From Patellaria atrata CBS 101060 (taxonomy: Eukaryota), in assembly GCA_010093705.1 (NCBI GenBank), contig MU006089.1, forward strand, positions 2,095,561 through 2,159,560: a DNA stretch of 64,000 nt, read 5' to 3'. Shown here one piece after another: positions 1 through 64,000 of the stretch (position 1 is the stretch's first letter; each line of letters begins with the position of its first letter). The position numbers and the translations under genes are program-made. A model generated the notes under the pieces. The model had not been told where the DNA came from, did not search any database, and saw only the letters and a list, made by a program, of their open reading frames with translations.

Positions 1-575
1 CCAAAATCTTCGCATGATGTTAATATATACCTCATCGATACTTGCTTAAACGCAAGATTTATTTTTGGTCATGTGCTTAACGGTTAGTAGAAGGAGAGAT
101 TGCTATAAGTATCTAAAATCTCAGTGAAAAATCTCGAAGATCCAGACTATAAGGTTCTTTTTTGGGTGAAGTTGTGGAAGTTCAGTTTCTCTGGAGACGT
201 GGTTAGAGGTAACGTGACTCTATTTTCCATCACGCTTCCAGAAAACTGAACTTTATACTACCTCACCTAAAAATTTCATATTGCATACCAATCTTCGAGA
301 TTTCTCGAGGAGATTATAGATAACTATTTAAGCAAATGACCAAAAAAAAAAAAGAAAAATCACGCTCTTTCTAAGAACGTCTCAAGGACTATTTCATACC
401 AAGATCGATACGAAAGATGTCCGTGCACGTAACCTAAGCATATCCTAGATCTTAGCATAAAAAGAATTTTAGTCCTTTGAAAACGTCAAGATTTTTTTTG
501 GTCATTGGCTTAGAAAGAAGTAAAAGGGGAATCGGCGCAGTTATCTAAAGCCGCGATGAAAAGTCTTAAAGATCG
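1..575. repeat. Degenerate AT-rich foldback/inverted-repeat element (MITE- or foldback-like), probably extending beyond the window start
   Basis: Inverted arms: 62-80 vs 328-346 (1 mismatch), 129-141 AAATCTCGAAGAT vs 291-303 (perfect), 178-188 vs 243-253 (perfect). 328-346 also pairs with 495-512. 48-142 resembles 481-575 as a direct repeat. Confidence 0.7.
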
Positions 576-860
576 ATATGCGATGGAGACGTTATTGATA
601 TTTCACTTTTGCGCAGTGGTGAAGCAGAAATACTGCTAATCGGCCGAACTTCAACCGATCTCGAATCCCCGTGCATTCCCAAAAGATTCCCCATCCGACA
701 GACACAGAACAGAACAGAATAAGCTACCCATTCATCGCCCACACAATCCCGTGCTCCTACCATCACCGCTCCCATCGCATCCTCCGCAACTCCACAACCT
801 CACACGCCCACCTCACCGGGTCCCCATTCGAAAAACCAACTCGACCGATCAGCACACACG

Positions 861-1223
861 ATGCCCCCCAAAGGTATCGCCAGCATCCAACGCCGCGGCC
901 ACGGCAGAGAGCAACCCGGCTACGCGCGCACGGCGCTGAGCGCGCTCGTCGCGCAGGAGAACCGCAGCGTCGTAATTGCTGTGGGGGTTTTTGCTGTGAG
1001 TTTTGCTTTCTCCTTATTATCTAATATGATTTGGAACACGTTTGGGTTCAGGGATGAGACGGGATGAAGTTGGGTTTTAGTCGTTAGGTGTTAGATAAAG
1101 GGAGAGGAAGGAGGATGATACCGTGTTGATGCTTCTGGAGTGTGAGTGAGAGCTAATTTTTGAGGACAGGCGGCGGTTACCTTCTTCCATAGCAATTGGA
1201 GCGAGATTTTGATCCCCGCGTGA
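861..1223 (+). CDS. TOM6: Mitochondrial outer-membrane translocase small subunit Tom6 (62 aa, 2 exons: 861-995, 1170-1223)
   Basis: Intron GTGAGT(996)...GCTAAT...CAG(1169). Spliced product MPPKG...ENRSVVIAVGVFAAAVTFFHSNWSEILIPA matches the size and C-terminal TM pattern of filamentous-fungal Tom6. Confidence 0.8.
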
Positions 1224-1778
1224 GGAGTATTGGGTCGAGAGTCAGGGGCTAGAAGATGAGGGTATTACTCTATGCTCGATGTTGGGGCGGATAGACAGAG
1301 GAGGAGATGGCAAGGGGAAGAGTAACAAAGGCCATCGAACATCTTGTGGGAATGAGAGGTTGCGAAAACCGTGTACTGTACAATACTAGCATATCCGGGG
1401 CGTTCTGGGTGAATCTCTTATCGCAACTCTGTTCGATCTTCACTGCATTCACTGCATTCACTTCGTATCGAATTTATTGAATAAAAGCCGTAGAGGGAGA
1501 TATTTTGTATTGGTTACAAAGAATCAGACACTACATCTAAACAAATCTAACCTCCGGAAAACGCCCGCGCTATTCATGCCCCGGCGACTACAAGCAATCG
1601 GAAGAGGGGTGTACGTCGTAGCAAAACTATATTGCTTAGGGGGGAATAAAATGACATGGGGATATCAAATGACAAATGGTGCAGAACAATCTCCCTGAGA
1701 TGGATAGAGTATATGCTCGCGAGGTATCGTAAGATGAAAACAAAATATAGCAGAAAATAAAATGCGGGAAGAGGATTT

Positions 1779-3620
1779 TTACAATTCTTGTACCCAGATC
1801 TATTAAATATGAGTTAGTATTAATGATATATGGGATGTATGAGTAGTGGAAGGGATATCTTCTCACCTCCATCTTGCCCATATCACTCTTCTCCCTCCTC
1901 GCATTCGACTTACTGGACTGGATCGCCATATCCAAGTCGTCCTGATCAGCCATGGTGATCATATCTTCATCATCACGGATCTTAATCTTGAAGTCGCGCC
2001 TTAGGGCAAACTTATCCCTGATTTGCTTAACAAGGCCTTGAAAGTCCTTGTTCGGGTCGAACATAACGTAACGGGTGTCCTCAGCATGCACTTTAATCCG
2101 AATGGTCTTGACGTCGGTTCGGAATGTTCTCGATCTTGACATGCCACGCCCGGGAGATGGACGACGTCTTGACTTGGCCCGAGAGACCATCTCGAACTCC
2201 GCGTCGTCGGAGTGCTCATAGTCATCCTCGTCATCCTCTTCTTCCTCCTCGATGTACATAGGACGTTGGCTCTTTGACCGTCTGGAGTAACTACCAGAAG
2301 ATGGCTTATTGTACATATCATACACATCATCGGACAAGCCATCTTCATCCTCGTCTGAAGTAACACGCCTCAGATTGCTACCACCACGACGGCCAGTCTC
2401 ACTTCTAGCTGATGAGGATATTGAGTTACCCCTGGAAGGTCTGGGACGTTCAGAAGCAGATCTCTGTGTACCAATGCGAGGTTTCTCAGCTTGGGCGCTC
2501 TGGTCGAACGCAGCTCGTCCTAGTTCCAAAGCTGGTGGTTTAGGACCACCTCCCCTAACCGACTGTGCCCGGCTCATACCACCTCCTGCATTGTTGTCTT
2601 TAGCAGCAGGTCGGTCGCTCTCCGGTGGTGGGGTTGGCGGGAACACGTTGCGGTTGATCGGGGGTTCGGATTGTTGTCTGGAGCGGCTTGTGATACCGGG
2701 TTTGACGAGATTTGAGGCCGCAAAGGATATCTTCTCTTCTGGTCGATCGTCCTTCGCAGCTCCGGCAGCTAACTCGTTGATCTTCATCCTTTCGGCGCCG
2801 GCGAATCCTGTGAAAGCATTGCTCCTGTCTGATGCTGCAACTAGACGGGCCTTGCCTAGATAGTCCTTGGTCTTTAAGTTCTTCACTTTGGCCTCGTTCG
2901 GTCTGTACACAATCCCCACAGGAATGGAAAATACAGTATAGCCCTAATAGGATTAATCATGAGTTTACGATCGTCTTTAATTAGCTTTATCAAATACCTC
3001 TGCTTGTTCTCTTATAGCCTCGTCAATAACGTCGTGATCAGGGACCACTTTCTCCTTAGCCGCATAGGTCAGATCTTGCAGACCAAGCTCATTCTGTTGT
3101 AGATAGATGTAACACAGTCCTCGATTGAACAGTGCTTCGCAGGAGTATAGCTTGAATTTGAGACCAAGTTGGTCGTAGTCGATGCAGTTATTACCGCGAA
3201 GATAATGAAGGGTGTCGTTGAAATTCGCAAGAGCTTCCTCAAAATCACCCATTAAAAAGTTGGAAACGCCTTGTTGAAAATATGCGACCGCGAGAAACTG
3301 ATCCAGGCGCACAGCACGCTGGTAACAGTCCACCTATATAGACATTAGTAGGGCTTAAGGGGATCTCTTGGCTAAATTTGTTGCGTACTGCTTTCTCATG
3401 TTCACCTAACGTTGCGTGTATTACACCGCAATTGAACAAGATTTTGGAGGTATCTGAGATAGCATCGAAAGATTTAAGAGCTTCATCAAACTCATTATTG
3501 TCGTAGTGAGCCAAAGCCGCCACCCAGGTCTCGATTTCCTAAATCCCCTATGTTAGCCGTTTGCTCTTTATGGGAGAATGGGTGGTAGAAGAGCTGATGA
3601 CTTACCTGCTTAAGAGACAT
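1779..3620 (-). CDS. noxR: NADPH oxidase regulator NoxR (p67phox-like; N-terminal TPRs, C-terminal PB1), 5 exons
   Basis: Starts MSLKQ|EIETWVAALAHYDNNEF. TPR segments FLAVAYFQQGVSNFL and IDYDQLGLKFKLYSCE. PB1-like IRIKVHAEDTRY...MITMADQDDLDMA, ending KME|IWVQEL*. Four canonical introns. Confidence 0.95.
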
Positions 3621-5001
3621 GTTGAAATCTTCGTTCTCTATCTCAATACTACTTTTTGAGGAGAACGGATACACACGGAGTCGTGAGAGCTATGGAAGAG
3701 CTTCTGCTCCGAACGTAGAACTTCGCCGGCTCACCACGAGGATGGTTCGACGTGATGCGATATTTCTATTCTTCTAATCTTCTCTTGGCAATCGATAGCT
3801 TCTTGGAGTTGTTCGGGGCGTGTATGCGATGTGATAATCCGAGAAAAAAAGGTCTCTCCTGTTCTCTGCGTGGAGGTTATGCCAATTAAATCCCTAGCCG
3901 CCTGGGCTTTCGCGTCGTCTGCGGGGTCTGGTACCCTCGGAGATCTTCCTCGATTAGATAGTGGGTATGGTAAATGTTCAATTAGTACTGGTAATAGTTC
4001 AGGAGAGGTCGTATTGCATTCGGTCTCGAAGATCAGAAATCTATCATAGCAAAGGATACTGCAGAAGGGGGAAGTTAAGGATAGTAGATTGAACCGAGGA
4101 CGGCACAGTAGTAGAAGTGAATTGGAGAGAGTGTCAGCGGCTCAGCACGCCCAGAAAGAGAGAGATATTAGGCTGGTGGACGAGTAAGCGAGTGGGCAAG
4201 TGCAGGTTCTTTAGGAGTTGAAGGCGTCAGTTGTCGCCAGTGAAGTTCCCAGGAGGGTTTTGGTGATGATATTTGGCGTTTCGTAGCGATCGACTTTTCC
4301 TGTAACGGACGTCTCAAGAAATACAGGATGTTAAGGGTGACTGGCAGCCCCCAAATGTGATTGGAGGTCATACAGTGATACGCCGGGTAGCAACTTTAGA
4401 GCGGGGGAGCCACAGCGCTTGCAACACCCGAACTGTGAACTGAATACCGTAACTTACCTACAGTATACATGTACACCAACGCCTCTTGCGACTCTTGCGA
4501 ATGTTGTTCTCACTGAGTGCTGTTGGTCCCCATATCAATTGACACTGAACCTATCGTAGATTTCCCATCACGAGAGATATTCTTGATGGCCCCTTTTTCG
4601 CGATGAGCTACCTTTACGAGGTTTGCACTGTACCTTTTCGGCCTCGCTTGGTAACGCGAACTGTTTGATATCTGTATCACAACCTCGACCACATTCAGGC
4701 GCAGCCTTATCCGTTGATACGCACGTGATAGATCTGGTAAAATCGTCCATTAGCATTCGCCTATGCGGGCTTCAGATTTGCTTTGCATGAAGATCCACGT
4801 CAGAGCGCCAACTGATCGTTATTCTGAAGCATGCCTGCCACATTAAAACCCGAAAATATCTTTATCTTTTTCATTGTAGGCTTCATCCCTCGTCTCGACT
4901 TATCTCTCTGTCCCTCAAATTTGCCAAGTATAATGGTTATATTCTATACAGCTGCTGGTGCCGTGGAGTGAGCGGAAACATACATGTTGGTTCGGCCTGC
5001 C

Positions 5002-5922
5002 TCATAACATCCCACGACCAACTTGTTCCTTGCGCTCCTCCCAGACTGTCTTCCCAGAGCACGAGCAGACCGTTTTATCGTTGTCCCAGACACCTGCACT
5101 TCTCGCTATGACGCCAACAAGCGTATCAGGATCGTTCTTATCAAGTGCCCCGTCTTGGTCTCTGGATACTACTACGCTTCTTCCGATCATTTCCCATATT
5201 TGGATAGGTTTGTCGAGAAAGACGGACCCTATGCCACTCTGTCCGACTTGAATAGTTCCAAAGATACCTCGACATGGACTGCCTTCTTTCTTTGCTCTCA
5301 CACTCTCCCATATACCACCGGTGGACTCTGGTCCCTGGGATATATCTCCTGACTCTCTAATCGTCGCCCAGTATTTTCCTGGTGACAATCCCTTAATAGT
5401 GAGATCAATAATTGTCAAGTTGGGAGCAACTTGAACCATGCGTACAAGACCTCGAACATAATCTTTGACGGACGGAGAAAATGTTTCTAAGATACAGACC
5501 GCAGCACCTGTCGCGAGACTTTAGGAATTTGATCGCTAGGAATCACCTAGGATAGTTGAAACGTACTATCAGATGTCCCACTTCCACGTAAAATTGCGTC
5601 TCGACCGGTTGCTTCAATTGCCGCAACGATTGCTGAGGGAGCAGCTGTTCCTTCGATTGAAATGAGTTGTTTAGCCAGATCAGCGTTTACTTTGTGTATT
5701 CCTGGTAGTGAATTAGCATACTGCAGTATACAAATAATTAACACATACCATCGACTTTATATAGAGAGGTAGAAACATCTTTGACACAGCTATCGCAGGT
5801 CATAGGCACGGCAAAAGTAGTCTGATATTTTATTAGCCTTCTATCTCAGTACGTTCACTTGTATTGGCGTGCATCTTCGGTATGCTGAGGTGGGAATATA
5901 CCTCGAACGTCGGTATAGTCAT
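5002..5922 (-). CDS. CCS1: Copper chaperone for Cu/Zn superoxide dismutase (4 exons)
   Basis: N-terminal HMA motif FAVPMTCDSC, SOD-like domain, C-terminal VIARSAGVWDNDKTVCSCSGKTVWEE (CxC). Three GT-AG introns. Confidence 0.95.
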
Positions 5923-6276
5923 CTTGGGGGTCTTAAAAGAGAATATGTAGTATCTTTCGCAATGAACTCAAATATTATATTACTGTTAAACATAGTTTTC
6001 CAAAGAAAACGATATCAGGTGAAGCTTAGAAATCGTCGTCTTCTCGAAAGGCAAGTGAGCGGGACCGGGGAGACTTCCGCAATTGATTCCTTGGCATCAA
6101 TTTGAGCTCCCAAACTTTCGGCGACTCCCATGCAATTTCATCGATAATTGTATGAATTGGGAGTCAACTTTAACAACTCTATTTCTATGATATCGTCTAC
6201 ACTTCAAATTCTACGGTAATACGTACATCGCCATCCTCTCGGTCTCCTGAGCCCAAAGGGGCTCGCTCCTCACAGC

Positions 6277-6961
6277 ATGTCGCAAACCATCGGTAGGGTA
6301 CGTTCACCACAACCCCCATCCCTTCAGCAAGACGATTACTCCCATCTCCTCAGCTGCTTTTATCTCTTCTGATACTTTCTATCCTTGGAATGATATACTC
6401 ACAACGCCTAGACCCGCCTCGCCTACGCCCGCTCCTGGCACCTCATAGACGTCGGCTCCGACACACGCCCTCTCGGTCGAATCGCCAGCCAAATCGCGCT
6501 CGCCCTCATGGGCAAGCACAAACCGATCTTCGACCCGTCAACAGACTGCGGGGACTACGTCGTCGCCGTCGGCTGCCACGACCTGCACACTACCGGCAAA
6601 AAGCGCTTCCAAAAGAAGTACTATCGGCATAACACCCGCCCGGGCAGTTTGAAGGAGATCACGATGGACAAGATGTTTGAGAAGTGGGGAGGTGCGGAGG
6701 TGCTGAGGAAGGCGGTTAGTGGGATGTTGCCGAAGAATAGGCTGAGGGCGCCGCGGTTGGCGAGGTTGAAGGGTGAGTGGAACTTTCTCGGTTGGGGTTG
6801 GGGTTGAAAATGGGAATGTGTTGATGCTGATAATTGGAATAGCGTTTGAAGGTATGGCACATCCGTACTTGCAGAATATCTTGAAGGTGGCAGAGCTACC
6901 ACAGGTGCAGGAGACGTTGGCAGAGGCAAAAAACGAAGTACAGGTGCCGGTAGAGAAATAA
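6277..6961 (+). CDS. MRPL23: Mitochondrial large ribosomal subunit protein uL13m (3 exons)
   Basis: MSQTIGR|TRLAYARSWHLIDV...LGRIASQIALALMGKHKPIFDPSTDCGDYVV...AVSGMLPKNRLR, the L13 signature. Introns begin GTACGT and GTGAGT. Confidence 0.93.
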
Positions 6962-7197
6962 TCAATAGATCGCATAAGAGGGCGTTCAGGGGCAAGATTT
7001 GACGTTATTATTATTATTACTTTTGAGTATCGAAGTGGTCAAAGATCGAGGTTTACACTTGTTGTATATTGATATGTATCACTACTATGTACAGAGATGA
7101 TCTCAAGACGCCTATACTCCCTCGCTAAATGAGTGAAATATGTTTATAAATTTTCAGACACGAATCCACCCATCAAATACAATTCAACAACGGGGAA

Positions 7198-8219
7198 CTA
7201 CAACTTTGACTTGGGAGAACGGCTAACGGTGCACTCGATCAAACCGTTCGGGTCTGACTGAGGAGCATACACAGTCGCGTTCTTTCCGGTGTTCTTGATG
7301 CCCCTGTGCCAGCTGAGATCTACCAAAGCTCGTTAGTAACAGAATGAAAATTTGCAACTTCAGGGTGAACCTACCAATCTCAAAATAGTGTTTGTTCGGC
7401 AGAGAATAATCAACGGACTCAACCAGGGGTACAGCTTCCAGGATCTGATCCGACATCTTATACATAGTATTCTGCACACTTGCGCTATTATCCTTAGCGA
7501 AGGTATCGGTCGTAATCTTTGTGACGGATTGGAACGCAGGATCGAACTTAGCAACCGCATCTTTGACCGCAGGGATTGATGGGAACATCTTCCACTGCCA
7601 GGCGGCATCAACCTCAGTGCTTAAGATACGATCCCACGTCTCCGGAAGTTGCGTGTACTCATCCCTGTGGAAACCGTAGAAGGCTGATCCGGTGCTCTTG
7701 AGCACTAGCAGACCCTTGAGACCAGACTTGATGGATATACCCTTGCCCTCTCGCGCGAGGGCATAGACTGTGCGCTTCTCACTGCCGTCACGAAGGAAGG
7801 AGTGAGGGTGTGGTTTTCCATCAACGGTCATGCGCGTCCATTTGTGCACAACAACGGTGATATGTGCGGCGTGGATATGGTTGTATGTAGTAACATAGTG
7901 GTTTGCGAGGATGGCGGCGTAGAGCTCAGGGGGAGTGACTGGGTTCTGCTTGGCCGTGATGTATGCGGTTTGCTTCTGGGTATCGGTCCTGGTAAGGCTG
8001 TTAGCTACCTTAAGGTAGAATTCGCTGGGGTTTCGGGGAAGGAACATACGCTACGATGACCGAGTTGTCTGCTTTGGTATATGAGGTCTCAATGTCGCCT
8101 TCGAGCAGACTCTCGACAGTCATTTCTACCACGGATTGGGTTCCATCCGGATGCAATTCCCTCTTCAGGATACGGACGTTGCTCTTGCCATAGCGAGCGC
8201 TGGATAGTTGGGCGGGCAT
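7198..8219 (-). CDS. uaZ: Urate oxidase (uricase), peroxisomal, 3 exons
   Basis: YGKSNVR, YTKADNSVIVA|TDTQKQT, VLKSTGSAFYGFHRDEYTQLPETWDRILST, SASVQNTMY, LPNKHYFEI|DLSWH. C-terminus ...PKSKL* (PTS1). Confidence 0.97.
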
Positions 8220-8582
8220 TTTGGAGATTGGAGCTAGATGTACGGTAGTGTATAGCTGAGGTATGGGTGTGGGTTCTGAGGTGGGATAATCTGGAGCCGG
8301 GTCTCAAGTTATATCAGTGTTCCTGTATCTCTAAAGGTGAGATTTGCTTTTGAATGATGATGCTGAGGCTAAGTTATCAAGCAGCGATCCGATTTCCTTT
8401 AATACGCAGATTTCCTCTTATCGGATCTACGCAGCACGGTGAGCTCCGCAAATGATTTTATAGCTTAACTTTGCTTCTTTCCCAGATCTGTCGACGTGCT
8501 ATGACCGTTGGGGATCTTAGAATCCCTAGAAACGGCGATCTAGATTAGTTGATGCAGCCTTTGCAGTGACTCTTTTCTCAAT

Positions 8583-8596
8583 TCGGCGCTCGCCGA
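8583..8596. promoter_or_regulatory. UaY-type Zn2Cys6 binding site TCGG-N6-CCGA upstream of uricase
   Basis: TCGG CGCTCG CCGA exactly, ~365 bp upstream of the uricase ATG. GATA cores lie nearby at 8285, 8374 and 8417. Confidence 0.7.
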
Positions 8597-10029
8597 CAAG
8601 ATCTTGGGGAAGGACATCAGCGCGGGAGCTTGGGCCGCCTACGCATTCTCAATATCTGCTTGTCTCGGACATCAAAAAATATTCATTCTCCACCTCTCAC
8701 ACCACTAAAATTTTCTCACTAATCAATGCCTTTCTATGTTCTCTAAACTTTCATCTCAGTGTCTGTGGTCTAGATGATGAGATGGAGAGCACACTATCTA
8801 TACACACAGTACAGATTTGGTTTGAATATTTGCCAGTCTCTTCTCGGCAATCGGCATGCCACGATACGTCTAAAGCTACGGTAGTAAGCTTTTCCGGCGA
8901 ACAATCATTTTTCAAAACTGCATCATGGAGGCCAGTCATGTTGAGATTTTGTTGTGCTTGTTCAGATATCAAGATATGATACTGAGTTGCCTTTAGTCAA
9001 GCCGACTACGACGTCCGGGATACTCGCTGCTATGACAGCTCGTTCACCTTGCGCGGATATTTCTGGTATCTTATGAGTCGACATTTCTGGACTATTGTCT
9101 TCTCACAGTACAGTACATAAACCGGCATACTGGCCAGTCCTGGTCGTTCATCGATCCTCAAGGCCCTGTACCAGTACGTCGTTGTACTGTACTGTACACT
9201 ACAGTACCATCGCTAGGCTCATCATGTTCTTCACTGGTCCTTATGGTCAACGACTCTGACCTCGTTCTGAGTGTCGGATACTTTGCAGCATACTAGAACT
9301 TTGTCGTTTTAAGGAAGCATATCTGATAGTGATCAGTTCAGCAGTCGGTTGATGCCTGGAGAGGATTGGGTGGTACTGTATCTTAGATCTGTATTTAGGT
9401 CTACCTGTAGCTAAAAGCATGAAAATCTTCACTCAGATGCAGATAGCAATATCTATTGCGTAAATATTATAGAAGAAGTAAATTATAAAGCTTACATTAT
9501 AAAGAGCATGAAATATTCCTGAAACAATTGCCAGTCTTTAATTTGCGGCTGCTCTGTTTCCGCCATATTGTAGCCAAGCTCCCATGAACCTGGCAGACAA
9601 GTGATGATCATCTCCGCTCCGCGCTCGACTCCCGTCATAACGCTGGGAAAGGCAACAAGCTACAAGTAGCACCTGTGCATATAGGTTTTAAACCTACTTT
9701 TCACTGTTTTCCAACGTATATCTCTACGCTCTTTGATTAACCTATTCTAACACGTTGCCCTAGTCATTCCTTCCATCGTCGACCACTCTGTAGCACCCTT
9801 CCTTACCACGGGGTCTAGCCTTCCTTTGCACTCCACCGTTCCGCCCCACACTACTCTTTCAGAGTACAATACCATAGTATACCTCATCAATCGCTTGATC
9901 AATGGCTAGATTATATGCACAATAAACTAACGGCGATAGACCACTACATAGAAGAGATGCGGTTGACTCGAAAAGAGATCTGGGCGATAAACAATACCGA
10001 CCTCTCGAGTCTGTCTCACGTTGCGCCTC

Positions 10030-13000
10030 ATGTCAGGCCAGGCAGAGACCCAGGCTACGGATCATAGCACACTCTATGTGCCTTCTAGGATTGGAAAAGA
10101 TGGGCGGTCTCTCTCCGCTGCCAGTATTTCCGGAGGTCTACGTGGACAATCGTATGCGACAACTGGACCGCCACCAGGAAGCTTCAGTTCCGAGCTTAGG
10201 TCTGCTGGGGCATCACGCAGCGAAACACCAAGGCCAGATTTTAGCGCTCATACAAGTTTCAAGGAAGAAGATGAACGTACAGCTTCAGAGCAAAGGCAGG
10301 CGGAACTCCGTGACCAGATCGATAAAGAGACGAAGATTAAGATAGGCTCGGAGAATCTCCTCGAAGCTCTCAACGCTAAGAATGCCAAACAAGCAAAGGA
10401 CCAGAAGCTACGCGTAGAAGCGGAATTGAACTCTTCGAATAGGAAGATTGAGCAATTGAAGCTTGGCTTAGAGGCTGAAATACAACGAGCGAAAGAGCCC
10501 CCTAATCCACCAGGTGGGAGGTTATCCTACCTTTTTCAGAAAGCGCCCGTACGGTCAGGTTCACGTCTAGCATTAAACGAAGATGTTGACGAAGATGTTG
10601 ACGAAGAAGAGGATGAATCGCCTACTTTCGTACTTGCAGAGATTCTACAAGCATTGGAAGCCGAGGGCATGCGACCGGACTACTATGTGGAACGCGCTAA
10701 TTCACTTGTTGATCTATTCAAACGACATCCAACGCTGAAATATGACCTCGCGTGGTCCATATTTGGGTTACGAATGCAGACAATGCTCCTCAGCGATAGT
10801 CGAGAGGTTGTGGCCGCTGGATATCGAGTCATGAGATATGCCATTGCCGATCGCAGGTCATTACAAACTATTCGAGCGCTACATACGGACTACCTTGTAA
10901 TTGTCTCTCTAGTCAAAGAAAGCAAAGCAAGTATCGAAAGAGAGCAAGCTTTGAAATTCGTGCGAGCTTTTCTTGACATCAAAGATGGTGTAAAGGAGAT
11001 ATCTTGTGCCGTCATACGAATTATTGCTGCTGTGGCAGAACATCCAGATGATCGGTTGAGAAGCATTTGTATCCTGACGCTCGCAGAGATCCTCGTCCGC
11101 GACCCAGCGTTGGTCGTAGCTGCAAGTGGCATCGGGACCCTCACTGAGGCTCTTGGTGAAGGTCATTATCACGCATCAGAGAGTTTGACGGGCGCTTTTC
11201 TTTTCCTGCTCGACTTACCTGATCGGCGCAAATACCTGAAATCTGGACACGAGCTTGAACTTCCATTTGCTGCTTTCACAGATTCTTCCGCAGGTCACGC
11301 ACATGAGGATAAACTAAAAGTAAATGCAAAAGTAATTGCAATGCTTTTACGAAGTTGGCCTGGTCTTATGACGCTTTCTATGAACAACTTCATGGCGATT
11401 AGATCTCTTCTAGCTTCTCTCTACATACCAACCCCCCATGTCCGCCACGTCCTGTTAGAACTTCTGATTGATATTCTTCGTATCAAATCACCATCGTGGT
11501 CTACTTCTTTCCTCGCTGGCAGGCGCTTGACGACTTACGGAAGAGTCACCAACCTCAGACCGGAAGGCAGTCGGGATGGCCCAACAGTGGAAACCGAAGA
11601 TGAATCAGAGAAGAGGAATTTGGTTGATCACTTCACCTCTGTCACCCTTGCCGTCTTTCTTCATGCGGGTCTACTACCTGCTTTGATGCATGCTGAAGAA
11701 GATGCTTTAAACCTGACCCTTAAACGAAAGACCACTCTACTACTTGGGGAGGTCTTAACAATGGCAAACCAGTTGCTTCCGAGCTCCTGGAGTGCAGAGC
11801 TCCAGGTACTTCCAGAATTACTACGGTCGGCCGCTAGATTCGGTGTTGAGGATCGTTTCATAGCTAGCAGTACAATATATCAAGTGGACAGTGTGAATCG
11901 AACATTATATCGGTTCAATCCGAATAATCCTGGTCATAAGAAGTCCAATTCTACAAACGACACGGATTCTAGCCAACGTCAACCGGAACAATCCAAAACA
12001 CCAATTGGTCCACAGGTTGATGAAGGCCAGTTTCGAACTATGATGCTCGATACACAGGTACTTAACACCGTAAATTTCACGAAGTGGAGGTGGGATATTA
12101 TCCAACAAATCATCGACGGCCCACTACTGAATTCCAAGCGTCTCGACGAAGCGATGCGTGTGACGAAGTTTGTTCATCGTGTGTTGGGCTTTTTCAGGCC
12201 GTTCAAATATCGGTTTTGTGAAGTTAAGAACACAAAGCCAAATCAACGATACGTAAGAGCTGGATGTGCTCTCATTTTAAGTCTTCTTCAGAATTCCGAG
12301 GGCGTACGATATCTAGCTGAAAGCAAACTTATCAGGCAATTGGCGGAATGTCTCTCACACTTTGATAGAATGAGTGGTCTAACCTCAGAGATGCCTTTGT
12401 TTACACCTCACAGAATGAACGAGACACTTACCGGGGGTTATTTTGCGATTCTAGGAGCAATGAGCAAAGATGCCCGGGGATTACAGATCTTGGAACGTTG
12501 GAAAGTCATTAACATGTTCTATCACATCATTGAATTGAGGGATCGGCCGGACTTGATCAAGGCATTGATATGTAATATGGACTACACCTTGGATGGACAT
12601 CCCCGCATCATTATATCAAAAGCTATGACTTCCTGCACAAAGGATATTCGGATATTCTCGACTCGCCTTCTTCGCAAATATGCTACCAAATCGTTACAGC
12701 CCTCCGAAAGCGGCGTTCCTGGGAGTGGGATAGCTGAATGGGCGATTCGCTTGCTTGTTACCCAACTCTACGATCCTGAGATAGAGGTATGTGAAGTCGC
12801 CATCAAAACCCTTGAAGAAGCTTGCAATCAACGGCACTCTCTCGAATATGTAGTCAAGTGCCGCCCGATGCTGGATCACTTGGGCGAAATTGGTGCTCCC
12901 TTACTTCTTCGGTTTTTGTCGACTTCAGTTGGCTATCATTATTTGGATGGATTGGACTACATTAACAAGGAGATGGACGATTGGTTTCTTGGACGTAATG

Positions 13001-14007
13001 ACACCTACGTTGCCTTAGTGGAAGCATCTCTAGCTCGAGCTCTTGCCGAAGTTCCAGACAAACCCCAACAACCTCAAAACACTTATGACGATGTTCCGGA
13101 ACACCACGACTATGGGATCGTACCGCCTCACTTCTATCGTGAGCTTACGCGCACAAGTGAGGGCTGCAAACTGTTGGAATCGAAAGGTCATTTCAATGAA
13201 TTTGTTAGCACGATCCGTGATTGCGGGCAAGAAGATGAGGATGCAGAGACCATCCTCAAAGTTAAAGGGTGTCTGTGGGCTGTTGGTAACGTAGGTTCTA
13301 TGGAACTTGGTGCGCCATTTTTGGAACAGAGTGATGTTGTCAAGTGGATCGTAGCTATTGCTGAAAAGTCTGAAGTCATGACACTTCGAGGTACCGCATT
13401 CTTTGTCCTCGGGTTAATCTCAAGGAGTCTACATGGGCAAGAGATTCTACTTGAGTACGGATGGGATGGTACGCACAATTCCATGGGCTATAGCCTCGGG
13501 TACTGCCTACCCTTAGACTTTCCGAAACTCTTCTCGGTATTATTAACTCAAAAATTTCCCTACAAGCAGGTGCTAATAGTATAGCAGATCAAACCTTGGG
13601 CAAACCAACCCAGTGATGTTTCATCGCGGAAGTTGCAGGTCAAACTGGTCGAGTCTGAAAAGGACGAGCTCAACACACGGATCTTGAAGCTTGTCACAGA
13701 TCTAGGAAACACGGTTCTAGCAAAGCGTGCTGCTAGCGACCTTCATCAGTAAGATTCCATCTAGATTCCAGAAGACTCGAAAGGAGCTAACTGGATTGGC
13801 AGAATAAAAGCGAAGAAGGCTCCTGGCTTTCAGAAACCAGCACTATTGCATAAAGTCATGAAGATATTGGAATCACATCACTTCCGACTACCAGTATGCC
13901 GTTTCGTCATAGATCTCTTCGACAAAGGGGTGATGAGACAAATAGTACTCGAAGAGGAAGAAGAAAGTGATGACGCCAGCGAAGAAGGTTCGGACGAGTC
14001 AGAGTAA
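10030..14007 (+). CDS. ste20: TORC2 subunit Rictor/Avo3/Ste20 (HR1 + RICTOR domains), 3 coding exons
   Basis: HR1 (IDKETKIKIGSENLLEAL), REVVAAGYRVMRY, FLAGRRLTTYGR, LLVTQLYDPEIEVCEVA, GCLWAVGNVGS, LRGTAFFVLGLIS. Introns 13537-13587 and 13749-13802. Confidence 0.95.
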
Positions 14008-15705
14008 TGGACCCAAGGATGGTGGTGGTGTTTGAGCACTTTAAGGCCTTTGGAGTCATAATACTATATAAACACAAGGACATATTCTTATTGAGCGGTT
14101 TGGCGTCAAGGAGGTGAAGGATATTTGTTCGGAAGCACAAAGGGTTTTGTTGTGTTCGAGTATTCGGAGTAGGGAGTCTAATCTATCATGCATCTGCGGG
14201 GGATGGGAAAAAAAAATGGCGCCGGTTTTGAAGTGGAGAAAGGTGTATGTTATGAGTTTGGGAACTAGTAGGAGCATTGGGCAGCTTGTTGAATGGTTCG
14301 ATTCGCTTTCCCTATCCTAATTATTCGATATCCAGCAGAAATTCGCGGGAGCAGAACCGTGGAAAGAGTGAGGCCTGAATACCGCACTCTCGGTTGAATG
14401 TGAAATGTTTTGAACCCATGGTCTCGGTTGACCTGTCAAAAACTTCAGTCCATTCTTAAAGTTTGACTACATATATCATCTCCACTAACTCTTTAGTGCG
14501 GCCCACCTGTGAGGAGGTATGTCCGAGAAGGCCCTCGATGTCTTATAAGAGTGGATATCTTTCTGCCGTATAACGCAACACGGAATTGAAGCAGCTATGC
14601 AGGAACAGAAGTGCTTACATATCCATCGAAGTGCGTACGGTATCAGCCTGAGGTGAGGTATTACGAGAGATGAGATGGGATTCGAACGACCTTCGGTTTA
14701 TTAGGAGGTTGCCGTGTGATGCAGAACACGAGGCGTAGAACTTAGTGCTACTCACTAGTCAACGTGGACAACACATGTTCAAAAGAAAACGGAGGCTAAT
14801 AATACCGTGGAGTAGACCTGTACTATACGGTTTGATGGATGGTAGTTGGGGATAGTTTTATGTTGTTGGAAGGGTTAGAAGGGGTTGGTGTGGCATAGTT
14901 TGAACGATATACAGGCCGAAATTCGATCTGAGGTTAGTCCAATCGGGTCAAGTCATCGACACTAAACTTTACACCAATCATCTTTGGTGGATGCCGTTCA
15001 AAGTCATGGGCAGGATGGAAATTCCTCGACACCGACAGGCGTTCTGTTACAGACTTACAAGTCGACCCGACAACCTTAAGCCTTGATGGGAAATGCATCC
15101 CATACCTTACAATACAAAGTTACACCTTATCGGCCGATCGCCCATGAATCCAGACGGGTAGACGCCAATAATGAGCCTCTATATGCCTCGTACGTCCGCC
15201 TGTCAGAATCATGTCGTCGTAGACTTTAATACCTTACCATCGCTACACCACCTTCCACAATCTCAGCAACCTCATCTTTTTTGCCCTTATTTCTCCGTCT
15301 ATACCCAGTTTTGCAGCCGTAAAACCTTTCATCTCATTCAAATAATTTGTGCCGGACTATGTACATGCGATCTCGACTTTCTTATTATATTTCAAAGCAT
15401 TCCTTTCATTCACTGTCATTGAATTAGTGGGTTTGCTCAGTTGTAAAAGATTTGTAAAAGTAGGTTAACGGCAAGGTAACCCGGCTGAAGTGGCGCGCAT
15501 ATGATATCAGTCTCGACACCTTCATTGCCATATTTCCACCTCACGACTATCCGACTCCTCGACCCTGCAGCCGCTTCCCGAACCGTTTCCGTCCCATTCT
15601 TCCCAGTCGTATCTACCTCATCTGGAATTCTACCACTCCGAGACACTCGAAGATACAATAAGGATATATGGAGGACGGGTTGGTGGAACCAACCATAAGC
15701 ACTGA

Positions 15706-17978
15706 ATGAATCTGCTGGAAAGCGTGGGCTTCTCTCTCATAGATAGCGAAGAGCTGTCATACGACGAGCTGCTGGCCTCGTCCAGATTCATGAGCGGTGA
15801 TGAGGCACGTGTCACGTCTCAGGATATCGTGGGACTCGACGCTCACGAAGATGCCAGAACTCTGGTCCGATTGATACAATGCTCTAAATGCTCCTTACCG
15901 TTCCGAATACCAATCACTTTACCTTGCGGTCATTCGCACTGCAGGGACTGCCTGCCCCAACCCCACCATCGGGAGAATATATCTTATCCGAATACGCCTG
16001 ATCGTCGCCACGGCGTGGTGTGTCCAGTGCAAACCTGCCAGCGCGAGCATCCCGTAGGAGAATGTGATGTGGACGTTACGCTGTCAAAGATCATGGAGGC
16101 TATAACTGATGTAACTGCAGAATATCAGCCAGCCTCGGAAGATACTCCAATGTTGTTGGAAGAAATAAAGCATTACCCACGCGCAGACTCCGTTCTCCCA
16201 GAAAAGGAAGAGGATAGCATGGAAACACCCGAGCCTAGATCACAAGTCCTAAACGGAGGAAGACTGGCGGCGACCCTCCGTTTCGCTCAGATGGGTTTTC
16301 TGGATTTCGAGGCAGAGGTCGGGTATCAGACGCTGTCGAAAGAAGGGGATGATTATAGACCGCTGGGTGAAAGGATACTGACACAATTTCGGGAATCCGT
16401 TTCTAAGGAACTAGATTGTCAAGTTTGTTACAACTTGATGTATGATCCTGTCACAACTCCCTGCGGCCATACGTTCTGTCGAAAGTGTCTAGTTAGAGTT
16501 CTTGATCACTCTAGTCACTGTCCTATCTGCCGTCGCACTCTCCCCATACCGCCGTCTTTAGATCGTCAACCCAGCAATCAACGATTAAAAAGTCTTCTTG
16601 TTGGTCTATGTCCGGATCTAGTTGCTGCTCGAGCAGAAGCAGTTGAACAGGAAGAGCGCGGAACTATCGGGGAATTGGACGTGCCGTTGTTCGTTTGCAC
16701 CCTCGGCTTCCCATCCATGCCGACGTTTCTTCATATTTTCGAACCCCGATACAGACTGATGATTCGGCGCGCGCTGGAAGGTAATCGTACCTTTGGTATG
16801 CTAATGTACAATCGTGCCGGTCAACCGCAAGGAGACCTGGGGAATACGCATTTCCTTCAATATGGAACGATGCTACGCATATTGAATGTGCAAATGCTAC
16901 CAGACGGTCGCAGTCTTATCGAATGCATCGGCACGACTCGCTTCAAAGTCCTTCGCTGGAGTCAGCTGGATGGATACATCGTTGGCAGTGTCGAGCGCAT
17001 TGAGGATGTTAGTCTTGCTGAAGAAGAGAGAATTGAAGCCGAAGAAACGTCCGTCGCAGCCCCAGCCCTCAACGCTCCACCCACACCGGATAATATCAGC
17101 ATCGATCCTTCAGTTCTCGTCAACAGACTCTCGACGAGAAGACTGCTGATACATGGCGTTGAGTTTATCGAAAAGATGCGGGCGAACAGCGCTCCTTGGC
17201 TCCACCAGAGGATCCTCGACGCCTACGGACAACCACCGGACGACCCTGCCCTCTTTCCTTATTGGTTTGCATGTGTGCTGCCCATCGCGGACGAAGAAAA
17301 GTACCTTTTACTTTCGACGACGAGTGTTCGCGAGAGGCTCAAGATCGTCGTTAATTGGATACGCAGGATCGAAGGTCAACGATGGTGAGTTAGCTTCCAT
17401 CCTCTTTTCAGCTATATCGTCTACCCACTATTCCCCTTTGCGGAGCTCCGCAACATCATCACCACTTCCACGCCACCCCTTTGCGTACTGTGCCTCTTGC
17501 CGTTCCTCATCATCATGTTCCCTCTTCCGTCGCCCCTCCGTCATTTTCTTCACGTTGTGGGCGCATGCACGAAAGAGGCACCTGCCTCCACACCCCCCTT
17601 CCCCCCTTCCGCGAAACAAGTCAATCCCCGCAGATCTCGATCTTGCATTCATCACTCGCATCTACGCCATCGCCACGTGCAAGAATGCGTGCCCGCCCCA
17701 CATACTTTGGCGTGACTCGCATTGTCGGGTCCTTCCCGCGCCGCCACCCAATTTTCCTTGCATCTAGACACCCTCACAAGAATTTCGATTCTCCTTCTGG
17801 CGTCTCTTTTCATTCACTATACCCAGTCTAGCTTCTCACCCCATACTCAACCTTCAGCCCTCAATCCACCACGCACAAACACAACACAGACATATCCCTT
17901 AGACGAAACATCCCCTTCCAACGCAATATCAACTGATGCGCTGACAGGTACGCCGGCTCCTCGTGCACAGTGCTCTAA
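15706..17978 (+). CDS. RING finger + LON substrate-binding domain E3 ligase (CrgA/LONRF-like); terminal exon 17948-17978 adds WYAGSSCTVL (CaaX)
   Basis: Two RINGs (CSKC...LPCGHSHCRDC; CQVC...TTPCGHTFCRKC...CPICR) and a LON-N domain (PTFLHIFEPRYRLMIRR). Donor TG|GTGAGT at 17385, acceptor CTGACAG ending 17947. Start may be 15706 or 15790. Confidence 0.88.
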
Positions 17979-18278
17979 GGCCCTTCCTCACCCCCCTTCG
18001 TCTGACGCCGCATATGTACCGTCATCAAGCTCCCCCTGCTCGCCGACGTCGTACCAGACACATCGCCGTCGCAGCCATCGTCGCGCTCACGCTTGCGTTC
18101 GCGCTCGCGCCTGCGTTCGCGCTCGCGCCTTCGATTGGCTTGCTCGTTTTCATCGTTTTTGTTACCGTGCTGGTTGAGTGGGGTTTACTTGTGGGATGAT
18201 GAGTTTGGGGTTGCGGGGGTTAACTAGGAAGGTATGCTGGGGGTTTTAGCTAAAGGTGGGTATGGTGGGTTGAGTTGG

Positions 18279-18413
18279 NNNNNNNNNNNNNNNNNNNNNN
18301 NNNNNNNNNNNNNNNNNNNNNNNNNNNNNNNNNNNNNNNNNNNNNNNNNNNNNNNNNNNNNNNNNNNNNNNNNNNNNNNNNNNNNNNNNNNNNNNNNNNN
18401 NNNNNNNNNNNNN
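18279..18413. other. Assembly gap (N run)
   Basis: Run of n flanked by G/T-rich sequence. Confidence 1.
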
Positions 18414-21400
18414 GTTTGACGGGGGGAATCTAGATATGGGCATTCTTGTGGTTGTTGTTGTGGGTGCATCTTGTGGTGTTGATGTCTCTGTATGTATCCC
18501 TGATTTTTTGGTCGACTCGTGTTTGATGGGTTGTGACGAGGGTGGTTGTAAATTATCAAAAGACTATCATATTTTTACACTTTTTTTTTTTTTTTTAGGT
18601 GTGGTATGTGGGATACAAGAGGTGAAGTTGTAGATTTTGACTTGCTAAAACGATATAGCGATTTTTGCTTTTGTTTTCGGCTTTTGATGTATACGATGTC
18701 TTGAAAAGTGGAAATATAAACCGTGGAGATGATACAAGCTCTTTTTGTACAGTATCGTGGAGGAGAAGTAAATTATAGCAGAAAATCGTACCGTGAAATC
18801 ACCGTTCGAACTCGCTCACGTACCTACAGTAAATTCTATCCCTCTACTCCGTATTCCAAACAGCTGGAAAAAATCCGATGCTGCACCGTTTCTACAATCT
18901 ATCTCTCCACATGGCTCTACGCGCTGCCGACTTACCTGGTAATACTAATTTTGAGATGTTCGTTCTGGAGTTCTCGGGGGGCAGATAATGGTGAATGAAG
19001 TGGATTTATACTTTAACTCTTTCCGTGTGTTATATCACTGGTTCCCTTTTTCTTTTTCTATTTTTTTTCTCCCCTGGGGTTGGAGTTGTGAGTATTTGTG
19101 GTTTTCCTGGCTGCTTTCCTTTCTCCGGAATTTTGCATTGCTTCGGAATGGACCTGGTTCCTTCATTTCCAGTCTCGCGGTCTCGAGTCCTTATTCTTTC
19201 TCCCGAATTCCCTATGAACGAATTCCTCAGGAATCTTCCTCTTCACGAGATTTTGCCTTTCCTCCTGCGTGAAGTTAGCCCCTTCGCTTGCCATCGGAAA
19301 CCCTAGCCGGGAAAAAACCAAGGATTTCGGGAAAATTGTCCAAGTCCGTATCGACGTACAGTACCTCTCTGCAGAAGCGATATGTTGGTAAGGGGCCAGC
19401 CCCAAGATACCTAGCCAGTACATTTCGAAAAGTGAATCCTCTGCAGCGAAAAGCGGGAAAGGCGCCTGAAAAATGCCATGATAAGGGTCCCTTCCTTTCT
19501 TCAAAACTCCCGTGGATTTTGCCCTGCATTCGTTGCTCTCAGAAACCAGATACGAGGATCCTTAGTTCCAGTGCTCGAGATGCACTTTCGTGAATGGCAT
19601 GGCGGGGTTAGGAAATAGGAGATAGTGCTGCGAAGAGTGAAGATACCTACCTGTCCGGTGGGAAGTCGGTGTTAGTCAACGGGTGCGAAAGCTGCTGCAT
19701 GAAGAGTAATCAAAATATCGTCTTTTGCTCTTTTGTACCCTTTCCCTATGTTTTGTCGGTGTCGTGGACCGCTAGTTTCTCGCTGGTCGTTATTACGAGG
19801 TGACCAGTCAGCTCCCTCGACAACCTCTTGAAGCGGTCTACCTTGCATCGCAGCTCCCTCGCACCGCCAAACTGCAACAAACCCACACCGAAGAGATCCA
19901 AAGGGTAACCAAAATTCTGAAGCCGAATGAAAGACAAAATGGGATATCCTCGACTGTCTCGCCATGAGATCGAGCGATCGGGCGATCGAGCGGGTTTATC
20001 TCCAACAAAAGCTCTCGCTTTTTAGGGGTCTCCGAAGGATTCTTGTATGAGGGGAAACTTGCATCGTTCATGCTGTTTCTCACATTTTGAGAGGATCTCC
20101 AGGGTCTTCATAAGGGTTTCGTCGCCCGCCTCTCTACGACTCTTTTGGGAAACTCCACGCTCGCGGTACAGTACTGGCGAAAGGTTAAGATTTTGGGGGT
20201 CCGGCCACCGGTTCGCGTCGAAGAATGAGTGTGGGGATGAACATGCTCGACATGGACTTCGGACCTCCACGTGCGCGGGCCGTGTTGCGGGGCCAAGTCG
20301 AACGGTTTACCCGCCAGGATGATCTGAAGGTCCTATACTTTCCTGTACCGTCGATTTGGATGAAGCCAAGCTGACGCGATTGCATGCGTCGGGGTATATC
20401 TACACAATTGATCGTAAGCGGAGTTGATGAGGTGGGACAACTGGGTTTAGGAATAGCTTGTCTCGAGTAACATACAGCTACATTTACACTGTATCCTCCT
20501 ACCTGGTCTAATTTTTTCGTCCACACTTGGCGTCTTGTTCCTGTCCCTGGGCAATATATTTTGTTATGACCGAGATGTGAGCCGGCACAAGTCCGCAATC
20601 GTGAGAGAAGGAACAATTACCATAATGCAGCATATGCAAGGGATGTTGATAGAACTCCTGCATTAACGATCTTAGGATCACGTTTTCGAAGAAAAATGTG
20701 TGTATCAGTAGAACTAAACTACCCCACGGCACGAGTGCTGCAAAAATAGCCAACCTTTTAATAAGAATCGCAAGTTGTAGTTCTACGGCGTTGTCGTGGC
20801 TTTTCAATAACAGTCCTGCCGAGGTAGCGAGGGAAAGTTTTTCTAGAAGAACGCTAGAAAACGTCCACCATTGCTTGAAGGTCGCTTTTACGAGGTAGCG
20901 TCGCAATGTCGCAACCTCTACAATGATGCTAAAGAGGTAAAGCTCTAATCTCCTCGATACGTGATTCAACGTTTCACTCAATATGACTGGTCGGACATGC
21001 CGAGTGAGGCTGAAGCACCATCAGATTATGGAGTGGATCGAAGAGGATGATTAAGAAGCCACATCAAAGGGTAGGCGGTGTGTCTCGAGAGTGTGGACTG
21101 GGTCAACATTCCCAATTCAGCTGACTGATTTTGCTTGTCTACTTTCACTGGACGGTAGTAGATTATTGGGGATACGATGCTGGATGAGAGCATTGGCCAT
21201 CCAGCCAGCCTTGTGGGTGCCAGGCTTGCCAGCTCAGAGTGTCTTTGTCTCGTCTCTGCCAAAATTGACCATTAACAATCGACAAAGCCACCAGAAACCC
21301 CTGGTCATTCGTGCTTGCAATTCACCTCTTGCCCATCTCGTTGGGATCAAGGTCCAACTTTCCACTCTGTCGGTTAAGTTTGTGTGAAATTGGGCTGCAC

Positions 21401-24400
21401 GCTCCACTGATTACTGGAGCAAAGTGAGCAATTGTTGATGCTGGTTTGAGATTCGCTAGTGAAGAGGTTTGCATCACGTTGAATCTAGAATCAACAAAGG
21501 CGGCGCTGCTGAACGTGACCATGCGAGAAGTAGGGAGTACGAAGAACCACAAAATTGTGAAGACAAAGCTGTGGCCGTATAGAACGCAAAAAGTAGAGGT
21601 CGAAAAAGTGATGACAAAGTGAGGGGGAGGAAACGGGAAAGGTTGCATGCAGCGACACCGCAAGAAATTGTTATGAAGCGGTGCACGCAAACGACCAACC
21701 TTACCCTTACCTTACAGGCGGGTCTATCGCCGTTGTTGGGTTGTCGGTACCCCAAGTGAGAAAGTGAGTAATTGATGCTTATATTGCATATTGTCATTTT
21801 CTGGTCGCTTTAAAGGCGCGCATTTGTAAGTGTAGCAAGGGCGGGACGATGGATGATACGTGAATCATAAAATGTGCGATCCATATGGAATTTGTAAGGT
21901 GATTTGTTTAGCGTTGGTAGAACCAGCTTGAAGCTCTTTAATGAGGTTCTTCGATCCCCTTGGTTGGTGGTGATGCATAATCAGATTGCTGACAATTACA
22001 GCCTTAAGGATAACCCGGACCCATCATCTGTCCAACACCCTGACGTGTGATTTTTGAACCTATGACTGGTCCAGTAGCCGAATGTTGGGTTTTCAAAGTG
22101 TCAACTTGCTCTTCAGATTGTGAGTAATCATAGTAGTACTTTGTACCTGTAACTCCGAACTGTACTGTTGCTTAGGTTATCGCTTGGAGTACGGTATGTA
22201 CATTAGTTGCTCGTCGAATACGTCGTCAATCCGGGGTCGTCGCGGGCGCTAGATGGAGGATTATCGCATTGAAACGGAAGGTTAGAAAGTTAGATCGGTC
22301 TCTTATGGCAAATCGCACTTTATGATTATACTGTAGTTCTAATGCACTGTAAGGCTCTTGGGTTTGATGGCGATGGTGTTTCGACAGTTTCGTGATTGAT
22401 GACTCGGACGAAAGATATCCCCAGATGCCGATCTCCAACGTATCGGCCTTAAGGTAAGCTACGGGAACCACGCGTTTTAGCCTTTTGGTACTTCGGCCAC
22501 AAGAGAAACCTTTGTCTCCGAAACGATCCAACCAATCGCAACGCCTAATCCGATGTGTTTTGAAGGAACCGGGTATGAATCACTCCGTTTAGAAATTCGT
22601 CTCCTCGGTGACGAATTGCACTGCGCCGGGAGGATCAAAGAATCGACTCCTTAACGGCGTAAATCGGAGTCATACTAACATACTCTAGTTGAATATTCTC
22701 AATCAACCACCTCATCAGTCACAGCAAGCCTCTCATGCATACGTGGTACTCTTGATATCCTGTGGCATCTGTGGCTCTCCTTTGCGTTGTAACCTTAAAG
22801 CGAGGCTTTAACCCTGATCGGCATGATCGATTTGATAGGGCGTATTCCTAAAACCCTGGAGATCGTACAGAGCGGTGGACAAGAAAAGGTAATCAATGCG
22901 AAGCGAGGAACCCAAAACGCGTACTGTACACGCACATTTCGCTCGCAAAAAACACCTTTTCGTGCCTAATAAGGTACCGGGCTGTGGCTGTTCAGTTACC
23001 CGTCATTACAGTATTTTTTTGAATACGGGCGTATCACTGGCGTATTCTGCTTTTGTGATACCTCAGGCCTCCATCAAACCAGGACAGGCGGCCTTGATGA
23101 GGCTCAGACATATTTTGAAATTGCTACTTCAAAGCGAATACCTCAGCGCTATCGTATAACCCTCTCCCCACCCCTCCCCCCCCAAAGTTAGAATATTTGA
23201 TTCGCACGTAAGGTGTCAAGGTACCAAATACCTCAGCCGCCATGAGTATAGAGAAGAACTTGAGGAGAAGCCACTAATGTCCATTTGAGGCGTTGCTATG
23301 TGCTTTCTCAAGTGAACAAAGCTCACCAAGAGGCGGCTCATCTCTCGCGTGGCCATGACAGGGAATAAGCTTAATGAGGAAGGATGTAGGGTGCCACTAA
23401 TGGGTGAGAGAAATTACGGAGTAACAGATGGTTGCGATGGCGATATGGGGTCTTGAGCTGTTTACCTGGTACTACGTACACGAGCAATATTGGACTCACT
23501 GTTATGAAGTCACGGGAAATGTCAAAGAGGTCGAGCTTCGAGGACAATCAGCCAGTAGTATCTTCTGGACGAAGGTACAACTCTCGTCCGAATGTGCAGA
23601 ATATCAACGGAGGATAGTTCTGGGCAGGCGGTCAGCATGAGTTTGGACTGTTGCACAGAGCCAGTTTCATTCGGCCGTTAAGGATACCGCGCGGAATTTT
23701 GGTTGTAGCTTTCGTTGTAATAATTAATCAAGGGTAGATTTCAGCCAAGGGGGGTTTCGCTGATACTGTATAGCGGTCACAGCGGTATGCGGGAGGCATG
23801 GCCATCAGTAAGGTTACTAAGGTAAGTCCATCAGTTAGTCGGTGCATACGTGGATTGTCGAGGAAAGAAACATACCCTTGCAGATCATGCCGATATTCTT
23901 GTCAATCTTGTGTCCAGGGAGTGCCAGGGCTGAGAAAGTTGGTGCTGTAAAGTGCAGAGGTGGTGACTAGAAAATGTGGACCCCTGTCTGGGAATTCGGA
24001 GGTGTCGGTGAACAAACGTGCCTACCTCCTACGGGCGTTGGCGCATTCGTCCATGCCTCCCATGGCCTCCATGCATATTACCAAGCCCTTCGTCAAACCC
24101 CTGTAGCACTTGCTCCGACTAACTCCACGTACAATCATTTTGGTCATCCTTTCTGATGCTGAGCTTGCTAACATAAAGGAACTCAAGCCTCCCACACATC
24201 CAACCTTTCTCCATCATCAGCAGTTCCAGATTCAAAAGACACAAATCAAGAAGCACAGTTCTCTCTTGATTAAAACAGTCACTACTCAACTGCAATCAAC
24301 AACCACGATACACATACATCAACAATACATCAACACTGAAGCCCTTGCGTTTAATAACCGACACCGCTTCCACCTCCTATTGGCTACTTTTACGTATGTG

Positions 24401-24484
24401 TCACTCTTTACGCAACGGCCATAAAATCAGGCACTGACTCATTTTCTCAGGCAAACATATAAACACACAGTTAAATTTTAAATC

Positions 24485-25273
24485 ATGCCTTCTCATCTTA
24501 GACTACAATCGAGCTTCGAGCCTTTCTCAGCCGAAACCACCCGCACATATTTCCCAACCTCCCCATCATCATCCTCGTCACCACCACAGAAGAAGCAGAA
24601 GATGAGCCTTTCGCAAACCTACTACGTCGCTTCGTCCGCAAGGACAAAGTTGGGCAAGGAAGCTTGCAGGGCCGATCATGACCTCAGGTTACTTGTGGGA
24701 CACGCCAACCTCCTTGATGCACTCATGGTCGAGCTTGCAGATGCCGAGAGGGAACAAGAAGCATGGTTCAACGAGACAGTGAAGAAGGCTGGCAAGAATG
24801 AGGACTCGAAGCACATCCAGTGGGTAGACACAATCGTCGAGGACCCAGAGGAGGATTCAGACGACGCCTCAGATGTTTCAGACAGCGACTCGGAGTTCGA
24901 TGATGAAGGTTTTGATATGATAGTTCCCCTCCGAAGACTACAATCTCCCCCAGCACCTATCATCACCACCACCGAGCTTGAAGATGAGGATGAGGAGTAC
25001 TACGATGAGGATGACGATGAGGAGCATGCTCTTACTCGGGTCGCCTCTAATTCACCTCCAGAGCTAATTCACGAGGAGTCGGATTCCGACGAAGACCTCA
25101 CACCCCCAACAACACCGCCCCAACCAACGCTCGAATTCTCGGAAAAGCGCGGACAAGTTATCACGACGACAGAATTCTACGGATCCTCGCTATCAGCATC
25201 AGCACAAGACTCGTTTCACAAGGATGGCTACTTCATCCCTGAGAGGACAGCACCGATGATCGCAAACTACTAG
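24485..25273 (+). CDS. ECM13: Ecm13-like protein (conserved N-terminal helix + acidic tail); probable 5'UTR intron ~24393-24450
   Basis: MSLSQTYYVASSARTKLGKEACRADHDLRLLVGHANLLDALM motif followed by D/E-rich disordered sequence. Upstream GTATGT...CTGAC...TCAG. Confidence 0.75.
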   Translation: MPSHLRLQSSFEPFSAETTRTYFPTSPSSSSSPPQKKQKMSLSQTYYVASSARTKLGKEACRADHDLRLLVGHANLLDALMVELADAEREQEAWFNETVKKAGKNEDSKHIQWVDTIVEDPEEDSDDASDVSDSDSEFDDEGFDMIVPLRRLQSPPAPIITTTELEDEDEEYYDEDDDEEHALTRVASNSPPELIHEESDSDEDLTPPTTPPQPTLEFSEKRGQVITTTEFYGSSLSASAQDSFHKDGYFIPERTAPMIANY

Positions 25274-26450
25274 ATCATGCAATGTTTTACCTCTACGAAG
25301 TCTTTTGATTGATAGCGATTTAGCAATGTCGATGATGTCTTGATTCTGCATAGCATTGGCGCTTTGGGATTTTTCTTTTGGTCTCATCGTTTACACAAAA
25401 TACCAGGCCATGTTGGAAGGCCATTGGCAGGATGCCAAACAGTTAGAAGAAGGGAAGCAGGATATTTCCACTCATAGGATTGATTTGCAGAACATTTCTT
25501 ATCAGGTTGGAAAGTGGACGGATCGATCGGTGTACCAGACGACATCATTAGGATTGTGCGGTCTGTGGCATAGATCTCCCTCTCCTTGAGGTTGAGACTT
25601 TGCTTAGCAAATAGTAGCTAGCAGGAATCAAAGCCCAGTGAGGCCAATTCAAACAAATCAAATAACATCTCTCAACGTGTATCTGGTGAAACAATTATTG
25701 CCTAATTTGACAAAAGGTTGACGATTAGGATTACCTTAGCAATATGCTTATTTGAGCATGAGCAAGATTAATCTCCAATTAACTCCCAATAACTCCGCCT
25801 AAGGCAACGGCTGAGCTCATCACTTGGATGCCTTGCTTACCTTAGATGATTGGATGTTTCGTGTGTTGTTGCCTTTAGATTGGACAGAAGTACCCCTCCA
25901 AAAGTCGATCACCAAGGCTTAGCATCAACTTTCTCCAGATCCTACAAGTTGAAAGGAATCCTTCAGGGTCCCGCAGGAAGAGTATGTACCTCTGTACATG
26001 TCTACAAAAGAGGGTTGATGATGCGAACACATGGGAAAGGCGGTCGGGAAAAAAGGGTACAGTACAACAAACAGGAACCCCCCCGAATGTGATTGCGAAA
26101 CAACCTCTCACAGATGTTTGTTTCTCTATTGTACCGAGATGGCCGCGAAAAGGGAGTTTGTGGTGCATGACCGGCCCCGGTAACTGTACATTCGCGACAT
26201 GCAGGCATTATTTCGCAGCGGACATTATCTACAACAGAAACGGTTTGATGGTTGTACATCCTCAGTTGGGAAGGCTGGCGCGGCGTGGAGCGGAAGTCCA
26301 TGACCGCCAAAACATCCCTAAGGATATCTCTACCTACTGTACGGCGTCTCTCTTGTTGCTTTAAGCCCCCCCTTGCGGACTTTTTTTTGAACAGTCATCC
26401 ATTCGAAACATTATTATTATAGACGGTCAAATCCCATTCTCCGTCGCCGA

Positions 26451-26524
26451 TGACTGACTGACTGACTGACTGACTGACTGACTGCCTGACTGACAGACAG
26501 ACAGACTGACTGACTGATTGACTG
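26451..26524. repeat. Imperfect (TGAC)n/(AGAC)n tetranucleotide microsatellite, ~18 units
   Basis: tgactgactgactg...tgcctgactgacagacagacagactgactgactgattgactg, read directly. Confidence 0.97.
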
Positions 26525-27561
26525 CGCCGTGTGATTCACACTTCACGAAAGTGGAAATTTGACAACTCCTTGAACAGTTGAACATGCTCCCCCACAAGAT
26601 AGCCCCAGATCATGCATACAGTATGACCGACCATTTTTGGGGGCTCGTGTTTCGCTCTGCGGCACGACAGAATTATCGAAAGTTTGTGTAAACCTGGTCA
26701 GGCGACGATGAGGCACTTTGCAACGATCCGGACCAGGTCGGCTGCTGAGATACGCCGTCAAGGGACAGCAAACTTTCCCTTACGAATGGACACGACGACC
26801 TGCATGGTAGGCAACAAAGAAAATACCTTACCTTACAAGTAGTTCACCAGGACGATTTGGAAGCGGGTATGCGATTGCGCCGAGGTGTCCCTTTGATTGC
26901 GGAAGCGCGAGTTACGACAGTCCGGTGGGCGAGGCCTTTTCTTTGATGGAAACAAATCCTGTTCACGCTTTCCGCCTACCCCGCAACAAATCATCAAGGT
27001 GCACATTCGTCACGAGCGATAATGTTGGAACGATCTCGGTCCCTCGGATGTTGTAAGTATTTCGTCTGCCTCATCTTCCGCGTTCTGCCGTAGAGAGACT
27101 AGAGAGGGATATATACAGGAAATGGAATCTCTTGGAACTATTTGATCTACGATGTCATGTCAACTTGTCAAGGCGTGCTCACGCTGACGTGGTACTGGAA
27201 TCGGGACTCGGGATCCCTAGAAGCCGTCTAGCTTCGGTTTCCATCTGATTATTGAGGTGATTTTATCAGATGGACATGTGGTCTACAAACTCGCAAGTTG
27301 AAAAGCACAAATTCTAGATCAAGATCTAAAGACACAATTACTCATGTTAGAATAAAGCGAAGCAATCATACCAGCATTATCGAATAAAGGTAGACACCTT
27401 GATGAACAGCAAGTAAGGTCAGGTAAAGAGTGATGTGCGGAATTAACGACCCGGCTTATATTCGGTTAATTCTGATCGATGTCAATTCCGACATCTTTTT
27501 CTAAAGTACAGAATTTCTATCCCTTAGTCCAGAAAGCTTCAAAAACCTTAATACAAGCGCA

Positions 27562-29174
27562 ATGCCGCGCGCACCGGCATCGTCCGCTCAGAAGGTTGCC
27601 GGAAATACCCTAGTACTCGATAATGGAGCATATACGATCAAGGCTGGCTTTTCCAGCGATAATCCATCAACAGACCATTGCACTATAATCCCGAATTGTA
27701 TAGCGAAAAGCGCCCGGGACAAAAGGATATATATCGGATCACAACTGGACCAATGTAGGGATTTTGGAGAGATGATTTTCCGGCGGCCAGTGGAGAAGGG
27801 GTATATCACAAATTGGGAGGGACAAAGGGCGATATGGGAACATTCCTTCGAGGGTGATAACGCTGTGTTGAAGGTAGTAGAACGACTTCTTATACAGAAA
27901 ATACAAACTTCATTTCTGATATGACTTAGTGTGACCCGCATGAAACCAATCTACTCCTAACAGAAGCTCCCAACTGCCCACAGACCCTCCGCACCAACAC
28001 CGACCAGATCGTCTTTGAAGAGTTCGAATTCGCAGCTTACCTGCGCTGTCTGGGTCCGTGAGTCCCATCGCTCCCCAACCCTCACCTGTCCCTCCCCCTC
28101 ACCACCCCCTTACCATCCAACATTTACTCATATACCCCCCCAGGCCCCTCCCTAAACGCCTACAATGACATCCCCACCCTCTTCGCCGACCCTCCTCCTG
28201 ACGTTTCCCCAACCCCCCCTGTCCCCGTCGAAGCCCTCCTCCTGATCGAGTCCGGCTACTCCCACACAACCATAACCCCCCTCATCCACGGACGGCCCCT
28301 GCACCCAAGCATCCGCCGCCTCTCCATCGGCGGCAAGCTCCTAACCAACCACCTCAAAGAGCTGATCTCGCTCCGGCACTACGGCCTCATGGACGAACCC
28401 CACCTCGTCAACCAAATCAAAGAAGACGTCAGTTTCGTCTCGGCGGACTTCCGGGTCGACCTCGAGCGCGCGTGGAAAGCGCGGCCCGGGGGTGTTGACA
28501 CGAGCGTCGTGGTCGATTACGTGTTGCCGGATTACGAGACCGAGGTCAGGGGGAAGACGAGGCCACATGATCCGCTGTTGCAGGCGCGGGTGAAGAGGTT
28601 GGGCGCCAAGGGCCCCAGGGAGGATGTCGTGCCCCTTGGTAACGAGCGCTTCGCTGTGCCGGAGCTGCTGTTTAATCCGGGGGATATTGGACTCAGTGAG
28701 GCCGGGTTGCCGGAGCTGGTTTTGCAGAGTTTGGAGACTGTGCCGGAGGGGTTGTGGGGGCCGTTGCTGGCTAATGTGGTGCTTGTGGGCGGGAATGTGG
28801 AGATTAGGGGGTTTGTAGAGAGATTGTGAGTTTTGTGGTTTTTGCTTTTTGGGTTTGGGGGGAATTATGGGGAGTTGATGCTGATGTGTGTGGGATAGGG
28901 AGAAGGAGCTTAGGCAGATCACGCCTTCGGAGTATATCGTGCGGGTTGCTAAACCTGCTGAGTAAGTTTATTCTCCGTGCGTTATGACACGGAAACTGAT
29001 CTAACGTTCTATAGTCCGATCAAATACACATGGCTCGGAGGAGCTCGATTGGCAAGTCATCACGACACGTTCAAGAACACACTGGTCACGAAGCAAGAGT
29101 ATGACGAAAACGGACCCACCTGGCTGGCGAGGAAATTCGCCGCTGGGAGTCCAAACACTAATGCGGCATCTTGA
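27562..29174 (+). CDS. ARP6: Actin-related protein 6 (SWR1 complex), 5 exons
   Basis: TLVLDNGAYTIKAG, FRRPVEKGYITNWE, LLLTEAPNCP, IESGYSHTTITP, GNERFAVPELLFNPGDIG, PIKYTWLGGARLA. Four introns. Confidence 0.93.
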
Positions 29175-29361
29175 AGAGATTCATCAGTGTTTTATTTTAC
29201 ATAAGAACAGCGCAAGGGGATGCGCTAGTGTGGTTAGTAAGTATGTATGCCATGATATGAAATCCGCTTCATAGAGCCAAAGGAGACAATATCAACGCCT
29301 ACCCAGGAAGACACCTAAATGAGATACCCAATTTTCAACTTTCTGAGGAAAATACAATCGG

Positions 29362-30807
29362 CTACCGGAATTCTAGCTTCTTTACCGGACTTCCTTGATC
29401 TAACGCTCCGCTCGGAGCAGGTTCGAGACCGCCAAAGTCCTGATACCGGGCATGATGGGGGGTGTAGAATTGGTCGCCCATCATTCCACCGGATGGATAC
29501 CGTTGTGGAGTCGGTGGTGGTGGATGATGCATATATTGCGAGTTGTACATAGCTTCCATAGCCTTATTCCTAAAGAAGCTAAAGGCGAAGTTGGAAATCG
29601 CAACACAGCCGAAGACCATGATGAGAGAGAATATCATAGCCTTGTAACTGATCGGTTCAATGAAGCTGTTGAAGATCTCTGCGAATGTGTGTGCGCTGAC
29701 TCTCGCCCGGCCGACGCTGTGCGGATCGCGCTGAAGACACTGTTTCCAGCCGTTACAGGCGTTGTCCAGCGCGGGAGCACGAGTCTTGGATTCGCAGCCG
29801 TTAATGTTCCAATGTTGTGCGCAAATGGCGATTTCGGCCATGATTTCCGCTGCGGCTTCGTCTGCCTTCTTGTCGACGTCGGAGCGGATGGTGGCCCAGA
29901 AGGAGTAGACAATGTACATGAAGAAGAACACGAGGAAGACATTGAGGAGAAGCTGTGCGTAGAAAGAGAGAATATGAGGGAGGTTTGGATGAGATTCTAG
30001 GAACGAGAAGAGGCTCCCCACAGAGTTTGATAACGGTCGTGCGGGGAGCGGCTTGTCGTTCTTGTCACCTTTACGTTTTGAATTTAAGGTATCTTCGTGC
30101 TCCGAATCCGAAATCTCGCTTCCAAGTTGTGCCAGTGCTTGCTGTTGCTTCTTCCTGCTCCTGCTCTCCACATGTGCATGATTCCGCCGCTTCACGATCC
30201 TTTGCTCTGCCTTAGTAGAGTAGTATTCCCGCCTCGGCTTTTCCTTTATGCCAGAACCACTTACAGGTTCGATCTTCTTAGTCTTCTTTGGTGATGTGGA
30301 TGATTCGGTCTTTGGGCTACCAGAGAAACCAAACATCCTCCATTTCCTAGTCTTCAGACCCATCGTATCCGGCGTTGCGTCGCTGTCTACGGTTGCGTCG
30401 GGTGTGTTTGGTGTATCCACACCTGACGAAAAATCCAAGTCGACCTTCGTCGACCTTGGGGTCGTAAATGCAGCGTTATTCTTATATGCGGAGTCGGGAG
30501 GGAATGGAAGTGGTTTCGATGTCGCTTGAGAGAAGAAGTGCTTTTGAGATGCGGGCTCTCTAAGACTCGGCACAGCTGGCTTTGAAGGAGAATCGAAGAT
30601 ACTGTGTGTCCCTATAGTAAATATTGTTAATCCCTCCTCCGTCGTATCATTGCCAAAGTTGCTGTGGTATAACTTACGTTTCTTGTTGCCGGCGTCTTTG
30701 AATGATTGTTGCTGTGGGATGTTGACGAAGGGAGATGCGCTGTTGATTGGACCAGTCTTGCTGTCGTATTCAAAGTCCATCGGAGTGTAATAAGATTGTC
30801 TATCCAT
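29362..30807 (-). CDS. BRL1: Nuclear envelope protein Brl1/Brr6 (likely in-frame intron 30612-30677)
   Basis: TPMDFEYD N-terminus. Two TM helices flank a four-Cys luminal loop (IAICAQHWNINGCE...ACNGWKQCLQRDP), followed by RARVSAHTFAEIFNSFIEPISYK. Confidence 0.92.
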   Translation of the reverse strand: MDRQSYYTPMDFEYDSKTGPINSASPFVNIPQQQSFKDAGNKKRKLYHSNFGNDTTEEGLTIFTIGTHSIFDSPSKPAVPSLREPASQKHFFSQATSKPLPFPPDSAYKNNAAFTTPRSTKVDLDFSSGVDTPNTPDATVDSDATPDTMGLKTRKWRMFGFSGSPKTESSTSPKKTKKIEPVSGSGIKEKPRREYYSTKAEQRIVKRRNHAHVESRSRKKQQQALAQLGSEISDSEHEDTLNSKRKGDKNDKPLPARPLSNSVGSLFSFLESHPNLPHILSFYAQLLLNVFLVFFFMYIVYSFWATIRSDVDKKADEAAAEIMAEIAICAQHWNINGCESKTRAPALDNACNGWKQCLQRDPHSVGRARVSAHTFAEIFNSFIEPISYKAMIFSLIMVFGCVAISNFAFSFFRNKAMEAMYNSQYMHHPPPPTPQRYPSGGMMGDQFYTPHHARYQDFGGLEPAPSGALDQGSPVKKLEFR

Positions 30808-31302
30808 TACTGCAATATGATCGTTTTAACAGATGGATAAACAGAAATATTAAGGTGTGAGAAGCAAGAAAGCTATTTATACCATGAGTTTGGTCGCGAT
30901 GCGGATGCTGTGTGTAAACAATCTGGAATTCGGCTCATGTGCCATAACAATACCGTTATGCGCCACACTTCACCGCCACTGATGTACATTTTTGCTTGAA
31001 TAATTATTTCACGTGATTGTGACACTCACGGATTCTTTGACCACTGCTACTCTTAAAGACGGGAGTAGAACTTGAACCTTCACTGTTACAGCCGTGTATT
31101 CCGTTATTAAAAGCGTTCAAGGTTTGCTGTTTAGAAAAATCCTGTAAGGTACTCCGTATAACTCTTCCGCCAAGGATCTACAACCTGCATCCCGCTTCAC
31201 ATGAAGACGTAATTCTAGCGAGCGTAAACTTCAGAAAAAAAGGTCAATTGAAAGTCCAATTCCAGAGTGAATGACCTACGTTTCCTTTCGGGATTCACTC
31301 TG

Positions 31303-34300
31303 ATGGAAGGCCTCTCAAGAACAACGAGTTCTGAAATTACTCGCACATCCGGACGCAATAATGCTCCGCACGTTCTTTCAGGTGTCTCTTCTTCGGCGTC
31401 AAGTAGGAAAGGTCGGTCTGCAGACCCAGAGACGAACACGTCAACCAACATAGAAAGAGCGAGTCTGTCAATGCCTCCTCCAGCTTCAAAGGCTATTCCG
31501 CGGCAATACCCCTCAAGGCGTCCTTCCAAGGCATCGGACAGCTCACTTCTATCCTCGTCCGTCGCGGAACTCGGATATGAAGATACCGTAGCAACCTTTG
31601 CAATCGATGAAGCCGACATAACACCAACTCTAGGAGGTGTTCGTAGTAGTCGAGATAGCTCTCAAAGCTTAGCAGGCCTGATTCTTCCTGAAGGTCTTGT
31701 CAAGACTTCGCGCGCTTCCCAGGTCGAGACCGAGTCAAATCGGATGTCATTTTCTTCTTTATATTCCCTTGGTTCGGCTATATACAATGGAGCACGAGGT
31801 ACGGCGACCAGTGGTCCCAGCTCAGTAGCTGGTTCCGAGTCTGAAAGTCAGTTGACCCACTCATTTCTGTCTCTAGATAATGTCAAAACTTACTTGAAGG
31901 ACAGCTCGCATTGAAGGACCGACAACAGCCACAACCTCACTGTCAGTGACCACCTCATCAAGCGGTCCGACCGCAAGCGCTTCCCCACAACACAGTCTGG
32001 TCCCTAAAGAACCGATCAGTCTCGCTCCTCCAACGAGTATACCCTCGGTAAGTCCAGTGTCCGCAACTCAAGGGCCGTTACCACCAAGGGGTCCGGTAGC
32101 GGTGAGACGCTCTCGAAGTCGAACAAGTAACCAGAGAAGAATCAGTGGGAGTACAGGCACAACAAGTGCGAGTCCAGGGAGTGAGAGGAGTGCTATTAAA
32201 GACGCGAGAGACATGGAGCCTAAACCTCCACCGATTGGCATAATAGGAGTGTGCGCTTTGGACTCGAAAGCGCGCAGTAAACCAAGCAGAAACATCTTGA
32301 ATAGATTAATCTCTAAAGATGAATTTCAAGTTATTATCTTTGGAGACAAAGTCATCCTGGATGAAGAAGTAGAGAATTGGCCCATATGTGACTTCCTAAT
32401 TTCTTTTTTCTCGGATGGGTTTCCACTTGATAAAGCCATCGCGTATGCAAAACTGCGTAAGCCATTCTGCGTGAATGACTTACCTATGCAGACTATCTTG
32501 TGGGACCGTCGCCTTTGTCTTAAAGTACTAGACCAGTTGAATGTTCCTACTCCAAGGCGTGTGGAGGTTAACCGCGACGGAGGACCGACTCTCAAATCTC
32601 CAGAGATTGCCCAGATGCTTTATGAGAGAGCTGGAGTAAAACTCGAAGGCCCAGAAAGTGGTATAGGGGGTGGCACTCCCCCTCCAAAGAAGTTAGAATT
32701 GCTGGATAATAATGATACACTTGTCGTCGATGGTGTGAAACTCACTAAACCTTTCGTTGAGAAGCCAGTCAGCGGTGAAAACCACAATATCAACATTTAC
32801 TATCCGAAGAGCCAAGGTGGTGGAGGCAGGAGACTGTTTCGTAAAATCAACAACAAGAGCTCAGAAAAGGATGATTCACTTGACCTACCTAGGAGTGTTA
32901 CAGAAGAAGGGAGCAGTTACATCTACGAACAATTCCTTCGAGTAGAAAACGCCGAGGACGTTAAGGCGTATACTGTGGGACCTGATTACTGTCATGCGGA
33001 GACACGGAAGTCACCAGTCGTTGATGGTCTTGTGAAACGGAATCCTAATGGGAAGGAAATCAGATACGTGACCAGCCTCACCAAGGAAGAAACTATTATC
33101 GCCTCAAAGATCTCAGAAGGTTTCGGCCAGAGGGTATGCGGCTTTGACTTACTTCGAACGGGTGACAAGAGCTATGTCATCGATGTGAACGGGTGGTCAT
33201 TCGTCAAGGACAATAATGATTACTATGATAAGAGTGCGAGCATACTTAAGCAAATGTTCATCAAAGAAAGACAACGCCGTGAAGGAAGACTACCATCACA
33301 GCGAGGTGACGACGGGACACCAGAAAACAGTCGACCTCCTCAGTCCCGAAAGCAAACCGCATCTGAGCACCGATCCGGTCTAAAAGCGATTCTGATGAGA
33401 TCTCCAAGTATGACGCGGCTTGCAGGTCATCATACTCACAGACGTAGTCGTGGGGCTGGAGAAGGAACAGCATCACCAGATCTATCTAATCTTACCACTC
33501 CAATCACTTCTCCACCCAGTATAGAGCGCCAATTTGGCTTAGAAGGTTCACCAACACCTACTGGTCAACCCGATTTTCTACCACCTCCCGCGGTCCCAGA
33601 AGGTGCCGTCGATCTCGGCCCTCCAGTCACCGATGATCCAGTCACCATACCCGCCCCAGCTTCCAAAGCTCAGTGGAAGCTCAAGGGTGTGGTATCGGTA
33701 ATTCGGCATGCTGACCGTACACCCAAACAAAAATATAAGTTCACCTTCCACACCAAACCATTTGTCGATCTTCTCAAAGGCCACCAGGAAGAGGTTCTCC
33801 TGATTGGAGAAGCTCCATTGACAAGCGTCTTAGAAGCTGTAACACTCGCACAGAAAGAAGGGGTCGAGGATCCCGAGAAGTTGAAGTTACTTCGAACTGC
33901 CCTCATCAAGAAAGGTGCATGGGTCGGGACAAAGGTTCAGATCAAGCCCATGTTCCGTAAGAGACGGAAAGAAGAACTGCCTCCTGGACATGTTCCGGAT
34001 TCTTCCCCTGAGCGGGAGAAGAACGAAAAGAAGAAAGTTAAGCCTGGAAAAGAAGACCTCCTACTTGGTCCAGTTCCCACTCGTAGTGATTCAATGTCTG
34101 GTGTAACATTGTCTCGTATTTCCGCCGCGGAAAAAAATCTCATCCTAGATAAGTTACAACTGATTATCAAATGGGGTGGAGAACCGACACATTCTGCTCG
34201 GTATCAAGCGCAGGATCTCGGCGAAACTATGAGAAACGATTTGTCACTGCTGAATAGGAAGATAATCGAAGAAGTCCACGTATATTCCAGCTCAGAACGT

Positions 34301-35954
34301 AGGGTTACCACAAGTGCGCAAATCTTCGCTACCTCTTTCTTGCACAATCAGGATCTCCCGGACGACTTTATCACAGTACGAAAGGATCTGCTTGATGATT
34401 CCAATGCTGCCAAGGATGAAATGGATCGCGTTAAGAAGAAGTTAAAGACACTACTTCGACAGGGCAACAAGGTTCCCGCACAATTTGCCTGGCCAAAGGA
34501 AAATATGCCGGAACCGTCGGTCGTCACTGCAAAGGTTGTTGGACTCATGAAGTTCCATCGACGCGTGATGCGCCATAACTACGCCAAACTTCCATCCTCC
34601 GCCGTATCATCTTTGAAAGATGCTGTCCATCAGTTTGCGGGTATTGATGCCATAGAAGGGACAAAGACTGGCATAACTATATCCTATACAGAAGCTGTCG
34701 CGGCGATTCAATCCCGGTGGTGTTGTGGAGAGGATGCTGAGCTATTCAAAGAACGTTGGGAGAAATTGTTCGCAGAGTTTACAGACGTGGAAAAGGTTGA
34801 CCCAAGTAAGATATCCGAACTGTATGATACCATGAAGTTCGATGCTCTGCATAACCGTGCTTGGCTGGAATGGGTCTTCACTCCAAGCGAAAGTATCTGG
34901 GAAGATGAAGCTAAAATGGACTCATTAATAAAGAGGCCTCCTAGTGAAGTTATAAGCAGTCAACCACCCACACCTGGAGAAGTGAAATCGGACTCTCAAA
35001 TCTCGATTCCAGATAAGCCCGTTGAGAAACCTGGAATTGCACAACGTATGGGATTCCGGAGACGATCAGAATTCAATCCACCTGCGTTCAAGTCCGAACC
35101 GGCGCTAAACGAGAAAGAGTCTTACTTCAACCTATTCACGGGAAGCAAGGGCTCCGTTTCCAGGGCTAAGGTTGATGAACGCTTACAGAGTCTACGGGAA
35201 CTCTACAGGCTCTGCAAAGTCTTGTTCGATTACATAGGGCCGCAGGAATACGGCATCACCGACCACGAAAAGCTCGAGATCGGTCTGTTAACGTCGCTAC
35301 CTTTGCTCAAAGAGATCGTCAAAGATCTGGAAGAGGTTCAAGCCTCGGAGGGAGCGAAATCATTCTTCTACTTTACAAAAGAATCGCATATCTACACTTT
35401 GCTCAATTGCATCCTCGAAGGTGGTATTCAGACAAAGATTGAGCGGAGTGCAATTCCTGAGTTAGATTACCTCTCTAACATCAATTTTGAGCTGTATGAA
35501 TCGCAGAACTCGGCGCCGGATAACGGACCTGGATCGTACAATTATAGTATCCGAATCACGCTCTCTCCGGGTTGTCATACGTACGACCCGCTCGATGTGT
35601 AAGTTGACTTTCTCCATATCATTCCGGATTGAATTGCTGATGCTGCTGTAGCCAACTCGATTCCAAGCATTGTATAGGTTTCACTCCTAAACGAGGTCTC
35701 ACACTCCATGCTGAATGGAAGCATATCATCGAGACTCTGCGTGCTAAATTTCACACGTAGGTTACCCTAATAGACTGCACTGTTATCAGCCACTAATCGG
35801 TACATATAGAGTCAAGTTGCCAAAGTCGTTCGTCGCGATTAATCTATCGGAGAAAATTCCTCATGAATTTGGTGCTGTTCCAAATGAAGATAAAGACAGT
35901 AAAGGCAAAAAAGTCATTAAAGACGCTCAAGACTCACAGTCGGTAGAGGTATAG
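31303..35954 (+). CDS. VIP1: Inositol hexakisphosphate/diphosphoinositol-pentakisphosphate kinase (ATP-grasp kinase + histidine phosphatase-like domain), 4 exons
   Basis: GVCALDSKARSKP, CDFLISFFSDGFPLDKA, DVKAYTVG...HAETRKSPVVDG, VIDVNGWSFVKDN, VIRHADRTPKQK, YFTKESHIYTLLN. Intron 31847-31904 joins the Ser-rich N-terminal exon. Start approximate. Confidence 0.94.
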
Positions 35955-36327
35955 AAAATCTCTTTTTTATAGGTTCAGGCTTTCTGCTTATGCAGTAGTC
36001 GCTCATACATATATGCATAACGGTCAGGGCGGTATAAGTGCAGCGTTTCAGACATTGTTGGGTAGAGTAGACACGCGTTGACGCGGCTAATGATAAATAA
36101 TAATGACTAAGGACTATTCAATAGGGGACCTAAGTTCTTCAAACTCCTTGTCGTCTTCTAATTACGTGTTATCCATCCTATGGTACTTAAAGCACAGAAG
36201 TATTGAATCCAATATACTCTCTCAACACTTGATCGAATAGTGGATACTACAATCTCCGCCGACACTGACCTGTTTTCAATGCAGTATACTCGGTAGACCT
36301 CCCACTGGTCTATTTGGAAGTTGGCAC

Positions 36328-37617
36328 TCAATATCTCATATCCATGTCATCTAGGTCTGCGTCATCTTCCTCTTCTTCTTCAACCGGCGGTGACATTGTG
36401 GTTCTGTTCTTTCCTTCCGACTTTATCTCATTTGCTTGATCTGAAGTCAGCTCTACGATAACAGGTGCATATTCTCCTTCCTCATCATCTTCATCGTATT
36501 CAGCCGTATCCATCTCAACCCGCTCTCCATCTTCTAGCTCCAACATCCCCCTTTTTGCTATGTGGGGATCTAATTCCCATCCATGCTCTCCCTTGATATA
36601 TACTTCCAGCTCGTCAAGTTCATCCACCACATCCGATTTTCCCTTGCCTGCGAGATCCTCTAAACTCCTTTTGAACCGCTTCAGTAGGATCTTCAAGAAC
36701 CCTGCTCCATCGTCACTAAGATCAAATAATCCACCTTCCACATCCTCACACCGCTGCAGCTGCAACTTCAGTAACCTTAACGTGCGAACAAACAGCTCCG
36801 GCGACGTCTCTACTGCGCGTTTACAAGTGAACAGCAGGCTTAGGACTCTCTTCCATTGCTCCAAACACGAATAGTTACTCAAAATCAACACCATGAGAAA
36901 CGTGAACTGCAGTTCCCCGATCAATTCCATTTCCCTACCCCTACAGTGCCGGATCACAATATCTCCGAGCATCCATGACCGATCCCGCGCCGCATCCGTT
37001 CGCTCTCTTCCAGTGGCACCTTCTCGCCACGTCCGTTTTAGCTCAACAGGTATGAAGCGGAGCTCCTTCTCACGGCCTAGCAGGTTTTGCTCTGCGGTAA
37101 GGCCGGGGATGTCATCGATGTCTTCTTTGGCGGAGCTTGCGGAAGTGAGAGACCAGTGATCGGGCGGGTCGTAAGTGATACGGTTCAGCAAAAATTCAGT
37201 GATCTTATCTGTAAGGTCGGGCCAGTCATTGATTTTTTCTTCTTCCAAGGTATGGGAAGAGGAGTCCCTACTTTGCCGATACGGCGTCAACCGCTCGCGC
37301 CATAAACTCCCTAGGTTTGCGCGCCAGCGGAGAATTTCAGCTATGTCAGCTTCGGGTACAAGTACCTCAGTGGTAGGGTCCCATTTGAAGATGAAGAGGT
37401 CCGGAGGTTGCGAGAGCCCTTTTACTTGGAACCATGCGCCGTGCCGGATGGAGGAGGAACTGTTGGGGGAGGTGAAGATGAAGTGGAAGCCCGGTGGGAG
37501 GTTTTTGATCCCGAGGAAGCGCGGGGTGGTAGTGAAAGAGAGGAGGTCTATACCTGCTAAAGATGAGGGAGGAAGGTTAAATAGGAGAACGGCTGGCGTT
37601 AGTTCTATAGACGTCAT
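36328..37617 (-). CDS. AAR2: U5 snRNP assembly factor Aar2
   Basis: Single ORF: GIDLLSFTTTPRFLGIKNLPPGFHF, TDAARDRSW, LIGELQFTFL, NYSCLEQWKR, acidic tail EDDEEGEYAPVIVEL. Confidence 0.93.
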   Translation of the reverse strand: MTSIELTPAVLLFNLPPSSLAGIDLLSFTTTPRFLGIKNLPPGFHFIFTSPNSSSSIRHGAWFQVKGLSQPPDLFIFKWDPTTEVLVPEADIAEILRWRANLGSLWRERLTPYRQSRDSSSHTLEEEKINDWPDLTDKITEFLLNRITYDPPDHWSLTSASSAKEDIDDIPGLTAEQNLLGREKELRFIPVELKRTWREGATGRERTDAARDRSWMLGDIVIRHCRGREMELIGELQFTFLMVLILSNYSCLEQWKRVLSLLFTCKRAVETSPELFVRTLRLLKLQLQRCEDVEGGLFDLSDDGAGFLKILLKRFKRSLEDLAGKGKSDVVDELDELEVYIKGEHGWELDPHIAKRGMLELEDGERVEMDTAEYDEDDEEGEYAPVIVELTSDQANEIKSEGKNRTTMSPPVEEEEEDDADLDDMDMRY

Positions 37618-38088
37618 ATTTTGTTGTTAATCGTCAGAGAGATTCTCTAACGGTGTCATTTATTGTTTTATCTGCGGTAAAGTCTGCTGAATTAAGTCAA
37701 TCGTCCTATTGATTCTTGACTCAAAGATAGTCTATGGGTTGGAAACGAAGACAGAGTTATAAGATGTGGTCAGTTCCCATCTCGAAAATTCGACGCCACA
37801 AATTAGGAAGTGGATTCCACTATCAAGCCACTGTCAGTAACTTTCGCTAGCCCAATATTGGTCAAGTTCGATTGATCAACAGACAAAAGTCAGCCCTGTA
37901 ACGCACAGACCACAGTCACCCAGCGTCTACTGTACGCGAGTGTGTTTGTTTACTCTTGCCTTCGATCGACGTCTCCGCAAACCCACACCGTACTCAACAA
38001 CTCTGTGACCACGCAGACCTCCATAAGACATACTTTTGGGTTTTTAAAATAACATACATTGGATCTGAATCGCCTCGTGAAACTTGCC

Positions 38089-40488
38089 ATGGCGCAAGAA
38101 CCTGGACTATTTTCGGTTCGCCGACCGCGCGAGGTATGACTTCTCTGTTGGGCACTACTGAGCATTCCTTCTACGTATTGAGCTAATATGAGGAAACCGC
38201 AGACGTTGGGTGGTATAAATCATAATGCATCCTCGATACCTATGCCTAGCTCCGCGATGAAACGATCGAATTCCATTGGAAATATGCAACAAGCACCATA
38301 CACTGCTAACCATGCGCGCTCGACTTCTGGATCACGGATGTCCCTCGCACCTGGTAGACCACAACAGCCCATATTTCAGCGTTCTTCTTCTGGAAACAAC
38401 CTTGCAGATTTAGGATTTGCGTCAGTACATAGGAACTCTACCCATATGATGGGAAGCACAGGTGGACGGAAGAGCTATGCACCTGGAACGGCAACAACGC
38501 CAGCATCTGCGCTAACCTTTGAACAAAACTCTCAAAGACGGAGCAGTGTGTTTGGTGCGCGGCCGTCAATGGGTTCAGGGGTTATGGGCCATCAGAGCTT
38601 CTTTGCGACCGCTCCATTACCAGCCGGTATTCCAAATGACCCTAGACGATTAAAAGACTCGAGCGTACGGGCGCAAATGGCGCAGGAACTTACAGAATAT
38701 CTTGCCCATGGAAACTTTGAAATGGAAATGAAACATTCGCTATCCCATAAGTCAATGACTTCGCCGACACAGAAAGATTTCAACTGCATGTTCCAATGGC
38801 TGTACCACCAGATCGACCCGAGTTATAGATTTCAAAAGAACATAGACGCTGAGGTTCCCCCTCTCCTCAAACAGATGCGATATCCTTTTGAGAAGAGTAT
38901 CATGAAATCGCAGATTGCGGCGGTCGGTGGAAACAATTGGCACACTTTCTTGGGCCTTCTACATTGGATGATGCAACTTGCTAAGATGATGGAGCAATAT
39001 AACATTGGAGCATACGATGAAGCAAGTTTCGAAGCCGGCTACGATGTCGGCGCAGACCGTATCATCTTCCAATTCCTTACAGATGCTTACAGGGAATGGC
39101 TACAAGTGGAAGACGAAGATGAAGATAATGCGGACAAACTCCTGCAACCCCATGTTGAGGCGATGGCTGCAAAATTTGCCGAGGCAAATGCGCAGCATTT
39201 GGAACAAGTCAAGATCTTGGAAGCAGAGCATAAGGCCTTACAAGATCAAATCGATGAGCTCGGGAAGAGTGGGCCACGCATGGCGAAGCTGGACGAGCAA
39301 ATTAAAGTTCTCGAGGAGGATCGTGGCAAGTTCGAGGATTATAATAATCTTATGGAGGGTAAAATTGAGAAGCTACAAAATCGTGCGAAGCTCTTTGAAG
39401 ATGAAATTAAGAAGATCGAGGCTGAACTGGAAGAAGCGGAACAAGAAAAGCTTGCCCTTCAAGAAATGGTCGATAAGCAGGGAATTACTATCCAGGACAT
39501 TGACCGTATGAATAGTGAGCGGGAGCGACTACAAAAGGGAGTTGAATCCGCACATATACGACTCGAAGACTCGAAAAAGCGCATGTCGGAGAAGGAACAA
39601 GAAGCTAGTTACAAGCTTGAAGAATTAGAACGAGTAGTCGAAAAATACAATTCCTTAGGTTATCAGATTGGCATCATCCCGTCAACAGCTGCCAATGCAC
39701 AAGGTCAGGACTACGAACTTATTCTTACTGTCAACTCCGGACCTAACTTCGGTTCCTCGCAACTCGGCGCATCTCAAGGGTTTATGGAGTCATCGGACCG
39801 TCTACTTGCAGAGGGTGGTTCTGGATATCAACCACATCATCTCCTTAATTTGGATATACGGGGTACAGTGAAGAACAATATTCTTGGACTAAGAAAAGAT
39901 ATCAGTGAGCGCCGAAATGCCGCACTAGAAGCAGACATGAACAACCATGACCTGTTGGACAAGATCAAAGAAGCCATGGATGATAAGCAGGCAGAGGTAG
40001 AAGCTTTAGGGCATAGAGTCCGAGCTGCAGAAGAAGAATTTGAAAAGACAAGAGAGGTTAGTCGAATGTAACCGCCGTACCTGCAAGAAATCACTAACGA
40101 TTCCTAGATAACAACCGCTCAGAAGATGGGTTCAGATGCACAGATTGAAAAGATGGAGAAGGAACTCGCGAAGATGCGAGCTGGTCTCACTGAGAGTGTG
40201 CAATTCTGGGAACAAAAGGAGATGAACACAAACATCGAGTAAGTGTTCGAACATATAACAACTCCATCCCGTACTAATTCCTCTATTAGATATGAACAGC
40301 TAACTGTTCGAGCTGCCGCCCTTCGAGAAGAATTACACACTGAGATTGAGCGAATGTTGAATGATGTTATCAAGTTCAAAGTTCATATTCAGAAGAGCTT
40401 GGAAGACTACGAGCAGTTCGTTGCTGAAGAAGTCGAGAAAGAGTGCGAGGAACAAGAATTGGGAGACTTTGAAGAAATGGAGATGTAA
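38089..40488 (+). CDS. NDC80: Kinetochore protein Ndc80/Hec1, 4 exons
   Basis: [17 protein letters not shown], then [47 protein letters not shown], a long coiled coil, and [15 protein letters not shown]. Confidence 0.96.
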
Positions 40489-40895
40489 TGTGGACATAGT
40501 GTTTTTGGACGTGTTGTCAATTTGGTTTTACATGTGATGACGAGATACCTCTTGCGCGTACGAGAGTGATGATTGGTTTGGGCGTGGCGTAGTGGTGGAT
40601 TGGGGATTGTTACGATACCTTTGTGTTTATGTTACAGACATTCCAATACAAGCTATATATCTCCTTGTTGAAATACATATATTCTACTATCATATGGCGG
40701 ATGAAGGTAGACTTGCATAACGAATGTTTTTATTGTTACGGGTTAGCGGGCTTCCTTGTTACTGAGTGACGTACTTTCGTCTAAGGTCAGCCCTACGGTG
40801 TCTACCTACGCAAACATTCTGGTCCCCCCACACTCACATGTAAACATGTGAAATCAACTTCAACAATTCGCAACAGCGAACGCCAGCTCAAGAAG

Positions 40896-42195
40896 ATGTC
40901 TGATTCTGAATGGGAAGATGGAGGTGATCAAAGGTTAATAATACGCGCAAAGGTTCGTTTGACTTCTCGATCGCTTGGATTGCTTACTTACTGCGTCCAG
41001 GACACAGCTTTCATGCCGTTCCGCGCTGCGATTTCCAAACCTGCTCGTCGCACATACATCGGCACCGCTTTATTCATCCTGACTGGGTTTCTTCTCGCAG
41101 GTATCGCTATTACAGCTTACATATCATTTTACATATCATACATCCCTACCAGGGGGTTTTCGCGGCCTATTCACCTCCAATTCATCCCAGATCATAATCC
41201 CTATGGCATCGTTTCTGGGATATCTGAAAAGCTGGTCTCTGGCCAACCATACGATATTAGTGTGTCTTTGACTTTGCCTCGAACTCCTTTGAATCAGCAG
41301 ACTGGAAACTTCATGCTCTTGCTACAAATGCTTGGACCGATGGCAGGACTCGGTTCGTTGATGGGTTCAGACATACCCGGGGTAGTGGTTGAGGAACGAC
41401 GATCTGCGATACTTACATATAGATCGCCACTCACAGAATACGCTCATAAGCTCTTACACTTGCCTTGGCTAGTACTTGGATGGCAATGGGAAGCAGAGAC
41501 TCTGAAAGTAACAATGATGGAGCGTGTTGAGTTCGCAAGAGGATGGAGAAATGTCCCACAGAGCGCCAGAGTTGAGATACAGAGCTTGGAGCGGATGCAA
41601 ATATATAATGCGAAGCTTTTGTTTACTGCGAAGTTGCAGGGTTTACGGTATGTTAACCGTGACGAAATATCATTCTCGCGCATAAGTTGACCATTTTCAC
41701 AGATATTTCATGTATAAGTACCGTATCATCTCATTCATTGTTTTCACGAGCACATTTTGGGCCGTAGAGATGAGCTTTACGTTGGTGGTCTGGTTTGTGC
41801 TGTCTACCTTTATCATCTCCGGTCCGGAAACCACAGAACCCAAACACGAAGGTCCCACGGATGACACGACAAAGATAAAGAAAGAAGGAGAGGATGCGGA
41901 TGATAGGATAGATGCAATATCAGATACTTCACGGACATTCCCTACAAGTTCACGACAACCACCACTACGTTATTCCTCACCCAACGTGAAGGAGGAAGAG
42001 GAGGATAAAGGGCCCTTGGATATCCCACAAGTTACTGTAGATGCCGATGATGAAGACGAAGATGCAGACTTTGTCTTAGACAAGCCGGGTCGACCAACTG
42101 TCAATTCTGATTCAGGGATTGGTACGAGTATGGAAAGCACTGCGGGAAGACGAGATCCTATACGTAAGAGGAGATCAAGAGGCTTTGATATCTAG
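40896..42195 (+). CDS. Seipin (adipose-regulatory/BSCL2 family; lipid droplet biogenesis), 3 exons
   Basis: TM1, then PIHLQF, QPYDISVSLTLPRTPLNQQTGNFML, IYNAKLLFTAKLQGLR|YFMYKYRIISFIVFTSTFW (TM2). Introns 40953-41000 and ~41649-41702. Confidence 0.9.
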
Positions 42196-43823
42196 CTGAT
42201 CTGCGCCCAGACTAGACTATATCATAATTTGAAATGGCCATTCACAAAAATGAAACCATACCAGACCTTTCGGCTGTAAGAAATATGGAAACCGTTCTAC
42301 TTCCCACTGCATGTGGGAATTCCGTCAACCTTCCATATCCAATAACATAATCATCTTCCTGTGACAGTATGCACCCGTCGGTCAGCGTATGCTTACTGTA
42401 CGCACAATGGCGTATCATCAAGTTTGCCGTTTTGGAGGTTTTCAATGTACTGTACGATCAGGTCAGGATGCAACCCCAACATAACGGCGTAGGTGGCTCG
42501 GAATACCATGACGAAGGGAGGAATTTGGAGCACTGTGATGAAATAGGATTTAATGCTTTAAATCACATGGATGAAAAGTGGACCTTAGGATAATGATGGG
42601 TAGATAGATGGATAGCCACTGCCCTTAAGAAAGCAATCATAGATAATTAGAAGAAAAAAAATTCAAGTCACCATAGCTATAATGCTATATCTATATTGTG
42701 TCTTCCAGCAATGTGCTTTATTAACTTGTCTTATCGAATAGAACTCGATCTGGAGCATGATATGGTCTACGTAAGCTTCGCTGCTTCAACCAGCAAGGTC
42801 CGCATACGCTTTTCCGTTTTTATCACCTCCATCCCACGTTCTAACTTTAGGTGGGAAACCATTCACAGAGCTAGAAGATCGCAATTGGTCTTTGACCATT
42901 TCTCAAAGTCGCTCTGCTGAACTAAAACCCCGAGTATTTGACTGTCACTAGCGTCTTTCCCTAGCTGAAACGGCTTGGTGCTTCACCTTCACCTAAAACC
43001 CCACAGTTTCTTTATAACCAAGGTTATGCGTTTGCCAGACGTTAGAGTCCCAGCGCTATGACTTTCTAGATTCAGTTTTATCCGACAACTGATGTTACGG
43101 AATCGGTTTTATACCCTCCTGGCCCGTTAATCAGGGCCGCATCCGACCCGCACCCCTATCCCGTATCATTCGTTGTTTCTTTGATATCGTGAACAAGTTT
43201 CTTTCACATCCCCATTTTAGATTCTTACCCGCATGGAAAATGTTACAGTCTTATTACTCTAGGGTCTCTGCTCCACTATTCAATCAGGTCTTGCCGCTCA
43301 CGTCACCGTCACCTTCTCCACTACTCCTGTGATCCGCACCATTCAAAACTCTCGCGGTTCTTGGTACCTATTGTTTTTTTGTTTTCTCTCAAGGATGATC
43401 TATCTTACTATCATCAATATCTTGAAATGGTGTAAAAGGGCGCGTCCAAATACAGCAACGGAGCTGCGACTTGCTTGATATATGCTGATACCGGGGCTCT
43501 ATCTCCTTTGTCCGTCTCATAGAAACCTAGTAGGGACGAGTAAGCGCTACATCAATCCTAAATAGTAGTGTTCTTGACTATCTAGTATGATGTTGGCATC
43601 GGTACGCCAAAAGTAGGTATATAGAAGTAATCGACTCCTTTCAGTGGACCACCAAGCTCCAGCTCCAACCTCTCTTTCCATTTCGCTCTCCATTCTTTCG
43701 TGCTGGTCACCACTTTTGACCGTTCCTTTCTTTGGTGAGCTGTGCTCATACCACTTATTGTCTTCTAGTTGTTTATTGTTTCATTTGTGTCATCTATTAA
43801 GACTTTACCTCTTTATTAGAATC

Positions 43824-44742
43824 ATGAGAGTCATTCATCCAATTGCAGCATTGCTGCTGACTCCTCTCACTTCATCAACACCGCTACCAGATAGACGTGA
43901 TGGTACGTAGCATTGATTATGCATGCTGTTATCATGGATGTACTGACACAACCAAGGACTATCGGGACTACTTGAAAATCTGCACTCAAAGAAGGCTGAG
44001 GCTCCAGCGAACGTACAACTTGAGGCAAACAATGTGACAGTTGCTGCCCCAACAGGAACCGTCGAAGTGCCCGCTGGCGTCGGGACCGCTGCTCCCACGG
44101 GGATGACTCCAGGAACCACAGTTTCTGATTTGCTCAACGACTTGGATGAGGAGATTGGCCCCGGTGCGAATCTTGGGGATATTTTCTCTGGTCTCGCCGG
44201 CCTAGTCAGCGAAAGGGCTACAGAAGGCGCTTCCAAAGTGAAATGAGGCGTAGACGACCTCATAGAGGTTGCAGGCGCTCTTGTTGGTAGCAGCGGGCAG
44301 GGAAATGGTGGAGTACTAAGGAACGGTAACGGTCTTGGTCTAGGACGTGGGAACGGACAAGGGAATGGAAGATGGAATGGTCGAGAAAGCGGATAAGGGC
44401 AATGGTCGAGAAAACGGTCAAGGAAACGGCAGAGGAAATGGTCGAGGTTGGTAATCCATCTTTCGTTAAGTATGAACTATATATTGACACTTCATAGGTG
44501 CTTTGCAAGGAAACCAGGGCAACAACGGTCGTGGTCGTAGTAGAGGCCAAAACAGGCAGGGAAACGGTCAAGGGAATGCTGGAAATGCTCTCGAGAACAA
44601 CGCTGCTGCCCCCAATGGCACTTCTGTTGTAGACCCGGCGTTGAATAACACTGGTAATGCTGCTGAGAATGCCACAGCAACAGACCCGGCAAAGCATCGT
44701 CGTTCCAGGCAGGTCAGGCGAAGTATCAAGCTGTGGGAATAG
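43824..44742 (+). pseudogene. Secreted Gly/Asn/Gln/Arg-repeat protein gene, apparently disrupted (or rescued by an unusual intron)
   Basis: Signal-like MRVIHPIAALLLTPLTSS-TPLPDRR. GNGQGNGRGNG repeats. In-frame TAA at 44394-44396 plus a 1-nt frame offset inside the repeat segment. Confidence 0.55.
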
Positions 44743-45215
44743 GTATACTATTATGAACGTCTCCCATAGACTACAACCGTTCAATCGTGGTGCATTTTGG
44801 TAGACACAGTCTTCAAGTTCTTCGTGCTATTCTCTTATTCTCTTCAGAGGAGAATCGGATGAATATATTTGAGATGTATATAGACTTTTTATGACTATGA
44901 GAACAAGTCCTTGCGATGAATACTGGTAGTGCGGTTCATTTCTCTTTTCATTTTGTTTTATTCTGAGCCAGTTCTTGAACTGCACCTTAAGGGAAGTGGG
45001 ATGGCCGGAAAGAGTAGTGCGGGCTGACTTTCTCCTCCGCTCTGAGTGGCCAATGGCAAGCTTTTACGGCGTCATTGGTCTCCTCGCTTTGCAACGGTAC
45101 TACACTTCCATTGCCTCGGACAATAGGAGGGTATGAGAAGCTTCCTCCCTCTAAGAATTCCGTCAATTCAATCTTTTTATTTTGAAGAACTCCTCTAGCT
45201 CCAGCGAATTCAGCG

Positions 45216-47169
45216 ATGGCATCTCGGACATCATACCCTGTAAATCTTATACGGCGAAACCTTGTAAATGCGACCCGAAGCCAAAAATCACCTCTTTCCC
45301 GACCGATGTCACACCTCCGATCGATTTTGCAATATAGATATAGACCAGCTGTACGGATAGTCGGACAGAGACGCGCCATATGTAATACTACGCGGAGATC
45401 ATTTGCGGATGTCAACGAAGATGCCTTCGATCCCCGACAATTAGATCGCGAAAGCGATGAGGTTGATGTTTGCATTGTCGGTGGCGGACCAGCGGGTCTG
45501 AGTGCTGCCATTAAGTTGAAGCAAATAGCTAACGATGCAGGGAACGAGGGTTTCCGGGTACTATTACTGGAAAAATCTGGAGAAATAGGTGATCATATTC
45601 TATCTGGAAACGTGATGGAGCCAAGTGCTATTAGTGAGCTCATTCCGGACTGGAACGACCCGGAGAATCCCTATCGCTTCGAGCACGTTACGCCCGCAAA
45701 GGTGGATAAGATGCGCTTTCTCACTAAGAATAGAGCAATACCGATACCCGCACCATCTCAAATGAACAACCATGGAAATTATATATTGAGTTTAAACCAA
45801 TTCACAAAATGGCTTGGTGAGAGGGCAGAGGAGATAGGGGTAGAGATATATCCAGGGTTTGCAGCAAGCGAGTTGCTGTATACACGTGAAGGAGCCGTCA
45901 AAGGAGTGGCGACAAATGACTTAGGTATCGGAAGAGATGGGAAGCCTAAGGACACATTCCAGAGAGGTATGGAGTTCCACGCTAGGGTCACACTGCTCGC
46001 GGAGGGTTGTCACGGCAGTTTGACCAAACAGGCCATCAAGAAGTTTGATCTTCGAAGAGATAGTCAACATCAGACCTACGGCCTAGGTGTTAAAGAGGTA
46101 TGGGAGATAGATCCAGCTAAATTCGAACCCGGCCTAATTGTCCACTCCATGGGCTACCCTCTTCCTTCAGATACCTATGGAGGGGGCTGGATGTATCATT
46201 TCGGTGATAATCTAGTCAGCATAGGACTGGTAGTTGGTCTTGATTATCCAAACCCATGGTTAGCCCCATACGGAGAATTTCAGAAGATGAAACATCACCC
46301 ATTGTATAAACACTACTTAGAAGGTGGGAAATGCATCTCATACGGCGCGAGGGCACTGAATGAGGGTGGCTTTCAGTCCATTCCGAAATGTGCGTTTCCT
46401 GGCGGAGCCTTGATCGGTGATACAGCAGGATTTCTCAATGTACCAAAAATCAAAGGTACACACACCGCTATGCGGTCTGGTATGCTAGCCGCCGAGGCAA
46501 CATACTCGGCCCTGACAACAAATGATGAAGGTACCGTATTTCTTTTCGATTATGAAGACAAGCTTCGGTCATCCACCATTTGGTCTGAGCTTAAACAAGT
46601 TCGGAACATGCGGCCCTCTTTCCACAACCCCCTCGGCTTATATGGAGGTATCCTATATTCTGGACTTGAAGCATTTCTATTTAGGGGCAAATCACCATGG
46701 ACATTGAAGCATAAAAAGACAGACTATGCCGCCACCAAAAAGGCAGACCAGTGCAAGAAAATCGAATATCCCAAGCCAGACGGCAAAATCAGCTTTGATA
46801 TTTTAACCAGTGTGAGTCGAACAGGTACGAACCATGAGGAAGATCAGCCAGTCCACTTGAGGGTTGCAGATTGGGATAAGCATGCCAAAGAAGAATGGCC
46901 GCAGTTCAAAGGAGTCGAAAACAGATTCTGTCCTGCTGGTGTTTACGAGTATGTGGAGGATGAGAGCAAAGAACTTGGGGTGAGATTCCAGATAAACGCA
47001 CAGAAGTACGTCTAACCCTTTAATCTACCTGCAGCTGTAATCCTTTGCACGAGCTGACCTTTTCTGCAGCTGCATTCATTGTAAGACTTGTGATATCAAA
47101 GTTCCCAACCAGGGAATCAACTGGACTACACCCCAAGGAGGTGAAGGGCCTAAGTACACCATGACTTGA
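45216..47169 (+). CDS. CIR2: Electron transfer flavoprotein-ubiquinone oxidoreductase, mitochondrial (2 exons)
   Basis: Arg-rich presequence, [41 protein letters not shown], 4Fe-4S motif FCPAGVYE...[14 protein letters not shown], ending GPKYTMT*. Confidence 0.97.
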
Positions 47170-48009
47170 GAACTGGGATTCTCGTCGACATTAGCATGAT
47201 CTTAAAGCAATCCGATGTGGTTATATGGGGGGAGGCATGTGTAATCACCCTTTTGGTGGTTGAGATAACTGATTGAGGTCTCTCTCTGTGACGTGTGATT
47301 GAGGCTCTCATTACGGACCTTAATCCAAATTTGGCGTCACGGTGATCTAGATTCTCTAAATGGGTTGTTGTACAAACCGGTCGCCAAGGGTTACGAGTAG
47401 CGTTCAGCCTTTCTCAATGGAAGGGGTTCATATGTCGCTATCCGGGACCCCCTTCCCTTCTACCCGTAAATAACTATACTCGAAGAAAAGATGTATATAG
47501 ATGAGAAATGCGTTGATAAGATACAAGCCAGGTTCCCCCAAATCCCTCAAGCAGTCAATTAACGCCCTGTTTGTATGCATTATCTGCCTTATTGTCAACC
47601 GGTGATGTTATGAGGTCTGAGTCGGCTAAAAACGGTTAGTGTAACCTGAAGGTGAGGCGTACAGGGCTGAAACTGACCAACCAGGGCACAGCACAACACC
47701 CATTTTCTTTTCTTCCAAGGTTTACCCACTCGACGCCCCCTTCAACACGCACCTCGTCTCTCTCACCTCTCACTCATCCCACGCACAACTTTTCATTCTC
47801 TATCTCCACCTCAAGGTTGCAGGAATTCCTTTGCATCAATTACGTGTCCGGTTAGCCTATCTCAACCCGGCGGCAGTACTTATTCCATCTCTCCCATTTA
47901 CCTCGCCGCACTTTAACGGTGGACACTCTCTTAAGGGCCTGATCTAGAAATTTCTTGCTTGCAGCTCTGCGCACTTGGGAAACGAACTCTGGAGGTTAAC
48001 TTGCCCAAC

Positions 48010-49762
48010 ATGACGGAAGTATCGTCGACCCGACTTTATCTGGGAAACCTTCCTCGTAATGGTATGCTTGTCCTTAAATTCCTGGATGGATGTCCTTGAC
48101 CTTCAACTCTTGCTTTGGATGACGCGGATATCCTCCCATGATGGATCCAGGATCATCAAGCACCGTGGAATATGGCCTTGCTAACTCTCGCTGGAATCTA
48201 GCCACCAAGGCCGACGTTGAGACTCATTTCGCGACTCATGGCACTGGCGAAATCACGGAAATCAAGCTTATGAATGGCTTTGGCTTCATCGAATACAAAG
48301 ATGCCGCAGACGCTCGTGAGGTCGTTCCAAGTGAGTGAACCTTCCCAGCATCTAGGGAACTTCAAGAACATCGCTAACCTTCTGTTGCGTCTAGCTTTCC
48401 GTATGTTCTCTACCACCCTCGGTACCTACCCCTTCGCGACGCGTAAGTTATTGACACAAGCTAGATGGTTCCGACTTCATGGGCGAACGCCTAGTCGTTC
48501 AGTTCGCGCGTGGCTCTCGCAGGAATGAAAACTTCCCAGGTCATCAAGAACGCGTTGCTCCACGCCCTCGCCGCACCCCGTTTCGCATGCAAATTTCTGG
48601 CCTTCCCGCAGAGACCAGCTGGCAGGTTAGCTCTTCCCCCATGTTCCTTGGCTATTGGATCCTTTGGACCATTGCATATTCTGGATTTCTTACGTCCCGT
48701 CTTTGTCATCCCCGCAAACAATTTCCCAGTAAAATTTCAGATGTTGTTCCGTTGGGTGCCCCATTCCATGAGTTTCGAGGCTCTATTAATCCACTTGCAT
48801 GCTCTCCCATAATTCCACCGGTGTACAATATTCCCCTTCCTAGAGAAACTGACCTCTACACATGTTCCAATTGCTCCTTGTTTTTTCTTCTCCATCGCAA
48901 CTCAAAATTGGTACCCTCAAGCATTTTGGCACCTTGGCTTGACTTTATTCGGCTGGCCATGGACTGCGTTCTTTACCTTGCATCGCAGGAAATTAGTTTG
49001 AGGAACCGCACTCACGCTGGACCTTAGGATCTGAAAGATTTTGCTCGCCAATCCGGTCTCGACGTCGTCTACTCCGAAGTTGGTCGCGATCGTGATGGAA
49101 AGGGGTGAGTTTTCAGCTCCTCATTCGAATGCGCTTTGTACTAATTTCCTAGATTTGTTGAATATGAGACCGCGAATGACCTTAGAAGTGCGGTCGAGAA
49201 ACTTGACAACCGTGAGTTCAAGGGTCAAGCAGTTCGCTGCGTCGCCGATGTACGTTCCCATCTTGTTTTCCGAGCTTCGCTAAGCTATCATTTCCTACTG
49301 CTACTTGAGCCCGACATATTAACTTCTGATTAGGAACAGGCTGAACGTCCCCGCGACCGCTTCCGCTCGCGCTCACCCCCACCTGGTGGTCGCCGCGGAT
49401 ATGGTCCTCCGGGAGACGATTACTACTATGATCGCCGTGGTCCTCCACGAGGGTATAGCCCTCGTCGCGATGACTATCGTCGTAGGACACCGCCGCGCTA
49501 TTATGATGATGGCCGTGAGAGGTATGGTCGTTCGTCACCACGTCCACGTGGGCCACCTGGAGATGAGTATCCTGCTCCAAGGCCTAGGTACCCTGAAGAT
49601 GGGTATGATGCCCGTCCTCCACCTCGTCGTGGCTATGAGCCTGAACCTTACATGAATGGGCATGGTAGGCCATACGATCGTCCACCATCCCCAAGGAGGC
49701 CAAGGAGCCCCGGTCGTAGTGGGTATGACGCTGGTTACGACCGCCGCGCCCCGTACTGGTGA
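48010..49762 (+). CDS. srp2: Two-RRM SR splicing factor (Srp2 / SRSF4-5-6-like), at least 7 coding exons including a 6-nt micro-exon
   Basis: MTEVSSTRLYLGNLPRN|ATKADVE...GFGFIEY, pseudo-RRM hallmark SWQ|DLKDFAR, R/S/D/Y/P-rich tail ending RRAPYW*. Confidence 0.88.
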
Positions 49763-50873
49763 ATACTCCATTCCTTATGCCCCTCTTCTCGAGTCTCTCC
49801 CTACTTATTGGATCCCGACTCACCCTTCTAGAAATTACAATTTCGCCGGCCCACTAAACGCACCCGTTTCAGAAAGAAGGCAATGGTATGCTCATGAGCT
49901 CAGCGTGGAGTGGGATGGTAACCTCAGTCGATCTGTAAGATAACAAAAAGTCCTTTATTCTCTTCTATGGATGGAGATTTCGCCGCGTCTCAGTGAGTTG
50001 GCGGAAATTTGCAACGGTCAGACCCCTAATTCTCGAGCGACGGATTATGTGGATTCTAAAATGGAGCGGGATTGGACATCGGTGGTTGACGTGATTAGTT
50101 CGCGTTCGACTACGATGTAATCTATCCTTCTCAGCGAGTTCTACTATCTCGGTCAAATTCAATCCTTCCTGGGAAAGCATATGGGGTTCTCTTTCTTTAA
50201 CAGTTAGGTGCTATGATTCAGCGGCAAATCTGTAGTTAGGCTCTCTGCAACACATTTGAGCGACATAATTTTCCTGCATTGGTTGATGTGACATCGTTTG
50301 TTCAAGATTCTCGAGCTCAATAATTAACCGTGGGAGTAAAGGATTCAGCTCCAGGGATGACTTTAGGAAACAGTCTTGGAAACACTTTGTAATATTCAAA
50401 ACGGGAGTCATAACCTAAGCATCACACATGATCTAGCCACACTTTTACTAACTTCGCACGCCAGATCAAAACGACCGGAGACACATATGATGGATATTCC
50501 CTACACCTCGAGAAACGAAAATTTATATGCAATGTTCCCAACTTCAGGTGCTCCCTCCGCATTCAGGACCGTTTGTTACCCTAGTAAAAGACAAGAAGAG
50601 CAAAATGGGCGTGGTGAGGGTTGAAATGACGAAGTTACCTCCCAAGATAGAGGCTAAAAAAAAAAAAAGGAAGTAGCGCGTTCCTCATTCCTCTTTTCGT
50701 TCATTCATGACCGTCCCATTCATTCCCTTTACTTTCAAATATTAGCTCGGTAACTTTAAATCCACGTCAAGGCCTCATAAAGGAAGAAGCTGCTCCTCAA
50801 TGCGAGTCGTCAAAGTTCCCCCGTTACTTCGTCGCGAAGGATTAACCAGCATTTTCCAGTCCCATTTTCCCCG

Positions 50874-53179
50874 TTATTTCGTCGAATCGTCGGACGGGTT
50901 TCTATCGTGCAGCGGCTTCCGAGGAATGGAGTGGTTGCTCCCCGTCTGTGTCAGCGGCACTCCTCCCGAGAAAGGCGAGAGAAGGCTCCCGCTGTGATGC
51001 GGCTGCTCTGGCGACACAATCCCATCATCTTCGACCATATGTGGGCTCGGAAAGCGTTCTGAAGGCGGGCTTGGGAAGCGCTCCGTAGGTGGGCTGACCA
51101 AGTACTCCGCGGGCGGGCCTATCAAGCGCTCTGTGGGCGGACTTGGTGCACCGTCTGTGGATGGACTTGGCGCTCTTTCTACGGGTGGATCCGGTCCGCT
51201 CTCGATCAGCGGAGTTGGTGCTCGTTCTGCGGGTCTCTGCTCTAGTCCGAGGCCGAGATCTCCAGCTGCAGGTGCATTTTCAGTGGGAATGCCCGAGATC
51301 AGAGAGACGGGTAGATCGGGCGCCGTAGGTGATTTCTCCGTGGGCATCTCGGCCCTTTTAGGGACGATGAGGCCGTCCGGATTGCGGTTTCGTGCCGCGT
51401 TCGGTGAGCTCTCGCCTGGCATCTCGTGGATGGGCTCTCGAGCGCCTGGTGTGCCAATGGAGAAGTAGTCTATTGATCTGTGGCCCATGGACAGCGGCGG
51501 CGACCCGGGATCTGGGCTCTCAAGTTCGCTGCGTCCACTCTGGTCCGACGCTAGGCGCTTATGGTGCCCGTAGTAAGAGGTGAGGGGGCCGCCTAGCGGA
51601 GGTGATTCCATCTCGTGTACTTGGTGTCGCGAATTCATCTGTGAATGTGAGTGCATGGAGGCCATATACGCCGGAAGTTCGGAGGAGACGACCGTGCTGA
51701 CTTCAGTTCGGTCGTCCAGGAGCTTCTTTCGGTTTTGGCGCCTGCGTTTGAAGAAGAACCAGCCGGCAGCCAGTAAGAGCACAGCTAGTACTCCGAAGAC
51801 GATACCCACTATAGCGCCAGTGGAAAGGCCTCTACCTCCTGATGAGGTTTCGAACGAAGGATTGATGATGGGCACTACCTGTGGCTCTGGTCGACTTTCG
51901 GTCCAGTTTACTCTGGATAGAGACCAATTTTTCTGGTCGTAGTCGACGGTCACATAAGCTTCCTGGAGGAATGTCCGACCGAAGGTATATGCCATACTTC
52001 CTTCCGCGCGTTTTATTGGGAAGTAGTGTTTCGCCTCGTTATAAAAAGGCCATGAAACATCCTGATCAAAAGCAGCATAAGGTAGGTCGACTTGAAGAGC
52101 TTGGTCCTGTTCATCCGCCCTTGTTAATCGAATACCTATCGTTATCCCGTCGAGATTATTCTGCCGTTGTTGATTGCTCAATGTATAAAGACCAGTTTCG
52201 TTATCGAACTTCAATCCCAAGGCATCGCTTAGTTTGTCGCATACAGCGGGTGGTAACCATAGATAGGGGAGTGTCGAGTCTATATTGACCTCAAAGTTCT
52301 GGTACACACCTCCCATGACAGATTGCGCATTCCCCCCTCCTGTCCTTACTGTCATATCTGACACCAGTACCTTTAGGGCTTCAGAATCGTTCGCATCTAA
52401 CGGCATTGATATTTCAGAGTCTGGCGCATCGGAGTCCAACCGACGGGACCGATCGTATCCACCAAGAACAAGACTCCCAAAAGTATTATTCCCTAGAGTT
52501 ATTAGACTCATTTCTCTAGGTATTGTCGAACGACAAGCGACGCCCTACAGGAAGCACCATAACCGAAAATCGATTACTTACTATAGTATGCGCCCGCAGT
52601 ATAACCATAAGACATACTAGGTATCCGAGGAGATTCGGCGGACGAGGAATTCAATGTTGACAAAAGACTTTGGTAAGTGTGACTGAACAACTTCACCCCC
52701 CCATGTGCTAACCCGAAAAGACCCATGAAATAATTGACTGTTTTAATTGACACGACAAGAGAGTCGTCTAGCTGTATGCTTGAATTATAACCAGAGTGCA
52801 ACGAAACTGTATCGGTTGCATATAATCCACTGCTATTCGACCACGGCTCTCCATAATGTGTTTCCGTCTCGATCGATGGGAAGACGAGCTTGAAAATGCC
52901 AATCACAGTATAGCTATTAGACAACGAGGTATTGTAACCTTCGTTTCGTCTATTACCGAAGGACTGTGCACCACGCAGTTCTGGACAATCGTCTGGAGCA
53001 TCAGTTCGATTGCAACCATCTGGTATTGGTAGCCATAGTCCTGCTGAGCTCAAGGACGGTAGCACATGAAACTGTTGTCCTGAAGTACCAGCATCGACGA
53101 CAAAGGTCGACCAGTGTCCATCATTTCCCTCGAATTTCTCCGAGACTGGGAAGATATAAGGCGTAGGTATTGTTGCCAT
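50874..53179 (-). CDS. Type-I membrane pepsin-family (A1) aspartic protease-like protein, probably catalytically inactive; intron ~52493-52581; start uncertain
   Basis: EGNDGHWSTF, IPSMSYGYTAGAYY|RNNTFGSLVLGGYD, IDSTLPYLWLP, FGRTFLQEAYVTVDYD, TM GAIVGIVFGVLAVLLLAAGWFFF-KRRR, Pro-rich cytosolic tail. Confidence 0.85.
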
Positions 53180-54800
53180 GGAAAGCGTGAGGATGTGACG
53201 GAGAGAGGAATCGAATTGCTTACATTGGGTGAAGATAGACAAGAGAAAGCTGAAGATCCCGAGATTAGAAGCTAACGAGACGCAGGCTTCCGAGGCTATG
53301 GTTGTACAAGCTAACATATACAGTAGGTCAACTGATAATTGATTGTCATCTATCCATGGGTGCTGAAGGATTTGGGGGAGGTGGGTTGTAAGCAAACAGT
53401 TGTAGCTTCCGACCATAGTGCACCCCGCTCTCATCGGCCTCTCAGCGAATGGGGATATAAGCTCTCGAGGCCTCGACGCTTCAAAGACCATTGTTACATT
53501 TCGAAGACCGCAGTTTTTTCTTTCGTTGGCGAGAGATTATTGGGGGCCATTTTGGGGTGAGGTTGCAGCGGCAGGTCAACTTTGCAGAACCTTTGCAGAT
53601 TTCGACAGGGCCAAGGCTAACCATAAGAGAAAGCCATATAGTAACTCAGCCGGATATAGGCAAAGATTACCAGGACAACAGGTACATTGCCTCATTCCAT
53701 ACATCCGGTCAAAGTTAGAGTGTCCGTTTTACTGGCTGTCATGAATATTCCTACGTCGTTTACCTTAAGAGTTTGTATATAAATGCTGGTAAGTTCTTGC
53801 TCGCAAGGCTATCGGGGCGTCCAGTAGTTGTCGTGGAGGTCAATCTATATCCATGCTAAATGTTGTCTAGTTCGAGTATGGCGCGCACGGCAGGGCTCGT
53901 GGAGGGGATAATGCCCTTGTGCTTACATGCAGATGGTGGTAGCCGAAGATCTATCAAAGACCTCCATATTGGCTTTACATTGGATAGATCTGCATGATTG
54001 GCTGAGTTTGGCTGACTCCGTGGCTCAACATTGGGTCGTTATGCGAGAGACGGCGTTGCTTACCATTCTGAGCTATTCCACAACGGCCCGCATCGCACAA
54101 ACTCACCAATTTTTCCCGCATGCTACACCATCCGAACTACTACTCCCACCAACCTCTCATCACCAACTGTCAATCCGGCTTCCCTCCCCCAAAGTGCTTT
54201 TCACAAAATGACCCCGGAAAACCTTTCAGCGGCGAGTAGCTCCCAAGTCTACCCTTGTCCTATCACCGTTTACCAACCAATAACCAGCACGGCATTAATT
54301 ACCGTTTAAGAACTGTTTCTGTCTGCCTAATAGAGGCTGAAGATGCTGACTGGTCTAGAAAACCCGACGACCCTCGATACGGCTTCTCGAGTGGCTATCT
54401 TTGACTCTAAGGATTGGTGCCGAGCGTCGTTGCGTGCGTTGATCTGTATTGATCGCAAGAATCTTTTCGTATTCCAATTGCCCTCGGTCAAGGTATACCC
54501 GTTCTAAATGATCGGATGCATCATGTTGCATCCTTTAAGCAGGAAAGATGTACGTTCCTGTCGGATCTTTTCGCTGGCAGTCCAGGATTGTAATGTGGTC
54601 CCGCACCTGTAATGCGAGACTATATCACCTGTTTGCCGCAAAGCTGTTCCCTAGCTCTGCCTCTCTCCTCCAGGTTTTGCTACTCCTCTAATTTCTCTCT
54701 AGTTAAACACTCAGAGCAATTGCTATATTGCTGAACTAGAAGACTCGTCCCATCGTGCTCCAACACCGTCAGTCGTTTCGGGACTTTCTTTCTAGGAAAG

Positions 54801-56495
54801 ATGAAGGCACTATCATCCAAGTATTTCTTCGCCGCAAGTGGACTTCTAGGTGAGAGTTGGTAACTTTAACTTCATCTTTGAGGTTTTACTAATGAACTTT
54901 ACAGTGACGTCGGTGCTAGCACAGTCCTGCGAAGATGTGCAACATGCACTGGACATTGATGCGATTGAACTCGAGTACCCTAATCAGGTCATTATCTGGA
55001 GAGGACCTACTAGAACAACTGAGGTCCACATCACAGCTTATCCTGACGGAAACGAAGTGACGTCTACCAAAGTTGTCACTGTCCCAAATCTGGTTACTAC
55101 TCCCCTTACGTGGGAATATAAAGGGGTGGTTTTGTAAGTATATCAAGATCAGACAATCAAGCATTACTAAGTATACTGTGTTATAGAACCTATCCAAATA
55201 CGTATCTTGCTTATACCAAATTCTATCATGCGTATCCAGTACAAGAGGATGGAAGTTGTACAGTAACCAGCACCGCATTGCGACTTCCTACGCCGGTTGC
55301 GTATGAGAATTTCGTTTACGGAAACGTATCAAATGATGAGGCGCCAATTGAGCTCATTGATTATCTCAGCGGCATACCTCAGGTCATGGCACAGCTTTCA
55401 GGCGCCGAAGTGACTCCTTCTCTCAATGTATTCGCGGCTGCGACGACTTCCGCCACCAACTCGGGAGTAGTCACATCCCCCGGTCCAGAAACAGGAATCG
55501 ACGACCCTGAGCCGACCGCGACCAGTAGAACAGTTACCCCTTTTCCTATAACCGCAAACGGCACCGAGCCCACCAGTGATAGCGAAACCCCCACGAGTGA
55601 ACCCACGGAAAGTTCCGCTCCCACTCCCACCGAATCGGAAAGCACAACAACTACTCCGATTGAGCCTACCAGTACTCAACCAAGCACGACACCGTCTCCC
55701 TCTACAGATTCTCCTTCGACTGGACTGGATAATACACCCTCTCCTTCTAGCGGATCTGGGACGACTGAGGAGTCATCATTGGGGGAAACTACTATCACTG
55801 AGATAGTAAGCGTTTCCGAGAGCACAGCGCAGACAGAAACCTTGCCGCCTACTTCAACAGACAATACTACTGGGGGTGGGACTACTACCGCAGAAGACGC
55901 TACAACGCCTGGAGAACCCGCCCCTACTGAAGGGACCACGACAGCGGGAAATACTTCAAATGGTGAGGAAACTTCCACTGTTTCTTCAGGGTCCGAGAGT
56001 CTGCCTCCCGACTCTTCTTCTGAGTTTTCTACTAACCCGTCTTCTCCTGCTACTAACCCATCTACTACTACTCCTCTTCCGTCTTCTGCTCCATCCTCTA
56101 ATCCTCTCACTTCTCAATATTCCATAGAAACTTCAGCTGAGACTATGCCATCAGGTGGCTCAACAATTGGAGCTGTGCCGTCGGAGCTTGAGTCCTCTCC
56201 AGCCGTTATTACGCTAACATTGGACTCTTCAACCCTTCTTGTTCCTACTGAGTCTCCTGAAGCTACCGAGGGTGTCATCACGCTCACAGTAGGGAGTACA
56301 ACCTTTGTAATACCCACAGGAACTAGGGACGATAGTGGAGGCGTTGTAACAGTTACATATGCCTCTTCAACCTATGTCATTCCAACAGCCCCACCGTTCA
56401 CGGGGGCTGCAGTTCCACGAGGAGCGGGACTATCATCGCATACTATCGAAGCATTGGTTATTGGTGCGGTTGGATGGTTGTTACAATGGATATAG
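54801..56495 (+). CDS. Secreted Ser/Thr/Pro-rich, probably GPI-anchored cell-surface protein (3 exons)
   Basis: Signal MKALSSKYFFAASGLL|VTSVLAQ. Introns 54850-54904 and ~55134-55187. Long S/T/P/E stalk. C-terminal FTGAAV...ALVIGAVGWLLQWI* resembles a GPI signal. Confidence 0.8.
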
Positions 56496-57149
56496 TGGCA
56501 AGCATTCTGTTTTCATTTTCATGATTCCCCTTTCACGCAGTCATGCTGTTTATGTTTCACGGGATGAGTATCTCCTAACTAATTTATAATTCTTATGGTG
56601 GAGGTTTTAATGTCCTAGGGGCATGGGGAAGTTTGGTATAGGTACCTGCAGTCATACGGCAGACTTACCTTCTGGATCAAAGAGAAGAGAGATCCTGCTC
56701 GGAGCGCAAGGCTTTTGGACGAGTCGAGAGTTAAGGACTCGGATTGTTATTTTTGGCTCGAGGCTTCCCAGTTTATTTGTATTATATCAGACGAAGACGG
56801 AAACAAAAAATCAACTGTAACTTGAAACTGCGACGTGATTATAAAGTTACCGGAAGCTTAAGCAGGAATAAGGTTCATCCGTACGGTTAGAGATCGCTCA
56901 CTTGATGAAGGAAATGAATCAATTTCAATTTCCTAAAGAAGCAACAGAATTACTAACGGGTGCTAAGCTAATAAGACATAGCAACGATGCCTGGATGGTG
57001 ATTTGTTGTCATACGCCGCTAAGGTTTAAGGATCAAACATGGCATGATGCTGCAAGATTTCTTAACGGTCACTAAATCGGTAGCTTACACTAATCTTCAA
57101 CCACTAATTGTAGCTATACAGTAAATACCTAAAAACATATAACTCCCGG

Positions 57150-58100
57150 TCCTCGCATGCATGTCTCACTCTGACCTTTCTGGGAACAAAGTCTGCCAGC
57201 AAGTCCGGCAGAAAAGTTTCCGTTCCTGTCCAAATTGGTACGGGATTGTCGGGTCTAAGATCGGGGCTGACTACCACGTACGTATCACTTGGGTCAAAGC
57301 CTATCTGGCTAACCCACTGAAGTTTGCCTTTCTCAACTCGACTTAAACGTTTGGATGTCTGTTTGGGTCTTCGCAGATCTGGTCTAGAACCTCCAGCAAG
57401 TCAGTAGCGGTGACAGCCACACTTTCTTCTTGCTTCCACTATAATAACAAGGGATAAATAGGGTCAAATTCTTCGCCGCTGATCCGGGTCTTGACGTAGG
57501 CGACTTTTCTTCTACTATCTGATCTGACCATCAGTAAACTCGGGCGGATCAGGTCACCAGTTCGGCCTGTTACCGGCTTTGCTTCTAAAGAATACTTGTG
57601 GTTCGAACTTTGTCTGCCTACCAGCTCGTTCCGTACGATCACGTGCGACATAATCGGGCCCGGCAGAGAAGATGCCCTTCAGCGAAGAGGTTCAGTTCAG
57701 TAGCTACCCAGCTCTTCACATCGGTAATAACTTTCAAATGCGGCTTATTATTCGTGAAGGCGAGGTACCCGAAGGGCTGTTGCTGTCCGATAATCTCTTC
57801 TAGCAACTGCTGTAGACTCTCTTCCACTATCTCTGGTGTGATCTGACCATGCGTTATCTGGATCTTCGATATCCGGTGTTGCCTGGCGCCTTTTCCTTTG
57901 GAGTCCGTCTCGCCGTCACTACTGGCCGGTCCACTGTCGGCTTCGGCAACCATGGTGTCGAGGGCTGAATATTCTTCACCGGTTCCTTTTAGTTCAGCTA
58001 TCTTAACGGTCAGTCTAGTCTGGATATCCTTCTTACTCCTTGCTCCACGGCTTTACTTTGTGTAGCTATCCTTTAAGACGATCCGATTTTAAGACTATCA
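57150..58100 (-). mobile_element. Degenerate retrotransposon gag-like remnant with RIP-type stop codons
   Basis: Minus-strand frame reads RRKVAYVKTRISGEEFDPIYPLLL*WKQEESVAVTATDLLEVLDQICEDPNRHPNV*VELRK, resembling fungal Gypsy-type gag. Stops are TAG/TAA (CAG/CAA to TAG/TAA). A downstream CxxC may be a decayed zinc knuckle. Confidence 0.55.
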
Positions 58101-59493
58101 GCTAACGGTGCCGTAGTAACTACCGGTCTTGATACTCTCATGCACCGGATCTCGGCCATGGAGCTCGGCTGCATGCAGACTCCTGAACGACCCGCAAGCC
58201 AGAAGATCCCCTCTGCCGTTCTGGTCAAACGTCCAAGAGGTCGCCGTGGTCGGGTTAGGTCAAATCTCGGGCCGTCCTATCCGGCCGGAAGAACTGTCAG
58301 GTCAGGATGGCACGTGGGTGGTCACACGGCCCGAAATATACCCGCTCCAAAAGACATCCCACTCTTTCACTTCGCCAGAAAGTGAACTTTCACCAGCTCA
58401 ACCAAAAAGCTTATGTCGCACATGAATCTTCGAGATTATTTAACGAGATATCAGATATTTATGTTAATTTCTCCTTTTATCAACGATTAAGCAATGGCCA
58501 AAAAAATCTCGCCCTTGTAAAGAAAAGAGTTTGTTTTTTGCCGAGATATGGTATATTTCCCGTTACCCCTATCCATTCCTACTTTCATACATCCAAATCC
58601 ACACAAGGGAAAGAAGGAAAACAGCACAGTAACAATCCCCTACTAACAAATTACATGATTTCTATTTTACTGTCTTCACTGTTATGACTAGAATTAGTAC
58701 CATTTTCAGTGTTACAAGATCCAACTGGAATAGGGGCAATGCAACTTGCGTGGAAGTTTATTCGTATCAATATTTCGGAATGATACCAAAGTTATGATTT
58801 CGGATCTTCAGGGAAAAGTTGATCCGCAAGTATACATATTACGCATGAATATAAAACCAATTTTGGTTTGAGTGTTTATGATACCTGAATGGTTATTGGG
58901 AGATGGTGAAGAGGACTACCTTAGGAGTCTAATGAAAGTAAAATCCTGGAACCACTGTCTTTTTTTGACTGAACGCAAGCCCTTTATGGTGTGATGTATC
59001 TCGTGTCTAGTGGTATCATCCTTGGTACGGTTCATCTCATATACCTTTATCTACTTTACAGTACCCCCTTTCATACACAGATCTCAACAGCTAAATGGCT
59101 TCTACATATAAGAGAAATATATGAAGAAGAACAAGGGACGTATTAAAAAGGATAGCATACAGGGGAAAAATTGGATTGAAATATAATGCAGGGAATTGAG
59201 GAGCAAAGGATACAGTGGAGTTAGTTCACTTTTTCTAAAAGCTTGACTCGGACTGCAAAGTTTGGACAACTAGAGAGTTTCACTCCTCAGACACTCTCAC
59301 TAGACATATTATTGCCCTAGGATAGGGATTTATGTGAATAGAAGAGTAGCGCCATAGCCCTAGAGGCTGCATGCGCAGTATTGTAGATAATGCAATGCAA
59401 TGGATTTTAATAAAAAAAAAAAAGAGTAAGATAGTAAGGTTATTACCTTGAATATCATAAGTATCATATCAATTGAACTTTTTCATCGGCATG

Positions 59494-60973
59494 CTAATAC
59501 GTTCGGTGGCCTTGGAATGCAGACAGGTCGTGTATAAAATATCCCCTACCACGATGTTGATTTTGAGTATTGAACTTATAGGTTGGAAGGTATGGCGTTG
59601 CATCTNNNNNNNNNNNNNNNNNNNNNNNNNNNNNNNNNNNNNNNNNNNNNNNNNNNNNNNNNNNNNNNNNNNNNNNNNNNNNNNNNNNNNNNNNNNNNNN
59701 NNNNNNNNNNNNNNNNNNNNNNNNNNNNNNNNNNNNNNNNNNNNNNNNNNNNNNNNNNNNNNNNNNNNNNNNNNNNNNNNNNNNNNNNNNNNNNNNNNNN
59801 NNNNNNNNNNNNNNNNNNNNNNNNNNNNNNNNNNNNNNNNNNNNNNNNNNNNNNNNNNNNNNNNNNNNNNNNNNNNNNNNNNNNNNNNNNNNNNNNNNNN
59901 NNNNNNNNNNNNNNNNNNNNNNNNNNNNNNNNNNNNNNNNNNNNNNNNNNNNNNNNNNNNNNNNNNNNNNNNNNNNNNNNNNNNNNNNNNNNNNNNNNNN
60001 NNNNNNNNNNNNNNNNNNNNNNNNNNNNNNNNNNNNNNNNNNNNNNNNNNNNNNNNNNNNNNNNNNNNNNNNNNNNNNNNNNNNNNNNNNNNNNNNNNNN
60101 NNNNNNNNNNNNNNNNNNNNNNNNNNNNNNNNNNNNNNNNNNNNNNNNNNNNNNNNNNNNNNNNNNNNNNNNNNNNNNNNNNNGGTTGGGTTTGCGGGTT
60201 TGCGGGTTAAGGGGGAGGAAAGTAGATAGCTTGGGACTTTTTGGTCTGGGTGGGATGGAAGGGGGATTAAGGTTTGCGTCGTAGGGTTCTAAAGTGTCTA
60301 GGGGCGCATAGGGCCTCATGTATTGCTGTGTGTGAGGAGGGGAGGTGAGTGTGAGAATGCAATCTTGGAGTGCTTTCGGAGAGTCTGGAGGAGAAATGTC
60401 CATTGGTGCATCATCTTGGCCCGTACGTGGGGAATCCGGAAAGGATGTATGCACTGGTTCATCATCCTGGGCCGTAGGCGGAAGTGAAGAGGGAATAGGA
60501 TGCAGTTGCTGGAGGGGATTATTTGGTCCCAAGCGTAAAGGGTCTGTCTCGAATAAGACGAAGTCAAGGGGGTCGGCCGTGCAAAAGTTATCGATATCAG
60601 GAAAGAGTGGTAAGGGATTATTCTCAGGAGAAGACGTTGTGAGAGATATCCAGGGGAGGGCTGGAAACAATTGGAGAGTATCGTTTGAGGGAGAGCTTGC
60701 GGTTAGTACTACCGTGGGGATGGAGAGTTGTGTCAGAGTATTCGCAGCGAGTAAGGTATCCACTGGGGTTGACTTTGTTATAGTTCCCAGGGAATCGCCT
60801 GTTGTTGGGCTGTCAACTCTCTCCCCAGGGTTTCCATTCTTTTTCGTGGATCGGTTTGCAGATTCCAGCTGTGTGACTTGAGAGGTTGTTCTCGTGAGAC
60901 TATCGTTGCTTACGGGATTGAGGGCGTTCGATTTGGGAAAAGTTGGTTGGGCCTCCTCTGAATTGGTAGACAT
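59494..60973 (-). CDS. Hypothetical Pro/Ser/Thr-rich protein interrupted by assembly gap
   Basis: About 260 open codons from MSTNSEEAQ into the gap, with short internal repeats. The 3' end is guessed from an open frame after the gap (...FQGHRTY*). Confidence 0.45.
59606..60183. other. Assembly gap (N run)
   Basis: Run of n. Confidence 1.
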
Positions 60974-61416
60974 GCTGAATATTTGAATTCTAGTATCAAA
61001 ATGGATCGATAAGTATGTCTGTAGAAGATATAGCAGTATCGTCATAAGTCTAGATATAAAGCGAGTAGAGTGACTTTAGACAGATATTATCTCGAAAGGT
61101 ATGAGATAAAGAAGATTGTACTTTCCGTTTCAATGAGATCGCCCCTGGACTGGGAAGGAGATATGAGCTGGATCCGAACGGAAAGAAAAAATCGTTACAA
61201 GCGAGAAAGGAGTCACATAAACTAATCGCAACTGATAATTCTTGTAAATTGAATTACAAAGCTCTTCTCAATGCCATCTTTGTATGTGCATACGTATCAT
61301 ATTGTCGTATACGAGGTATCAATTCAAGTTGACGAGCTGCTTGAGACATATTGAAAATATCAACGACAAAACGCGGACTTAAGTGTGAGAGACATAAGTG
61401 AGATCAAATATAATCT

Positions 61417-63384
61417 CTAGTGAGGGTAGTGAATGCCAGTACGTCCAACATTATCCGAATGGTATAGACACTCTTTACTGTGCGCAGTATTTCCCTCCTT
61501 TCTTATTCTATCGTAGGATGAGAGACACTGCCAGCAGAATTCCTAAATATTAAGTCAGTTATGATTAGCTTGCTAGTTTGATGGAGTATTATTTACCTGC
61601 CCGCATTTAGAGCATGTCATATGGTCACAGCCCACTGAAGATCTTTTGTCAGCATCAAATGTTAGTGGTTGTAAAGGGACTATTCAATACTAACCCGACT
61701 TTTCTATTCTCCATCCACATTTCTTCCCTGGACATTGTTTTGATGTAGTATTCATCAATGCTGTAGAAGCAGCCTCTTCCGCATCCCTTCGCTGCTTTCC
61801 GCTGACTCTATACTCGTATTGCTCGCACGACTCTCCCGCATGCCACTTAACCCTATGTTTTATACAGTGTTCAGAATTGCAGCTTATGCATATAAATTTC
61901 TGCAACGATGGATCATTACTGCTCATCTCCTGCAGCTGCCCAGAGCCACATCCGGGAGCTATACACCATATGAAGTTCGGATCTTGAGCTAGTAGTGCCC
62001 TAGCGACAAGGCGATCATACCTACACAATATGAGGTTAGAAATATAGCTGGAAACAGAAATTTTGCAGATATACCTCTCAAAATCTTTTGTAGATGCACC
62101 TCGAAAAATATCCTCATGTTGCATCTCCTTCCCACATTCGGGACATGTCAAACGTTCCCAGCCTTTACTTTCTAGATCTGACGCTATCCACTGTTCTAAA
62201 CAACCAGAGCAAGTATTTACACCATGTTCACAATAGGACGTCGGAGGTTTTACTGGAAAATCAAGCGGTTCCAGATCGTCAGCGCAGACCATACATGTTC
62301 GTTTCTTTGGAGCATTCAGCTGCTGTTGTCGAATCTCTTCCTCTTCTTGTAACTGTTTCGCGAGTTTCAAATCATCCTCAAGTTGACGTTTCTCTTCTTC
62401 AAGGGAGTTTATGAGGAACGCTATGTAATTACCCTCCGGTTCATCTTGGGCTAAATGCTGCCCACTTCGTCTTATCGGATGAACGAATGCTTGTGAGGAA
62501 TCGCTCAAAGTTGGCACCACTCCAGGATCTGAGAGTCTGTACCGCTTAATATCTCTATGTTTCTGGTTGAGCTTTTCAGCTCTTGGGACTGGTCCAAGCA
62601 TTTGGCTTTGTGGAATGTTACTACAGTTGTTATTCATGGGCTGACCCGTACCAACACCTTGAAAGCTTTTGAGTTGAATGCTTGTAGCCGTCCTTGAATT
62701 ATTCAATGTGGATGTTGACGCTTGCGTTGAAAGCAAGGATTTGGAGGATGATTCGTGCCAAATACCATGATGAGGTAAATATCCATTTTGATTTTGAGAG
62801 CTTCGCTTTGAAAGCCGTTCGACAGCTGTATTAGGACATTTGAAAGAGCTTGCTGCGTCGCTACGTCTAGATCTTTTAGCATTCGGACGATTTCCTCGAG
62901 ATATACCTGACGTAGCTTTAGGTATGTGAGCAGAGTTCGATACTCCTAATGGATCCAAGAATTCTATAATTGACTGCTCATTGGTACCTCGGATAGAACT
63001 AGAAGTGGACCTGCCAGACTGGTATCCCTGGTCAAGTTGGTCCTTTGGAAATGACTTGGTTCCAAGTTCACTATTCATCGGAACAGGGAGTTCGTTCCTC
63101 CTCAGACCCATATCGGAGGAGGCCGAGGATCGTGGTGAATAGAATGTCTTTACATCTGATTCGGGCAGGCTTGCATTTTGGGATATATCAATCATAGGAT
63201 TCCTAGGTATAGACTTTACAAGCTCGTCCTTCATGACGTTTGCTAACTCCATCGGGGAGTCCCTTTCTCTAAAATGATTAGGGAGACGCTGATATTGTCC
63301 TGACGAATTCTTTTCGCTGTTAGGTAGAAGCGACTTGGAATTTGACCCTTTACCTTTCGTAAGTCTCTCCACAAGTTGAAGCAT
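61417..63384 (-). CDS. RBR (RING-IBR-RING2) E3 ubiquitin ligase with long disordered N-terminus, 4 exons
   Basis: RING1 CMVC...CEH...CSGC...CPEC, IBR WCIAPGCGSG...CISCNSEHCIKH...WH...C, RING2 KQCPGKKC...IEKS|VGCDHMTCSKCGQ|EFCWQCL. Introns 62021-62074, ~61636-61694 and ~61543-61596. Confidence 0.9.
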
Positions 63385-64000
63385 CTTTCGAGTACTCAGA
63401 TGGCTAGTTCCTGGCGAGGATAATTGCTTTTGATCAATTTAGAACCCGTGCGATGAGCTGTATAATCAAGAGGATGGTATAGGCCTGAGGTTGCGAGATC
63501 ATGCTCCAAGGTAGGAGGTGCATATGCGGCAGCTTGTATTCGTCCATTAGCGAGCATAGAGGCTGTATAACAGTCGATAAGCTAACGAGTGGTATTTATC
63601 GATAAGGGCAAGTGGCTGTGATAGTGAGAAGGCTTATATCTAGGCTGCTAACACGTTGAGAGAGGTGGTTAGGTGGAGCCTGATTAGAGTCGGGAACAAT
63701 CATAAGTTGGACCCGAAAATAGCCAAACACCATCTTCCACGGTACTCTAATCCATGGATCACTTTCTAAGAGGGTAACAAAGCTACTTGTTGATAGACGA
63801 CCCATGTTCTTTGGCCTCACCGGACGTTGTAAACTCAACAGGGAACAGTAGATGTTGAACAAGGTCTTTACCAGAGCCCAGCAGGAAATACACACACATG
63901 AGAACGCCTGACCCTATCTGATACCGGACAGCCTGACACAGGAACATTAATATTGTGCCTTTGTTATTGATCAAATTCGGCTTGTTTGCTCAGCCTTACA

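Follow-up and report, generated by a model that had tools for sequence, protein, structure and literature searches.

A candidate choice between prenyl and transmembrane anchors at the terminal intron of a CarS/CrgA-type ubiquitin ligase gene in Patellaria atrata and its relatives

Can a single terminal intron provide a RING-LON ubiquitin ligase of Patellaria atrata with soluble, prenylated and membrane-embedded C-termini, and by what route would the membrane-embedded one be reached? The gene lies in a window of 64,000 nucleotides, the whole stretch of DNA that was analysed, and its coding part, terminal intron and last exon are the following.

15706..17384, + strand: main coding exon, encoding two RING fingers and a LON substrate-binding domain (Pfam), the CarS/CrgA/LONRF architecture
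17385..17390, + strand: donor GTGAGT, phase 2, shared in position by 65 intron-bearing relatives; if it is left unspliced, Trp560 is completed and TGA follows at 17386-17388
17385..17947, + strand: terminal intron, 563 nt, pyrimidine-rich, without an internal YAG that has CTRAY 6-30 nt upstream
17948..17978, + strand: CaaX exon, nine residues ending CTVL, with the stop TAA at 17976-17978 followed by GGC; used in the NCBI model P0002

The open reading frame 15706-17388 has 560 codons and Trp560 as its last residue. Searches against Pfam placed zf-C3HC4_2 in two stretches (best 238-275) and LON_substr_bdg at 326-553 (E 4e-35), which bears out the class named in the preliminary description, a RING-LON E3 ligase; members have N-terminal C3HC4 RING finger(s) and a C-terminal LON domain. 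Judged by these domains the gene is a RING-RING-LON ubiquitin ligase of the CarS/CrgA/LONRF type, and its architecture, its 3' intron and its presence in one full-length copy in a search of its own genome suggest orthology with CarS/CrgA. Two DNA runs compared with the assembly over 13000-18279 gave no differing letters and no indels, although they may be the assembly's own source and are thus not independent; their contigs are DNA-like, free of joints and uninformative on splicing. The gene upstream (window 9991-14007), which we take to be one resembling the TORC2 subunit Rictor/Ste20, has short introns near its 3' end. The RING-RING-LON architecture is that of CarS, CrgA, PTR1 and LONRF in the available text of PMC13123865, and the role given for characterised fungal members is repression of carotenoid or light responses (available parts of PMC13123865, PMC9581392 and PMC5715946); by analogy with those members the present gene may be credited with E3 activity and a similar repressive role.

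Relatives were taken from the best 80 of 489 related metagenome stretches, and the dropping of L040, whose frame breaks before the end, left 79. The intron occupies the same place in 65 of these 79, and among 41 orthologous introns measured the window's has the greatest length, the median in relatives being 230 nt (best 80 of 489). It had been described as roughly ten times the typical length, which agrees with the 54 nt of the upstream gene's last intron. Left unspliced, 56 of the 65 intron-bearing loci stop immediately, while the other nine run on into unrelated tails (again among the best 80 of 489). Because such a stop follows from the GTRAG donor consensus it needs no special selection, and comparison of the loci suggests that it is largely a by-product of the phase-2 donor. 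As to the soluble form proposed beforehand, the stop inside the donor is real, and regulated retention has been published for Fusarium carS. In F. fujikuroi carS, as far as the available text of PMC9581392 goes, a 3'-terminal intron is retained with a stop at its start, and more so at 37-42 C; its two alternative 3' splice sites lie 168 nt apart and lead to mutually exclusive exons. The present locus is like carS in its RING-RING-LON domains, in a 3'-terminal intron that on retention ends the frame at once and, as coding potential, in a pair of 3' splice sites with three C-termini; different localisation of the carS C-termini is a suggestion of the authors of that paper.

Other events at the intron were considered. 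No proximal exon with a branch motif was found inside the window intron or in 18414-19500; the N gap at 18280-18413 could hide one. The gap begins 80 nt past the stop of the hydrophobic tail described below, and one DNA contig runs on from there into G/T-rich sequence. A tandem donor at +4 was rejected as a route to a helix, since an in-frame stop comes first and lies in a poor readthrough context, and no phase-0 donor was seen by eye. L013 and L016 have a conserved proximal acceptor with a branch motif at intron position 59, which would yield a short end without CaaX.

Splicing from 17384 to 17948, which had been read as giving a CaaX end, is supported by conservation, by the NCBI model and by spliced-looking contigs of relatives. 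The model P0002, from Patellaria atrata, is 100% identical, has 569 residues and reaches CTVL through the 17948 exon. A pattern search found the CaaX exon in 62 distinct relative sequences among the best 80 of 489, and gave no match in seven loci, three of which are too short. By eye L051 has CaaX, TGA-CTA and a helix; L066 has its CaaX cysteine replaced and keeps TGA-CTA with a two-helix extension (after 4452); in L079 neither pattern search nor eye found a CaaX exon, and the separate inspection by eye, beyond L051, left L052 aside. Fourteen of the 79 relatives are contiguous across the junction (best 80 of 489). Six belong to one lineage that has lost the intron and has the CaaX end only (five long genomic contigs and L068), and the other eight are short, transcript-like contigs, one of which, L057, is 99% identical to the intron-bearing L058; the CaaX junction is found in seven of these eight and a proximal acidic exon in one (L053). 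The intron-less lineage (L032, L033, L036, L037, L042 and L068) combines its CaaX end with TGA-CTG and has kept an in-frame helix. Among 174 homologous protein models, a comparison that leaves out isoforms inside the 90% clusters of ten homologues, a CaaX-like box forms the C-terminus of 17, and the tryptophan is the last residue of 124, for the most part because callers that leave the intron unspliced stop there. The view that the CaaX exon is the conserved main product is thus strongly supported by sequence comparison. A CaaL C-terminus is normally a substrate of geranylgeranyltransferase-I, and by the established CaaX rules the protein is probably geranylgeranylated.

What follows the CaaX stop differs between the window and most relatives. 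The stop is TGA in 59 of 62 distinct relatives and TGA-CT in 56 of them (best 80 of 489), against a crude background of 4/60 and 0/99 for TGA-CT at the stops of long open reading frames. Past TGA-CT, a 15-residue hydropathy of at least 2.0 is reached in frame 0 in 47 of the 56, and in one each in frames +1 and +2 (same best 80 of 489). In 15 related pairs, which share members and from which two further pairs were left out as too divergent, substitutions in the extension fall on codon positions 1, 2 and 3 in the proportion 51/12/91, with 74 synonymous changes as against 31 non-synonymous. In Ustilago UGA-CU is sufficient for readthrough (available text of PMC4207609). Such strong conservation points to a readthrough isoform in the relatives, in which the CaaX box would be buried and a helix added. 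The window has no TGA-CT stop with an in-frame extension of this kind: its TAA-GGC is not a readthrough context, and the frame continues for only 8 codons to the next stop. Long two-helix extensions occur in L020, L031, L062, L064 and L072 as well.

A hydrophobic frame is present in the window nonetheless, shifted by +2 relative to the CaaX frame.

17968..17970, + strand: candidate alternative acceptor CAG (+23), the first AG past the CaaX acceptor, which would open the hydrophobic frame
17971..18199, + strand: hydrophobic tail in the +2 frame, with a basic cluster at 18041-18058, an apolar stretch at 18059-18196 and a stop at 18197-18199

The AG at 17969-17970 leads into the open reading frame 17945-18199, and an AAG at +32 (17980 junction) opens the same frame. 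The apolar stretch has 46 mostly apolar residues with a best 19-residue Kyte-Doolittle mean of 2.68, which suffices to span a membrane, and contains an in-frame tandem duplication of 18 nt (18098-18133). Dinucleotide shuffles of 17971-18279 matched its hydrophobicity in frame in none of 2000 cases and in any frame in 2 of 2000. The donor stop, the CaaX box and the +23 hydrophobic frame are all real in the sequence, as coding potential. In Pfam the tail matched fatty acid desaturase below the cut-off (E 0.009), which was put down to hydrophobic bias, and no stable RNA structure was found at the acceptor (z +0.75). A membrane tail of this kind, joined by splicing, occurs in 0 of the 174 homologous protein models, most of which were made by callers that leave minor isoforms out. 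The membrane form proposed in the preliminary description fares well in one respect, a hydrophobic tail behind the CaaX exon being conserved throughout the family, and less well in another, as most relatives would reach that tail by readthrough and not by splicing. Conservation of the exact +23 acceptor together with a hydrophobic frame did not hold up: in none of the four relatives with a +23 AG, nor in the one with a shifted equivalent, does that AG open a membrane helix (best 80 of 489).

Seven sequences are without TGA-CT, namely the window, L006, L013, L015, L016, L018 and L075 (best 80 of 489 and the window). L018 has TGA-CA with its helix in frame and L075 has no helix, while the helix lies in the +2 frame in the window, L013, L015 and L016. 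Its hydrophobicity was equalled in 5/1000 shuffles for L013, 26/1000 for L015 and 8/1000 for L016, as compared with the 0/2000 of the window. The tails of L013, L015 and L016 have a recognisable peptide in common. L013 and L016 differ at 7, 3 and 16 sites by codon position, over a span anchored by hand on the shared motif, and 11 of 14 identical residues are on different codons; because the differences are rich in third positions the +2 frame of these three loci looks translated. The window tail has no clear sequence likeness to theirs, and an HMM of three tails gave only two weak matches among representatives, both repetitive and unrelated. A quick tree, from which no order of events is claimed, places L013, L015 and L016 near Venturia/Tothia and Aulographum, within a group of 29 rows that takes in the window, those relatives, and Botryosphaeriales and Pleosporales-like loci, the latter two being readthrough-type. 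The shifted tail is known from three lineages only.

It is at the acceptor that these loci have a second feature in common.

17933..17937, + strand: upstream, weaker branch motif CTGAT, branch A at 17936, 11 nt from the CaaX acceptor
17941..17945, + strand: second, consensus branch motif CTGAC, branch A at 17944, abutting the CaaX acceptor

The weak upstream CTGAT recurs in L006, L013, L015 and L016, and a consensus CTRAC abutting the acceptor is found in five of the seven non-readthrough sequences (the window, L006, L013, L015 and L016) as compared with 1 of 34 readthrough loci (best 80 of 489; Fisher p 1.6e-4, kinship ignored). The second branch point is 3 nt from the CaaX AG and 26 nt from the next AG (17970). 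In 464 kb of the window's own genome, 46 frame-supported candidate introns, a heuristic and noisy set, gave a modal distance from branch to AG of 10-11 nt, with values of 5 nt or less in 4/46 and of at least 26 nt in 7/46. The 26 nt between the second branch A and the AG at 17970 fall, unfavourably for splicing to that AG, at the upper end of the range in this genome, where the first AG is as distant in 1/46 candidate introns.

These features suggest a scheme in which the main mRNA would be spliced from 17384 to 17948 through the upstream branch point and would encode the CaaL-ended, prenylated protein, while some transcripts may keep the intron and end at Trp560, as in Fusarium carS. Filamentous ascomycetes would in addition make a membrane-inserted form, no longer terminated by CaaX and extended by a hydrophobic helix, in most lineages by readthrough of the TGA-CT stop. 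In Patellaria atrata the leaky stop appears to have gone, and spliceosomes using the second branch point would move on to the AG at 17970, and so into the hydrophobic frame, because the consensus branch point is too near the CaaX acceptor. The product would presumably be a minor isoform, a tail-anchored or hairpin-anchored ligase. That readthrough has been replaced by alternative 3' splicing in the shifted-frame lineages has, from the sequences compared, about an even chance of being correct. The wider proposal is more tentative, and falls somewhat short of even: that CarS/CrgA-type ligases of filamentous ascomycetes have a conserved choice between prenyl and transmembrane anchors by interchangeable means (for most lineages readthrough at UGA-CU, for those related to Patellaria, Venturia and Aulographum a splice shift at a double branch point), which together with retention would give soluble, prenylated and integral-membrane forms.

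Alternative 3' sites are used at the same intron in relatives (the proximal acidic exon of L053 and P0120). In the window (CAG at +23) and in L013 and L016 (GAG at +11) the helix frame is entered at the first AG past the CaaX acceptor; in L015 the first such AG (AAG at +12) keeps the CaaX frame, and the helix is entered only from a GAG at +32. The helix frame behind the candidate alternative acceptor recurs in L013 and L016, the position of that acceptor differs, and L015 and L006 are outside the first-AG rule. The need for a GAG acceptor makes the route in L013 and L016 count against the splice reading, RAG acceptors together making up 5.69% of Fusarium introns (available text of PMC5677156).

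Another reading is that Patellaria atrata has lost the membrane isoform and retains only CaaX splicing and intron retention, the hydrophobic frame being a relic in decay or having arisen by chance in a 3' UTR that is rich in T/C and partly repeated. Much in the window would suit it: the leaky stop is missing, the tail is much longer than and unlike those of relatives and consists in part of the 18-nt duplication, the +23 AG stems from Thr-Val codons and opens no helix in the relatives that have it, hydrophobic frames occur by background at 2-5 of 99 open reading frame ends in the same genome, and L075 manages without any such tail. This reading is nevertheless considered unlikely, if by no means negligible, as no shuffle out of 2000 matched the tail in frame, as L013, L015 and L016 share its frame, lost stop context and double branch point, and as the duplication preserves the frame. 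Less probable again is translation of the +2 helix by some other route, either as a small membrane peptide through re-initiation at an ATG after the stop or as a fusion through frameshifting or another splice. In-frame ATGs do come soon after the stop, at 18014 in the window and likewise in L015 and L016, the coding signature of L013, L015 and L016 bears on translation and not on route, and L015 breaks the first-AG rule; on the other hand, L013 lacks an ATG in that frame, Ile taking the place of the Met of L015 and L016, no slippery sequence common to the loci was seen at the stop by eye, the ancestral arrangement is a fused tail, and the double branch point would be left unexplained.

A shift of the membrane tail from readthrough to splicing would have parallels elsewhere in fungi. 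Freitag et al. (2012) reportedly described cryptic targeting there by readthrough or alternative splicing. The present case would resemble it in having a concealed C-terminal signal to which some species gain access by readthrough and others by alternative splicing (available text of PMC4207609), and is unlike the known examples there, peroxisomal PTS1 signals on enzymes, in that an E3 ligase would exchange a prenylation box for a membrane helix. CrgA of Mucor circinelloides has the same domains and a C-terminal isoprenylation site (PMC5715946, from its available text), and PTR1 of Xanthophyllomyces and LONRF1-2 have the same architecture (PMC13123865, likewise). The accessible part of the CrgA review (PMC5715946) describes the isoprenylation site as absent in CarS, whereas the CaaX exon is general in the ascomycete loci here. 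Unlike the carS acceptors, 168 nt apart, the second acceptor here would sit 23 nt inside the CaaX exon, and the carS account, in the portion of PMC9581392 available, mentions no CaaX, readthrough or membrane tail. No transmembrane isoform of CrgA, PTR1 or LONRF was found in the accessible text of PMC5715946 and PMC13123865, and no earlier report of a readthrough or transmembrane isoform of such ligases in the open literature searched, figures aside. Three C-termini from one terminal intron were thus already known in outline, as were the retained and prenylated forms and the prenylation of CrgA; the new element is that the tail appears to have moved from readthrough to a shifted frame that lies behind a double branch point.

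If true, the keeping of a tail through a change from readthrough to splicing would extend the principle known from peroxisomal enzymes to membrane anchors. Carotenoid, sterol and light responses are under the control of CarS, CrgA and PTR1, which serve as targets in strains that produce pigments. The membrane form is absent from gene models, as the CaaX form often is, so that C-terminal tags and truncations may probe the wrong isoform. A switch between prenyl group and helix on a ligase that governs isoprenoids could, as speculation, couple its location to prenyl supply.

Two further variants were seen among the relatives. An acidic, Ser/Asp-rich end arises from a proximal exon that is spliced through an AAG acceptor in L053 (1987-2075) and P0120; no counterpart was found in the window. 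Acidic tails are also present in several lichen-fungus models, the listed set being L053, the intron of L050, P0046, P0055, P0087, P0120 and P0159. L006 (4860-5050) has the double branch point and a TAA stop, with a helix-like stretch in the +1 frame behind a TGA-CTG of its own; this stretch can be entered from a CAG located 14 nt before the CaaX acceptor. The L006 arrangement could be either an intermediate state or an assembly indel.
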